Below, in pieces: positions 1 through 64,000 of a stretch of 64,000 nucleotides of DNA. A program made the translations under genes and the position numbers. Below the pieces are notes generated by a model. It made no database searches. It saw only the letters and a list, made by a program, of their open reading frames with translations, and was not told the DNA's origin. The number at the start of each line of letters is the position of its first letter. The first letter of the stretch is position 1. This DNA comes from Eledone cirrhosa (lineage: Eukaryota), in the NCBI GenBank assembly GCA_964016885.1, contig OZ024740.1, positions 198,710,001 through 198,774,000 on the forward strand, in the 5' to 3' direction.

Positions 1-139
1 CGGGGAACAGGACGTCTGATTGCGATTTCAGGGGCACGTAAATCTGCATATGAATGCATGGTGCTTACGACCAATTCAAAATAGTTTAGTATACGTAGAA
101 GTATGTGGCTTACTAATTTGTAGTTGTGCAACATAATTG

Positions 140-440
140 TTGTTATAGGTCAACTCCATAAGGTTTCAGCTGGCCTACTAAAAGGTTTCCTCTCTTAGGA
201 GTTTGCTCATTGTTTCAATGTCCTCAATCTATTCATGAAAATCTCCCACGTGAAGCGGAAACCAGCCATTTGCAGGAATTTACATTCACATGTGTTTGGT
301 ACTCACTTTTTCAGCTGTGAGGTATGGAGTGAGGTAAATTTAAGTGTTTTGCTCGAGGACACAACGCAAGGCTCGTTCCAGGAATGAAAACAACAACTTT
401 ATGATAGTGAGTATAACATTCTACCGTACAGGCTTCGCAC
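140..440 (-). mobile_element. Degenerate tRNA-derived SINE (second, older family)
   Basis: Contains aagtgttttgctcgaggacacaacgc followed by a decayed B-box/A-box-like region in reverse orientation; boundaries uncertain. Confidence 0.4.
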
Positions 441-545
441 TGTCATGTTACGTAACAACACGTTGCCTGGTAAGTTACAATCATGAGCACCCAACTCTTT
501 TGTCATTGTTTTTTTTTTTTCGTTTTTGTTTTGTTATACATATTA

Positions 546-710
546 TAGGAGGTGAATTGGCAGATTCATTAGAATGTCTGGTAGAATGCTTTGCAGTATT
601 CGTCTCGACTCTCTGCTCTCTGACTTCAAATTCCGTCGTGGTCAACATTGCATTTCATCCATACGAGCTAGATTAAAAAAAGTACCAGTCAAGTACTGGG
701 TCGATTCCTC
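546..710 (+). mobile_element. Degenerate copy of the dominant tRNA-derived SINE
   Basis: ggaggtgaattggcagattc...gacttcaaattcc...gcatttcatcc...aaagtaccagt matches the intact copies at 4087 and 42592. Confidence 0.7.
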
Positions 711-1337
711 CTCTATATCTCTTTCTCATTTCCTGTCTCTCATTTTCTATCTTTCTCTGGAAGAAATTTGCTGTATTGAGTTCTAGAGAGGGATGGGCAC
801 CGCCAGGTTTAAAATGCCTCCAAAACGCTGTATGTCACACGGTGCCTCTATCAGGACTTTATCAGGAGTTACGGGACCATACATAATCATTCACACACGG
901 TAGTGTGTGAATAATATTCTTAAGGTCAACTTTTTCCCAACGACAGCCACTTCTAGGTCTTGTCACTAATTCAGTTCTCAATCAAATTGCACTAGAATGG
1001 ACTCATCCCAGGCTACATTTTGTTATAAGGAAATTTAAATTTGGGTCAGTAGAAAAAAACTTACGCTAAAATATGTGGTCAAGTAGTGGGGGATAAGGCC
1101 CTTCATTGATTTTGACTCATTATAACTTTTTAAATCTCGAATATAATTTCATGCTACCTATTCCATTAGATAGAACTCGAGAACCTGAATCGAAATTTGT
1201 CAATATTGAAAAGATTGGTGCCTTAGAAATCGAGTTGTGTGACTTTAAGTGACGAAATCAGATGAATAGTAACGGTAAGGGACATAATTCTAGTATAAAT
1301 CCATCGTAGCTGTACTAAGTAGTTTCCCTTAATTATA

Positions 1338-2476
1338 GTTATTCACAAAAGGCTTGATGAAATTGTTGGAGATCCCCCCAAAATGGCATATCCTTTTGGA
1401 AAAATGAATCTTCTTTTGTTTGGTGATTTGATGCAATTGCCACCTGTAAATGAAAAACCAGTATTTTCTAGAATTTCATCATATGATGCCAAAAGAACAG
1501 AAATTGGCATTAGTGAGCATTCATTGTGGAAATACTTTCAATGTGATGAGCTAACCATTAATATGAGACAAAAAAACGACAAAGACAACTAAGTTGATAT
1601 TTTGGGAAGAATTAGGATTGGTTCCCCATCAGACTCTGATATTAGCATTCTTAAAAAAAGATGCCTATTTCATGATAGAAAAGCATCTGTTGAAGAAATT
1701 GCTAAAATATTGATTGAATTGTATTCTATTCCTGAATGTGTATGCATTTTACCTTTGAATGAAGCTGTTGATGAGTTGAATAATGAAACGATTAAAAAAT
1801 GCAACATAAATGCAGTGAAACTTGCTGCAAAAGATTCTGGTATGAGACAAGTAAATGGAAGAAAACTAAAAAATGTTGAAAAAGGCAAAAACAAGAAAAC
1901 CTCTGATACTGCTGGACTAAGAACATTGCTAAATGTTGGAATTGGAGCAAGAGTGATGTTGAAACGAAACATTGATGTAGATCAAGGTTTATGCAATGGT
2001 GTTATTTGAACAGTTATTGAATTAATTGGGAATGGAAGCAATGTTGACAAAATGTTGGCGTCTGTTGATACCAAAAAGGACAAACCCATTTCCATTGGAA
2101 GAGTTCAAGCAGACTATAACATTTCTCCTGGTGTTTTTGTCACCAGAACACAATTTCCATTGTCTCTTGCTTACTCTATAACAATTCACAAATCACAAGG
2201 AATTTCTGTGGATAGAATAATTGCTGATTTAGGAAATCATATATTTTCTGATGGTCAAGCTTATGTGGCCCTTTTAAGAACCAGAAAACTTTGCAATGTG
2301 ACTTTGATCCAAGATCATTGATCATGGTTGACAGATCTGCATGGAAAGAGTACAACAAACTACGGGCTAGTGCTGGAAGAGCAGATTTTCCTCCATTGCC
2401 ACTTGCAGGGAAAAGCATCCTTGCATGGCAAATGCTTCTAGCATGCCCAAGAAAAGAACTAAAAGACTTGACTTAA
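1338..2476 (+). pseudogene. PIF1-family helicase C-terminal half of a Helitron/Helentron-like transposon, disrupted by stops and frameshifts
   Basis: Motifs IHKRLDEI, PFGKMNLLLFGDLMQLPPV, ELTINMRQ, RIRIG, GARVMLKRNIDVDQGLCNG, RTQFPLSLAYSITIHKSQG, GQAYVAL in successive ORFs 1383-2321. Confidence 0.9.
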
Positions 2477-2477
2477 T

Positions 2478-3389
2478 TTGGAAGAAAATTCAAACCAACC
2501 TGCCAAAAAGAAGAAAAGAAAAGAAAACAGCCAAACTAAACATCAATTGATCAACCAAAGAAATGCTTGCTTTGCAAATTCAGCTGTGCAATCACTGAAT
2601 CAATTGCCTGAATTTGTAGAGTATTTGCATAATTTTAACAACATGAATGGAGTATATCAAGATTTAAGCAATATCATTTTTAATAATCATAATAATGTCT
2701 CTAAGTTAAGAAGAAGAATTGGAGGAAGATTTCATGATAGAAATCAGAAATGTGCTCATGAATTTTGGAAAGAACTCTCTCTCTCTCTACATTTGGACTT
2801 GGTATTTAGAGAAAAACTTCAATTTATTCAAGCTGATCATACTAGATACATCCGATTGCATCAAACAAATTGCCAAGCTTTAAATAACAATGTTTGCAAT
2901 TGTAATTCAAGACCTGGATGTGGTATAGAATCTGAACTTCCATTTCAAATAAAAGAGGATTTGATATTAAATCCTATTAATGGTACACAATAATTTAAAT
3001 CTCTACTTTCAACAACAGATACTTTGACTAAATACTGTGATACTTGTTCTGAAAATACTGAGCATCAAATAACTTCTAGAATTGAATTTACTAACGATTT
3101 CAAATATCTTGTCATCTCAATTAGTAGATTTTTGATTCATAATGAAGGAGAACAAAGAATTAATTGTGATATTATGAACTTTAGCTAAAAAAGCAGCAAA
3201 TATGTGGCACAAATTTCACATTAAAAGCTGCTATTCTTCATGAAGGAGTATTATCTAAGATTACTTGTCTGGTAAAAAGTGGTGCTGAAAATTGTGATGA
3301 AATTAGTGACAACATTATAAAAAAAAAGGCACAATAAAGTTCCTCCTAAGTTAGCTAATGCGGTTGTATTGTTTATGGACAACATTTAG
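2478..3389 (+). pseudogene. USP/peptidase C19-like cysteine protease domain following the helicase, disrupted
   Basis: Cys-box NQRNACFANSAVQSL, QKCAHEF (QQDAHEF-like), CDTC, YLVISISRF, AAILHEG near the expected His-box; preceded by basic NLS-like PAKKKKRK. Confidence 0.7.
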
Positions 3390-3395
3390 ATTTTT

Positions 3396-3650
3396 TTATT
3401 TTGGACTATTATCTTGGACTACCAACTTATAATTAGGACTACTGTTAATTCTGGACTACTTCATTTTGTTTTGGACTACTTGCTGATTATTTGGGACTAA
3501 ATGCTGATTCTGGACTACTTAATTTTATTTTTGACTACTTGCTGCTTATTTTGGACTAAATGCTGATTTTCGACAACATAATTTTATTTTGGACTAAATG
3601 CTAATTCTGGAATACTTAATTTATTTTGGACTAACTGCTAAATTGTTAAA
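3396..3650. repeat. Minisatellite of about 20-nt ttattttggact(ac/aa) units downstream of the Helitron-like ORF
   Basis: More than ten imperfect copies containing tggacta/tttgacta. Confidence 0.8.
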
Positions 3651-4086
3651 TTTGAGCTCAGTGTTTATTGGCATTTTATTTATTTACTACTTAATTTTAT
3701 TTATTTTTGACTCAGTTATTTAAATTGCTTGTTTTTCTAGCATCTTTAATAACTTCACTTGTTAAGTTAAACTCTAAATTGATCATAAGAGTATAGTCAA
3801 TTATAGCTTTGTCTCTATGGCACACCTGAAGGCTTGTAGGAAGGGTGTTCAAAAAGGCAAATGTCTCTATTGATTATATTCTACAAAATACCTTTTCAAT
3901 TTTAATATTTTGGATTTTATAGAAATATTGAAATGTTAAATTAATTTTTATTAATGAAAAAAGGATTGTAAACGCCTTAGCAAATGGTCAAGGTAATTTA
4001 AATAAAATAATTTGCTGTAATGCCTTAAAAAAAGGGGACTAGACCTAAAAATGCGGGCGCATGTGTATTAACATTTTTAAATAATA

Positions 4087-4270
4087 ATTGTTTCTACTTT
4101 CGGCACAAGGCCAGCAATTACCCAGTACATTACTGGTACTTTATTTTATCGACCTTGTAAGGATGAAAGGCAAAGTTAACCTTAGCGGGATTTGAACTCA
4201 GATCGTAAATGGACGTAACTATGCTGGAAAGCATGTCGAGCGCTCTACCAACTCTGCCAATCCACCGCCC
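4087..4270 (-). mobile_element. Full-length tRNA-derived SINE (about 185 nt)
   Basis: Minus strand shows A-box TGGCAGAGTTGGTAG, B-box GAGTTCAAATCCC, body gcctttcatccttac...gtcgataaaataaagtaccagt and tail agtagaaacaattatt. Confidence 0.9.
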
Positions 4271-6371
4271 TGTATATTATATATTATATATATATTATAA
4301 TATTTTATATTATAATATTCTTAAATAATAATAAACCTGGGAAAGTACAGGACAAGTAAAATATTGAAGCTGAAATTTAAATTTGATGAATTAAATGTAC
4401 AATAATAAGCCTATGACATCACACTTAATCACAAGGAGATGAAGGTTGTTAAGGTGGCATGGAACAGGACGTTTCGGTGCAGGCATTTCTGTGCCAGCGT
4501 TTTGGGATTGGCATGTGGAATGGTCATTCCTAGCTCTTTCATGGATATATTTAGAATAAAACAAGAATGACCTAAAGACAATCAAGATAATTTTTTACTT
4601 TAATTATTAATTAAATAATTAGAAACGATCTAGAAATCACCTTGATTCATTAGGAATGGCCTAGTTAATCTTTGGTGCTAATCTCTAAAAGATAGTCTCT
4701 GCTTTCCTCATAAGAAAGGAACAGTAATCCAGCTTATTAATCAGAATGATATCGCACTTGATCACTGAATTTTCTTTTTGAAATATAGTTGGCTATCTCT
4801 AATTGTCACTCAAAGGAACTGTAAAAATGATTGACAATTACGGAGAGTCACAAAAAATAAAAGTTGGGCCAAAAATGGCGCTGACAATTAGGGAGAGTCA
4901 ACTGTAATTCGATCTTGACAGATTTTGGCTTAACTTTTTTTAAAATGAAATTAGATTAATAATTTTAATATGATGACAATTTATGCAAAATTTAGCTCAT
5001 TACTTTTTACTATTAATTTCAATTAATTTTAATGTCAATTTTTAAAGTAATACAGTATAATTAACCCACTAAAGGGACAAAAACAGGGACAACTTAGCTT
5101 GAATGGACTGACAATTTATGTACAAAAGATTGATGACATTAATTGCATTTGGTTGGCAAAATGGTGATTGCTGACTTAGGCAAACTGATGACTTAATATC
5201 TAATAAATCCCCTAATTCATTATTATTTCTTATTATCTCTTGGCATTGCTAATTTTACTGTACATTGAATTCATCAAATTCAAATTCCGCATTTTTCGGT
5301 CTAGTACATAACATTACTTCAAGAGGTCAGCATTCTCAATCTGGGGACTACATTACTACCTTACGGATGCACGTGTCTGTGTAATGCAACATGTCAGAAT
5401 CGACAGTAGCCCTGCAACATCTCTACGAAGCAACTAACAGGGTTCCTCTTCTTCATAATTGACAGAATCTTGACGGATTAAAATGTTAAATTTTTGATTA
5501 AAATCTAAACATAATATAAAACAAGTAAAACAGAATAATAGTTAACAAATAATCATAAATGACTAGTTATAAATGATCAAATGGTCGTGACTTCTTCAGT
5601 TCTTAGAGTGTAAAATATTAATGTTTTCCTCTTTTAAGCGTTACGTGTGAATATACTTTTTATGTCGTTATATATAGCAATTTAAATTATTATTTGAGAT
5701 ATCAATGTTGTTAAATATGAGTTCGTTTTGGTGCAGCCAATAAACATATTGAATCTAGTTTTATGTTATTTCAACGTTTATCTTTCAGCTATTAAAATAA
5801 TTCTAAAAGTACATGATTATACCAATTCTATATTCAATAATAGATGATGGGGAACTGCACGTGATTGTTCGATTTGTTAGAAAAACAGTCAAATAGTGTT
5901 TCCCTTTCAGCTATTCCAAAACAATTGTAAAATAAGTAACTTTAATTACACGACCAATTCCAAAACAATTTTCAATATGAGCTAATGTCAGAGTCTCTAC
6001 GCGCTTGCACGATCTGCTAAAAATAGCAGTGAAGTATTATTAAATGCCATACATTATCGTTTTAAAACTGAAAAAATGTTATGCACAGTATTTCTAGATA
6101 CACCAACTAACAAAATTGTCATGTCTAGAATGGTTTCACTGATACGCGTGTTAAGTCGACCATACCTAAACAACAATGACGACTTATTTCCATAAAATTA
6201 AATATGAACTCATCGCTTGTACTATGATCAGATTATTTTACGATGATAGCAAACAATCTAAACATATAATCGCATGCAATCGACAATGATTCAAATAATT
6301 GTGATTTTTAAAACAGACACCGAGTATTGAACACAATATCCAACTGGTATTTATTTCATAAATATTGCAAT

Positions 6372-6472
6372 AATTGTTTCTACATTTGGCACAAGGCCAG
6401 CAATACCCAAGTGCATTACTGGTACTTTATTTTATCGACCCCGTAAGGATGAAAGGCAAATTTAACCTCGGC
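6372..6472 (-). mobile_element. 5'-truncated SINE copy
   Basis: 3' half of the same SINE consensus. Confidence 0.85.
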
Positions 6473-7859
6473 AATGAACACAAAGTCGACTTTGACTGGA
6501 TTTAACTTTACACATTACCAGCAACACTAATATACGCGCCACAGCACCATTCCTAATATAGTAAAATTACCATAATATTCATATAGTCAATGATAGACGG
6601 CGTATTTGTAGAGTCTTTATGACATCAGATAATATGATTTGGTCTTTGATCGGCATAACTCCGCTCCGAGCTCAAATCTCGCTGAGGTCCACATTAGTTT
6701 TTTTATTTAAATTTCAAATCGACAACTCAACTCCCAGGACAAGGGAGTGAGTTGATGGGATATGTATCGAATCGACAAGATCATGTACCAGTACCTAATT
6801 ATGCGGTTTGCATTCTGATTTCAAACTTTTCCTTTCAGAATTTGCAACTAGCAGATATGAGCTTGCAAATAGAAGTACACATACACACACACGCACACAC
6901 ATATATGTATATATATGTATATACATTGTCATATGCAATGTAAACAGTATTGCATAGACAAATAAATATTTGGTTGAGTTTTTTAATCGATTGTAGACAT
7001 CATACGATTGAGTAAATATCAATAAGGTATTTATCGACAGTTGTCTGATGTTTAATATCGATACAGATGTAGCTTCGGCTGAATCTTTGTATGACTGTAT
7101 AGTATGTAATCCTATTTAAATTAAATATATCAAATATGTCATTGACACTGTAACTTGACAAGAGGAATGTAATATGCACTAATTATATTTTAAACCAATA
7201 TAAACAGACTTCCAAACTCAACAGACGGTGCGACACTTTCAAAGTTATACCCATATCGACAGAGGAGATAGCTCCATGTTATGAAGTGAAATGTCACAGA
7301 GTGTGTAAAGAAACTGAGAGTGTGATATAAATTTAATATAGTTGATTTGCATTGCATCTGTTTCATGCGTGACTCAATTCAAAACAGGAGAAGATTATAT
7401 AATTCCTGTAACGACAGATTTCCACCCAGTAATCATGGGCTCTTCAGATGAATATATATTTCGCCGAATAAAAGCCCAGGTGGATTCCTTTTCAGTGCTT
7501 ATGTTTATACTCACTGAAGACCTCGTGATCGCGGATACAAATCCCATCCTTAAAGCTGCACTGTCCAATTGGTATCGAATTTGAGGTAAATGACAAGTGA
7601 AAAGAATATAAACATATGTTAAATTGACATCCCACACTTTATATATATATTTGCTTTTTCAAATTTTGATTATTATCTTCCTAGTTATGTATACATATAT
7701 GTTATGGGAACGGGAGGAGACCTATTCAAATAATTTATTGACAACGTTAATGATAGAACTACGTAAACCATTTTATATGGAAAGGACGTCTACAGGACTG
7801 AAAGTTTTTCTTTCTCCTGAATATAATATATGTTTATATATACATATATATATATAAAC

Positions 7860-7941
<82 letters not shown>

Positions 7942-8052
7942 TATTTTGTAATATGTAAACAAAAATCTATATACTATAATATGTAAACAAAAATCTACAG
8001 ACATTTTGTGCGTTCGAAAAGATGAAGTTGTTGAACTATTTATTTATGAAAT

Positions 8053-8102
8053 AATTTATTCCGATGAGTCCCAGGAAAATGAAACAATTGTAAATCAAAT
8101 TA
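8053..8102 (+). ncRNA. Decayed minimal type I hammerhead ribozyme
   Basis: AUU-CCGAUGA(U4C)-weak stem II-GAAAC-AAUU-GUA-AAU with palindromic stem III ACAAUUGU. Confidence 0.45.
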
Positions 8103-8163
8103 TTATTTATATAAGTGTTTGGTAGCATATTTTAATTAATAATTTGCTCCACGTGTAAATAAT

Positions 8164-8379
8164 GGTTTCTTGTATAGTTACAATGCCAGCAATTTGGTGG
8201 GTGGGAAAAGTGGCTTAACTCGACCCCAGGGCGTGACTGGCACTTTATTTTATCGACTCCGTTATGATGAAAGGCAAAGTTAACGTCGACGCGATTTGAA
8301 GTCAGATCATAAAGGGCTGTAACACTATTCTGCAAAGCATGGCGTCCGATCATCTACCGATACTGCCAATCCACCGCCC
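8164..8379 (-). mobile_element. Full-length SINE variant
   Basis: Matches the SINE consensus with a longer 3' part; flanked by duplicated acgtgtaaataa. Confidence 0.85.
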
Positions 8380-8589
8380 TTCAACGTGTAAATAACCTAA
8401 CACAGTAGGAGTTCATATAATTTTGAAATAATAAGTTGCATCTTGAGCTGATATAGCTTTTCCACCAACACCTTTCCAGCTTTTATATTTGAAAACGAAT
8501 TTCTTTATATGAATATATATATATATAAATGGAATAAAATGAAACGAAATTTTATTTCTCACCCTTGTACGGCACTTACTTTAATGTAA

Positions 8590-9212
8590 GTATGTATGTA
8601 TGTATACGTACATACATATATGTATACAGACGTACAGTAGTATGTATATATATACATACATGCACACATATATATATGCACGTATCGGTTTACCGAACAT
8701 TTATTATAATGCTCGGTTTGTTTGTTTGTAAACAAACAATAGCCTGAATTACGCCGTACAGTGTTTAGGCAACCACGTCACCTTTTTGTTCAACACTGAC
8801 ACAGGAACGATGTACTAGTTTCAAGCTTATTAGCTATCGTCAGCATCGTATACCTTCCTGCCAGATGGTTGAACGTCTGAAAGTATATACTTTCCTTGTG
8901 CATATTAACGGCTGAGCAGCCTAATTTTCATATCGAGTAAGTTCAGTCGGCAGGGCACACCGAAAACGATAAATGGAATAGAATAGAATGAATGGAATGG
9001 AATAGTACATCGTTCCTGTGTCAGTGTTGAACAAAAAGATGACGTGGTTTCCTAAAACACTGTACGGCGTAATTCGGGCTGTTTGTTTACAAACAAACAA
9101 ACCGAGTATTATAATAAATGTTCGGTAAACCGATACGTGCATATATATATGTGTGCATGTATGTATATATATACATACTACTGTACGTCTGTATACATAT
9201 TTATATGTACGT

Positions 9213-9220
<8 letters not shown>
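8590..9220. mobile_element. Non-coding two-armed (foldback) Penelope-type/retrozyme insertion
   Basis: About 8600-8817 is the reverse complement of 9003-9215; carries an HHR; bounded by TA-rich tracts. Confidence 0.8.
8807..8849 (-). ncRNA. Minimal type I hammerhead ribozyme
   Basis: ACGAUG CUGACGA U-AGCU-AAUA-AGCU-U GAAAC UA GUA CAUCGU: 6-bp stem I, intact core, palindromic stem III ACUAGU. Confidence 0.9.
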
Positions 9221-9253
<33 letters not shown>

Positions 9254-9256
<3 letters not shown>

Positions 9257-9831
9257 ATGGAAATCCGCTTGGATTTCCCGTTTATTCTGGAGCATGAATC
9301 CGCGGTAAAGGCACATATAATAAGTACAGCGAAGTTTTTAAAATTCTTTTTCTCTATTTGCTACACCTCGATTTTATATGTTATGGCTGGTTAATTTATT
9401 AACCCGCCATAGACCGACATTGGCATACGGTTGGATAATACATGTTTCCCTATATGCACTTTTACACGTAGGAATTCATACTTTATTATTATTGATCTCC
9501 CCCTAAGGTAGAGATAAAATGTTGGCCGTTTGGACTGCTGCTATTTCTAGTGCCTTTTGTCTTTGCACACGACACCAGACACAATTATTTCTTTCATAAT
9601 CCGCTCTCATTTTGGAATGGTTTTGTATGGCGTCAGTTTGTGATGTGAACTCGGGAATTTTATATTCTCCGAGGGAGAAGAGCCTTCTGAAGATTGCTCC
9701 CTTCTCAATGGAAATGCGCTTGTATTTTCCGTTTATTCTGGAGCATGAAACCGCTGTAAAGGTACATATAGTAAGTACAGCGAATATTTAAAAATTTATT
9801 TTAAAACTTTTTCTCTATCTGCTAGACCTCG

Positions 9832-9836
<5 letters not shown>
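9254..9836 (+). mobile_element. Partial-tandem non-coding element (451-nt period) with a decayed hammerhead
   Basis: 9254-9378 is repeated at 9705-9836; the first copy has GAAA-UCC-GCUU-GGA-UU stem III; (TA)n on both sides. Confidence 0.65.
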
Positions 9837-9895
<59 letters not shown>

Positions 9896-9936
9896 TTAAA
9901 ATAATGAAATAAAAAAATCAAGTCATTACAGATATA

Positions 9937-10082
9937 CTTCACTGCATTACGATCGTTTCTAGATGATGATAATACATTGTAGGTATACTCAGTAATTGAT
10001 CTATCTAAGGTTAGTTACAAATTATCAGATAAAGAGAATATTTACATACATGCATATCACCAGCTGTTTTCAAAATCAATAA
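9937..10082 (-). ncRNA. Long-stem-II type I hammerhead, U3-A8 core variant, partly decayed
   Basis: UUGAAAA-C...UCUA-GAAAC-GAUC-GUA; same architecture as the HHRs at 42014 and 50695; imperfect stem I. Confidence 0.55.
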
Positions 10083-11344
10083 GAATTTTATTCAATAATG
10101 ATTTTTTCGGAACTAGTAGTATGTTAGTATCATGTCCTTATTTGGAGCTGGTTGAAGAACTAAGGAATCAAATTGTCTTTTCATATGGTGTTAAGATGAA
10201 AAGTAATATACTTTAGTTGAGGTCACGACCCTTTGAAAGGAATGGTTGAAGGGTGTTAATAGTGGATTTGGCATACCAATCTACTAGGAGGAAAGGGATT
10301 GTCAAACTGATAGTTGAATGTATCTGGTATAGTGAATTTAAAAGGAATGTCAAAATAAATGGCGATTAGTGTTGTATTGAGTTTTAACGTGAATATAAAT
10401 TAAGGTTATGGCTAGGAAAGATAGTATATTAAAAGATGAAAATTATAATAAGATAATGAAATACAGTAATGCGATTATACAATTTAACCAACACAATATA
10501 GTCCTCTGTGGTAAATTGCATTTAGTATAATATATTATATGATGCGCTCTAAAATACTATCAAGTATGTTAATGCATAAATAATCAAACTCAGATAAATA
10601 CATGTTGGCATAGTTAAAACACATAAATTTCATAGATTACAAAATGCATATACCCATAATATATATAGAGTGAGGTACTGTTAAATTGATATCCAACCAA
10701 AATATTTGATGAACGTGTCTTAGCATAGCATTAATAAAATATATGAATAAACGGTATATTCGTATGATCTATACTATAGATAGCAATAGTTATGACCTTA
10801 CACAGCCTATTACGTATTACCTGTAACATAGTAATAGTGATTTTTCTTCGTAATTATATAGCGTGATTCCAAACATTACAAACAACAAAATCTTTGCTCC
10901 ATACTCATATAACATTTCTGCCGAATTATTATAATTATGATACTATTAATAATAATTATTCCCTTTTGGGGTCATGAAATCTTGATGGCGTTGGTGAAGC
11001 CGTTTTAACATTCGTTGCATTTCATTTTTAAGTCTGGCATTGGTGAACCCAAGGTTACAGAAGAAACTAGCTCATGGTTTCACACAGTGCGACTGAACCA
11101 AAACACCTGTGATTACATAATGAGCTTCTTAACTAAATAGCCATACTTCTATATTTATGGTCAAAATAAAGGATTAAGTATTTACATATTGGACATTGAA
11201 ATTGCAGAGCTTCACAGTCTAAAATAAGAATGTAACAGTTTCCAATAATTCATATTGCAAACATAAAAGTATTAAAATAATAATAAAATTTCGCTTCACA
11301 TGTATCATCTCAATTAAATGCAGTAAACTGTCTCAACATGATAC

Positions 11345-11454
11345 CTTATATGCATAGTGGAATGTCCATCCAGGAATATATGCGTCGTAGAGACGCCACA
11401 GTGACATTTAACCTGGCAGGGCTCACCATTTCCAGGTCTGAACACAGCTGATTT
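11345..11454 (-). pseudogene. Possible decayed exon encoding an EGF-like (MEGF-type) repeat
   Basis: Pyrimidine tract + cag acceptor, AAG/gtatca donor; GEPCQVKCHCG in one frame, PGWT and PLC in others. Confidence 0.3.
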
Positions 11455-12332
11455 CTGTGAGAGGATATGCAATGGAGAGCGCACAAGATAGACGAAATGA
11501 GAAAGAGATGAGTGGAAGAAACAATCTCAGTTTTGAACTAGTACTTCATTTATTGACTTCGAAGGATCAAAACTAAAATTGACTTCGAAGGATCAAAACT
11601 AAAATTGACTTTCGAGAGATTTGAACTCTGATCGCAGGGTGAAAGAACGTATACAGCAACATTTTCTATTCGATATTCTACCAAATCTGACCATTCCTTT
11701 CCTTAAAACGGAACGTACTTAGAATTAATTAAAAAGATATTTAAAAACATTTTTTTATACATTTCTCTTTTTTCACATAATAAGAGGTGCAATACGCATG
11801 ATTGAGATGAAAATTGATTGTTTTGGAATGAATTACAATACATCATGATAACAGATATAACACTCTATAGGTATCTTTTAGACATGAATCAATGTAACAT
11901 TGGTGGTTATTTGAATGTGACCATGTTTCTAATATTAAATTCTCTTGGAAATTTCATTTAGTTTATTAAAATTCAGACTATAATAACTTATAATCAACGT
12001 GATTAGATTTAATTTGTAAATAAAGTAGAATATGGAATATATAATATTTAATTAAACTTTCAAACAAATAATTCTATTTTCTTATCTATCATAGCTGCCC
12101 TCTTATAATTAACTTGAGAATATTTCTAACGTATAACTTCATGTGCTTTTTATCGCTTTCTTTCTCTTTAACTGTCATTCCTCTAAATCACTCTTTAGAT
12201 CTTTTTACTCTAACCTCTTTATACCAAGCCTCCTGCAAATAACACCTAGTTATTTTTCTACATTTTCATTTTTATAATTTCGTACAAAAATATAATCTAT
12301 ACCGAATACTGGAATATAAGGAATATAATAGT

Positions 12333-12554
<222 letters not shown>

Positions 12555-14783
12555 GTCGAGTTACATATATATTAGTGAGATATTGACAGCTTGTAAATAT
12601 TTTTCATAAAATGAAAGTTAAAAGCTCCCAGGAAATTAACTAATTTAGTCTGCCTCAAATACAAAGCTATTTCTTAATAGAAATATATTATTTCATAATA
12701 TATTTTTCTCATAAATATTTCTGAATTAAGTTAACGTTGTTTTCATTCCGCCGTGAAAAATTGAAATGCGTCTGGATTTCCTCGCGATATTTAATACACG
12801 AAATTTTAACATTATTTATGCAATTACCGAAGCATAGTTAGTGTTTTCAACTAGATACCATAGCTTAGTAGAGAGAAAAATAGGAAAGGAACGGTCGTGA
12901 AATCAGACCAAGAAAACTGTATCCATTATTCTTTTTCATTTGCCTGTCCCAAAACCTGATAGAAGCGTCGCCGCGCCATTTGAAATCTTATGTCATAAGT
13001 GCTAAACCTGATACTGCAGAGCATCCTGTCAAAATCTTTAATAATTTCCGTAATATTCCATCCAGGGGCTAGTAATGTATCGACTCTGAATTGATGAAGA
13101 GCGAAATTAATCTTACGTGGATTTGCAATCCAACGCTGCCAATTCACCGCAGTAATAAAAAGAGAGAATATTTCTCTGATATTAATGTTATAGGCGTAAT
13201 AATTTGTCGGTGCCAATTCAGTAGGACTATGAATGATTATTCTTCGCTTCTGATGGCATGTTGGTTGTCAATAAACAGAAGAATTCTTATATACGGCAAA
13301 TCTGGAATGAGTGTGACCTCGTCAACGATGAATGTTACAAGTGTTTCATTAATGAAACAAGTGTTTCATTAATGAAACAGCCAGCTCAAGAAGTTAACAT
13401 TCAAGTTGCTGAGCATTTCGCACGCACGTGTACTCATTAATGCAATTCTTGCAATAATTCAGTATGACAGGGTATGTGACACGGTTGGCCCTTTAAATTA
13501 CAGATAAAGCCTATTCGACGGGCTTTTGAAGAGCTTCCGTAATGCCAGATTCAACCACATGTAGGTCAGCCCTAGGGTTTCGGGTTTGCTAAATGATTAT
13601 CGTAAACGTCCAACGCTGCCGTATCCATGATCTATAATGATGAGCCAAGACATAATTATTTTGATTTTGGGGGATGTCTATATATTTGATTATATCGACG
13701 TAGAGTTTAACTGGTAATTGATTTATTGAACACGAGAAAAGGATTAAAAGCATATCAAATCTGATGCGATACGAAGTAAAGTTAATTCTAGTATGTTATA
13801 CAAGTGGGTTTCAACTGGGTGTTATGGTCGATATTCCGAAACATAGAACTTGACAATAATTATTTCATCGGTCATGACATGATGAGAAATCAATTCGATT
13901 TAAGAAACATAACATAACTTCTTGAAATGCTGTCGAGCCCATACACAATTCAGACACAGAAACTATCTGCTAGGCGCATTTTCTGACAGACAGATCACCG
14001 CCTTTCCAGTGACAGGAAATATAACTTGAAAATCAGAAATCAAAATTGGAACAGATACCGTAAAGCATCCCATTTGACACTTTGTCAATTCCACCAATTC
14101 ACAAGCCCTGTACTGGTAAATATTTATCGACTCTGAAAGGACGAAATTCAAATTTGACTTCGACGAATTTGAATTCAGAACGCAAAGAAAACCAATTCAA
14201 ATCCAATTTAACTCAATTATTGATTGTGTAAAGATCAGAGTTGAAATAATTTATGGCAATTCATTTCAAATGAACTTTTTCGAAAATAAAATATTTAAAT
14301 TCAAAGATATTGTCAGAAGAAAACATTTAAATCAATGACTAACTGATTGAAATAAATATTATACAGCAAACATGATATCGATGGTGAACTAGTTTAATGG
14401 AATATACAATAGAGAAGTTGACAACTGGGTTGATATAAATGGGCTGGATTTTAATTTTATGAGAAACAGATTTATTTAATAGCCAGGGAAAAAAATAACG
14501 GAATAGAAAAGGAATCTCGTTAAAAAAAAAAATGAAATAAAAATGGCTGCAGCAATGTTTAAAATGTCTGTGTCCATATTTGAAAAGCTGAAATTATTGC
14601 CTCTATTTATTTTAGAGAATAAGAACGTGTGCTCAGATGCCACCAGATTAGGATTCCCGTTCAACTGCTGAAATAATCCATTTCCTTAGTCATTCTCATA
14701 AATACGAATTTTCTTTCTTTTTCCTGATGTTGTTTTATTGATGTGCAGGTTTGATATCACTACCTTAATTAACACCCCTTCAC

Positions 14784-14920
<137 letters not shown>

Positions 14921-14954
14921 TTAGAGCTTTATTAGTATTAATAATCTTACGGTG

Positions 14955-15382
14955 TATTGGCAGCATCAGTCGGATATCATTCTTTGTGGCATATAGTAAC
15001 GACTCTTTACGCTCTCAGTTCAAATGCCTCCGAGGTTACCTTTGTCTTTCACCGTCATGGGTTTCAAAAATAAAGCACCAACAACTCACCGAGGTCAATT
15101 TAATCGATTTTACCCTCCCCCAAATTGTTGGTTTTGTGCTTAAATCAGAATCCATTATTGATAATAATCCTGTGTGATGGCAACATCAGTAGAGCGCCGG
15201 ACATGCTTTACGGCATATATTTATGACCTTTTAGATTATGCGTTCAAATTACGCCGAGGTTAGCTTTGCCTTTCATCCTAACGAATTCAATAAAATAAAG
15301 TACCTATAACGCACTGGGGTCGATTTAATCGACTTTCTACTTCCCTTCAAATTGCTGGCCAGGTACTAAAAGTAGAAACAAT
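14955..15382 (+). mobile_element. Two adjacent degenerate SINE copies
   Basis: Two tggcarcatcagt...gttcaaat...gaggtta...ctttca units, the second ending aaagtagaaacaa. Confidence 0.7.
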
Positions 15383-15942
15383 CCTTTCTGGCTTATTAGT
15401 TGAAGTAATTAATATAATTGATATCAACAAACACAACCTTTCTTCAACGGGCTATTTTAAATTTAATTTGCATTTCGTTCTTGCTGTTTGTATTTTATTT
15501 TTGTTGGTAGTGTGTTAGTGTTGATCATTTCAATTTTGGTTTCAATAATGGGATATGTTCGTGTTTCTTCGTTATTATAATCAATTCAAGACTGATATGC
15601 CTTAACAAACGAACCAGGCATGAAGAGATAATGCCAAATTTATAATATAACATATTTCAGAATTAGCAATGAAGGATTGAGATAGTGAATTAAAATCCTT
15701 AACAGGAATTTCTTTCCCAACATTTATATGCGTCTTCGAAATCTTTCAATTTCCTCCTTGAATGCCTGTATGTGCGTATGACTCTGTTGGAGTAATGTGC
15801 TAAACATTCTTATAATTTATGAACTGTGATAATCTAATTTTTAGAGAAATTGGACCGGAATTAATTAAGTTTTCATTAAGATTATTTGTGATTCAACTGT
15901 GAAAAAATAAATAAAGCACCGTACACACACACACACACACAT

Positions 15943-16000
<58 letters not shown>

Positions 16001-16094
16001 TTATATGTAGAAATATCCGTAGGTGTGAAAAAGTAGAAAGGAAACCACTGCTCAATCAGGAAGAGAGCTGATGTATTATATGATGTATTATATG

Positions 16095-16164
<70 letters not shown>

Positions 16165-16590
16165 ATTATTTGTTTTTGTTTTGCAATTATTTTTTCAGAT
16201 CAGAAAACCGTTTAAAAGACCAGTCTATTTATAGTGTCGAGACGTGATATGCTAATTCGAGTTCATAGTTTAGGAGCATAACGCGTCAGAAAACATAACT
16301 CGAAAGCAATTGAATGAACATAATAAATAAAGAGCAATTAAAATGCTAAAAAGCAAATCTATTTCTTCCTCTCTTCTTCCTATTATATTTATTTAAAATT
16401 ATTACACACGATTTACATCGGATCCACTTTCACAATGTTTGATTCTGCCAATGAACAATGTCTAATAGGTGAGATAATTGTAAACTTGGAAACTGGGATT
16501 GGTATTCATTCTTTATTATAATCTTATAATGTATGATGTGAATGCAATGCACTGTATTCCAAACCAAATATATACATGGATATATATATA

Positions 16591-16745
16591 ATTATTTCTA
16601 CTTTTGGCACAAGGCCAGAAATTATCCGAGTGCATTACTGGTACTTTATTTCATCGACCCTGTAAGGATGAAAGGCAAAGTTAACCTCGGCGGGATTTGA
16701 AGAGCATGGCGTCCGACTCTCTACCGATACTGCCAATCCCCCGGA
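16591..16745 (-). mobile_element. Internally deleted SINE copy
   Basis: SINE consensus lacking the segment between the B-box and agcatggcgtcc. Confidence 0.85.
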
Positions 16746-17554
16746 AGACCTTATGTCTAACTCTATCGCAATAATATTCCAACCGCCAACAGTGTATGAC
16801 CTTCTACAAACGGAAATAAATACACAATGTATTATTTCCCCCACATTTTAAGCGGTGCTGTTTCTACTTCCACAGGTATCCTAAATCGCGTAAAAGTGCA
16901 ACTTGTATAATCGGGTTCATGTTTCTTACTGCAACTGTCAAGTCTTTGGTCATCGGACTTCCTCTCTCGTATTATTAATTAGATATGTGCTCCTTTCAGC
17001 TAGCTAGTATCATGTCACTTACAAGCAGACACGCCCATGCCCCATGTCTCTCTTCTCATCAACTATATTGAGTCCAACACACTCAGACACCTCATTACAT
17101 TCAGTCCAGTTATTTCTTTCCCAGACCACCAGTTTTCTGAATCCCTCTTTTTATTCATATTCTTAGTAAAGGAGTGAACCTGAAACAATTTGAACAGAAC
17201 ATTGATGACAGCGGTCTTTCTGGTCTAGGGGACAGCTGTAAAAGTGATGGGAAAAGCTTCCTTCACTAAATTTAGCAAATATTTGCCATGGGAAATAAAT
17301 TACGTCGATTTCGCTTGCATTTTACACGTTTTAGAAGATTTGATAGTCATATTATAAAAAATGTCACCCCTATAAAATGGTTTATATATAAATAAATCAG
17401 GCCAGTTGAGGGCATACGTTAACGATAGAATACTGTGGTATACAGAATATGAAATTAAGTAAATGTACATGACAGTGATGTAAAGCAAAGAAGGTAAAAT
17501 ATGCCTACAAATGTATTCATTGGCCAATAAAGCAGATACTATTGCATCTAAATT

Positions 17555-19160
17555 CAGAGAACTCCCTTAGCAAACTGAAGACATTGAGACAGAGTGGAGA
17601 AAATTGTCCAGCTCAGCAGTTTCTCAGCAAGGTGCATCATCCAGAGGTAGAGTGAGTACTTTGCTGATCAACTTAACGCGATCACACACGCACCTAAGTG
17701 TGGCGACTAATTTCTCAAATGCTGGGGTTAAATAAGTAGTTAAAGACCTCAAACGTGACAAGGCCACCGGGGAAGATGAAATCCGACCCGAGAGGTTAAC
17801 AGCAGTAAATACAGAGGGTATTATCTGGCTAACTAGTGTGTAACATGTGGTCTGGATCTCTGGAAAACTACCTAAGCAATGGCAATCGGGAGTGATAATC
17901 CCAAATTTCAAGCACGGAGACAAGAATGATTGTTCCAATTAGAGAGAGGGATCTTGTTGTTAAGCCTCCCCGGTAGGGTGATGAACGAACATTGTCGAGT
18001 CAAAGCTAGCTTGTTGGTGAACTGTGCGGTTTTCGCCCCGAACGTAGCACAGTCAACCAAATATTTACTCGGTGGTAGGTCTTCAATATATTGTGGGAGT
18101 TTTGTCAGGACGTATAATATTGTTTTGTAGACCTCAAAAAGGCATATAACAGCGTTCCTCGGGAACTGGTGTGGAAGGGTCTGCAGGAGTATGGGTTCGA
18201 TTGTCAGTTTCTTTTTGCCCCGATGTTTCTAATTGAATACCCGAGTATTTGTGTTCGGATCAATGGTGCTAAATAGAAACCATTCAATGTGCAATCGGCC
18301 TTCATCATGGGTGCGTACTGTCACCTCTCCTATTCACTCTTTTCATGAACAGGAGTAACATGCGCAGTTGTATTGAAAGAGGTATCATGACTAGTAGGTG
18401 TAGAATCAGTCGGCTAGAATTTGCAGACGAGATCGTGTTACTTAACTCGACAAAAGTTAATTTCTGACGTGCATGTGATTCCAAGTTCTGCATGTGAATT
18501 GAGTTCAGGGGGAGAATGTCACGTATCTCAAGAGGCTGAATTAAGTGCAACAATTGCAGGAGGTGTTGCAGTAAGGTACGTGCTTCAGCATTCAGTAATC
18601 AGGAGGAGTGATGTTGGTATAACATCCAACATCGCTATTTTCAATTAAGTATTCGTGACACCCCTTACAAATGGTAATGAATCTGGGGTAATGAGCGAAA
18701 GAATACGATCGCGAATACAAACGACCGAAATAGTGTTCCTTCGAAGACTTTGGAGTTACGTTAATTGAAAGAATGCGTAGCTCGGAAATCAGAGAGTCAC
18801 TCCCCATAGTGACACAACGTCTCCCAAGTGAGAGATCAGTAGTTGTGATTGTTGTTAGAACGTCTTAGGAAAGCATCGCTGGACAAATTTCACGCGCAAA
18901 ATTAATTGGCAGGGGAATGAGGCTCAGACAAATGCCAAGATGATTGGATAATAATTATGAGCTTGGCTGGTCTCATTTGGGTATCGAGCTGGATTAGTGG
19001 GGGATGGCTGCTTCTGACAAGATCTCTTTGAGAACTCTGCTCCCAAGACTCTCTCAGAAATAAGTGCGCGAAGAAGAAGAAGAAGAAGAAGAAGAAGAAG
19101 AAGAAGAAGAAGAAGAAGAAGAAGAAGAAGAAGAAGAAGAAGAAGAAGAAGAAGAAGAAG
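17555..19160 (+). mobile_element. Decayed RTE-clade LINE (reverse transcriptase region) ending in a (GAA)n tail
   Basis: WQSGVIIPNFKHGDKNDCSN, LLSLPGRV, FVDLKKAYNSVPRELVWKGLQEYG, GCVLSPLLF, LEFADEIVLL; (GAA)n at 19071-19160. Confidence 0.85.
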
Positions 19161-19599
19161 CTTTACCTGTAAATAGGCTGAGCCACTTTAAGTGAGATGT
19201 GTATTTACGGGGACATTTGCTGCTATCTGAATAGGGAGGAACCATCAACAGTTTGAATGGTCAAGTAGATCATAGGATTGATAAAATTGTTTTTTGAATT
19301 GTGTTACATGAAAGGAAAGGTATTCCTTTAATCTCTATAGTTGGAGGAAATTCCATCCATGTTATCCCGATATAATAGAGTTCAATCGTGGAGTACACAA
19401 TAGCAAATAGAAGAATCAGTTACATCTACTACAGGTCGAACAAGTGTGTTTGGGGTCCTTAGTAATTCTTCTCAAATATCTATTACCTTTGTGAATATCA
19501 ATTCTAACGAACATCAATGATATACAGGTGCAGTGGAGTTGATAAATTTATCTGTCGGTGTTTGAACACGCACACACATACACACATAAACGCACACTC

Positions 19600-19689
<90 letters not shown>

Positions 19690-19739
19690 CAAATACATAT
19701 ATATATATCCATAAATACATCCATTTAAATATGTTATAT

Positions 19740-20260
<521 letters not shown>

Positions 20261-21199
20261 TATATACACGCACGCATATACATGGGCAAGCGGACATATA
20301 CATAGATACACACTCATATACATACACCCACATACATTCGAAGCACATAAACAGAGAAATATACCGTTCATTGGTGAACCTTTTGTGACATTATACAATA
20401 CATGAATCAAATAGCTGTTGACAGAATTTCAATATCAAAGAATTATAATTCCCAAGCATCAATACATTTATTTTCATATGGAGGGTACGGAATATGTATT
20501 CCATATTTTCAACGTAAGGGCTTCATTTTCTGAGAATGAAAATGATATTGTATTATCAACGTTTATTTTCCCCTCTTGTTCTTATCAGTGAGTTTGCAAT
20601 ATCAAATATATTCGCTCAAACTAGTACTCAAACTTACACTTTCTAAGGAAATGGCAGAGTCGCTAGATCGTCGGAGGTATGGTTTCTTGTTATACGTTCA
20701 AACTCTTTGCGCTCTGAATACAAACCTCACCGAAGTCATCTTTGCTTTTCATTCTTTTTAGGTCAATGAATAAACTACCAGTCCAATTTTGATGTTGATT
20801 CTTTTTCTATATATCATTCACACATTTCCCTGTACCATAGACGTAAAAAAACCCCGACATTGAATACTTTACGTAATTTAAGTCATGATAATTCAGACTG
20901 TAAATAAAACCCTTTTTTGTACTGTTGACATATGTTATTCTTCACTTTTTGAATATTATTATTACTCCAAGATAAACTTACATAGGAAAAGAAGTGAAAT
21001 CATAAACTCGCCACCTACGTAACCCCATTGTTGAATCAAACAACGCCGTACGCTAAAACTATCCATAATACGAAGTATTCACAACCTCTAACTGGATTAC
21101 CTAAAACGATATTTTGTTATCCCTTATATATATATATATATATATATGAAAGACGTAAATAAGAAAGTTATGAAAATTGACTTACTTACTAAAATTTCA

Positions 21200-21278
21200 C
21201 TCCAACTAATTAGTTTCTGTAAGGGGATAACTATGGTTACGGAGCGTATCCATAGAGAAGCCTTACATCATCAGGGAG
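21200..21278 (-). ncRNA. Type I hammerhead ribozyme (retrozyme copy 1)
   Basis: CUCC CUGAUGA UGUAAGG...CCUUACA GAAAC UAAUUA GUU GGAG: 7-bp stem II base, palindromic stem III ACUAAUUAGU. Confidence 0.93.
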
Positions 21279-21723
21279 TCTATTCTCAGCTAAGCTTCCA
21301 GGCAATGCTGGAACAGTGGGAACTTATATAAAAATAATTCAGTGGATGGAAAAAAGCGAGCGGGGGCTAGATTCCAAGACATTGAAAAATTCACTGCCTA
21401 CTTGGTCAGTGGCAAATTCAAAAGAATCAATCACGTGACACTGAGGTTAATCAGTTAGGAGTGGGGGGTGCTATTAAGACAGAGCCTAGCTACTACTATT
21501 AATCACAGTAGTAATTTCGGCAAGTTTTGCTCAACAAATAATTTGGAGATAATTATAAAGAATTAGTATATCTACCAACATATGTATACAGATGCATACC
21601 TATGTTAGCAAATATATTTTTTGTCTTAGTAACTTTGTGGTTCAATGCAAGGGGATGCAGAACAATTATATGAAAGACGTAAATAAGAAAGTTATGAAAA
21701 TTGACTTACTTACTAAAATTTCA

Positions 21724-21802
21724 CTCCAACTAATTAGTTTCTGTAAGGGGATAAATATGGTTACGGAGCGTCACTATAGAGAAGCCTTACGTCATCAGGG
21801 AG
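21724..21802 (-). ncRNA. Type I hammerhead ribozyme (retrozyme copy 2)
   Basis: Same motif 524 nt from copy 1; C.A at the first stem II pair. Confidence 0.9.
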
Positions 21803-22104
21803 TCTATTCTCAGCTAAGCTTCCAGGCAATGCGGGGACACTGGGAACTTATATAAATATAATTCAGTGGATGGAAAAAAGCGAGCGGGGGCTAGATTCCA
21901 AGACATTGAAAAATTCACTGCCTACTTGGTCAAGTGGCAAATTCAAAAGAATCAATCACGTAACACTGAGGTTAATCAGCTAGGAGTGAGGGTTATTTTC
22001 AATGTCTTGGAATCTAGCCCTCGCTCGCTTTTTTCCATCCACTGAATTATTTTTATATAAGTTCCCAGTTTCCCCGCATTGCCTGGAACTTAGCTGAGAA
22101 TAGA

Positions 22105-22183
22105 CTCCCTGATGACGTAAGGATTCTCTATGGGGAGGCTACGTAACCATATTTATCCCCTTACAGAAACTAATTAGTTGGAG
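22105..22183 (+). ncRNA. Type I hammerhead ribozyme (retrozyme copy 3, inverted arm)
   Basis: ctcc ctgatga cgtaagg...ccttaca gaaac taatta gtt ggag read directly. Confidence 0.9.
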
Positions 22184-22611
22184 TGAAATTTTAGTAAGTA
22201 AGTCAATTTTCATAACTTTCTTATTTACGTCTTTCATATAATTGTTCTGCATCCCCTTGCATTGAACCACAAAGTTACTAAGACAAAACTTATATATTTG
22301 CTAACATAGGTATGCATCTGTATACATATGTTGGTAGATATACTAATTCTTTATAATTATCTCCAAAGTATTTGTTGAGCAAAACTTGCCGAAATTACTA
22401 CTGTGATTAATAGTAGTGGCTAGGCTCTGTCTTAATAGCACCCCCACTCCTAACTGATTAACCTCAGTGTCACGTGATTGATTCTTTTGAATTTGCCACT
22501 TTATCAAGTAGGCAGTGAATTTTTCAATGTCTTGGAATCTAGCCCCCGCTCGCTTTTTTCCATCCACTGAATTATTTTTATATAAGTTCCCACTGTTCCA
22601 GCATATATATA

Positions 22612-23010
22612 TATTAAAATACAAATATTAATAAAATAGATGTTCTTTTTATCAATTACATTTTATGATACATATTTCAGATGTAGAACAGTACGTCCTC
22701 ATCAGACAAAATATAATGATACATGACATACCCTGACATGTTAAATTGTTAAGATTTAATGGTTAAGATTTAATCTTAACCATTTAACATCTCAGGGTAT
22801 GTCATGTATCATTATATTTTGTCATATGAGCACGTACTTTTGTACAATTGAAATACGTATAATAAAATGTAATTGATAAAAAGAACATCTATTTTATTAA
22901 TATTTGTATTTTAATATTAATAACGCTGGAAAATTATTTTTCCTAGGGTGCTTCCAATCTACTGTAAAACTCATTCTTTGATATGCTCATTGAATATTGT
23001 TTAACTCTTT
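22612..23010. mobile_element. Small two-armed foldback element with hammerhead
   Basis: 22612-22770 is the reverse complement of 22771-22917; the plus arm continues about 90 nt further to (TA)n. Confidence 0.8.
22660..22712 (-). ncRNA. Minimal type I hammerhead ribozyme
   Basis: AUUUUGU CUGAUGA GGACGUA...UACAUCU GAAAU AUGU AUC AUAAAAU; a decayed mirror copy lies at about 22816-22868. Confidence 0.8.
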
Positions 23011-24185
23011 AATATATATATATATATATATAGTACCACCACCAGCCATTCTCTGCATCAACCGCACTATATATCTTAGTGGTTAGAGCTTCGGATTCGC
23101 AATTATAAGCAAGAAACTTTATTTCACGTTCCTCCGTTTTACACAGCTGTAGAAATATGTTTCGAGGTCACTGGTGTCAAGCTGTATCGTCATTTGCCTT
23201 TCCCTAGGAAGGGAAAAATTCTAGGTGCAATTCTCAGAATCGAACTCACAACCTCTCAATTGCAACTGGAGTTCTAAACGATAAGTCATGCGTCTTCAGT
23301 TATGACATTTCTAAATACACACACATGTGTGTGTGTGTGTATTTATACGTTTTCAAATTGCTTATTAATTACTTAATACGATTTTCTAATTTTTATATAT
23401 TTATATTTCTTCTTTTATTTTCGTAATTTACATATGCATTTATATTTATTTTATATATTTTGTATATTTCTAAATAGGTTTTTTTAAATATTATCTTCTT
23501 ATTTCTTAGAAATAGATTCTAGCTTTGGGGTAATTTGAACTCATAAAGCTCAGAGCTGATCAATTGCGAAACACGTGCCAATACTAATATAAATAACCAG
23601 TTGCGATATGAATCGTTGGAAACATTTAGTGTTACTAAGGAACGTGAGAATGTGTACACAACACATGGTGAGTAATGTTATTCTGGAGTTTCACGTGATC
23701 ATCAATCATGACAATAATCGATCATTATTAAAGTTGAACAAATCACGTACAGTACTCAAGGAGAAAGGAAAAAGTGGACATGAGTTCTTGCAAGGATATC
23801 GAACTCCAAATATCTTGGATGTTGGACGAGAGCAAGTAATCCATTACTCCAAGGACCACTTGAACTTTGCTGTCTTTTAGAAGGTTTTAAGCCTGTTCCT
23901 AGAATTGTATACAGTCAGTTGATTTAATAACCATTGGGAAAATTTGAATATCATTATAATCATCTGCATTGGGACGGCTACTTTTCATATTTGAAATATT
24001 TCCAGCGATTATTATCTTAGACGAATGTTTACATATCTAGGTACAGTGCTGAAATATAAACACCGAATATATTTTCCAATCAAAATTTTGTAATATATAT
24101 CTGTACACATTAAGATCATATCCAGTGCAATATTACTTTCCATTGCATGCACTCCATAAATAATATATATATATGAAAATGTTTA

Positions 24186-24280
24186 ACCCCGTCGGTAGAG
24201 CTCAAGCCGTTTCGACGGCTATTTCTGGACTAAATTAGAAGTTTTAGCATGGTAATAACTAGCCGAACTTTTCAAGGGGT
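24186..24280 (-). ncRNA. Type I hammerhead of element A (U3-A8 core; this copy has GAC at the cleavage triplet)
   Basis: ACCCC UUGAAAA G..CGGCUA...UAGCCG.C GAAAC GGC..ACC GAC GGGGU; second copy at 26535-26627 (+) retains GCC GUC. Confidence 0.75.
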
Positions 24281-24875
24281 AATTCCTTATACGGGAAGAT
24301 TGTAGTTGTCAAAAGGATTGGTCAAAATTGTTTGTAAAACACAATTAAATCTTTCATGGCAGTAGGTGGCAGGTGGTGATGGCTGAACTTGCCTGTAGAA
24401 CAATGAGGGAGTGGGTGGAGCCGGTCAAGCGTTGAAAATGAATTCTATGCAGCAAATTCTAAGGAGTGTGTATGAAATTAGGCTAGCTAGAAAGCAGGCG
24501 AAAAAGGATTCTGGAGGAATTTGAGAGTCGGACGTTATAGAATTAAAAGGTTAATAAATTGAGATGAAAGATAATAAATAAAAAAAGGAAAAATAATAAA
24601 TTTAAGTAGTAAAATGTAATAAAAAAATCTCTAGAGTCTAAAGCAGCTGCTATATTTTTATTTAGTATTGCGTTTTCGGCCAATGCTATATACACTTTAC
24701 TGGGGTAGGGGTACTGAGGCTACAAAAGCCCGATCGGCTGCCTCGGTGTAGGCGAAAGAGGAAAAAGGAAAAGGAAGAGGAGAGCGAGTGGAGGGAGTGA
24801 TAAGAAGAGATAAAAGGAAAAGAAAAGAAAAAAGAAAAAAAAGAAAAAATACATCTACATATGTAAGCGAGGTTT

Positions 24876-24950
24876 CCCCTATCGTGTTCGGCAAGTGGGG
24901 AAAAGACGGATGTTGCAGCCATTGTCTACCCACCCGGGTCATGAGAGGGT
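24876..24950 (-). promoter_or_regulatory. SECIS-like stem-loop at the end of the element A ORF
   Basis: CCCUCUC AUGAC C CGGGUGGG U AGAC AA...GUCU UUUC CCCACUUG C CGAA CAC GAUAGGG: helix I, AUGA/GA core, helix II, unpaired AA. Confidence 0.4.
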
Positions 24951-26145
24951 TTGAGGGCGAGGTATGTCCTACGCAATTGGTGTTTACATGCAGTTACAAG
25001 TTCGTCTTTTTTGTTTAGGACTAGGTCCTTCGTGAACAGGATTTGTAATGTTTCCTCCGAGTATAAGTAACATGGACGGCGTCTTCTCGAGTAGGAGTTA
25101 CCCCAGGACAGTAAGCTCCAAGTAAGATTGTATGTTATGTTATTATCTTGGAGGTCCCAGATGTTGCCCGAAAGTGTAGTGGCATGCCGCCGTTCCGAGT
25201 TTCGGAACGTATGTCGGTGCTGGTAGAGCCGGGTCTTAAAGTCACAAGCGTTTAATCCTATAGAGGCTGTGTTGGAGGTTTCCGTCCTCACGTTACATTG
25301 GTAGATCAAGTTAAATTCTCGGCATCTGTTGTTGAGGGGGTACGTAGATCTATCAAGTCAGTTACACCTCCTAGTCGGCTCTCCACTAATGTCTAGGTTG
25401 TTTCTTCCATAGGGGTTGAGTTTCTTGTTGTCTGAGGAGGCGATATTTTGTGCGAAGTTGGGTGTGGCGCTGTAGGAGAGTTTGATAGTGTTTTTGTTGA
25501 TCATGATGTGGTATCTGTGTTGTGGTGGGAAGTGTTTTTCGAGGAGCCTAAAGAAGATTTTTCCGATTGGTGTTGCCACCTCGGCATTGTAGCGACGGTT
25601 GAACCACGTTACGTGGCGTGAGCGGCGGCGTCGCCTGCTATTTCCGCTAAGGAAAGCTAAATAAAAGGAGATTTCCTCCCGAAAGCCGCTTCGCTTGAGG
25701 GCCTGGTTGTTTACGGACAAGATCTGTACTACTGGGGTTGTAGCCTTTTAGGGTAAGGAGCCCAACCTCTCGGTACAATCCACCGCGGAATGCAGGAAAC
25801 ATTTCGGTGAGTTTATATAGTAAGAATAATCCTATAAGATCGGTCACCTCAACCGAATCGGTGGAGCCCATACTGACGTCGAAGGGGGAGTCGGGAGCTC
25901 TCTTTATCCACTTGGAGTTGTCTAAAAGGAGGACTGTCTTTCTGGCGTGGAGAATGATGTTTCTTTCCTAGTCGGTGATGGGTGTGAGTGTTTCGGCAAA
26001 GTCCAAAGCGGCGTAAGGAGCGGTAAGGTAATAGAGGCGTAATAGCTCTCTATGTCGAACTGGATGAAGTTGGTGTCCTATTGGTTCTCAAAATTCCTGA
26101 ACCATGAGATGACTTCCTGGGTGCCACCCCAGTAAATTATGTATA
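24926..26145 (-). pseudogene. Element A RT + zinc-finger + GIY-YIG endonuclease ORF remnant
   Basis: ORFs 25647-25871, 25358-25720 and 24926-25309; the last two are in frame across a single TGA at 25358-25360. Confidence 0.9.
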
Positions 26146-26718
26146 GCCTTGGCCGAAAACGCAATACCAACTAAAAATATATTTAGACTCTAGACATTTT
26201 TTTTATTACTTTTTACTATTTAAATTTATTATTTTTCCTTTTTTTATTTATTATCTTTCATCTCAATTTATTAACCTTTTAATTCTATAATGTTCCACTC
26301 TCAAATTTTTCCAGAATCCTTTTTCGCCTGCTTTCTAGCTAGCCTAATTTCATACACACTCCTTAGAATTTGCTGTATAGAATTCATTTTCAACATTTGA
26401 CCGGCTCCACCCACTCCTCATTGTTCTACAGCTAGGTTCAGTCACCCCCACCCCCCACCCACTGCCATGAAAGATTTAATTGTGTTTACAAACAATTTTG
26501 ACCAATTCTTTTGACAACTACAATCTTCCCATATACCTTGAACAGTTCGGCTATTTATTACCATGCTAAACATTTTAATTTAGTCCAGAAATAGCAGTCG
26601 AAACGGCTTGAGCTCTGCCGTCGGGGTTAAATATTTTCCTATTACCCACTCTAATCCCCTAAGTATTGAGTACTCTGGTGCGTTATGGTCCATCTGGTTC
26701 CTTACCACTCCTCCTTCG

Positions 26719-26886
<168 letters not shown>

Positions 26887-27867
26887 GTGTATATATATAT
26901 GGGGGTGGATGTATGTGTGTGTATTCTTACATGTATATACATATATCCCAGTACAACCTGTCTTATGGTCGGGTCGTTGGCGACTAAACTGGCAACCCCG
27001 CCAAGGTTTCTTGGTGAGGAGGGTGACTTTGGACATCCTGCAGGACTAAAAACAAAACCTATCAAAGGGCAAAGGAACTCTTAAGAGTCAATGGCCATTC
27101 AAAATCACCGGGAGAGATGACCCATTAGCCTTTGTCAAGGCAGAATTCTAGGAGAAGGAAAACTCTGATATAACAACTGCAACCCTGATGGTATCCAATG
27201 ATGTTGACTTGTTTTCTTTTTGGTAAATATCATCTTGGTTAAGAGAGTGGGACTGGCTTTGTGCAGTGCCTTTGGTCACTATAAAAGCTTCACGGCACAG
27301 GCATTGCTTTATATCTGGAGATCTCTCTGCACTTGTCGTCACATGGTACCATGGGCCCAGCACTACGTGTCAATAATTGTCACAAGTGTAGTGTTTGTAC
27401 CAGAATTTTCAAGTCGCTGGCTGGACTAAAAAGTCACACTCGTTCAGCCCATCGGTAAGGGTTCTCCCACATGGATATAAAGTAGTGGCCGTACTCGAAA
27501 ACGAGTTGGCAGCCACCATATACACATATATACTACCACGCTCCCATTTGTTTGTGTGTGTATGTCTGTGTGGCCTCTATCACTCCATTCAAGGAAAACT
27601 TCCTTCTTCTTATCTAGATTTATTTTGCTGTTACAATTGTTTTGTCATTAAAAATATATTTCCTAGTATGTTAAGATGCATTAGAACTATACACCGATAT
27701 ACATGTAAATAGGAAAAAAATATTGAGAATGAAATATTTAATACAAAATCGGATGCTGTTTTTCTAAATTGAAAGACGATACACCATTTTTATCTTTCTT
27801 ACTCTAATAGACATCTGAATATTATGTTGATTTTTCTCTAATAGACATCTGAACATTATGTTGATTT

Positions 27868-28043
27868 TGGCAGTATCGATAGAGGGTCGGACGCCATGCT
27901 TTGCAGCACAATTACGTCCCTTTACGGACTGAGTTCAAATCCCGCCGAGGTTAACTTTGCCTTTCACCCTTACGGGGTCGATAAAATAAAGTACCAGTAA
28001 TACACTGGTATAATTGCTGGCCTTGTGCCAAAAGTAGAAACAA
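27868..28043 (+). mobile_element. SINE copy with target-site duplication
   Basis: Near-consensus; attatgttgatttt on both sides. Confidence 0.9.
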
Positions 28044-28374
28044 TTATGTTGATTTTTCTCAAGACTCCGTTATAACTTTTGTTCTATGTTGTGTTAATAA
28101 CTTTACCGTTTTATTGAGTGAGTTGCGTGGAACATAGCAATATTGTTTCAGCCGTAAATTGTGACTATCAAACAGTCATTTTATCTCAATCAGTAAAATA
28201 CTGTCTAGATTCACTTAGACAAAACATTTGCAATATCTTTATGTGCACTCATCGACGCACACATATACATAACAACATATTGTTGTATGTATATATATAT
28301 ACATACATATATACATACAATCATACATACATACAAAGAACTATTGCTCCTACATTACAACAAAAATATACGAA

Positions 28375-30200
28375 ATAAACGAGGATATCTTTGAGACTGT
28401 GATAGCAAAACTCCAAGATAAGAAAAGACCAGGATGGTTGACATTAGCACACACAATACTAGTCCCCAAGAACAAAGACACTCACTTGGCAAAAAACTAC
28501 CGAACCGTTGCATGCCAGAACCTGATGTATAAGATATATATAGCCTACCTGAAGCTATTTCTCCAAGGTCACTGTGAAAATAATTGGTTCTACTTTAGGC
28601 ACAAGGCCAGCAAAAACCCAGTACATTACTGGTACTTTATTTTATCGACCCCGTAAGGATGAAAGGCAAAGTTAACCTCAGCGGGATTTGAACTCAGACT
28701 GTAAAGGGACGTAACTATGCTAGAAAGCATGGCGTCCAACCCTCTACCGATACAGACAATTCCCCGTCCTATGTGAAAATAATAACATCATTACAGATGA
28801 ACAAGAAGCTGGAAAGAAAGGCATTTGGGGGTGTGCTGAACAACTCCTAATCAACAAATCTCTCACATTGGATCATCCTAGCAACATATGCATTCATGAT
28901 CGTTTGCTGATAAACATGCAATTTTCATCCATGGGTTCACTGCGGTTCTGCTGGGCAAATTCCATCGGTGTGAGTTTTTGACTATCATGCAGTGAATATC
29001 TTTCAAGAAGTTCCTCCCCATGATCTTATCTGTCTCATGCAGATAGACTTGTTCGATAGATGGGCACCTACACTTCGAGCTTTGTAAATGGTGTCGGAGG
29101 TATATGATGCGACATTCAAATGCTATCTGGACTAATGTTAGGCCCCTGCCTCCCTGCTTACGTTTCAAATAGAGGCGGTCTATGTCACTGTTGATGTGGA
29201 GGTTTCTGGTGTTGTTTAGTATTTTTCGAATTCTAATATAGATAAAGAAAGTAGTCTATCTCGGACCAACAACCGCTATATTGGCCCACGTTGAAGTATA
29301 CGCTTTTGAATTCAAAGAACAGGAAATCAAAACAAAATACCTGATTCTCAAAAGAGATAGGGTTGCAAGCCTAACACTTATATGTGACAACAAGTGCAAA
29401 CTCTACAGAATTAACATCGAAGATGTCACCCATGTCATAAGCAGCTGTCCAAATATATCATCGCGGTACTACCTGCCTATGAGGCATGATGTAGTGGCCA
29501 AAACACTGTACAATGCAATCCGTAGAAAAGAAAGTCCCAATAATAAACACATTAAAAGCTACAGCAATGTGGAAGACATACATATACATAATATGAAAGA
29601 GTACTACCTTTTGTTGGGGTTTTTACTCCAGTAAAAACCCCCAATAAAAGGCAGGCATAACAGACCAGATATAATGCTATGTGACAGAGGAAGAAGGCAT
29701 GCACAGTGATGAAAGTTAGCTGCCCAGCAGATGCCAATATAATATCACAGATTTGCAAAAAGGAGAATATCTATGCAGAACTAATGAGAAATCTGCAGAT
29801 TCTCTACCCTGATTATACCTTCAGATTTATGCCTGTAATTATTGGGGCACTGGGATATGCCGCAATACAAATCCTTAGAAGCTGGGCTTCAGGAAACAGA
29901 CAGAATACGACTAGTTAGGAAATTACTAACAATCCATTAATGGAACAGTAAAAATATGTAAAGCATTCCAAAAATCTAGTAACTCCATGTACACATGTAC
30001 AGATACAAAGCATATGCACATGCACACATACATCTCAAAACATACACATCCACAGATACAAAAACATCCATACCTGCACACATTTGTATGCATACATATC
30101 TACTTAGTTGATGATGTATAAATTCCAATGAGAGAGTCGTGCATCTATGTTAGAAACCAACTCTTTCTCTATTGGAAAACTTTGTGAAGTTATAAAATCA
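28375..30200 (+). mobile_element. Decayed R4/Dong-like (RLE-type) non-LTR retrotransposon with an internal inversion (about 28870-29240) and a nested SINE
   Basis: WLTLAHTILVPK..NYRTVACQNLMYK; KRKQGGRGL on minus; HVISSCP..RHDVVAK zinc knuckle; NRPDI and PVIIGALG. Confidence 0.85.
28581..28769 (-). mobile_element. SINE nested in the R4-like element
   Basis: Consensus SINE with TSD tgtgaaaataat. Confidence 0.9.
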
Positions 30201-30214
30201 GAAGAACATACATA

Positions 30215-31150
30215 ACTACATAGATGGGATAAATCATTCAAAAAGCCTCTCATGGAGTTCCGACAAGTTTATGACATCCTACCTTGAAGGATATCTCTAC
30301 GCAATACAGGAAAAAGAAATCCCTATCAAATATTTGCTACACAAAAGAGGAGGGTTATCAGTCGGCAATAAATGTAGGCTATGTTAAACAAAGATCGAAG
30401 ATGTTACCACATTGTGAACTGTGAAAGAACGTCGTCTCGTTACTACTTCCCTATGAGAAACAAGGTGATAGCTAGAACCATCTGGAACGCACTTCGGAAA
30501 ACAAAATTGAAAATAAATGAGGAAGAATATGTTGAGATGAATGGCACTAAGGAATACATGTGGAACCTGAAAATAAAAAAAACTGCCACCAAAATAAAAC
30601 ACAGCCGGCCTGATATTGTTTCTACTTTAGGCACAAGGCCAGCAAATACCCAGTGCATTACTGGTACTTTATTTTATCGACCTCGTAAGGATGAAAGGCA
30701 AAGTAAACCTCGGCGGGATTGTAAACAGCCGGCCTGATATTGTTTGGGAGCACGCATTGGAAACGTGCTCTGTTGTAGAGATCAGCAGCCCACTTTATGT
30801 CAACGTTGAAAGAAAAACACAGAAGGAGGGGGATATCTACGGACCATTGATGAGAAGTTTGCAGATCCAGTATCCAAGGTACACCTTCAGTTTCATACCC
30901 ATCATTATTAGAGCTACAGGTTATATAAAAACCCATTTGGACCAAAGTATGACTGAACTTGGATTTGTAGACAAAGAGCGCAGCTCCCTAATTCATAGTC
31001 TACAAATTGCTGCGAGAGCTGGCACCTTCAAAATTTGCAAAACATTCTTGCGATTCAAGGGATGACAATTTCTTTTCTTTTACAACCTTGCCACCATGAA
31101 GTTGGCCGTCAAAAATGTATTCGAAATTATGAACAAGATAAAAATAGACT
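30215..31150 (+). mobile_element. Second R4/Dong-like 3' fragment, with a truncated SINE at 30616-30721
   Basis: AIQEKEI, HIVNC, SRPDIVW..CSVVEISSP, FIPIII, KICKTFL; SINE flanked by duplicated acagccggcctgatattgttt. Confidence 0.85.
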
Positions 31151-31339
31151 CATAAATACATACATATATATGTTAAAAAAGTTACTCAATACGGTAGAGT
31201 ATAGGCATATGTTTGTTATGTTTGTCATGTAGAAGTAATTTTTAAAATAAAATAAACACATACATTTAAGCACACACACACACACGCACACACACCCATA
31301 CACATGCACACACACACACACACATACAGACACACACAC

Positions 31340-31397
<58 letters not shown>

Positions 31398-31967
31398 TGT
31401 TAGTAGAGATTAAAATTTAAGCTATGCTTTCACCCAATAAGAGATCTGATACTGAGAAAAATCTATCTGTAGACGCAGAAGTAAATATTAAAAAGAACGT
31501 TACAACCAAAAAGAAAACAGCAAGACATTCTCTGGCAATGGTCGAAAATATGCAAGGAAATAAAGTAAAATGATTAAACCAAAAAATTGAAGGCATTAAT
31601 AATAGTGAAATTAATGTTATAGGATTTAGGCTAGTACATAAGTATGCGCTGACCAGTGTGGAAGCATGCGTAAATGGGGATAGAGTCTATAAAACCATGT
31701 ATACATATAGGCATGGACTTGTTTGCGTATACACATGTAAGAGCACGTGCGTTTGTATGTGCTCGTACACATACATATACTCATACACATACATATACCC
31801 ACGAATATAAGATACAAACACACGTGCGAATATGTATATATACACATGCATAAATATTCAATATACGCATGCACATACACATTCTAACTTTAAACCAAGA
31901 TATATTTATTTATTTATTTATTTATGTAAGTATATCTTATATGTATGTGTATGTGTATATGTACGCG

Positions 31968-32028
<61 letters not shown>

Positions 32029-32174
32029 GAGGAGGGTGTATGTGTGTGTGTGTATATATATATAAGAACGCGTATGAATGTGTGTGCACACGTATATAAT
32101 TTTTTATTACTCATTAGACATGATACGCATTTATGTGGCGATATTGTTACACCATGATAAACAGTAATTAAACA

Positions 32175-32278
32175 TGACGATGATGATTATTGTGATGATG
32201 ATGATGTTGATGATGATGTTGATAATGATGATGATGATGATGATGATGATGATGTTGATGATGATGATGATGTTGATA

Positions 32279-32337
<59 letters not shown>
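32175..32337. repeat. (GAT)n microsatellite
   Basis: Direct reading. Confidence 0.95.
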
Positions 32338-32379
32338 GGTCTCAACCCAAGCTCTTCAAGTTTAACACTGCAAGAACAG

Positions 32380-33345
32380 CAAACATCTCACAGTATCGAA
32401 TGGACTCGAGAAAATTATAAAGAAGTGATATCCACATGCTATCACTCATTCCGCAAACCAACGGAATCAACACACAGTAAATTCTTCCAAGGTATGGGGG
32501 GAAATAAATCGTGAAAGGAGACCAAACCGGGACGAAAAAAAATTGCAAATGTAAGAAGTGATATTATTAGAAACAAGAGACTAACAGATGCAGAGTTAAA
32601 TGACATTAAGAAGAATGTTGAAAAGATTTCAGAATACCAATCTCAGAAAGGGATAGAAATGAATATGTGACCTAATGGACACTACAAAAACCATTGATTA
32701 TGTTATCACCAGGAAAGATTTCACGGAACACTGAGGGCACCAGAAACACCTCAGAGCAAGGTCAAGCGCAGGTCAACAATATGAATGAGGATATTTCTAC
32801 TCATGCACATAAAGTTCAGTAGAATAAAACAAACAAGAAATCCTGAATAAACGTGGACACCCCACTAAAAAAAAAAAGAAATCATCAATGAACGTGGAAG
32901 AAAAATCAAAACATTAGTATGAGTGAAAGAGAATCCTTGCTAAAATTGACCAGCAGCAACCAGAACAAAAGGCACATAAGTACTGGAATTCAGGCTGTTA
33001 AAGCAGGAATTGAAGTGATGGAGCTTGATATATCAGAACTGAATGAGGTTATTTATGCAGCAGCAACTGTAACAGAAAGGAAATATGGGATAAGGAAAAA
33101 CAAAAGGATGCAACACTCATAGGAACAGCCCTAGACGTTAAATATTGAGAAAGAAATTGAAATGATGAGGTTAGAAATATTGATCCTGGATTAAATCTGT
33201 CCTGGGAAATATGTCAAGTCAGGAAAATGAAGGAAAGTGATTAAGAAATACAATGTAACTTCAAAATCTGATATTCCATCAACCAAAAGAAACCCCGAAA
33301 CAGAAAGTACAGCTGAAAGCTTAAATAAGCAGATTTGAAAAGTGA
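32380..33345 (+). mobile_element. Probable N-terminal remnant of an R4/Dong-like element
   Basis: RNKRLTDAELNDIKK, DISELNEVIYAAA, IEKEIEMMR and KQKVQLKA resemble the pre-RT region of R4/Dong ORFs. Confidence 0.55.
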
Positions 33346-34029
33346 AGTAAATTTTACAGGCAAAGGCCTCATAGGGAAATTGAGTTCAGATGCCGCTGAG
33401 GGGAATTTACCTTTCATCCATTGGAAGATCGTGTTAAAGGAAAACACGAGTCAAGTACTGGGTCAAGTTAATCGACCTTCTCCACCACCCAATGTGTTTG
33501 GCCTGCAATCACTACCACAGTATTTGCTAAGTCAAGGTAGTCCAAGTGTTGTAATGCAGTAGCAGCTAGTCTGGTATTTCGAAATGCATTTTTGTTTACT
33601 TTAGTCCATTGCTATCCACTTCATCATTCAGTATGATTTTTCAGATATTCACCCATCTCTGTTATCCGAAGACTAAACTTGGTCTCATATTGTATTATTA
33701 AGTGTTTCGCAACATTAGAATTATCAGATGTTGTAAATAACAAACATCATTATGTCCGTCTCCTTAATGGTTTCCTCAGTTCACTTGCTCGTCAAATGAT
33801 TCTTTATTTATTGACACAGAAATGAAAAATATCAAAGTTGACCTGAGTGAGATTTGAACAGAAAGCCAGAACAGATACCGAGGTATTTAAACCGACGTTT
33901 TGACTACTCAGGCAATTCATTGCTTATATTGATATAAATCGGCTCAGTAAACTGGTGAAGCAAGGAAAGGTGTTGATCTTCAACTAAACAATATTTCCAT
34001 TGGACTTTCCATTGCTGATACTATCTGCC

Positions 34030-34345
34030 GATTACAACTGCTAACAGAAAGCGCAACAACAACGCAAAATAAAGTGTTTTCTGTAGGAGAAAACGGTGCA
34101 CGGTCCAATACTGAATCAATTGAAAATGATTAGCAATGTCTTACTGAAAACTCCACACTAACAAATTTAGTAGATTGCACTCAAGCAGTAACTTCTTCAG
34201 ATTTCATTTGATGGTTGTGTGTATGTTTCATAGGTTTTTGAATATTTATAACTCGGTATATTGGATTTCAACTCCTGCGCTACGACTTCTTTTAAGGCTT
34301 CTTCAATCTGTCCTGTAGGATATCCAGCTGGTGTTAGTTTAGAAT
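34030..34345 (-). pseudogene. Possible Tctex-1 (dynein light chain) domain pseudogene, intronless
   Basis: KLTPAGYPTGQIEEALKEVVAQELKS...SNEI then, after a frameshift, TKFV...ENTLFCVVVALSV; stops present. Confidence 0.45.
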
Positions 34346-34465
34346 TTCTATATAATCAAGATAATCAAAGCTTTCAAAATTATTTGCAAGCATTTCTTAT
34401 AAATTTGTAAGGTTTGATGTAAGATCTTTAATAATTTAAAGTAAGACATTATGTAAACAATCTTG

Positions 34466-34579
34466 GAGTTCAAATCCCGCCGAGGTTAACTTTGCCTTTC
34501 ATCCTTACGGGGTCGATAAAATAAAGTACCAGTAATGCACTGGTTGATTGCTGGCCTTGTGCCTAACGTAGAAACAATT
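34466..34579 (+). mobile_element. 5'-truncated SINE with TSD
   Basis: Starts at the B-box; attatg(t/c)aaacaatctt duplicated. Confidence 0.9.
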
Positions 34580-34876
34580 ATGCAAACAATCTTATTGTAG
34601 GACGTCATGGCGTTGTATATTAATAATGTACAGCTTAGGTTTAATTTATCACAAATATTCAACATTCTAAATAATCCCTGTCTTTGATGTATTTTGTTTA
34701 CTAAACTCTATATATTACATAACATTGTCCAATAAATATGTTATTGCCAGATGACGGGTTAATAAGTACATTTAAGTCTGTTAATGTTACAGCAATATGA
34801 TCTTCTATGAAGACATACTTACAGGATTGAGAGTGCTTGCAGTGTAAATGGCGAATTTTAATTGGCAAAATTACTG

Positions 34877-34905
<29 letters not shown>

Positions 34906-34909
<4 letters not shown>

Positions 34910-35075
34910 AGAAAGTATGACCCCGACGGCAGAGCTCAAGTGCAGAAATAGCCGTCGAAACGGCTTGAGCTCTGCCGTCGGTGTCATACTTTCTCCTATT
35001 ACTCACTCTACTACTCTAAGTATTGTGTACTCTGGTGTGTTATGGTCGATCTGGTTCCTTACCACAATTCCTCCG

Positions 35076-35077
<2 letters not shown>
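34906..35077. mobile_element. Element-A-family mini insertion (half hammerhead + tail), two-armed
   Basis: 34906-34941 minus arm, 34943-35077 plus arm matching 26584-26720; within (TA)n. Confidence 0.9.
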
Positions 35078-35110
<33 letters not shown>

Positions 35111-35116
35111 CACACA

Positions 35117-35171
<55 letters not shown>

Positions 35172-35794
35172 ATATGTATATATTGATACATCATCGTAAT
35201 GTATTTAATATATCATGCTCTCGATCTTAACCCCAGGCCTTTAGAACAAACATATAATCAAAATCACTCCTACTATGTTCACCCTATATTTTCGCTTTAT
35301 TAGTATTGTTTAATTAAACGGGATACAACAATTATTAACACTGAGTGCCTCTATAACCTGTGGGAGGAACAACATGTTCCACAAACCAAGAGCCTTGTCT
35401 GGTTGCTAGTAGGTGGTGAATTACGACAAACTACTATATTGTCTGTTTCTTTCATTAAATACACGTCGGGTTCTTTTTTTTTATTGAAATTAAGTAGCTA
35501 GTTTTTAGTAAGTGTTGCCTAGAAATAACGCATCTCGTTTTATAGATTATACTTAGATGGACATCTCTGTATATGAATTTTATATTTTATTCAATGATAG
35601 TTTACCATTAATATTCAGCAATTGCATATTCACTCATCAATATATTTTCCGTCATTCTATATCATATATATCTCAATAGAAGTATCTAACACCCGCAAAG
35701 AAACTTTCAATGATATAAGGTACAGACATACAAACAAACTCCATCCGTCACACACACACGCACACATGCGTAAACACACACGCATAAACACACA

Positions 35795-35825
<31 letters not shown>

Positions 35826-37060
35826 GCATATATATGCACTGTAATAAGTCCAATTATATTTCTAATTCCAATAAGTAAAATTTCAATGAATCTAACATTA
35901 TATGTTTTACCGTTTTATATTCTTCATCTTCCTGAGACGAAAGTAATTAGTTTGAAGCTCTAAGAGACCTCAATCGCAATGTGAACACCAATGAAGTATT
36001 TATTCATGAAATCATTCTCTTATATTTCTTCTTTGATTTAAATGAATGAGCTAGATTGCTACATTTGGACGTAGAATATACAATTGTATATCTGCATGTG
36101 GTGAGATAGAGTTATGCTGCACTCAGGAACGATTTCGAATACTAATTGTAACTAATTAGATTTCATTTTAGAAAGTTCAAATCGACAAACATCTATCGAC
36201 TATTTACTATTTTTATTTTTACTGTTTAGTCAATATCTTTTAAGAATGATTACAACAGAGTTGGCTCACTTAAATACAACTAAATGTTAGAGAAGGTGAC
36301 AGATTAACTCCACCAAACTCAATAGGCCAAAGGGTGAAAATTGATTACATCCTCCTCTTTACTTAACAGTTTATTTTATCGACCACGAAATAAATAAATC
36401 AAAGTTGATCTCAATTAAATTTAAACTCAGTGTGTAAAGAGTCGCATCAAATGTCCAGTGCTCTACATACATTTTGTCCAGTGCTCTACATACATTCGAA
36501 TGTATAATTTGTTTGCATATGATGCCGTGTCCACCTGTCATTAATTGAACTAATTTTAGTAGGTGTTGAAATGTGAATTGTGACCGTGTTTGACCGAGCG
36601 TGGAGTGGAAGTGAGGGATCAGAGAAACAGACTATATACAGCAAGATGTCTACGCTCTCACGCCGCTGTGAATTTGCGCCAATACATGATTGTAGAAATA
36701 TGATTGGAAAAGAGACAGTCATTAAAGTATATCAACATGTTTGGCTACTTGAAAAATCAATACCTTATTTATAGGAAATTCATTAAATAGTATTTTTAAA
36801 TTTTTAATAACCTGTAAGTTCACACCGATATGAAAGTTCGCACCCGTACGAACATGTTCAAAGAGTACACGAAATGAAAGAGGAAATATAAGAGGCATTT
36901 ATAATTTGCAGAATCTTAAATTACATATATTTAGAAAATGGGATAAATTGTTTGTGTAGGAAGAATTTAAAATTTCCAATAATTAATTGTAATTTTGTTA
37001 GTTCACAAAATTAAATAGATTTACGAAACATGTTCTCGAAATATTACTTGATTACTTATA

Positions 37061-37240
37061 ATTGTTTCTACTTTTGGCACAAGGCCAGCAATTACCCAGT
37101 GCATTACTGGTACTTTATTTTATAGACCCCGTAAGGATGAAAGGCAAAGTTAACTTCGGCGGGATTTGAACTCAGACCGTAAAGGGACGTAACTATGCTG
37201 GAAAGCATGGTGTCCGACTCTCTACCGATACTGCTAACCT
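37061..37240 (-). mobile_element. SINE copy with TSD
   Basis: Near-consensus; tacttgattacttataat duplicated. Confidence 0.9.
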
Positions 37241-37527
37241 ACTTGATTACTTATAATGCCATCGCATATTACATTTGACGGCAGTAATCCCTATATAGAA
37301 CTCCGAGAGTGTTAAAGTGAATACATACATTTTAAGTTCTTAAACAAGAAAACAGCGTGACAAATTGCGTTCCACGCGGAGATGGAAATGAATCGACTTC
37401 CGTCACTCTCGACAATGGATACTCCGGTTGCTCAATCAAAAGAAAAGCCTGCTCGTGAAATATGACTGGGCACTCCCCAGGTATCATTTTATTTATGTTA
37501 TGCTATATATCTGTGGAGTGCACAGTC

Positions 37528-37558
<31 letters not shown>

Positions 37559-37708
37559 GATAAATCTACCAAGAGTTTACGGTAGTGTCCAATCCGTATG
37601 AAGAACTCAATGTAATCCGGATATCATGGAAAGAAGAGATGCAATGAAAAATCACTTTCGGTGAAAGATAAACGGAATACAGAGTCAAGATAAAATATTT
37701 AAAAAATA

Positions 37709-38566
37709 ATGAATAAAACAATGAAAACTCCTAATAAACAAGATAAAACACCTAAATCTACAAATCTAACTAAAAATGTGCGTGGTGAGATCATTAACAT
37801 TAATCCTCCTAGTAAACATCACGATACAACCTATACAAATAATAAACAACATAGAAACCGTAATAGACGAGTTACTTGGTATAATGCTCCATTTAATTTA
37901 CAAATTAAGGATAATATTGCTAAAAAATTTTTTTATATCCTAGAGAAAAACTTCCCGCCAAACCACAAATACCATCAAATCTTAAATAGGTCTACAATTA
38001 AATTCTCATACTCAACAACAAATAACATAAAACAAAATATAAGTGCCTATAATGCATATAAATGTAGGAATACCATAAGTATACCACCAATACATCAAAC
38101 TAACCATAATATCTCCTCAAATACAGAATTAACGAAAGGTTGTAACTGTAGAAACAAAGCAAACTGCCCATTAAAAGGAAATTGTCTTGTTAACAACATA
38201 GTTTATAAATGTAATGTTAAAACTAAAGATTCTATTTGCTCATATATAGGAGCTACTTCTAACAATTTTAAGGTAAGGTTTAATACCCACAAACATAGTT
38301 TTAAAAATGCCGCACTGGCTAATACAACATCTCTAGCAGAAAAAATCAATAGTTATAAAAATAAGAATATAGAATATGATATGACCTGGAGTGTGCTCAA
38401 AAGAGCCACCCCTTATCAAAATAATAGAAATGAATGTAGATTATGTTCCCAAGAGCTATTTGAAATAATGAAATCTAAGGATATCCTATTAAATAAACGA
38501 CAGGAATTAATTATATCGTGTAATCATAAACTAAGAAAAACATTTAAATATTATAAACCTAATTAA
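37709..38566 (+). CDS. Open 285-aa Naiad-type linker + CxCx5Cx5C zinc finger + GIY-YIG endonuclease (no RT)
   Basis: RNRRVTWYNAPF, KNFPPNHKYH, IKFSYS, CNCRNKANCPLKGNC, IVY..YIG, FKVRFNTH, CRLCSQE, LLNKRQE. Confidence 0.8.
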   Translation: MNKTMKTPNKQDKTPKSTNLTKNVRGEIININPPSKHHDTTYTNNKQHRNRNRRVTWYNAPFNLQIKDNIAKKFFYILEKNFPPNHKYHQILNRSTIKFSYSTTNNIKQNISAYNAYKCRNTISIPPIHQTNHNISSNTELTKGCNCRNKANCPLKGNCLVNNIVYKCNVKTKDSICSYIGATSNNFKVRFNTHKHSFKNAALANTTSLAEKINSYKNKNIEYDMTWSVLKRATPYQNNRNECRLCSQELFEIMKSKDILLNKRQELIISCNHKLRKTFKYYKPN

Positions 38567-39619
38567 TAACATTATTTTAGAAATTAATATATAATTTAAT
38601 TTAAATGTTAGTTAACCTATAAATTTAATTTAATTAAAATTCTACTACAGATGAGATTATAAAATATTGTGTAATTATAAATTGTGAAAAACTTTTAAAT
38701 ATTACTAATATATACTTCGTAAATTAATTTATAGATTAATTTTAATTTATTTAACCTTTTATTAAAATTCCTTTACAGATAAAATATAACAAAATATCGT
38801 GTATTCAATGACAGAAATAATTTTTAATATTATAGACCTAATTAATGTACATTTTAGAAATATATTTATAATTTGGTTTTAAATTTGTTTAACCTAAAAA
38901 TTTAATTTAATTGGCTTAAAATTAATATCCTAATACAGATGGATTGCAGAGTGTCTTGTAATCATAGACTGAGATAGGTTTTGGATGTATACCTAGTTAA
39001 TATATTCTTTGCAATTTTTGAAAAAATATGTATATGTATGTATATATATGTATATATATATATATATATATATGTATATGTATATATATATATGTGTATG
39101 TATTAATCTTAAATTCTGTTTACCTATAATTATATTCTACTATAGATAAAATACAATATCTGTTTTAATTATTATAAACCAAATTAACATATACTATAGA
39201 AATTAATATATTATTTTTAATTTAGTTAACCTATAATTTATATTCTACTACCGATGTAATACTTTATTTGTTTTCTTCCCTATTACTAAATTCATTTCCT
39301 AATATTGATACCATAACGTTAATAATTTTAATTTAGTTATACTATAATTAATACTCTACTACTATTTAACTTCAAAATTCCGCTTCAAATATTATAAACC
39401 TAAGTAGTATACACCTTAGAAATCAATATATTAACTATCTTTAATTTAGTTAACCTATAATTAATAGTCTACTTATATTAAAATGCATAATTTTGCCTTC
39501 TTTCTTACATTTCCTAATACTGAAACTACTATGTAAACACATATTATGATCTAAATGCAGATTAATATTCTATGTTTCTTGAAACCTATATTTACTATAA
39601 TCCCCTTCTCCCACCCCCT

Positions 39620-39766
39620 ATTATTATTTGTATTTGTAAGCGTGGATGTATGTATGTATATGTAGGTAGGTATGTATGTTTGGGTGTTTGTATGTGAGTA
39701 TAAAAATACATATGTGCGCATGTAAATAAGGGTGTATGATTGTGTATATATATATATATATATGTG

Positions 39767-39798
<32 letters not shown>

Positions 39799-40003
39799 TA
39801 TGTATCTATGTATTTATGTGGGTATATGTGTGTATGTATATGTATGCACATGTATACGTCTATGTGTATATATGTGTGTATGTGTATATATGTACGTATG
39901 TGCGCATGTATATGTGAGTGTGTGTATATATATGTATATATATATGAATATATATATTTGTAGTTGATGTGTGTATGTGCATATATATATATGTATGTAT
40001 GTG

Positions 40004-40052
<49 letters not shown>

Positions 40053-40160
40053 ATATATATGTATATGTATGTGTGTGCATATTTGTCTGACTGTGTGTAT
40101 TAACTAATTTATTTATTTATTTATTTTATTTCTTTATTTTTTCATATATATGTATATATA

Positions 40161-40198
<38 letters not shown>

Positions 40199-40820
40199 AC
40201 GAAGGAAATGTGGTAAGGAACCAGGTGGACCATAACGCACCAAAGTACTCAATACTTGAGGTAGTAGAGTGGGTAATAGGAACCAGTAAGACCCCGATAG
40301 CTGAGCTCAAGCCGTTTCGACGGCTAATTCTACATATACACATATAAATATACACATATAAATATACACACATTTATACACATATAAATATACACACACA
40401 TATATATATATAAATATATATATATATAAATATATATATGTATGTGTGTATGTATGTGTATGTATGTGTGTGTGTGTACGTGTGTATATATTTATATGTG
40501 TATATGTATCTCTATTTATATATGTATATATGTGTATGTATATCCCTTTATTTATGTATGTCTGAGTTGTGTGAGCGTGTGTATATGTATGTGTATGTAT
40601 GTGTGTGAGTGTGTGTACGTGTGTATATATTTATATGTGTATATGTATCTCTATTTATATATGTATATATGTGTATGTATATCCATTTATTTATGTATGT
40701 CTGAGTTGTGTGAGCGTGTGGTGGTGTTTGTATATATGCGTATATGTATGTGTGTATGTATGTGAGTATATATGTATGTCTATGTATGAGTATGTATGTG
40801 TGTGTATGTATGTATATATA

Positions 40821-40853
<33 letters not shown>

Positions 40854-40919
40854 TTATTATATGTGTGTGTGTATGTATATATATCTTTGTATATGTGTAT
40901 GTGTATATGTGTGTATGTA

Positions 40920-40982
<63 letters not shown>

Positions 40983-41063
40983 ATATGTATATATATATGT
41001 ATGTATGTGTGGGTATGTAGTGTATGTGTGTATATACATGAGTGTGTTTATATATGTGTGTAG

Positions 41064-41133
<70 letters not shown>

Positions 41134-41256
41134 TGTGAATGTATGTGTCTCTATATGTATGCGTGTGTGTACGTGTATGTGTATTTATATGGTGTGTGTA
41201 TGTATATGTATGTGTATGTATGTGTTTATGTATATGTGTATGTATATGTATGTATA

Positions 41257-41307
<51 letters not shown>

Positions 41308-41365
41308 GTATGTATATCGATGTATATTTTATATTTTACTTGTTTATATATATATATGTATGTAA

Positions 41366-41400
<35 letters not shown>
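39620..41400. repeat. Complex (TA)/(TG) microsatellite field within the element B 3' region
   Basis: Direct reading; includes a local duplication of about 140 nt at 40440-40720. Confidence 0.9.
40197..40331 (-). mobile_element. Element-A-family mini insertion nested in element B
   Basis: Reverse complement of the agaaatagccgtcgaaacggc...ccttcgtta unit. Confidence 0.9.
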
Positions 41401-41404
<4 letters not shown>

Positions 41405-42013
41405 CTTAATATATTTCTTTTTTCTTTTTCTTTTTATTTCTAAATTTATAGATACATTTATAAATAGGCAGTTTGCTGACACCGCTAAATACTGACCTCT
41501 TCTCCCCCCCCCCCCCCCACCTACTTTCTGTATCTGGATCTAAATATGTGTGGCAGTGTTTATGTGCGCGCATTAATGTCCATATGCTTATGATAATAGT
41601 ATATACACATATATGTGTGTGGGGGTGTGGGGGTGTATGTATGTTCGTGGTTGTGTGTATGTTTATGCGTATACGCGCGTGTGTGTGTGAATGTACGTAT
41701 ATGTGTGAGTATATGAATGTGTGTATATATTTATTTTTTATTTTTATATTTATATGTTTATATGAGTATACGTATTTTATCTGTAGATTATAAACATACA
41801 GAGACATTAGCCTTGAATTTTTGTATTTACATACATCTTTTCGGCATGCGTATGCATGTGAACATATATTTTTATGCATATCTGTGAACGAAGTTACTTA
41901 CATATATACACACACCTAACTGTATAAACTTTTTGTGTTTTCATTGGTCAATTTGAACTCTGTTCCCAAACAGACCTGTAATTTTGAATTGTTGTTATTA
42001 TCAATAAATATAT

Positions 42014-42167
42014 TTCATTATTTCTGAAGACGGCATATATATGTGTTGGTATGTATATTTAATTTTGATAGTTTGTATAATTTTGTATAATTTTGTACAT
42101 AGATCTGTTGAATATGCATGCCAATTCTAACACATATAAATCCTAGAAACGATCGTTAAATAATGAA
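42014..42167 (+). ncRNA. Type I hammerhead with very long stem II (element B)
   Basis: UUCAUUAUUU CUGAAGA [115 nt incl. AUAUGUGUU/AACACAUAU] GAAAC GAUC GUU AAAUAAUGAA: perfect 10-bp stem I, palindromic stem III. Confidence 0.88.
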
Positions 42168-42221
42168 CTTTTTTTGTTTAATATAAGGAACTGTTTCATT
42201 GTTTTATTCATTATTTTTTAA

Positions 42222-42269
<48 letters not shown>

Positions 42270-42591
42270 TGTGTGCGTGCGTGCATGTGCGTATGTATAT
42301 GCGTGCGTGTGTATGAGAAGAGTCCACATGGAAAAAACCGCATGTGAGCATTACATGTGGGGTTAAGGCTGTAGCTAGATCATCAGGAAAAGCCACTGCA
42401 AATTCTTTGTTTTTAGTAACCGGGTAGACAGATCGTTTCAAGTGTTCAGTTTGGTAGACGGCGATCTGGGTACATACTGGTGCGCACGCGCATATAGGCG
42501 CCAACTTAGATAGTCATATGTACTCAATGTCAATATGATGGAAGGATTCATTGTCCTGATTTATGTACATTCATTATTTGTTAAATTATTA

Positions 42592-42780
42592 AGGGCGGTG
42601 GATTGGCAGTATCGGTAGAGGGTCGGACGCCATGCTTTCCAGCATAGTTACGTGCCTTTACGATCTGAGTTCAAATTGCCGCCCAGGTTGACTTTGCCTT
42701 TTATCCTTACGGGGTCGATAAAATAAAGTACCAGTAATGCACTGGTTATTGCTGGCCTTGTGCCTAAAGTAGAAACAATT
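42592..42780 (+). mobile_element. Full-length SINE with TSD
   Basis: gggcggtggattggcagtatcggtag...gagttcaaat...gtagaaacaatt; attatttgttaaa duplicated. Confidence 0.92.
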
Positions 42781-43038
42781 ATTTGTTAAACTATTTGTGA
42801 AATTTCTGTAAAATTAAAGTAAATATGCACGTCCTCCTGTACATACTTTTGAGTATTTGCACACACATTAAATAACACCGGAAAATGGTGTAGTGTTCCA
42901 GGCAACTTACATAATGTTTTTAATGGATTATGAATGATAATTCCCAGCTTGTTATGCAGTCCGTTCGGGCCCCTCAGTTGGCCTGTGCGCACAGACCGGG
43001 ATGATAATCCATGAGAGTTGGAGGGTTGCATAATTGAA

Positions 43039-43082
<44 letters not shown>

Positions 43083-43847
43083 ATGCGTTGATGTATATCC
43101 AGCATCATCTACACAACCCAGCATATATATATATATTGATATATTCATTTATATTAAGACTATCAAGTAAGTCTTTTTACTCTAATGTTTTACCTGCTCA
43201 TCACAAATCCACAGATGTTGAATAAACAGAACCACAAGAGTGTGTTTATTCCTGCGTATTTACCGATCCCAAAATAAGAACTTGTAAAGTGAATCTTCAA
43301 TGCTTGAAATAAAAGCAATACAATAACAACACAGGAGATAATATACTAGAGATACGTTATAATACATTTTATATGAATTCTGTTAAATGTCATTAGATGA
43401 TTAATATTGGACCACTGATGAAATCACAATCAATATGAATTAAACGTAGTACTAACCGCGTGTTTTGGATACTCCTCTCTTAACGTGGCATCAGAAGAAA
43501 CCTGAAAAGGGAAAAACATAATTAACTTTAAATATAATATATTATTTATTTACGTTTTATACATTTAATGTTCCTTATTTTGACTTAACAATTTCCACTT
43601 CGTAATACAATATCTGAAATAGGGTAAGTGAGTTTCTGCTTACTTTATGCTAAAAATGATAGAACATTATATTTACTTTTTTGTTTAAGAAATGTGTCGA
43701 ATCTAATATCAAGATGTAAACAGGAATTCAATATTCGTATCAAAGTGTCGATATACAGTTCCCAGCCTACATAAAAATTATACTTAATGTGTGAATGAAC
43801 AGAGAAAAGCGTTCTATAACTTAACGATACTCCTACTAATAATTGGT

Positions 43848-44392
43848 TTGGCAGTATCTGTTAGAGCGTCAGACACCATGTTTTGCAGAATAGTTATGGC
43901 CCTTTGCGTTCTGAGTTCAAATCCCCCGAGGTTAACTTTGCCTTTCATCCTTACGAGGTCGATAAAATAAAGTACCAGTGGTGCACTGGAATAATCGGTG
44001 GCCTTGTGCCCAAAGTAGAAACATTGGCAGTATCGGTAGAGAGTCGGACGCCATGCTTTCCAGCATAGTTACGTCCCTTTACGATCTGAGTTCAAATCCC
44101 GCCGAGGTTGACTTTGACTTTCATCCTTACGGGGTCGATAAAGTAAAGTACCAGTAATGCACTGGGTAATTGTTGGCCTTGTGCCTAAAGTAGAAACAAT
44201 TATTAAAGTAATTGGCAGTATCGGTAGAGTGTCGGGCGCCATGCTTTCTAGCATAGTTACGTCCCTTTACGGTCTGAGTTCAAATCCCTCCGGGGTTAAC
44301 TTTGCCTTTCATCCTTACGGGGTCGATCAAATAAAGTACCAGTAATGTACTGGGTAATTGCTGGCCTTGTGCCTAAAGTAGAAACAATTATT
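43848..44392 (+). mobile_element. Head-to-tail trimer of the SINE
   Basis: Three units starting ttggcagtatc at about 43848, 44024 and 44212. Confidence 0.92.
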
Positions 44393-45584
44393 AAAGTAGA
44401 AACAAATATTTTATACGAAACGTTGTCAAATTCTTTAAAAGGCGCCTACAGTAGTGCGACTCTTCATTTCACCTGGAAGAGCACTGCATTATTTTCTAAA
44501 TATATTTGGGGTTCAAGAGAAATATGAGAAACGCTAAATTCATGAGTAATTCTAGATTAGATAATATGTCTTAGGAATCTGATATTTACATTTTGGTTCA
44601 GTACAATACTTATACGAATAATCGTTCTGATGTTGGGATACAAACAATTAAGAACTTATATGCAAAATAATAGTATTCATATTCTCATATCAATCTCATA
44701 TTTAATATGTTCAAACAACCAACAGCCTATATTTCAATATTGGTTGTTTGCTGTTTGTGCCTATAAACAGTATTAGCCTATAAACAGTGTTTGTTACGAT
44801 AAACAGTATTTGTAATGTATCGACCAAAGACACCTAACTGATTTTAAAAGGCAACGCCTAATAATATGAATTCCAAGAAAATAGGTGTAGATTTTATCAA
44901 AGTCATTTCGAAACCGATGAAAATCGTGGCATCATAAGACGGTATAGCTAAATAGATTTCTCGAAATCTAATTTATATATATATACTTAAAAAAAATGAT
45001 TTACCAGTTTCCAGAAATGAAATACGGACATTTCAATAAGTATTACTATCCTATTGCTACTGTTCAAATCTTATCAAAACTAAATATAATTCAAAACTGA
45101 TTTTATTAGAATCAAAGAATCCGAGAATACAATGATAATTGCATTCTATGAAATAAAGGAAGAAGGAAGTTGGTGAAATATATTTTTCTGTAAAGCCGTA
45201 AACGCAGAAAAAGTTCACAATGAGGATTTGAGTTAATAACATTTAAAAATAAACATAATAAAAATTAAAACTACCCTTCCCGATTATCTCATTTACGGGA
45301 ATATTCAAAATAAGTGTGTTCGTTTGGCAAATTTAGGGCAGCATATATACATATATATTAACGGTCGACCGATGTGATGGGGCTGTCTGCATTCGTTCAT
45401 TTACCAATCTTCGCCCCTATTTTTATTCATTCTTATGTTTGTAACCAAACAGGACTCTCTTTTTCTCAGATTGATATATTTATCTTACACCTCCGCGTTT
45501 TAATAAAACATGTGGTTTCTCCCTTTGTCGCATGTACTTGTAGACGGTTTTATGTTTTGTATATTTCTTCTTCCACTTATTCCT

Positions 45585-46460
45585 GAGATGGTCGTGGGGG
45601 AAGAGTCCTGAAGCACTCCTTCGTGTGGGTCCTGTCAGAAGCAACAACATCTCCAATTGATACGCCTGTATTCACTTGCAACACAAATCGAGCTCTTGGA
45701 TGTTATCCAACCATCTTGGTCGATGTCTAACCTTTGGTCTCTTGCCGACTGAGTTTACTCGTAAATTCTGTATGATTCGTTCCTCAGACATTTTAACCGC
45801 ACGCCCGTAATATAGGAGCTGTTATCTCTCAATTCAAGAAGTAGCTGTTGTAACTGGGGCGACTATCCGATCTCCGACCTACACACTCAATCGTGTAACG
45901 TTACACGAAAGACCGCTCAAAGAACCCCATTTGGACCGCTTGTATTCATAATCGTATTCTTTTGGTCATTATCCAAGATTCTTGACCACAAGGAAGGGTT
46001 GGCATGAGCACCAAATTGAAGATAGCGAGTTTGGCTTTTCCATCTGACTCCACCATCTGATTACCGGTTGCCGAAGATGGTGCATTACTGCACCAGTTCC
46101 AGCAATTCTTGCGCTTAATTCGGACTCCTGCCTTCTATCACTGGTCTACACGGCCGCACAATACTTCAAATGTTCCACCAGAGGTGAGTACTGTCACACC
46201 TATTCATTAGTTTCATGAACAGGATTGGAATTGCCGGGTTGGAATTGATATAACGACTGATAATTGTAGGATGAAACGGCTGGAATTTGCAGACGACATG
46301 GTATTACTTAACTCGTAAGAAGTTGATGTCCGAAATGCATTTGATTGCTTTGATGCCAAGTGCTTCATGGCTGGAATAAAAATCAATGCTGCGAATATTT
46401 AGACACTCGTCGCTTCGAGGAAGCCTGCGTAGTTCATTCTACATGTAAATGGAGTTCCAC
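45585..46460. mobile_element. Decayed RTE LINE fragments (minus 45585-46190, plus 46260-46460)
   Basis: Minus strand resembles the RTE 3' end at 18.6-19.05 kb; plus strand reads RLEFADDMVLL. Confidence 0.75.
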
Positions 46461-47397
46461 AAGTCTTGTATATTTGGATAATTAATTAATTGATTAATTG
46501 GTCGATTGTTTAATTAACTAAGATTGACCCACTGATGAATGTTCTTATCGTGGTGCGCTAATTATCCATTTAATTCAGGAAATTATCGCGCTTCTCAGAT
46601 GCCAGGATCAGCAGCTGTCTGACTATGCTAGTGAACAATGTATTGCAAATCTAAAGTACAAAATGTTTCATTGTTCTAACTGATTTTGTGCTCTATGTTT
46701 TTTATAATATGAGATGTTTAAATTGTTTTACCAATATCGGTAACTTGTCTATTTCTGAAATTTTAGCACCTTTATATGCAGGTATTATCTTGTCAGCATA
46801 TAAGTGTACAATCTTTTTGTATAATGATATTTTCATTATAGGCGGCGAATTGGCTCAATCGTTAGAAATTCGGATAGAATGCTTTATGGTATGCAATACG
46901 GCCCTCTGTTCCCTGAGTTCATTCCTACGATGACTCAACCACCTTCAACTTCTTCTCTGCAGTCTACGCCTTACATCCACTACGATTGTTATTACTTTCT
47001 GAACTCACTTTCTGTACTCTTATATTCTTTTTCTCCCTTATCTCCCTTTATATTTAAACTTTTTCATATGTATGTATTTTCGTTATCCCCCCCCCCCCTA
47101 CTTTCTACCTTACCCTTTACATACCCACCTTTTTTATTTATAGATATTTATTTCTGTGTGTATGTATGTGCTGTGTATATGTGTATATATGTATATATAT
47201 ATATGTGTATATAATTTTATATATATCTGTATGTATATGTATGTGTGTATATAATTATATATATCTGTATGTATATGTATGTGTGTATATATATATATAT
47301 GTATGTGTGTGTGTATTTATTAAGGTGGTGACGTAACTTGTTGTATATATGTGTATTTTTTTTATATATATGTATGTGTTTTTATATATTAAAAAAT

Positions 47398-47451
47398 AAA
47401 ATCGCCGTCGAAACCGCTTGAGCTCTGCCGTCGGGGTCATACTTTTTCCTA
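47398..47451 (+). mobile_element. Short arm of an element-A-family mini insertion
   Basis: gccgtcgaaaccgcttgagctctgccgtcggggtcatactttttccta then (TA)n. Confidence 0.85.
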
Positions 47452-47453
47452 TA

Positions 47454-47498
<45 letters not shown>

Positions 47499-47762
47499 GT
47501 ATATATGTGTGTATTTGTATGGTTGTGTGTGTGTGTGTGTGTGTGTGTATATCTGTATGTGTATGCATAATTACCTACAGTGTGATTTAATGTTTATTTT
47601 CATTGATTATTTGCTCCAGGAATTGTTGAGTGGTCTAAATCAGCTATACACATTTATCTATTTATTTATTTATTTATTTATTATTTGTCGTATTCCCAAC
47701 TATTTGTTTATCCCTTCAACCTCTCTATATTTATATATATATATAATATTTATGTATTTTCT

Positions 47763-47793
<31 letters not shown>

Positions 47794-47798
47794 ATGTG

Positions 47799-47847
<49 letters not shown>

Positions 47848-48217
47848 ATATGTATATGTTTGTATATATATATATATGTATATGTGTGTGTATGTGTGTA
47901 TGTATATATTTATATGTATGTGTATGTGTAAATGTGTGTATTGCTTACCACGTGTGTTTGTTCATTTGTTTGTGTCCTGTATCCTGTATCGCTGTCAACT
48001 TTATAATAATTTTTATTTTTATATTTATGTGACGGCCTATTGCATTATATGGTCGTCAATTGTTTTTTATTTTTATTTTTATTATTATTTTTGCTCATAA
48101 TTAATTGTGTGTGCGTACGTGTGTGTACATACATATATATTTGTGTGTGAGTATGTATGCGTGTATATAAGTGTGTATGTATGTGTGTGTATGTACGTGT
48201 GTATATGTGTATGATTA

Positions 48218-48293
<76 letters not shown>

Positions 48294-48329
48294 ACAATAT
48301 ACATATATATATATACATATATACATATA

Positions 48330-49115
48330 TCAATCAAACATCCTAATCACCGTTTTGTAACCACGCTCACCAACAACACCTGGCAACTCCGTGAACGCAA
48401 CCAACAGTTCACCTTAAAATAGGATATACTTCCAGCGAAAGTGCATATCGGAGTGGATTGAAGTACTGCAGGTTATGTAACCTTGAACTCTTTTACATAT
48501 TAAAATCCCAAAACAAACTACTTAACGATAGAATTGAACGATCATTATACTGCAACCACAAACTAAAAGCTAAATTCTCTCACTATAAAATAACTTAACA
48601 TTCGAACCCGTAACTATAACATCGCTTTCTTGCTAACCACCTTCTCTTCCCCCACACTACAAGACAATACACTGCTTATCACTATAAATGGTAACCCAGT
48701 GCAATTCATAGATTACTACTACAAACCCAAAGTTCACTCACCACATAAACTTAGTCTGTCCCCTCTCTACCTCTCTCTCTACATCCATTACACTCTCTCT
48801 CTCGCCTTTGGCCTACATCCCTCCCCACATCTATGAACCTGCCTTCTGGGGCAATAAATAATTCCGACCTTAACTATCAACGCATCTCTCCAAAAGTAAC
48901 CAGTATAATAAAACCCCACTTAAGGGTATTTACATTGTACAATTTACCACTCTGCTCTGAGGATGCAGTAGTCACAGCATTGGATATTTGAGTTCTGCAT
49001 ATACTTGTAAATTTGCACATAGCATAACTAGGCTATAGTACTACCGTGGAAACATTTGTAAGCACACGGAATAAATTACCATTTTTGATGTCTGCCTGTT
49101 ATTATTCATTCTTTA
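48330..49115 (+). mobile_element. Penelope-like element C: GIY-YIG C-terminal remnant + 3' region with hammerhead
   Basis: [42 protein letters not shown] align to the element B ORF end; (TA)n flanks. Confidence 0.85.
48953..49064 (+). ncRNA. Type I hammerhead with long stem II (element C)
   Basis: UGCU CUGAGGA UGCAGUAGU...ACUACCGUG GAAAC AUUU GUA AGCA. Confidence 0.8.
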
Positions 49116-49141
49116 TATATACATATATATATATATATATA

Positions 49142-49893
49142 TTGGAAAATGTGTGTAATCCTTGGTACAGTTAGGTATATTAAGACAGGGGGAAGAAAAA
49201 ATGGCTTCACTTGTGCTTTCAACAAATTTATTTTCTTCACAAAATCCAAAAAGAATTTTTCTTAAAAAAAATTATTTTATAAATTAAGTTGTTGGTTGTT
49301 GGTTAGGTCTTAGGAGTTCTTGGTTAACATAGGAGGTATTGTTTCGTTTTTAGAAAGACCTTTCACGCTGAGGTGCGCTTGTCAAACTGATGTGTATGTG
49401 GTGTGTTGTTCTATATATAGGGATTTAACATGTATGTGGTGTGGTGGGGGTTTCTTTTCTCCCCCTTTAATAAGTGCATGGGTGTAGGTGTGTTGAAAAA
49501 GTGTTCATAGCAGTAATGAGTTGAGACGGTGAGTAGGGTTGGGTGGGGAGAAATGTAGCAAGCGCGGCCTGCCCCAGTCATTCTCGAAAAATTCCTTTAT
49601 TCAGTGGAAAAAGCTTTTAGTATTGCTTTTGTGTTGAGAATGGTCACAGGCAAATCGCACCTGTCAAGTTTGTGAATAATTATTTTTTTCTTGTTTTCCT
49701 GAAGAATTTTTCTACGTCCATCCCAAAGTTAGTCCTTTGTTCAACACACACATATGTGCGCATATACGTACATACATACACGGGCATATGTAGGAATAAA
49801 ATAATTTTTTTTAAGAAAAATTCTTTTTGGATTTTGTGAAGAAAATAAATTTGTTGAAAGCACAAGTGAAGCCATTTTTTCTTCCCCCCTGTC

Positions 49894-49900
<7 letters not shown>
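49142..49900. mobile_element. Two-armed non-coding element with about 100-nt inverted repeats
   Basis: 49178-49280 is the reverse complement of 49796-49899; (TA)n flanks; weak decayed HHR-like motif (UUGACAA..GAAA) at about 49345-49392 minus. Confidence 0.7.
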
Positions 49901-49944
<44 letters not shown>

Positions 49945-50036
49945 GTGTGTGTGTGTGTTTGTGTGTATGTGTATGTATGTATATGTATATATATGTGTAT
50001 GTATGTATATGTATATATATATATATGTATGTGTAT

Positions 50037-50088
<52 letters not shown>

Positions 50089-50422
50089 GTATATATGTGT
50101 GTATGTATATGTGTGTGCGCGCTTGTGTGTGTGTGTGTGTGTGTGTGCATGTGTGTTTATCTACTTTTATACTTATTCTTTTTCCTTTTCTTCTTCCTTT
50201 TCCAGCCTCACTTTCATATAGATTATATTTTTGTTTTTAAAATCCAGTCAATAAATACACCAGGATTTTTTCATTCTGATGCCTGAAAGCAAATTTTGTT
50301 TGCTTTCAAGAAACCACTGGTAAATGAAATAATTATCTTATGTTGTTTATCACATAACTATTAAGCTCTGTAATCTACATAGAACCCTCTTTCTTCCTGG
50401 ACCTTTCCTACGGAATTATTTC

Positions 50423-50494
<72 letters not shown>

Positions 50495-50495
<1 letters not shown>

Positions 50496-51060
50496 TAGAT
50501 AGATAAATCTACCAAAATATACGGTAGTGTCCAATCCGTATGAAGAACTCAATGTAATCCAAATATAGAAGATATCATGAAAAGAGAAGATGCATTCGAA
50601 AATTTACGATCAAAGTCATAGGAAAACAGAGTCAAGATAAATTAATACAAACAATGAAATAAAAACAAAGAACAAGTTCCTTATATCAAAAAATTCATCA
50701 TTTTATGATCGTTTCTGCGATGTATGTGTGTGTTGGTATGTATATGATGTTTACATTCTATGTAAAAATATTACAAATTATCAGAGGAAATATACATACC
50801 TTCACATATAAATGCCGTCCTCAGAAATGATGAGATTTGTTTATTGAAAAAACAAAGAATTAATATAAAGAGTCTGTTTGGGAACAGGTTTTGAATTTAC
50901 CAATAGAAATGAGTTAGAAGTCAAGTTGATAGAATAAAAGAGTAGAAATTAAATCTAGGAGTGAAGGGGTGCAGATTTATGCTTTGAATGAAAAGAATAC
51001 TATGGGGAGGAGACAGATGGAGGTTAAAATGAGTTCAAGCCAAGAAGATAGTGATCAGAG
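50495..51060 (-). mobile_element. 3' region of a Penelope-like element related to element B
   Basis: Tail tagataaatctacc...aactcaatgtaatcc is nearly identical to 37558-37620; homologous to 41940-42200. Confidence 0.85.
50695..50833 (-). ncRNA. Long-stem-II type I hammerhead
   Basis: UCAUCAUUU CUGAGGA ... GAAAC GAUC AUA AAAUGAUGA: 9-bp stem I; one stem III mismatch. Confidence 0.8.
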
Positions 51061-51285
51061 CAAACAACACGGACACTCTATCTCAAAATTATTTTTGAAA
51101 AGCATTTAGAAATGCGCAACCGGTAAAAACTTAAAAACTTAAAACCACAACTGAATACTAACCCATACAGTCACTAATACTCTTTTATTCCTAATTAAAC
51201 CATTTTTCAACTGTGAACAATTTGTCAGCATTTTCTATTCCGTTTACCAATATATACTAACTTGTGTGTTACACCTCTATTCTTT

Positions 51286-51350
<65 letters not shown>

Positions 51351-51358
51351 AGATAGAT

Positions 51359-51465
<107 letters not shown>

Positions 51466-51778
51466 GATAGGCGCAAAAGGGGCAATTTCAAAGCAGTAAT
51501 TTGGCTTGGAAAGTAAATGCTTAGATTTTATAATTACCCTCTTATAAATCTGGCTGAGAACTTCAAAACTAAAGTTAAAATTACCAAATCCCCCTTCTCT
51601 GCTATTTTATTTTAAGTATTGAATGACTATCTCTTACTGGCCGCCATTGAAGTCTTAATGCCGCTCAGTGTCTAAGAGGCTCTCAGCCAATATTTTGAAG
51701 GAGAAGTTTTACGTTGGTTGTGACGTTTCATGTTCTTTACTGATAATATCAAATGAAATGTTGAGATATGAAACGAAT

Positions 51779-51910
51779 AATTGTTTCTACTTTAGGCACA
51801 AGGCCAGCAATTACCCAGTGCATTACTGGTACTTTATTTTATCGACCCCGTAAGGCTGAAAGGCAAAGTAAACCTCGGCGGGTTTGAACTCAGACCGTAA
51901 AGAGACGTAA
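51779..51910 (-). mobile_element. 5'-truncated SINE with TSD
   Basis: Consensus 3' two-thirds; agatatg(a/g)aacgaataa duplicated. Confidence 0.9.
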
Positions 51911-52166
51911 GATATGGAACGAATAATAAACCGAAGTCATATGCCGAAAGTGATAGTGCTCTATATTCTAGGCGCAACTCTATGGTTAAAAAGTAAGCTT
52001 TTCACTTATGTGATTTTGGTTTAGATCACGGCTTTTCTTGTGGTAATGTATAATGCATGGTTACACACACACAAGCACGCCCCCCCCCCCTTCACATATA
52101 TATATATATATTTATATATGTATATAATAAATAAGTATATACATATATATATATATATATGTGTGG

Positions 52167-52202
<36 letters not shown>

Positions 52203-52970
52203 GTGTGTGTGTGTGTACTTATGTATGCAAAAAAGGACACAAGAGTACGATTCAGCGCAATAAAGATATATATTAGTTAAACGAATGATGTAGAAAGAAA
52301 AGATTTCGGTCGTTAGTCCTTCATAAGAAGTTAGATAGAGAGGTAGAAGAAGAAGTAGAAAGTTAGGCATGAGCAAGAAGAGGAAGAAATGGAAGAAGGA
52401 TTTTACGGGAGGGAAAATTCATGTATTTTCTGCAGCCATTGTTGGGGTAGTGCAGTACAGAATGCAGCTTAGATAGAATACGGTTTTAAAACGGATAAAA
52501 TACTTGTGTGTGCTACCGAGCGTGTGCATGTGCATGTCTGGGTGTGTGTCTGTGTGTGTGCTTGCGACTGTATGTGTGTGCCTATGAGTGCGTAGGTATA
52601 TATGTGTATGTGTGTATGCGTGTGTGTTTATATTCGTACACACACATATGAGATGTGTGTAAACTTATGCGAACACGAACAGGCACACACTCACTCACAC
52701 AAGTTGAGGCGATCTTAATGTGGTAAACGGAAAGGAAGATGGAGGCACATGCGTATATATCGCCACATCCCATATCACGGGCAGAGATACCACAAGACGC
52801 TAAGTGCCACCGCAGACGACCGAAATATAAATCGGTAACTTACGCCGTGAACTAGGATTGCTGTTAGCGATTCATGCTCCAGACAGTAATATAAGTTCGT
52901 CCTTACATTCCAACCAGCAAAGCAATGAAGGAAAGTCAGAAATAGTACATATTAAATGGAACTAGGACAA

Positions 52971-53366
52971 CGGTGTGTGAATTGGCTGTATCGGTAGAGG
53001 GTCAGACATAATTTTCAGCATAGTTACGTCCCTTTACGATCAGAGTTCAAATCCTGCTGAGGTTAACTTTGCCATTCATCTTTACGGGGTCGATAAAATA
53101 AAGTACCAGTAATCTACTGGATAATTGCTGGCCTTGTGCCAAAAGTAGAAATATTTATATAATGTATATTAGTAATTTAACCAGATAAGGCGCGCGTTCA
53201 AGGATATTTAGCAACCATTATCATTTTCAGCATAGTTACGTCCCTTTACTATCAGAGTTCAAATCCTGTCGAGGTTAACTTTGCCTTTCATCCTTACCAG
53301 GTCGATAAAATAAAGTACCAGTAATGAACTGGGTGATTGCTGGCCTTGTGCCAAAAGTAGAAATAA
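52971..53366 (+). mobile_element. Two SINE copies (52971-53152 full, 53226-53366 truncated)
   Basis: Match to the SINE consensus. Confidence 0.88.
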
Positions 53367-53500
53367 TTATCTTTTTTGTCCAAATTATCAGGTAACTATT
53401 AATACACTTTAATGATTTAGGGAAAAATATTAATATAAGTAAAACATGAATAAACAGACTATGAGTAATATATCTTTTGTAATACATATACATTCTTAAA

Positions 53501-53563
<63 letters not shown>

Positions 53564-53566
53564 TTC

Positions 53567-56500
53567 ATTCAGGTTTGAGGTTCACCACTGAATAGAGCTG
53601 GTCAATTCCGTATGGTCAATCTTAACGTAATAATATGGAGAGTACTCAACGTAAAGCAGTTCAACCGTCTTTATTTTTGTAGTTGGTGGTGCTAGTACGG
53701 AGTTAAATTATATAATGAAATGACAGGAGGCTGGACTTGTGTAAATCCTTGAAAGGTTTATTATACTATGATCATTTCAATGACCGGGTTCCGTATGAAT
53801 CCGGTGATATCATCAGGTATTCGAAATATAATAAATAAGTGAATGTAATGGATAAAATCCATGGGGCTGAAAATCGAAGACCCGAGGACGACCGCCATCC
53901 AGCATCTTCCACCTTTGGCGGTCGCCCTCGAGTGACGTGGCTAAAGCTTACAGTGTGCTGCTACCGGTCAAATTAAAGAAAACAGAAAGGGATAGGAACA
54001 TAAGTCAGCGTTATTATCGTGCCACAAGAAAAAAGAAAGAAAGAAAGAAAGAAGATAGAAGAAGAAGGGGGAAGGAAAAAGAAAGAAAGAAAGAATAGAG
54101 AAGAAGGGTGAAGGAAGAAAAGGAAGAAGAAGAGAAGTCAGGGTTAAGGTCAGCTATAAGAAGAAAGACAGAAAGAAGGAGGAGGAAGGGTCGGTATTAC
54201 AGTCAGGCCAGGAATGTCGCGAAAAAAATTTATTCTTAGGTATCTTAACAACTACTACCGGTCAAATATAGGCAAACAAAAAGGGGGAGGTAAGTCAGCG
54301 TTAATATCATGCCACAAGGAGAAAGACAGAAAGAAGGGGGAAGAGAAGAAGAAAAGGAAGAAGAAGAGAAGTCAGGGTTGATGGCTACAAGAAGAAAGAT
54401 GGAAAGAAAGAGGAAGAAAGGTCGATATTAATGTCAGACTACAGTCAGGCCAGGAATGGCGCGAAAATATATTTTCAAAGGGACCCGTATCTTAGCAGAG
54501 GTAAATATAGTGGGGGTCTGTATGTTATAATGTGTGAGCAGAAGATTGGGACGTTACATTTTTGTTTAGATTTATAGGATGAAGTTAAAGATTAATATTT
54601 AATATTAACATTATAAAATTAAAGAAATTAGAAAATTGAAAGTTAAACAGTTTAACATTTTTAAGGTTGCGAGGTTTAAGCAAAGAAAGAGTATATGAAG
54701 AAACTTAAATTTTATTATAGAGTAAAGATTATGTCTTTGTTTAGCCGTCAAACAGCATGCGGCGACCACAAGCTTGCGCAGCCCGTCACTCCGAGTGATA
54801 TGGCCTAGCGAAAGATATGGAAATCGATTTTTACGAGCACTCTAGGAATGTATAACAGGCTTCAGGTGCGCCAGCAGGAAGTCAGCCCGCATTGTTAGGC
54901 CATCCTTGTACAAAACCAGTACTATTCCTTTACCCAGGAGGGGAATTTGCTTAAGTAGAGGGAGGCGTGATACATCTAATAGTTCTGATTTCATCTGTAG
55001 TTCTGATTTCATCTGTAATTTAAAGGTACTATATTGCGGTCAAAAAACCGGCTGCGCACCGGGTCCCCGGGGAGAGTCAAACCACTCCGAGTAGTTTCAT
55101 TTACCGAAAGAAGGGGAAATTTATTTTTCCAAGCACTCAAGGCAGGCCTATGCGCGAGGGGTCCCGTCCCGCCGCCAGGAAAACCAACCCAACACTCCGA
55201 CAGAAAGTTGGAACGTTAAAATATAGTTTAGATTTATAGGATGAAGTTGAAAGAATTCAGAATAACATTATAAAATTAAAGAGTAAGAAGATTGAGAATT
55301 GAACAAATAGAACATTGAAAATTATACATTTAAAAAATTAAAAAAACTTTTTTAAGGTTTTGAGTTTCGGGGTTTAGTTAAAGAGAGTCTTTTATGAAGA
55401 AACGTTCATTCTATTATATAGATCCTCTATAAGTTATCCTAGTGGGATGTAGAGTAAGGGATATAATCGGGTAATATTTATTTTTGTTCTCAGGGTGAGA
55501 CATTCTAGTGTCGTGTGCTAATGGGTACAAGTGAGTAACAGTCCCAATAAGAGGAGTAGAAATACATGGACACATAGAAGTAGAATACGTGGAAAAGCAC
55601 ATTAATAAAGCAAAGGTATAAATATATAAATAAACCAACAAGAGTGGTGGTGGAGTAAGATGGAGAAATCAAGACATAGGAGAAATACAATATAGTTCAG
55701 GTTGCAGTATTTATGTTCCCAGGGGGAGACATTCTAGTTTCGTGTGCTAATGTGTACACGCGAGTAAAAGTCTGAATAAGAGGAGTAAAAAGTACATGGA
55801 TGTATAGAAGTAGAATACGCGGAAAAAACATTAATACAGCAAAGGTAGAAAGATATAAAAATATAAATAAACAAACAAGAGTGGTGGTGGAGTAAATGGA
55901 GAGATCAAGACACAGGAGAAATACAATATAGTTCAAGTTGCAGTCAGTTAATACATATAGATCTGGAAATGGAATCAGTGTGTGTTCGAGTCTGAGAATT
56001 CAGTGTGAGTTATACATGCCCTGAAGTATAGGGTAGCGAATTTAGTCAATACAGTACAGTACAATACATGTTGTGGTATAGTCCGTAGAATTTTGTCGAA
56101 GTCTGAATATTCTGAGAGGGGAGTAGCATTGGGCCAGGTGGGCTGTAGGAAAAAACACTGAGTAGCCAAAATCCGAATGGTGGTGAGATATATTCAGTCC
56201 CATGCCGCTGTTCATTATTACATTTGGAAGTGCTCAACATTACAGGAGCATTATTTATTCAGGTTTGAGGTTCACCACTGGATAGAGCTGGTCAATTCCG
56301 TATGGTCAATCTTAATGTAATAATATGGAGAGTACTCAACGTAAAGCAGTTCAACCATCTTTGTTTTTGTAGTTGGTGGTGCTAGTACGGAGTTAAATAT
56401 TATAATGAAATGACAGGAGGCTGGACTTGTGTAAATCCTTGAAAGGTTATTATACTATGATCATTTCAATGACCGGGTTCCGTATGAATCCGGTGATATC

Positions 56501-57532
56501 ATCAAGTATTCGAAATATAATAAGTGAATGTAATGGATTAAATCCATGAGGCTGAAAATCGAAGACCCGAGGACGACCACCATCCAGCATCTTCCACCTT
56601 TGGCGGTCGCCCTCGAGTGACGTGGCTAAAGCTTACAGTGTGCTACTACCGGTCAAATTAAAGAAAACAGAAAGGGATAGGAACATAAGTCAGCGTTAAT
56701 ATCGTGCCACAAGAAAAAAGAAAGAAACAAAGAAAGAAGAGAGAAGAAGAAGGGGGAAGGAAAAAGAAAGAAAGAAAGAAAGAAAGAATAGAGAAGAAGG
56801 GTAAAAGGAAGAAAAAGAAGAAGAGAAGTCAGGGTTAAGGTCAGCTATAAGAAGAAAGACAGAAAGAAAGAGGAGGAAGGGTCGGTATTACAGTCAGGCC
56901 AGGAATGTCGCGAAAAAAATGTATTCTAAGGGACCCGTATCTTAACAACTACTGCCGGTCAAATATAGGCAAACAAAAGGCGGAGGTAAGTCAGCGTTAA
57001 TATCATGCCACAAGGAGAAAGACAGAAAGAAGGGGGAAGAGAAGAAGAAAAGGATGAAGAAGAGAAGTCAGGGTTGATGGCTACAAGAAGAAAGATAGAA
57101 AGAAAGAGGAAGAAAGGTCGATATTAATGTCAGACTTCTCTCTTCTTTCTTTCTTTCTTTCTTTTACCATCCTCCTTCTTCTTCTCTCTTCTTTCTTTCT
57201 TTCTTTCTTTTTTCTTGTGGCACGATAATAACGCTGACTTATGTTCCTATCCCTTTCTGTTTTCTTTCATTTGACCGGTAGTAGCACACTGTAAGCTTTA
57301 GCCACGTCACTCGAGGGCGACCGCCAAAGGTGGAAGATGCTGGATGGCGGTCGTCCTCGGGTCTTCTATTTTCAGCCTCATGGATTTTATCTATTACATT
57401 CACTTATTTATTATATTTCGAATACCTGATGATATCACCGGATTCATACGAACCCGGTCATTGAAATGATCATATTATAATAAACCTTTCAAGGATTTAC
57501 ACAAGTCCAGCCTCCTGTCATTTCATTATAAT
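53567..57532 (-). mobile_element. Large non-coding HHR-bearing element: 2.69-kb unit, about 875-nt direct repeats and an inverted arm
   Basis: 53567-54440 is repeated at 56257-57136; 57137-57532 is an inverted copy of about 53710-54105; three HHR copies; no RT/EN homology seen. Confidence 0.88.
53763..53820 (-). ncRNA. Type I hammerhead ribozyme (other copies: 56452-56509 minus with C3U; 57422-57478 plus)
   Basis: AUAC CUGAUGA UAUC-ACCGG...CCGGU-CAUU GAAAU GAUC AUA GUAU; palindromic stem III AUGAUCAU. Confidence 0.85.
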
Positions 57533-57547
57533 ATTATATATATATAT

Positions 57548-57860
57548 AACGAAGGAATTGTTGTAAGGAACCAGATGGACCATAACGCACCAGGGTACTC
57601 AACACTTAGGGTAGTAGAGTGGGTAATAGGAAAAAGTATGACAGAGAGAGAGAGAGTGAGAGGGAGAGAGAGACATATATATATATATAGGAAAAAGTAT
57701 GACAGAGAGAGAGAGAGAGAGTGAGAGGGAGAGAGAGACATATATATATATAGGAAAAAGTCTGACCCCAACGGCAGAGCTCAAGCCGTTTCTGGACTGA
57801 GTCCAGAAATAGCCATCGAAACGGCTTGAGCTCTGCCGTCGGGGTCATACTTTTTCTTAT
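57548..57860. mobile_element. Element-A-family mini insertion, two-armed, with internal copies of flanking DNA
   Basis: Minus arm 57548-57798 is interrupted twice by (GA)-rich blocks; plus arm 57800-57860. Confidence 0.88.
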
Positions 57861-57944
57861 ATATATATATATATATATATGTCTCTCTCTCCCTCTCACA
57901 CTCTCTCTCTCTCTCGCTATATATATATACTATTTTACTCTTTC

Positions 57945-58640
57945 ACCTGTTCCAGCCATCCCGCTGAGGCCATGCTGGGCCCCGACCAGGTTGCTACATA
58001 TTCTAACTCCAGCCTGTGTTGGCTGGCTATTGGTGTAAGAGGGAGTTCGTTGCTGCTGCCCTTAGGTTAACTTCGTACCGTGCTGTGGGCTCAGCCAGGA
58101 TCCTGGATAATAGGGTGTCATGATGTTTCTTTAAAATATCCATTTCCACACCATGCAGATTTCTCAAATTTCATGGCAGCTTCTTGAAGGGTTTAGGGAC
58201 TTTGAACCCAGGCTATTGCAATATATGCTCCTTATTCTAGATGTGGCACCACACAGTGACGTCCTCTTCGGTGGCTAGTCCAGCTGACAATACAAAAGTT
58301 TGGTGCTAGTCCGTCCAGGAATTTCCATATGTATATCACTGCGTATCTCTCCCGTTTTCGTTCCAAGGTGTAGAGTTTCAGTTCTCTCCCAGTAACTCAT
58401 CTTCTTCATTGTAGCAATCCTTCTTTGGATTGTAGTTCAGCCTCTCCCAGTAACTCATCTTCTTCATTGTAGCAATCCTTCTTTGGATTGTCTCAAACCT
58501 CCTTGTAAATTTGTTCCAGGCGGCTTATAACAAATGTCCTGCATAGTATCAACATAGTCTTTCAGTCTCTGACGAGTTATCGCAAGAGAGTCGGGCCCCG
58601 TCACCTTGATTGTATCCTGAGCTGATCGATATCGAAACTA
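57945..58640 (-). mobile_element. Decayed CR1/L2-type LINE 3' fragment
   Basis: MSYWERL, LKLYTLERKRERYAVIYIWKFLDGL; internal duplication of about 57 nt at 58385-58490. Confidence 0.75.
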
Positions 58641-58766
58641 TTGTAATATGCAAATATAGTTTGTACATATGCTGCAACGCTGACTTCGACTCTTTTAAAT
58701 CTCTCTCTATATAACCCCCCCACACACACACACTCACTCTCTGTATACACACACACACATATATAT

Positions 58767-58851
<85 letters not shown>

Positions 58852-58861
58852 TATATATACA

Positions 58862-59020
58862 CTGAAGGAAGTGTGGTAAGGAACCAAGTGGACCATAACG
58901 CACCAGAGTACTCGATACTTTGGGTAGTAGGAAAAGGTTCAGGACCCCGACGGCAGAGCTCTAGTCCAGAAATAGTCGTTGAAACGGCTTGAGCTCTGCC
59001 GTCGGTGTCTTGAACATCTT

Positions 59021-59024
<4 letters not shown>
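58862..59024. mobile_element. Element-A-family mini insertion, two-armed
   Basis: Minus arm 58862-58960, plus arm 58962-59024; within (TA)n. Confidence 0.88.
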
Positions 59025-59067
<43 letters not shown>

Positions 59068-60960
59068 TCACAAATATATTTAATGGTTTTAAATCATGTT
59101 AATAAGCAATTTTAATTATAGAATTTGAATATTATAAATATATATAGTTCTATATATGTCTGATTAAATAAAGAACATTGTGAACAATATCCTCCATCAA
59201 ATATTGTTCTCTTCTCAAATAATTATATTTGATTATATTTTACAAATATATTCCAATGTTTTTTCAGATGTAAATATATCAAAACAAATGGTTAAATAAG
59301 AATGATTTTGTTTAGAGAACGATTAAAAATATTTTATTAAAAATATATGGATTAACCGAGAAATAAAAGAAGTTGAATATGGAATAATACCAGAATGATT
59401 GTTGATAGAACGTGATAACGAGAAATTAATGGATATTTTAAAAATTATATTTGAAGGTTGTTTGCTCTGAAAACTCGTAAATTCAAAAGCAGTAACTTAA
59501 TGTGATGATCTGGGAATCCATATTAAGTGGTGAGTAATCAGTATGTTCTTATTTTTCGACAATTATGTAAATATTATGGTTTAAATCCCGTATGGCTAAT
59601 TTAATTAATCAACGTTCTCTTTTGTTAATCATTTGTCAATATTTCAAATACTAATAAGACCTTTATCTCTAAATCATAGTTATGCATTATTATTTATTCG
59701 GAGTATAGTTCAAATATTGATTCATTTTGGATTTAGGGCACACGCTGTTAAAACGTATGCTAATTGAGCTGTAAAATTAATTGAATAGTTTTATTTCATG
59801 ATGTCAAATTGCTGCAACATGCTGTTTGAATAAAATACAAATGTAAAATATTGAAGGTGTACAAGAAATCTTAGGAGATGTTTGAGCAGTAAAAGAACAC
59901 AGCAAATGGCACACACCTCCAAATATTGATATGTATTTTCATATCAATAAAATAAAACTATATATAAAACTATATATTTCCGTACAACTTAATTAAATGC
60001 TACAGTGGTCTTTAAACATATTTTGTGGGATTTTACAAACAATCCATACCAGTAATTTGCAAACAATTTCCAACACGTTATTTTTAATAAGACATTTATT
60101 GATACCAAACTTAGCTACGTACAATGGTCGTACAATCCACCCAATGTAAAATATTTTAATATTTTTATCATTATTGAAATTAACATTAGTTTCATTTAAT
60201 AATCATTTCTATCTATATACGATTGTAAGTTTTCGTTGAAACGACATCGCCATTAATTGATGAAACGTTATAAACTTTGGCGAGGTGACCCATATCGTAA
60301 AGTGGCCCCTAATAATCTGTGAATAAAACAATCCCGATTCGGAGACTCAGTCACAAGTAAAATAGGGTTGATTATAAAATAGGATGGACAAAATTGAGAA
60401 ATGTTTAATGGAGTGGGAGTAAAACTGTTGAAGAAGTTGTAAAATAGATTATTGCTCACTGAGAAAATAGTGCAACGTCAAATATATAAGATTCGATTTA
60501 CAGTAAACCTTCATGCTTCGAAATAAGAAATATTTCTAACTCTCTCACATTATTTACTTTTCCCTCTCTTCATACACCCTTATTCTGAATCTGGCTCAGT
60601 ATCGTTGCTAATTAATACAATATAAAGTAAATACTAGCATTCTGTTATATGATATTTATTACGCGCAATGTTCATATACTGTTGCAACACTGACATTAGG
60701 CTTCCAACTTCTGGTTAATTATATTTTAATGTGTTATTTCCCTATTAGTTAAGGAGTTTGATCTACTCGTCAAAATATTTCGGTCACAATCATATGGTCC
60801 AGTGTGTGATTTCCAGATGGGGGATGCATTATGTTTTGAGCAAGAAACTTCATTTCAAGTTTCTTGAAATTGCTCAGCTGAATATGATTACAATCTCAAA
60901 AGCGTGAAACTAATAAACCTTTGTTTATACTGCCTCTCTGTTTTGTTCTCGTTCCATTTT

Positions 60961-60997
<37 letters not shown>

Positions 60998-61001
<4 letters not shown>

Positions 61002-64000
61002 CAAAATAAAGATCCGAAGGCATGATATAAATTTCCAATCATTTTAATCACGACACATGTTTCAATAAGAGATAGATCGATCGTGTAGCCATGATCGATT
61101 ATCACTGATCTCGTCAGGTGAAAATGAATTGTTTTCAAATCCTTGATATGAGGGAGAAAAATTAACGATGTTCACTCACAGAGTTTAGTCCCTCATATGA
61201 AGATCAAGCAGTCAAAAGACGGCGACTGCTATCGTCTTCAGTTAGGGTCATAACACTATCAAGTCTCTATCTCCCAATAGCTGTAAAAGACGCTAGACAT
61301 CACTCAAATCTGTAGAATTACAGTTGGTCACAGTTAGTGTGAGTGAGTACACACACACACTCACACACACCGACGCGAGGTCAAAGAAAACATATATAAA
61401 TATACCAACATAGTATTCATCGAAAGTTAGTTTACAAAACAACAAATGTTATAATGGTCAAATCCCAATTTGACGATGTAAATTTGAAAAATTGGGTCAA
61501 GCGCAATCCTATACAAACGCAAGTAAGTTCAGTTCAATGCTCTGCTATACTTGTATAGATTGAATTGTAACGTCGGTATCTCCAAATAGTGTATATTTTG
61601 GTATATACACATACGTATCGTCCAGAAAAGTTATGTTTTTGTATATACGCATCCGTGTGAAGAGCAAGTAGTCAGCTCATATCGAATTCAGTATGTGCCG
61701 TTGTCCTGTTGAGAATTTGAGTCCCCAAATCTGTGCGTGCAAGCAACCACTATGCAGGCCACCAAGGGGCTCTGTGTATAGTTGGGTATTTGGGTTAAGG
61801 TGTCAGTATGTGCGTTTTCCCGCCATATGGGCCCTTGGGCTTTTAAGATAGGTGTTTGAGTGGTGGTGGTGTGTTATCCAACACAAACATAAAATAAAAT
61901 AAAATAAAATAACAAAGAATAGCAAAACCCAGAGGATGTGTGTAGGCCCATTAATGGTGTGTAAGTGTTATTGTCCAATATGTACCCGTGTGTACTCCAT
62001 GGTTAGATGATCACGGATCAAAACCTAGTGTAGTGTTCAATCGATAGGAACGTGACCAGTCATAACTGTGGGAACTCCGTGTCTAAAGAAACCGGGTACT
62101 GTGTGTAGAGTTATGTATAGAGAGCGTAATTGGTCTTAACTGAGTGTGTAATACGTCTAGCTATATCCTAAGCGAGAGAGCTCAATGGATAGGGCATCCT
62201 AAACTAATGGTGAATGTGCGTGATCGGTCTTTCCTGAGTGTGTAATCATTCTAACTATTTACTAACTAGGTATTCTAATGTGCAATCAATCTGTGAGAAC
62301 TCTGTGGAAACAGACCGAGTACCGTTTGTAAGTCCGCAAACAATCTTAGCTGTCTAACTACCTGAGTGTGTGATTGTCTGTTTTTTTGCTAATTTAGAGA
62401 ACTCTATGGCTAAGGTAGAGAGGGAGGACTAGTGGTAGGTTACTTTACACAAATCCTGTGGAAGGTTTTCGAGGTTGTATGTTGGCAATTGCTCAAAAAA
62501 TCGCTCTCCTATTGATTAATAGGGGGCTGCCTCTAATAATATTAAAAGTTTCAGCTATTCACAAATTAGAGACGCCCGTGCTGCTGTTATATGGCTGGGC
62601 TGAGCAAATTATGGACCAGGATAAGGATTGCTCTATATTATGTTGTTTAAGTTTCCAGTCTAATTCAGAAAGCGCCGTGCTATTTTTTTTATCTAATCTA
62701 TTAAAGGTGTGGCTGTGATTATACCATATATCCTTAAATTCATTGGCAGTTTCCCCAACACACCTGAAGGTTCTATCTAAAGTGGAGACCTTACAGTCGT
62801 AGACTACGTTTTTGGTGAGGCATTTCCCAGCCATGGGGCAAGTGGCAGTTTTCCTGCAATTACATTTTCTGTTATCGACCTGGGTAGTTCCAGAGGAACC
62901 ACGGTACCTCTGAGGTCGGGTCTCAGTTCTTGTCTGCTCTATGGGTAATTTTCCAGGGGTCGGGGTGGGTGACCCGACTCGCCTCACGTGAATCAGTCCG
63001 TTCATCCATAGAGCTGCCATTCTTTCTGCCATGTCTCAACCCCCCCCCCCCCTTGGGTTGTCCTAAGTCTACTATAATTCATCTTAGCTATATTCTGAGC
63101 TATGTTACTGGTTGTGGAGTAGGACAGCTTGATGGTATTCCTATTGAATATTTTATAGTATCTGTGTGATCTAGGGAAGCATTTGTCTAAGGCCCTAAAA
63201 CAAAGCTTAGCTATACTAGTGGTCAGGCCGGTGGAGTAAGGGGGGGGGGGGGTACCACAGGCTTTTTCTGGTCCGATGCCTCTTGTTCTTACTATCCATA
63301 CTAGAGTTACCTGCCTACTTGGTTGCTACTGGTCTATTATATCTGAAAACTGCCTGTGGATCGATGGTGTCTTGGGATGTCTCGATTGTGTTCGGAATCG
63401 TCCCAAATCTCGGAGGCGGTGTATCCCCCGTGCAGTTATTGGGATTACCCTCGATAGCCGGGGTTATATCCACTATGCGCCTGCTACATTTATCCCTATT
63501 CCCTCTATCCGACCCCCGTTCCATTTTAGGTTCAACGGTTGTTTTATCAGTTCTACAATTAAGGTTACAATTACAGTTTCCGCTGGCATTACGGTGCTCA
63601 GACCCCATGTTTGTACCTGGGTGATTGTTTCCATTGGTACCTTCGACATTGGGACTATGAGGCAATACAACATGAAGTCTATATTGATCCTCCCTCGCAT
63701 CCCGCCTGCTGTTAATTAAAGTGTCACTATTTTGGCCTAAGCTATCGCAGGCAATGTTGCTACTACTATTTAATGGACGTTTGAATGAGATTCCCTCGCT
63801 ATGCCCCGCGCGTTCCAGCGCTCTATTATAGTAATTCTAGATACTATCAAAAGTATCTTCATTGGAAGATAGTCCTGAAATTCTACTAGAGACGCGTTTG
63901 GTAATACCGTTAGTGACTATTCTAGGGTGGTTCGATTTTGCGTTGACCTAATTTAAATTCTCGTTTGGTTTGTGGTATGGTTGGAAGATTCCTGAATTGA
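60998..64000 (-). mobile_element. Penelope-like element D (Naiad-type), runs off the window; decayed RT thumb + zinc finger + GIY-YIG, 3' region with hammerhead
   Basis: QPYHKPN, SNHP, LSSNEDTF, YNRALERAG; KCFPRSHRYYKIFNRNTIKLSYS; CNCRKTATCPMAGKC; VVY..CVGET; STALS; stops and frameshifts. Confidence 0.92.
61048..61121 (-). ncRNA. Type I hammerhead ribozyme (element D)
   Basis: UCAC CUGACGA GAU...AUCGAUC/GAUCGAU...AUU GAAAC AUGU GUC GUGA; canonical GUC triplet. Confidence 0.88.

Follow-up and report, generated by a model that had tools for sequence, protein, structure and literature searches.

Background

What kind of element is the 1.46-kb inverted insertion that lies between (TA)n tracts in this part of the Eledone cirrhosa genome, and which RNA and which enzymes put it there? 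The insertion sits in a 64,000-nt stretch of DNA, here called the window, for which the original prediction named a 524-nt hammerhead retrozyme, that is, a genome-encoded self-cleaving RNA that would circularise and be mobilised by a neighboring Penelope-like RT. Penelope-like elements (PLEs) have already been hypothesized to mobilise animal retrozymes by way of circular RNA (PMC7229834; bioRxiv 10.64898/2026.07.22.740005), and PMC8557442 calls it unclear what the PLE hammerhead does. With a probability of about 0.7, we read the locus as a tail-out inverted insertion of a high-copy non-LTR retrozyme with predicted self-cleavage as a dimer, likely circles, and likely copying in trans by PLE machinery.

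Architecture of the locus

Positions within the unit (q) refer to the 524-nt unit in the sense of the hammerhead ribozyme (HHR), i.e., the reverse complement of 21143-21666. The features of the locus are:

21125..21147, no strand: (TA)n target tract; the left arm, ending in ...CATATA, overlaps it
21143..21666, minus: outer unit A (q1-524), ending 3' at the first of the family's two fixed ends, 61 nt beyond the predicted cut
21199..21279, minus: HHR copy 1, type I, with long two-part stem II and palindromic stem III; predicted cut 21204/21203
21204..21727, minus: predicted 524-nt cut-to-cut monomer or circle, non-coding and strongly folded
21554..21554, minus: q113, second of the family's fixed 3' ends, 174 nt beyond the cut; unused as an end at this locus
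21667..21993, minus: inner unit B (q200-524), 5'-truncated
21723..21803, minus: HHR copy 2; predicted cut 21728/21727
21993..21996, no strand: head-to-head junction where two 5'-truncated arms meet
21996..22240, plus: right arm inner segment C (q279-524)
22104..22184, plus: HHR copy 3; predicted cut 22179/22180
22241..22604, plus: right arm outer segment D (q1-362), with an atypical end and rare variants common to unit A and absent from B and C
22603..22614, no strand: short (AT)n right flank

The insertion is a tail-out inversion, in which the left arm (minus) runs q200-524 then q1-524 and the right arm (plus) runs q279-524 then q1-362. Full and partial units of the left arm are 96% identical at a spacing of 524, exactly the period proposed for a head-to-tail repeat, but the arm holds 1.6 units and not two full ones. 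Tracts of (TA)n were found on both sides, as anticipated, the right one (~12 nt) being shorter than the left (~23 nt). The unit has 36% GC, and its longest ATG ORF encodes 30 aa in sense (left arm) and 87 aa in antisense. In three sequencing runs, which behave like genomic DNA from a single sample and so say nothing about RNA, the unique flank was covered at a depth of 4-11. The locus is poorly suited as a clean source of monomers, as which it had been proposed: judging from the inversion, a transcript of both arms would form a hairpin of ~600 bp in which HHR copy 2 is masked.

Two further observations concern other parts of the window. Inverted arms of 155 nt adjoin the retrozyme at 22606-22922, the left one with an HHR-like motif (minus, core 22705) and the right one with a degenerate motif, which is probably another small HHR element. 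At 2472-2993 (plus), a reading frame that weakly matches ubiquitin C-terminal hydrolase (E 2e-4, under the cut-off) is probably a host exon.

The hammerhead motif

All three HHRs of the locus, two of them on the minus strand 524 nt apart and the third on the plus strand in the inverted arm, as first described, share a 5-bp stem I, the core CUGAUGA...GAAA, a 50-nt stem II, a palindromic stem III, and a GUU triplet after which the cut is predicted (q463). The type I elements CUGANGA, GAAA, NUH, and stems I-III are thus all present. The HHRs of this family are nevertheless non-canonical, owing to one additional nucleotide on either side of G10.1-C11.1; 54 of 56 copies have C facing A here, and copy 1 of the window has a U-A pair. 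An extra 5' base at this place is a known trait of PLE HHRs (PMC4209133), and axolotl HHRs, HHR_Amex2 among them, are described with a basal stem II mismatch (PMC7229834). A covariance-model search, suggested as a check, did not recover the motif: Rfam gave no hammerhead at gathering score anywhere in the 64-kb window and none even at E<=10 in 21000-27000, probably because stem II is long. Copies were also said to differ mainly in stem II, which holds within the HHR, where every difference among the three falls there, and fails over the whole unit, where stem II accounts for 5 of the 14 differences between units A and B. The internal loop of stem II is largely conserved. Elsewhere in the window, at 8805-8852 (minus), there is a minimal HHR with palindromic ACUAGU that recurs in several other loci.

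A conserved, high-copy family

Searching the 3.0-Gb genome with the unit gave 2,327 candidates, and among the 40 that were scored the best were 94-97% identical over the unit. The exact HHR motif pattern had 3,703 genome matches against 0 for a reversed control, so the motif is not a product of chance, and the copy-number check proposed earlier was borne out. Cut-to-cut unit length is 511-594 nt across the family, and 16 aligned units are 71-99% identical. Among loci chosen by whole-unit identity, the core and UH were kept in 49 of 55 full HHRs, and the core varied at 8/790 positions (1.0%) against 513/22,704 (2.3%) outside the HHR and 3.6% in stem II.

Pairing is preserved where sequence is not. 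In an alignment of 48 distinct HHR sequences, 92.9% of 1,148 cells pair, compared with 29-44% in slid controls, and changes on both sides of a pair were found in 50 cells vs 13.9+/-2.9 after shuffling; stems I and III are invariant in these rows, which were picked by a pattern that fixes both stems. The number of covarying pairs (6 vs 5.7 shuffled) shows no excess, so the covariation rests on few inherited subfamily events. Over the consensus fold of 16 units, both partners differ in 20 of 110 pairs, and 15 of these pairs are not in the HHR; this count has no control. Core conservation and compensatory changes in stem II indicate that selection acts on RNA structure. Within loci, stem II is not generally hypervariable, since the two subfamilies go opposite ways (3.2% vs 1.9% in the window subfamily and 0.3% vs 1.5% in subfamily 2).

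Other scans delimit the family. An A>G excess, as a trace of RNA editing, was absent from the window subfamily (29 A>G vs 45 T>C, p 0.42) and weak in subfamily 2 (13 vs 7, p 0.07). Metagenome contigs gave 0 matches to the HHR motif. Short-stem-II variants had 45 matches vs 1 in the control, and we rejected them as a parent form, 44 of the 45 being by eye deletion or older forms of the 524-nt family. At motif level, a CACGTG box does not vary among the 16 units, and the HHR is preceded by a TATA-like tract. At another locus (L103:218-842), three HHRs spaced 312 nt apart mark a second retrozyme-like tandem family, smaller than this one.

With non-coding tandem units, one HHR in each, low GC, high copy number, and no LTR-like arrangement seen in 28 loci, the identity first proposed stands: judged by sequence, the family has every non-LTR retrozyme character that we compared.

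Predicted folding

A lone HHR is predicted to be 2.5-4.2 kcal/mol more stable in an inactive fold, in which CUGAU pairs with stem III, while two copies are predicted to co-fold via the palindrome into a 10-bp duplex with open cores. The proposal that palindromic stem III motifs favor dimeric cleavage thus found a counterpart in a predicted active dimeric fold. The monomer is predicted to fold far better than shuffled sequences (z -7.1 linear and -8.8 circular, 25 shuffles), with predicted pairing over 56-68% of bases in the 16 units, and its post-cut GGAGUG would pair with an internal CACUCC in place of stem I, a pairing kept in the 16-unit consensus fold. Such predicted folds would permit cleavage in multimers and protect monomers or circles. 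The 524-nt RNA probably self-cleaves as a dimer; against this, of nine predicted Xenopus retrozyme dimers, only one cleaved in vitro (bioRxiv 10.64898/2026.07.22.740005).

An insertion signature of Penelope-like elements

Insertions of PLEs are described as leaving partial tandems, inverted copies, and one-sided tails, with targeting of (TA)n (Craig 2021, PMC8557442), and the RT of Poseidon is reported to start at two internal sites downstream of the HHR, which define the genomic tail (Frangieh 2024, PMC11167929). We compared these features with 28 distinct loci, the best full-length matches, after dropping two duplicates (L027, L028) from all counts. Twenty were tail-out inversions, seven were single arms, and one was of another kind; (TA)n lay on at least one side in 26/28 and on both in 19/28. 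Most inversions (17/20, the window locus being among the other three) have the end of one arm at q523-524, ~61 nt beyond the predicted cut, and that of the opposite arm at q113-118 in the following unit, ~174 nt beyond it. Selecting full-length matches favors ends at q524 or beyond, but would not by itself give each arm a different end type. Taken across subfamilies, the spacing between cut and (TA)n falls into two groups, 52-77 and 167-197 nt. The same two-end pattern was found in two PLE families of Hydra type in this genome, at 17-19/97 nt (family A) and 33-43/110-129 nt (family B) past their own HHRs. All of the PLE-type marks are thus present, namely 5' truncation, partial tandem, inverted copy, one-sided tail, and microsatellite target. 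Since two-site ends, inversions, and (TA)n match the PLE signature, the unit bears the mark of PLE machinery, and the family is very probably mobilised by PLEs. At one locus (L014:1501-2552, the same as L047), two different subfamilies stand in tandem, joined by a short TA tract, where one has inserted at the end of the other.

It could be argued that the unit is satellite-like DNA spread by recombination at (TA)n, with the HHR as an inactive relic, as the tandem units would suggest and as inter-arm conversion, which could explain shared variants, would allow. Against such an origin stand the dispersed insertions of 1-3.5 units, whose 3' ends are fixed and whose 5' ends vary, the single end type of each arm, and the compensatory changes in RNA pairs; we regard it as very improbable.

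Candidate partner

The unit itself contains no RT plus GIY-YIG ORF and is hence not an autonomous PLE, and the prediction had assigned its mobilisation to the neighboring Penelope-like RT. The PLE machinery is upheld by the insertion signature; the neighbor is not. Located at 24178-26720, 1.6 kb from the retrozyme locus, it is a broken, 5'-truncated Hydra-type PLE with tail-out inverted pLTRs, and its ORF, internally deleted and with a stop, covers only residues 296-329, 336-437, and 525-784 of an intact relative. Proximity and shared architecture would make it a natural source of RT for the window locus, but the broken ORF contradicts this role, and PLE fragments are common near such loci, so that we find it hardly credible; nor was there any nucleotide match between the neighbor and the unit. 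Its protein is 74-86% identical to that of an abundant family with intact 784-aa frames and 3.53-kb tandem arrays. The HHR of the neighbor's family, missed by the standard descriptor, has a long stem II, a palindromic loop III, and the core UUGAGAA, which we take to be a compensated C3U/G8A pair.

Intact candidates exist elsewhere in the genome. Families A-C have full-length ORFs of 784, 714, and 719 aa, each with its own HHR, and carry RWK (RWR in family A), DKT, a CxCX5C linker, a C-terminal EN, and (TA)n; we assign them to the Hydra clade from motifs read in the intact ORFs against the descriptions in PMC8557442. Pfam returned nothing informative for the PLE frames and no match for family A. 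Three further related families (D-F) were sampled, and the HHR scan of family D loci found none. Within the range of our partner search, six Hydra-type or related families at 88 loci, no sequence shared with the unit was found in families A-C (46 loci, best E 0.096) or in families D-F (42 loci), where the lone match is a retrozyme copy beside a family E ORF. From architecture and target we infer the partner, which is fairly likely to be a PLE of the Hydra clade.

Several other sequences were observed alongside these families. At L043 (G000:C1:437198650-437213199), there are at least 5 tandem PLE units of 3,531 bp, of which the three compared are 99.97-100% identical with open frames, and this near-identity points to a very recent multimeric insertion. 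In the window, 37703-38566 (plus) is a fragment of a young Hydra-like family whose 150 scored copies are 97-100% identical, with frames to 828 aa and no HHR by scan. A long-stem-II HHR family lies near 61117 (minus), close to family F ORF fragments. Between (TA)n tracts at 53559-57535 lies an element of ~2.7 kb period, inverted tail-out, with HHR motifs at 53816 (minus) and 57426 (plus); the HHR is also present in L047, and the interval has no match to three Hydra-type proteins.

A related alternative is that the unit is a detached pLTR of an unfound autonomous PLE, with the copies as its 5'-truncated insertions. End architecture is alike, and Xenopus retrozymes are reported to match PLE pLTRs, with 24/57 families matching known TEs (bioRxiv 10.64898/2026.07.22.740005). 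Yet units of 511-594 nt stand head-to-tail without an ORF between them, the six sampled families give no match, and PLE ORF fragments near 82 retrozyme loci, some of them overlapping, lie at varied positions and on varied strands, all of which makes a detached pLTR unlikely.

Circle or multimer as template

The arm ends lie past the cut site, so the template spans the cut, and a cleaved linear monomer cannot yield such ends; the template is either a circle or an uncleaved multimer. Units of one locus resemble each other closely. In the window subfamily, differences are 2.1% in the same arm, 1.9% between opposite arms, and 3.4% between loci (1.1%, 1.8%, and 3.1% in subfamily 2), and rare variants are shared at 24/252 in the same arm and 49/347 between opposite arms vs 260/33,219 between loci (10-14% vs 0.8%). 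In one arm of ~3 units, identity to the arm's middle unit is 98-100%, and most loci have a unit length of their own (562/562, 544/544, 557/558/557), one locus running 583/579/594 through A/T tracts. Ordered inner-to-outer differences recur in at most two loci in the window subfamily and reach three in subfamily 2, mostly at A/T tracts. This near-identity fits rolling copying of one circle, as in the model of PMC7229834, but the same could be seen if a linear source were homogeneous or if conversion had followed.

The window locus itself is a mosaic, at odds with one monomer circle as its source: the outer units A and D have variants in common at q351/355/358 (found in 2/54 copies) that inner units B and C lack, and its right end is also atypical. 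Its right arm may be a snap-back copy of the left (differences 5/361 for A/D vs 8/245 for B/C, p 0.15). The same haplotype order in both arms (inner B/C, outer A/D) is what a heterodimeric linear template would give and would suit a non-autonomous derivative of a PLE whose templates are linear read-through multimers left uncleaved, with the HHR as a retained fold or switch and circles as by-products. For such multimers, ends past the cut require only uncleaved RNA, and the monomer's predicted minimum-energy fold is inactive. Poseidon PAc offers a precedent, as unprocessed RNA was its main template in vitro and HHR cleavage was dispensable, HHR mutants still inserting (PMC11167929). Against linear multimers, 5' truncation would shrink the arrays in every round unless they were regrown, within-arm units are near-identical with locus-specific lengths, and no shared master-array differences recur. 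We hold this alternative to be a serious one, if somewhat improbable.

In the retrozyme mechanism that we propose, multimeric transcripts would self-cleave as dimers, and the products would likely be ligated into circles. The endonuclease and RT of a PLE, probably of the Hydra clade, would then copy the RNA in trans into (TA)n, where both ends of the cut would prime cDNA at the internal sites ~61 and ~174 nt past the ribozyme cut, one per arm, and cDNA synthesis would cross the ribozyme junction, over up to ~3.5 units, and stop at variable points. That circular RNAs of the family exist is on balance likely, and that a circle serves as the template has close to an even chance. We suggest only tentatively that a single Hydra-type complex primes both (TA)n ends on one circle at the two fixed sites, rolls through the ligated junction, and reads RNA structure rather than shared sequence.

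Relation to known systems

The closest known relatives in kind are the metazoan non-LTR retrozymes of coral, mussel, and axolotl (Cervera and de la Pena 2020, PMC7229834), which like this family are described as non-coding and tandem, with GC <45%, one type I HHR, thousands of copies, palindromic stem III, and coexisting PLEs. They differ from it in unit length (170-400 vs 511-594 nt), whereas the present family has a ~50-nt stem II with an internal loop, forms dispersed short arrays with tail-out inversions in (TA)n (the main text of PMC7229834 contains neither 'inverted' nor 'microsatellite'), and has predicted circles. Its monomer had been called unusually long, which holds against the ~170-400 nt of PMC7229834; the vertebrate retrozymes of Li, Clavereau, and Pollet (bioRxiv 10.64898/2026.07.22.740005) span 51-972 bp, with a ray-finned fish mean of 650 bp, and a 524-nt unit falls within their range. 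Those too are mostly of few units, with PLE mobilisation proposed, and are linked to PLEs by pLTR homology, whereas the present link is the insertion signature, with no homology found.

Hydra-clade and other EN+ PLEs (PMC8557442) and Poseidon PAc (PMC11167929) are reported with the same partial tandems, inverted 5'-truncated copy, one-end tail, (TA)n, and HHR upstream of two ends. The 524-nt family differs in having no ORF and in a tail of ~113-122 nt, vs 30-40 bp published and ~80 nt in families A and B of this genome. Non-autonomous Chlamys elements such as MRC1 are likewise non-autonomous PLEs with head-to-tail insertions; unlike the 524-nt family, they share 3' sequence with autonomous partners, and most are described without canonical HHRs (PMC8557442). 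Class, size, and architecture are each already described, and we did not find the family or its combination of features in the literature, supplementary data such as the HHR files of PMC8557442 lying outside that search.

Conclusions

The 524-nt family ties retrozymes to PLE hammerheads by insertion signature, with mapped candidate priming sites, natural covariation, and intact candidate enzymes, and these together make the question of circle vs multimer directly testable. Its value is that of a test system for the copying of ribozyme RNAs by PLE enzymes: if the single-complex proposal is true, the 524-nt RNA and an intact 714-784-aa ORF of the same genome would reconstitute retrozyme retrotransposition.
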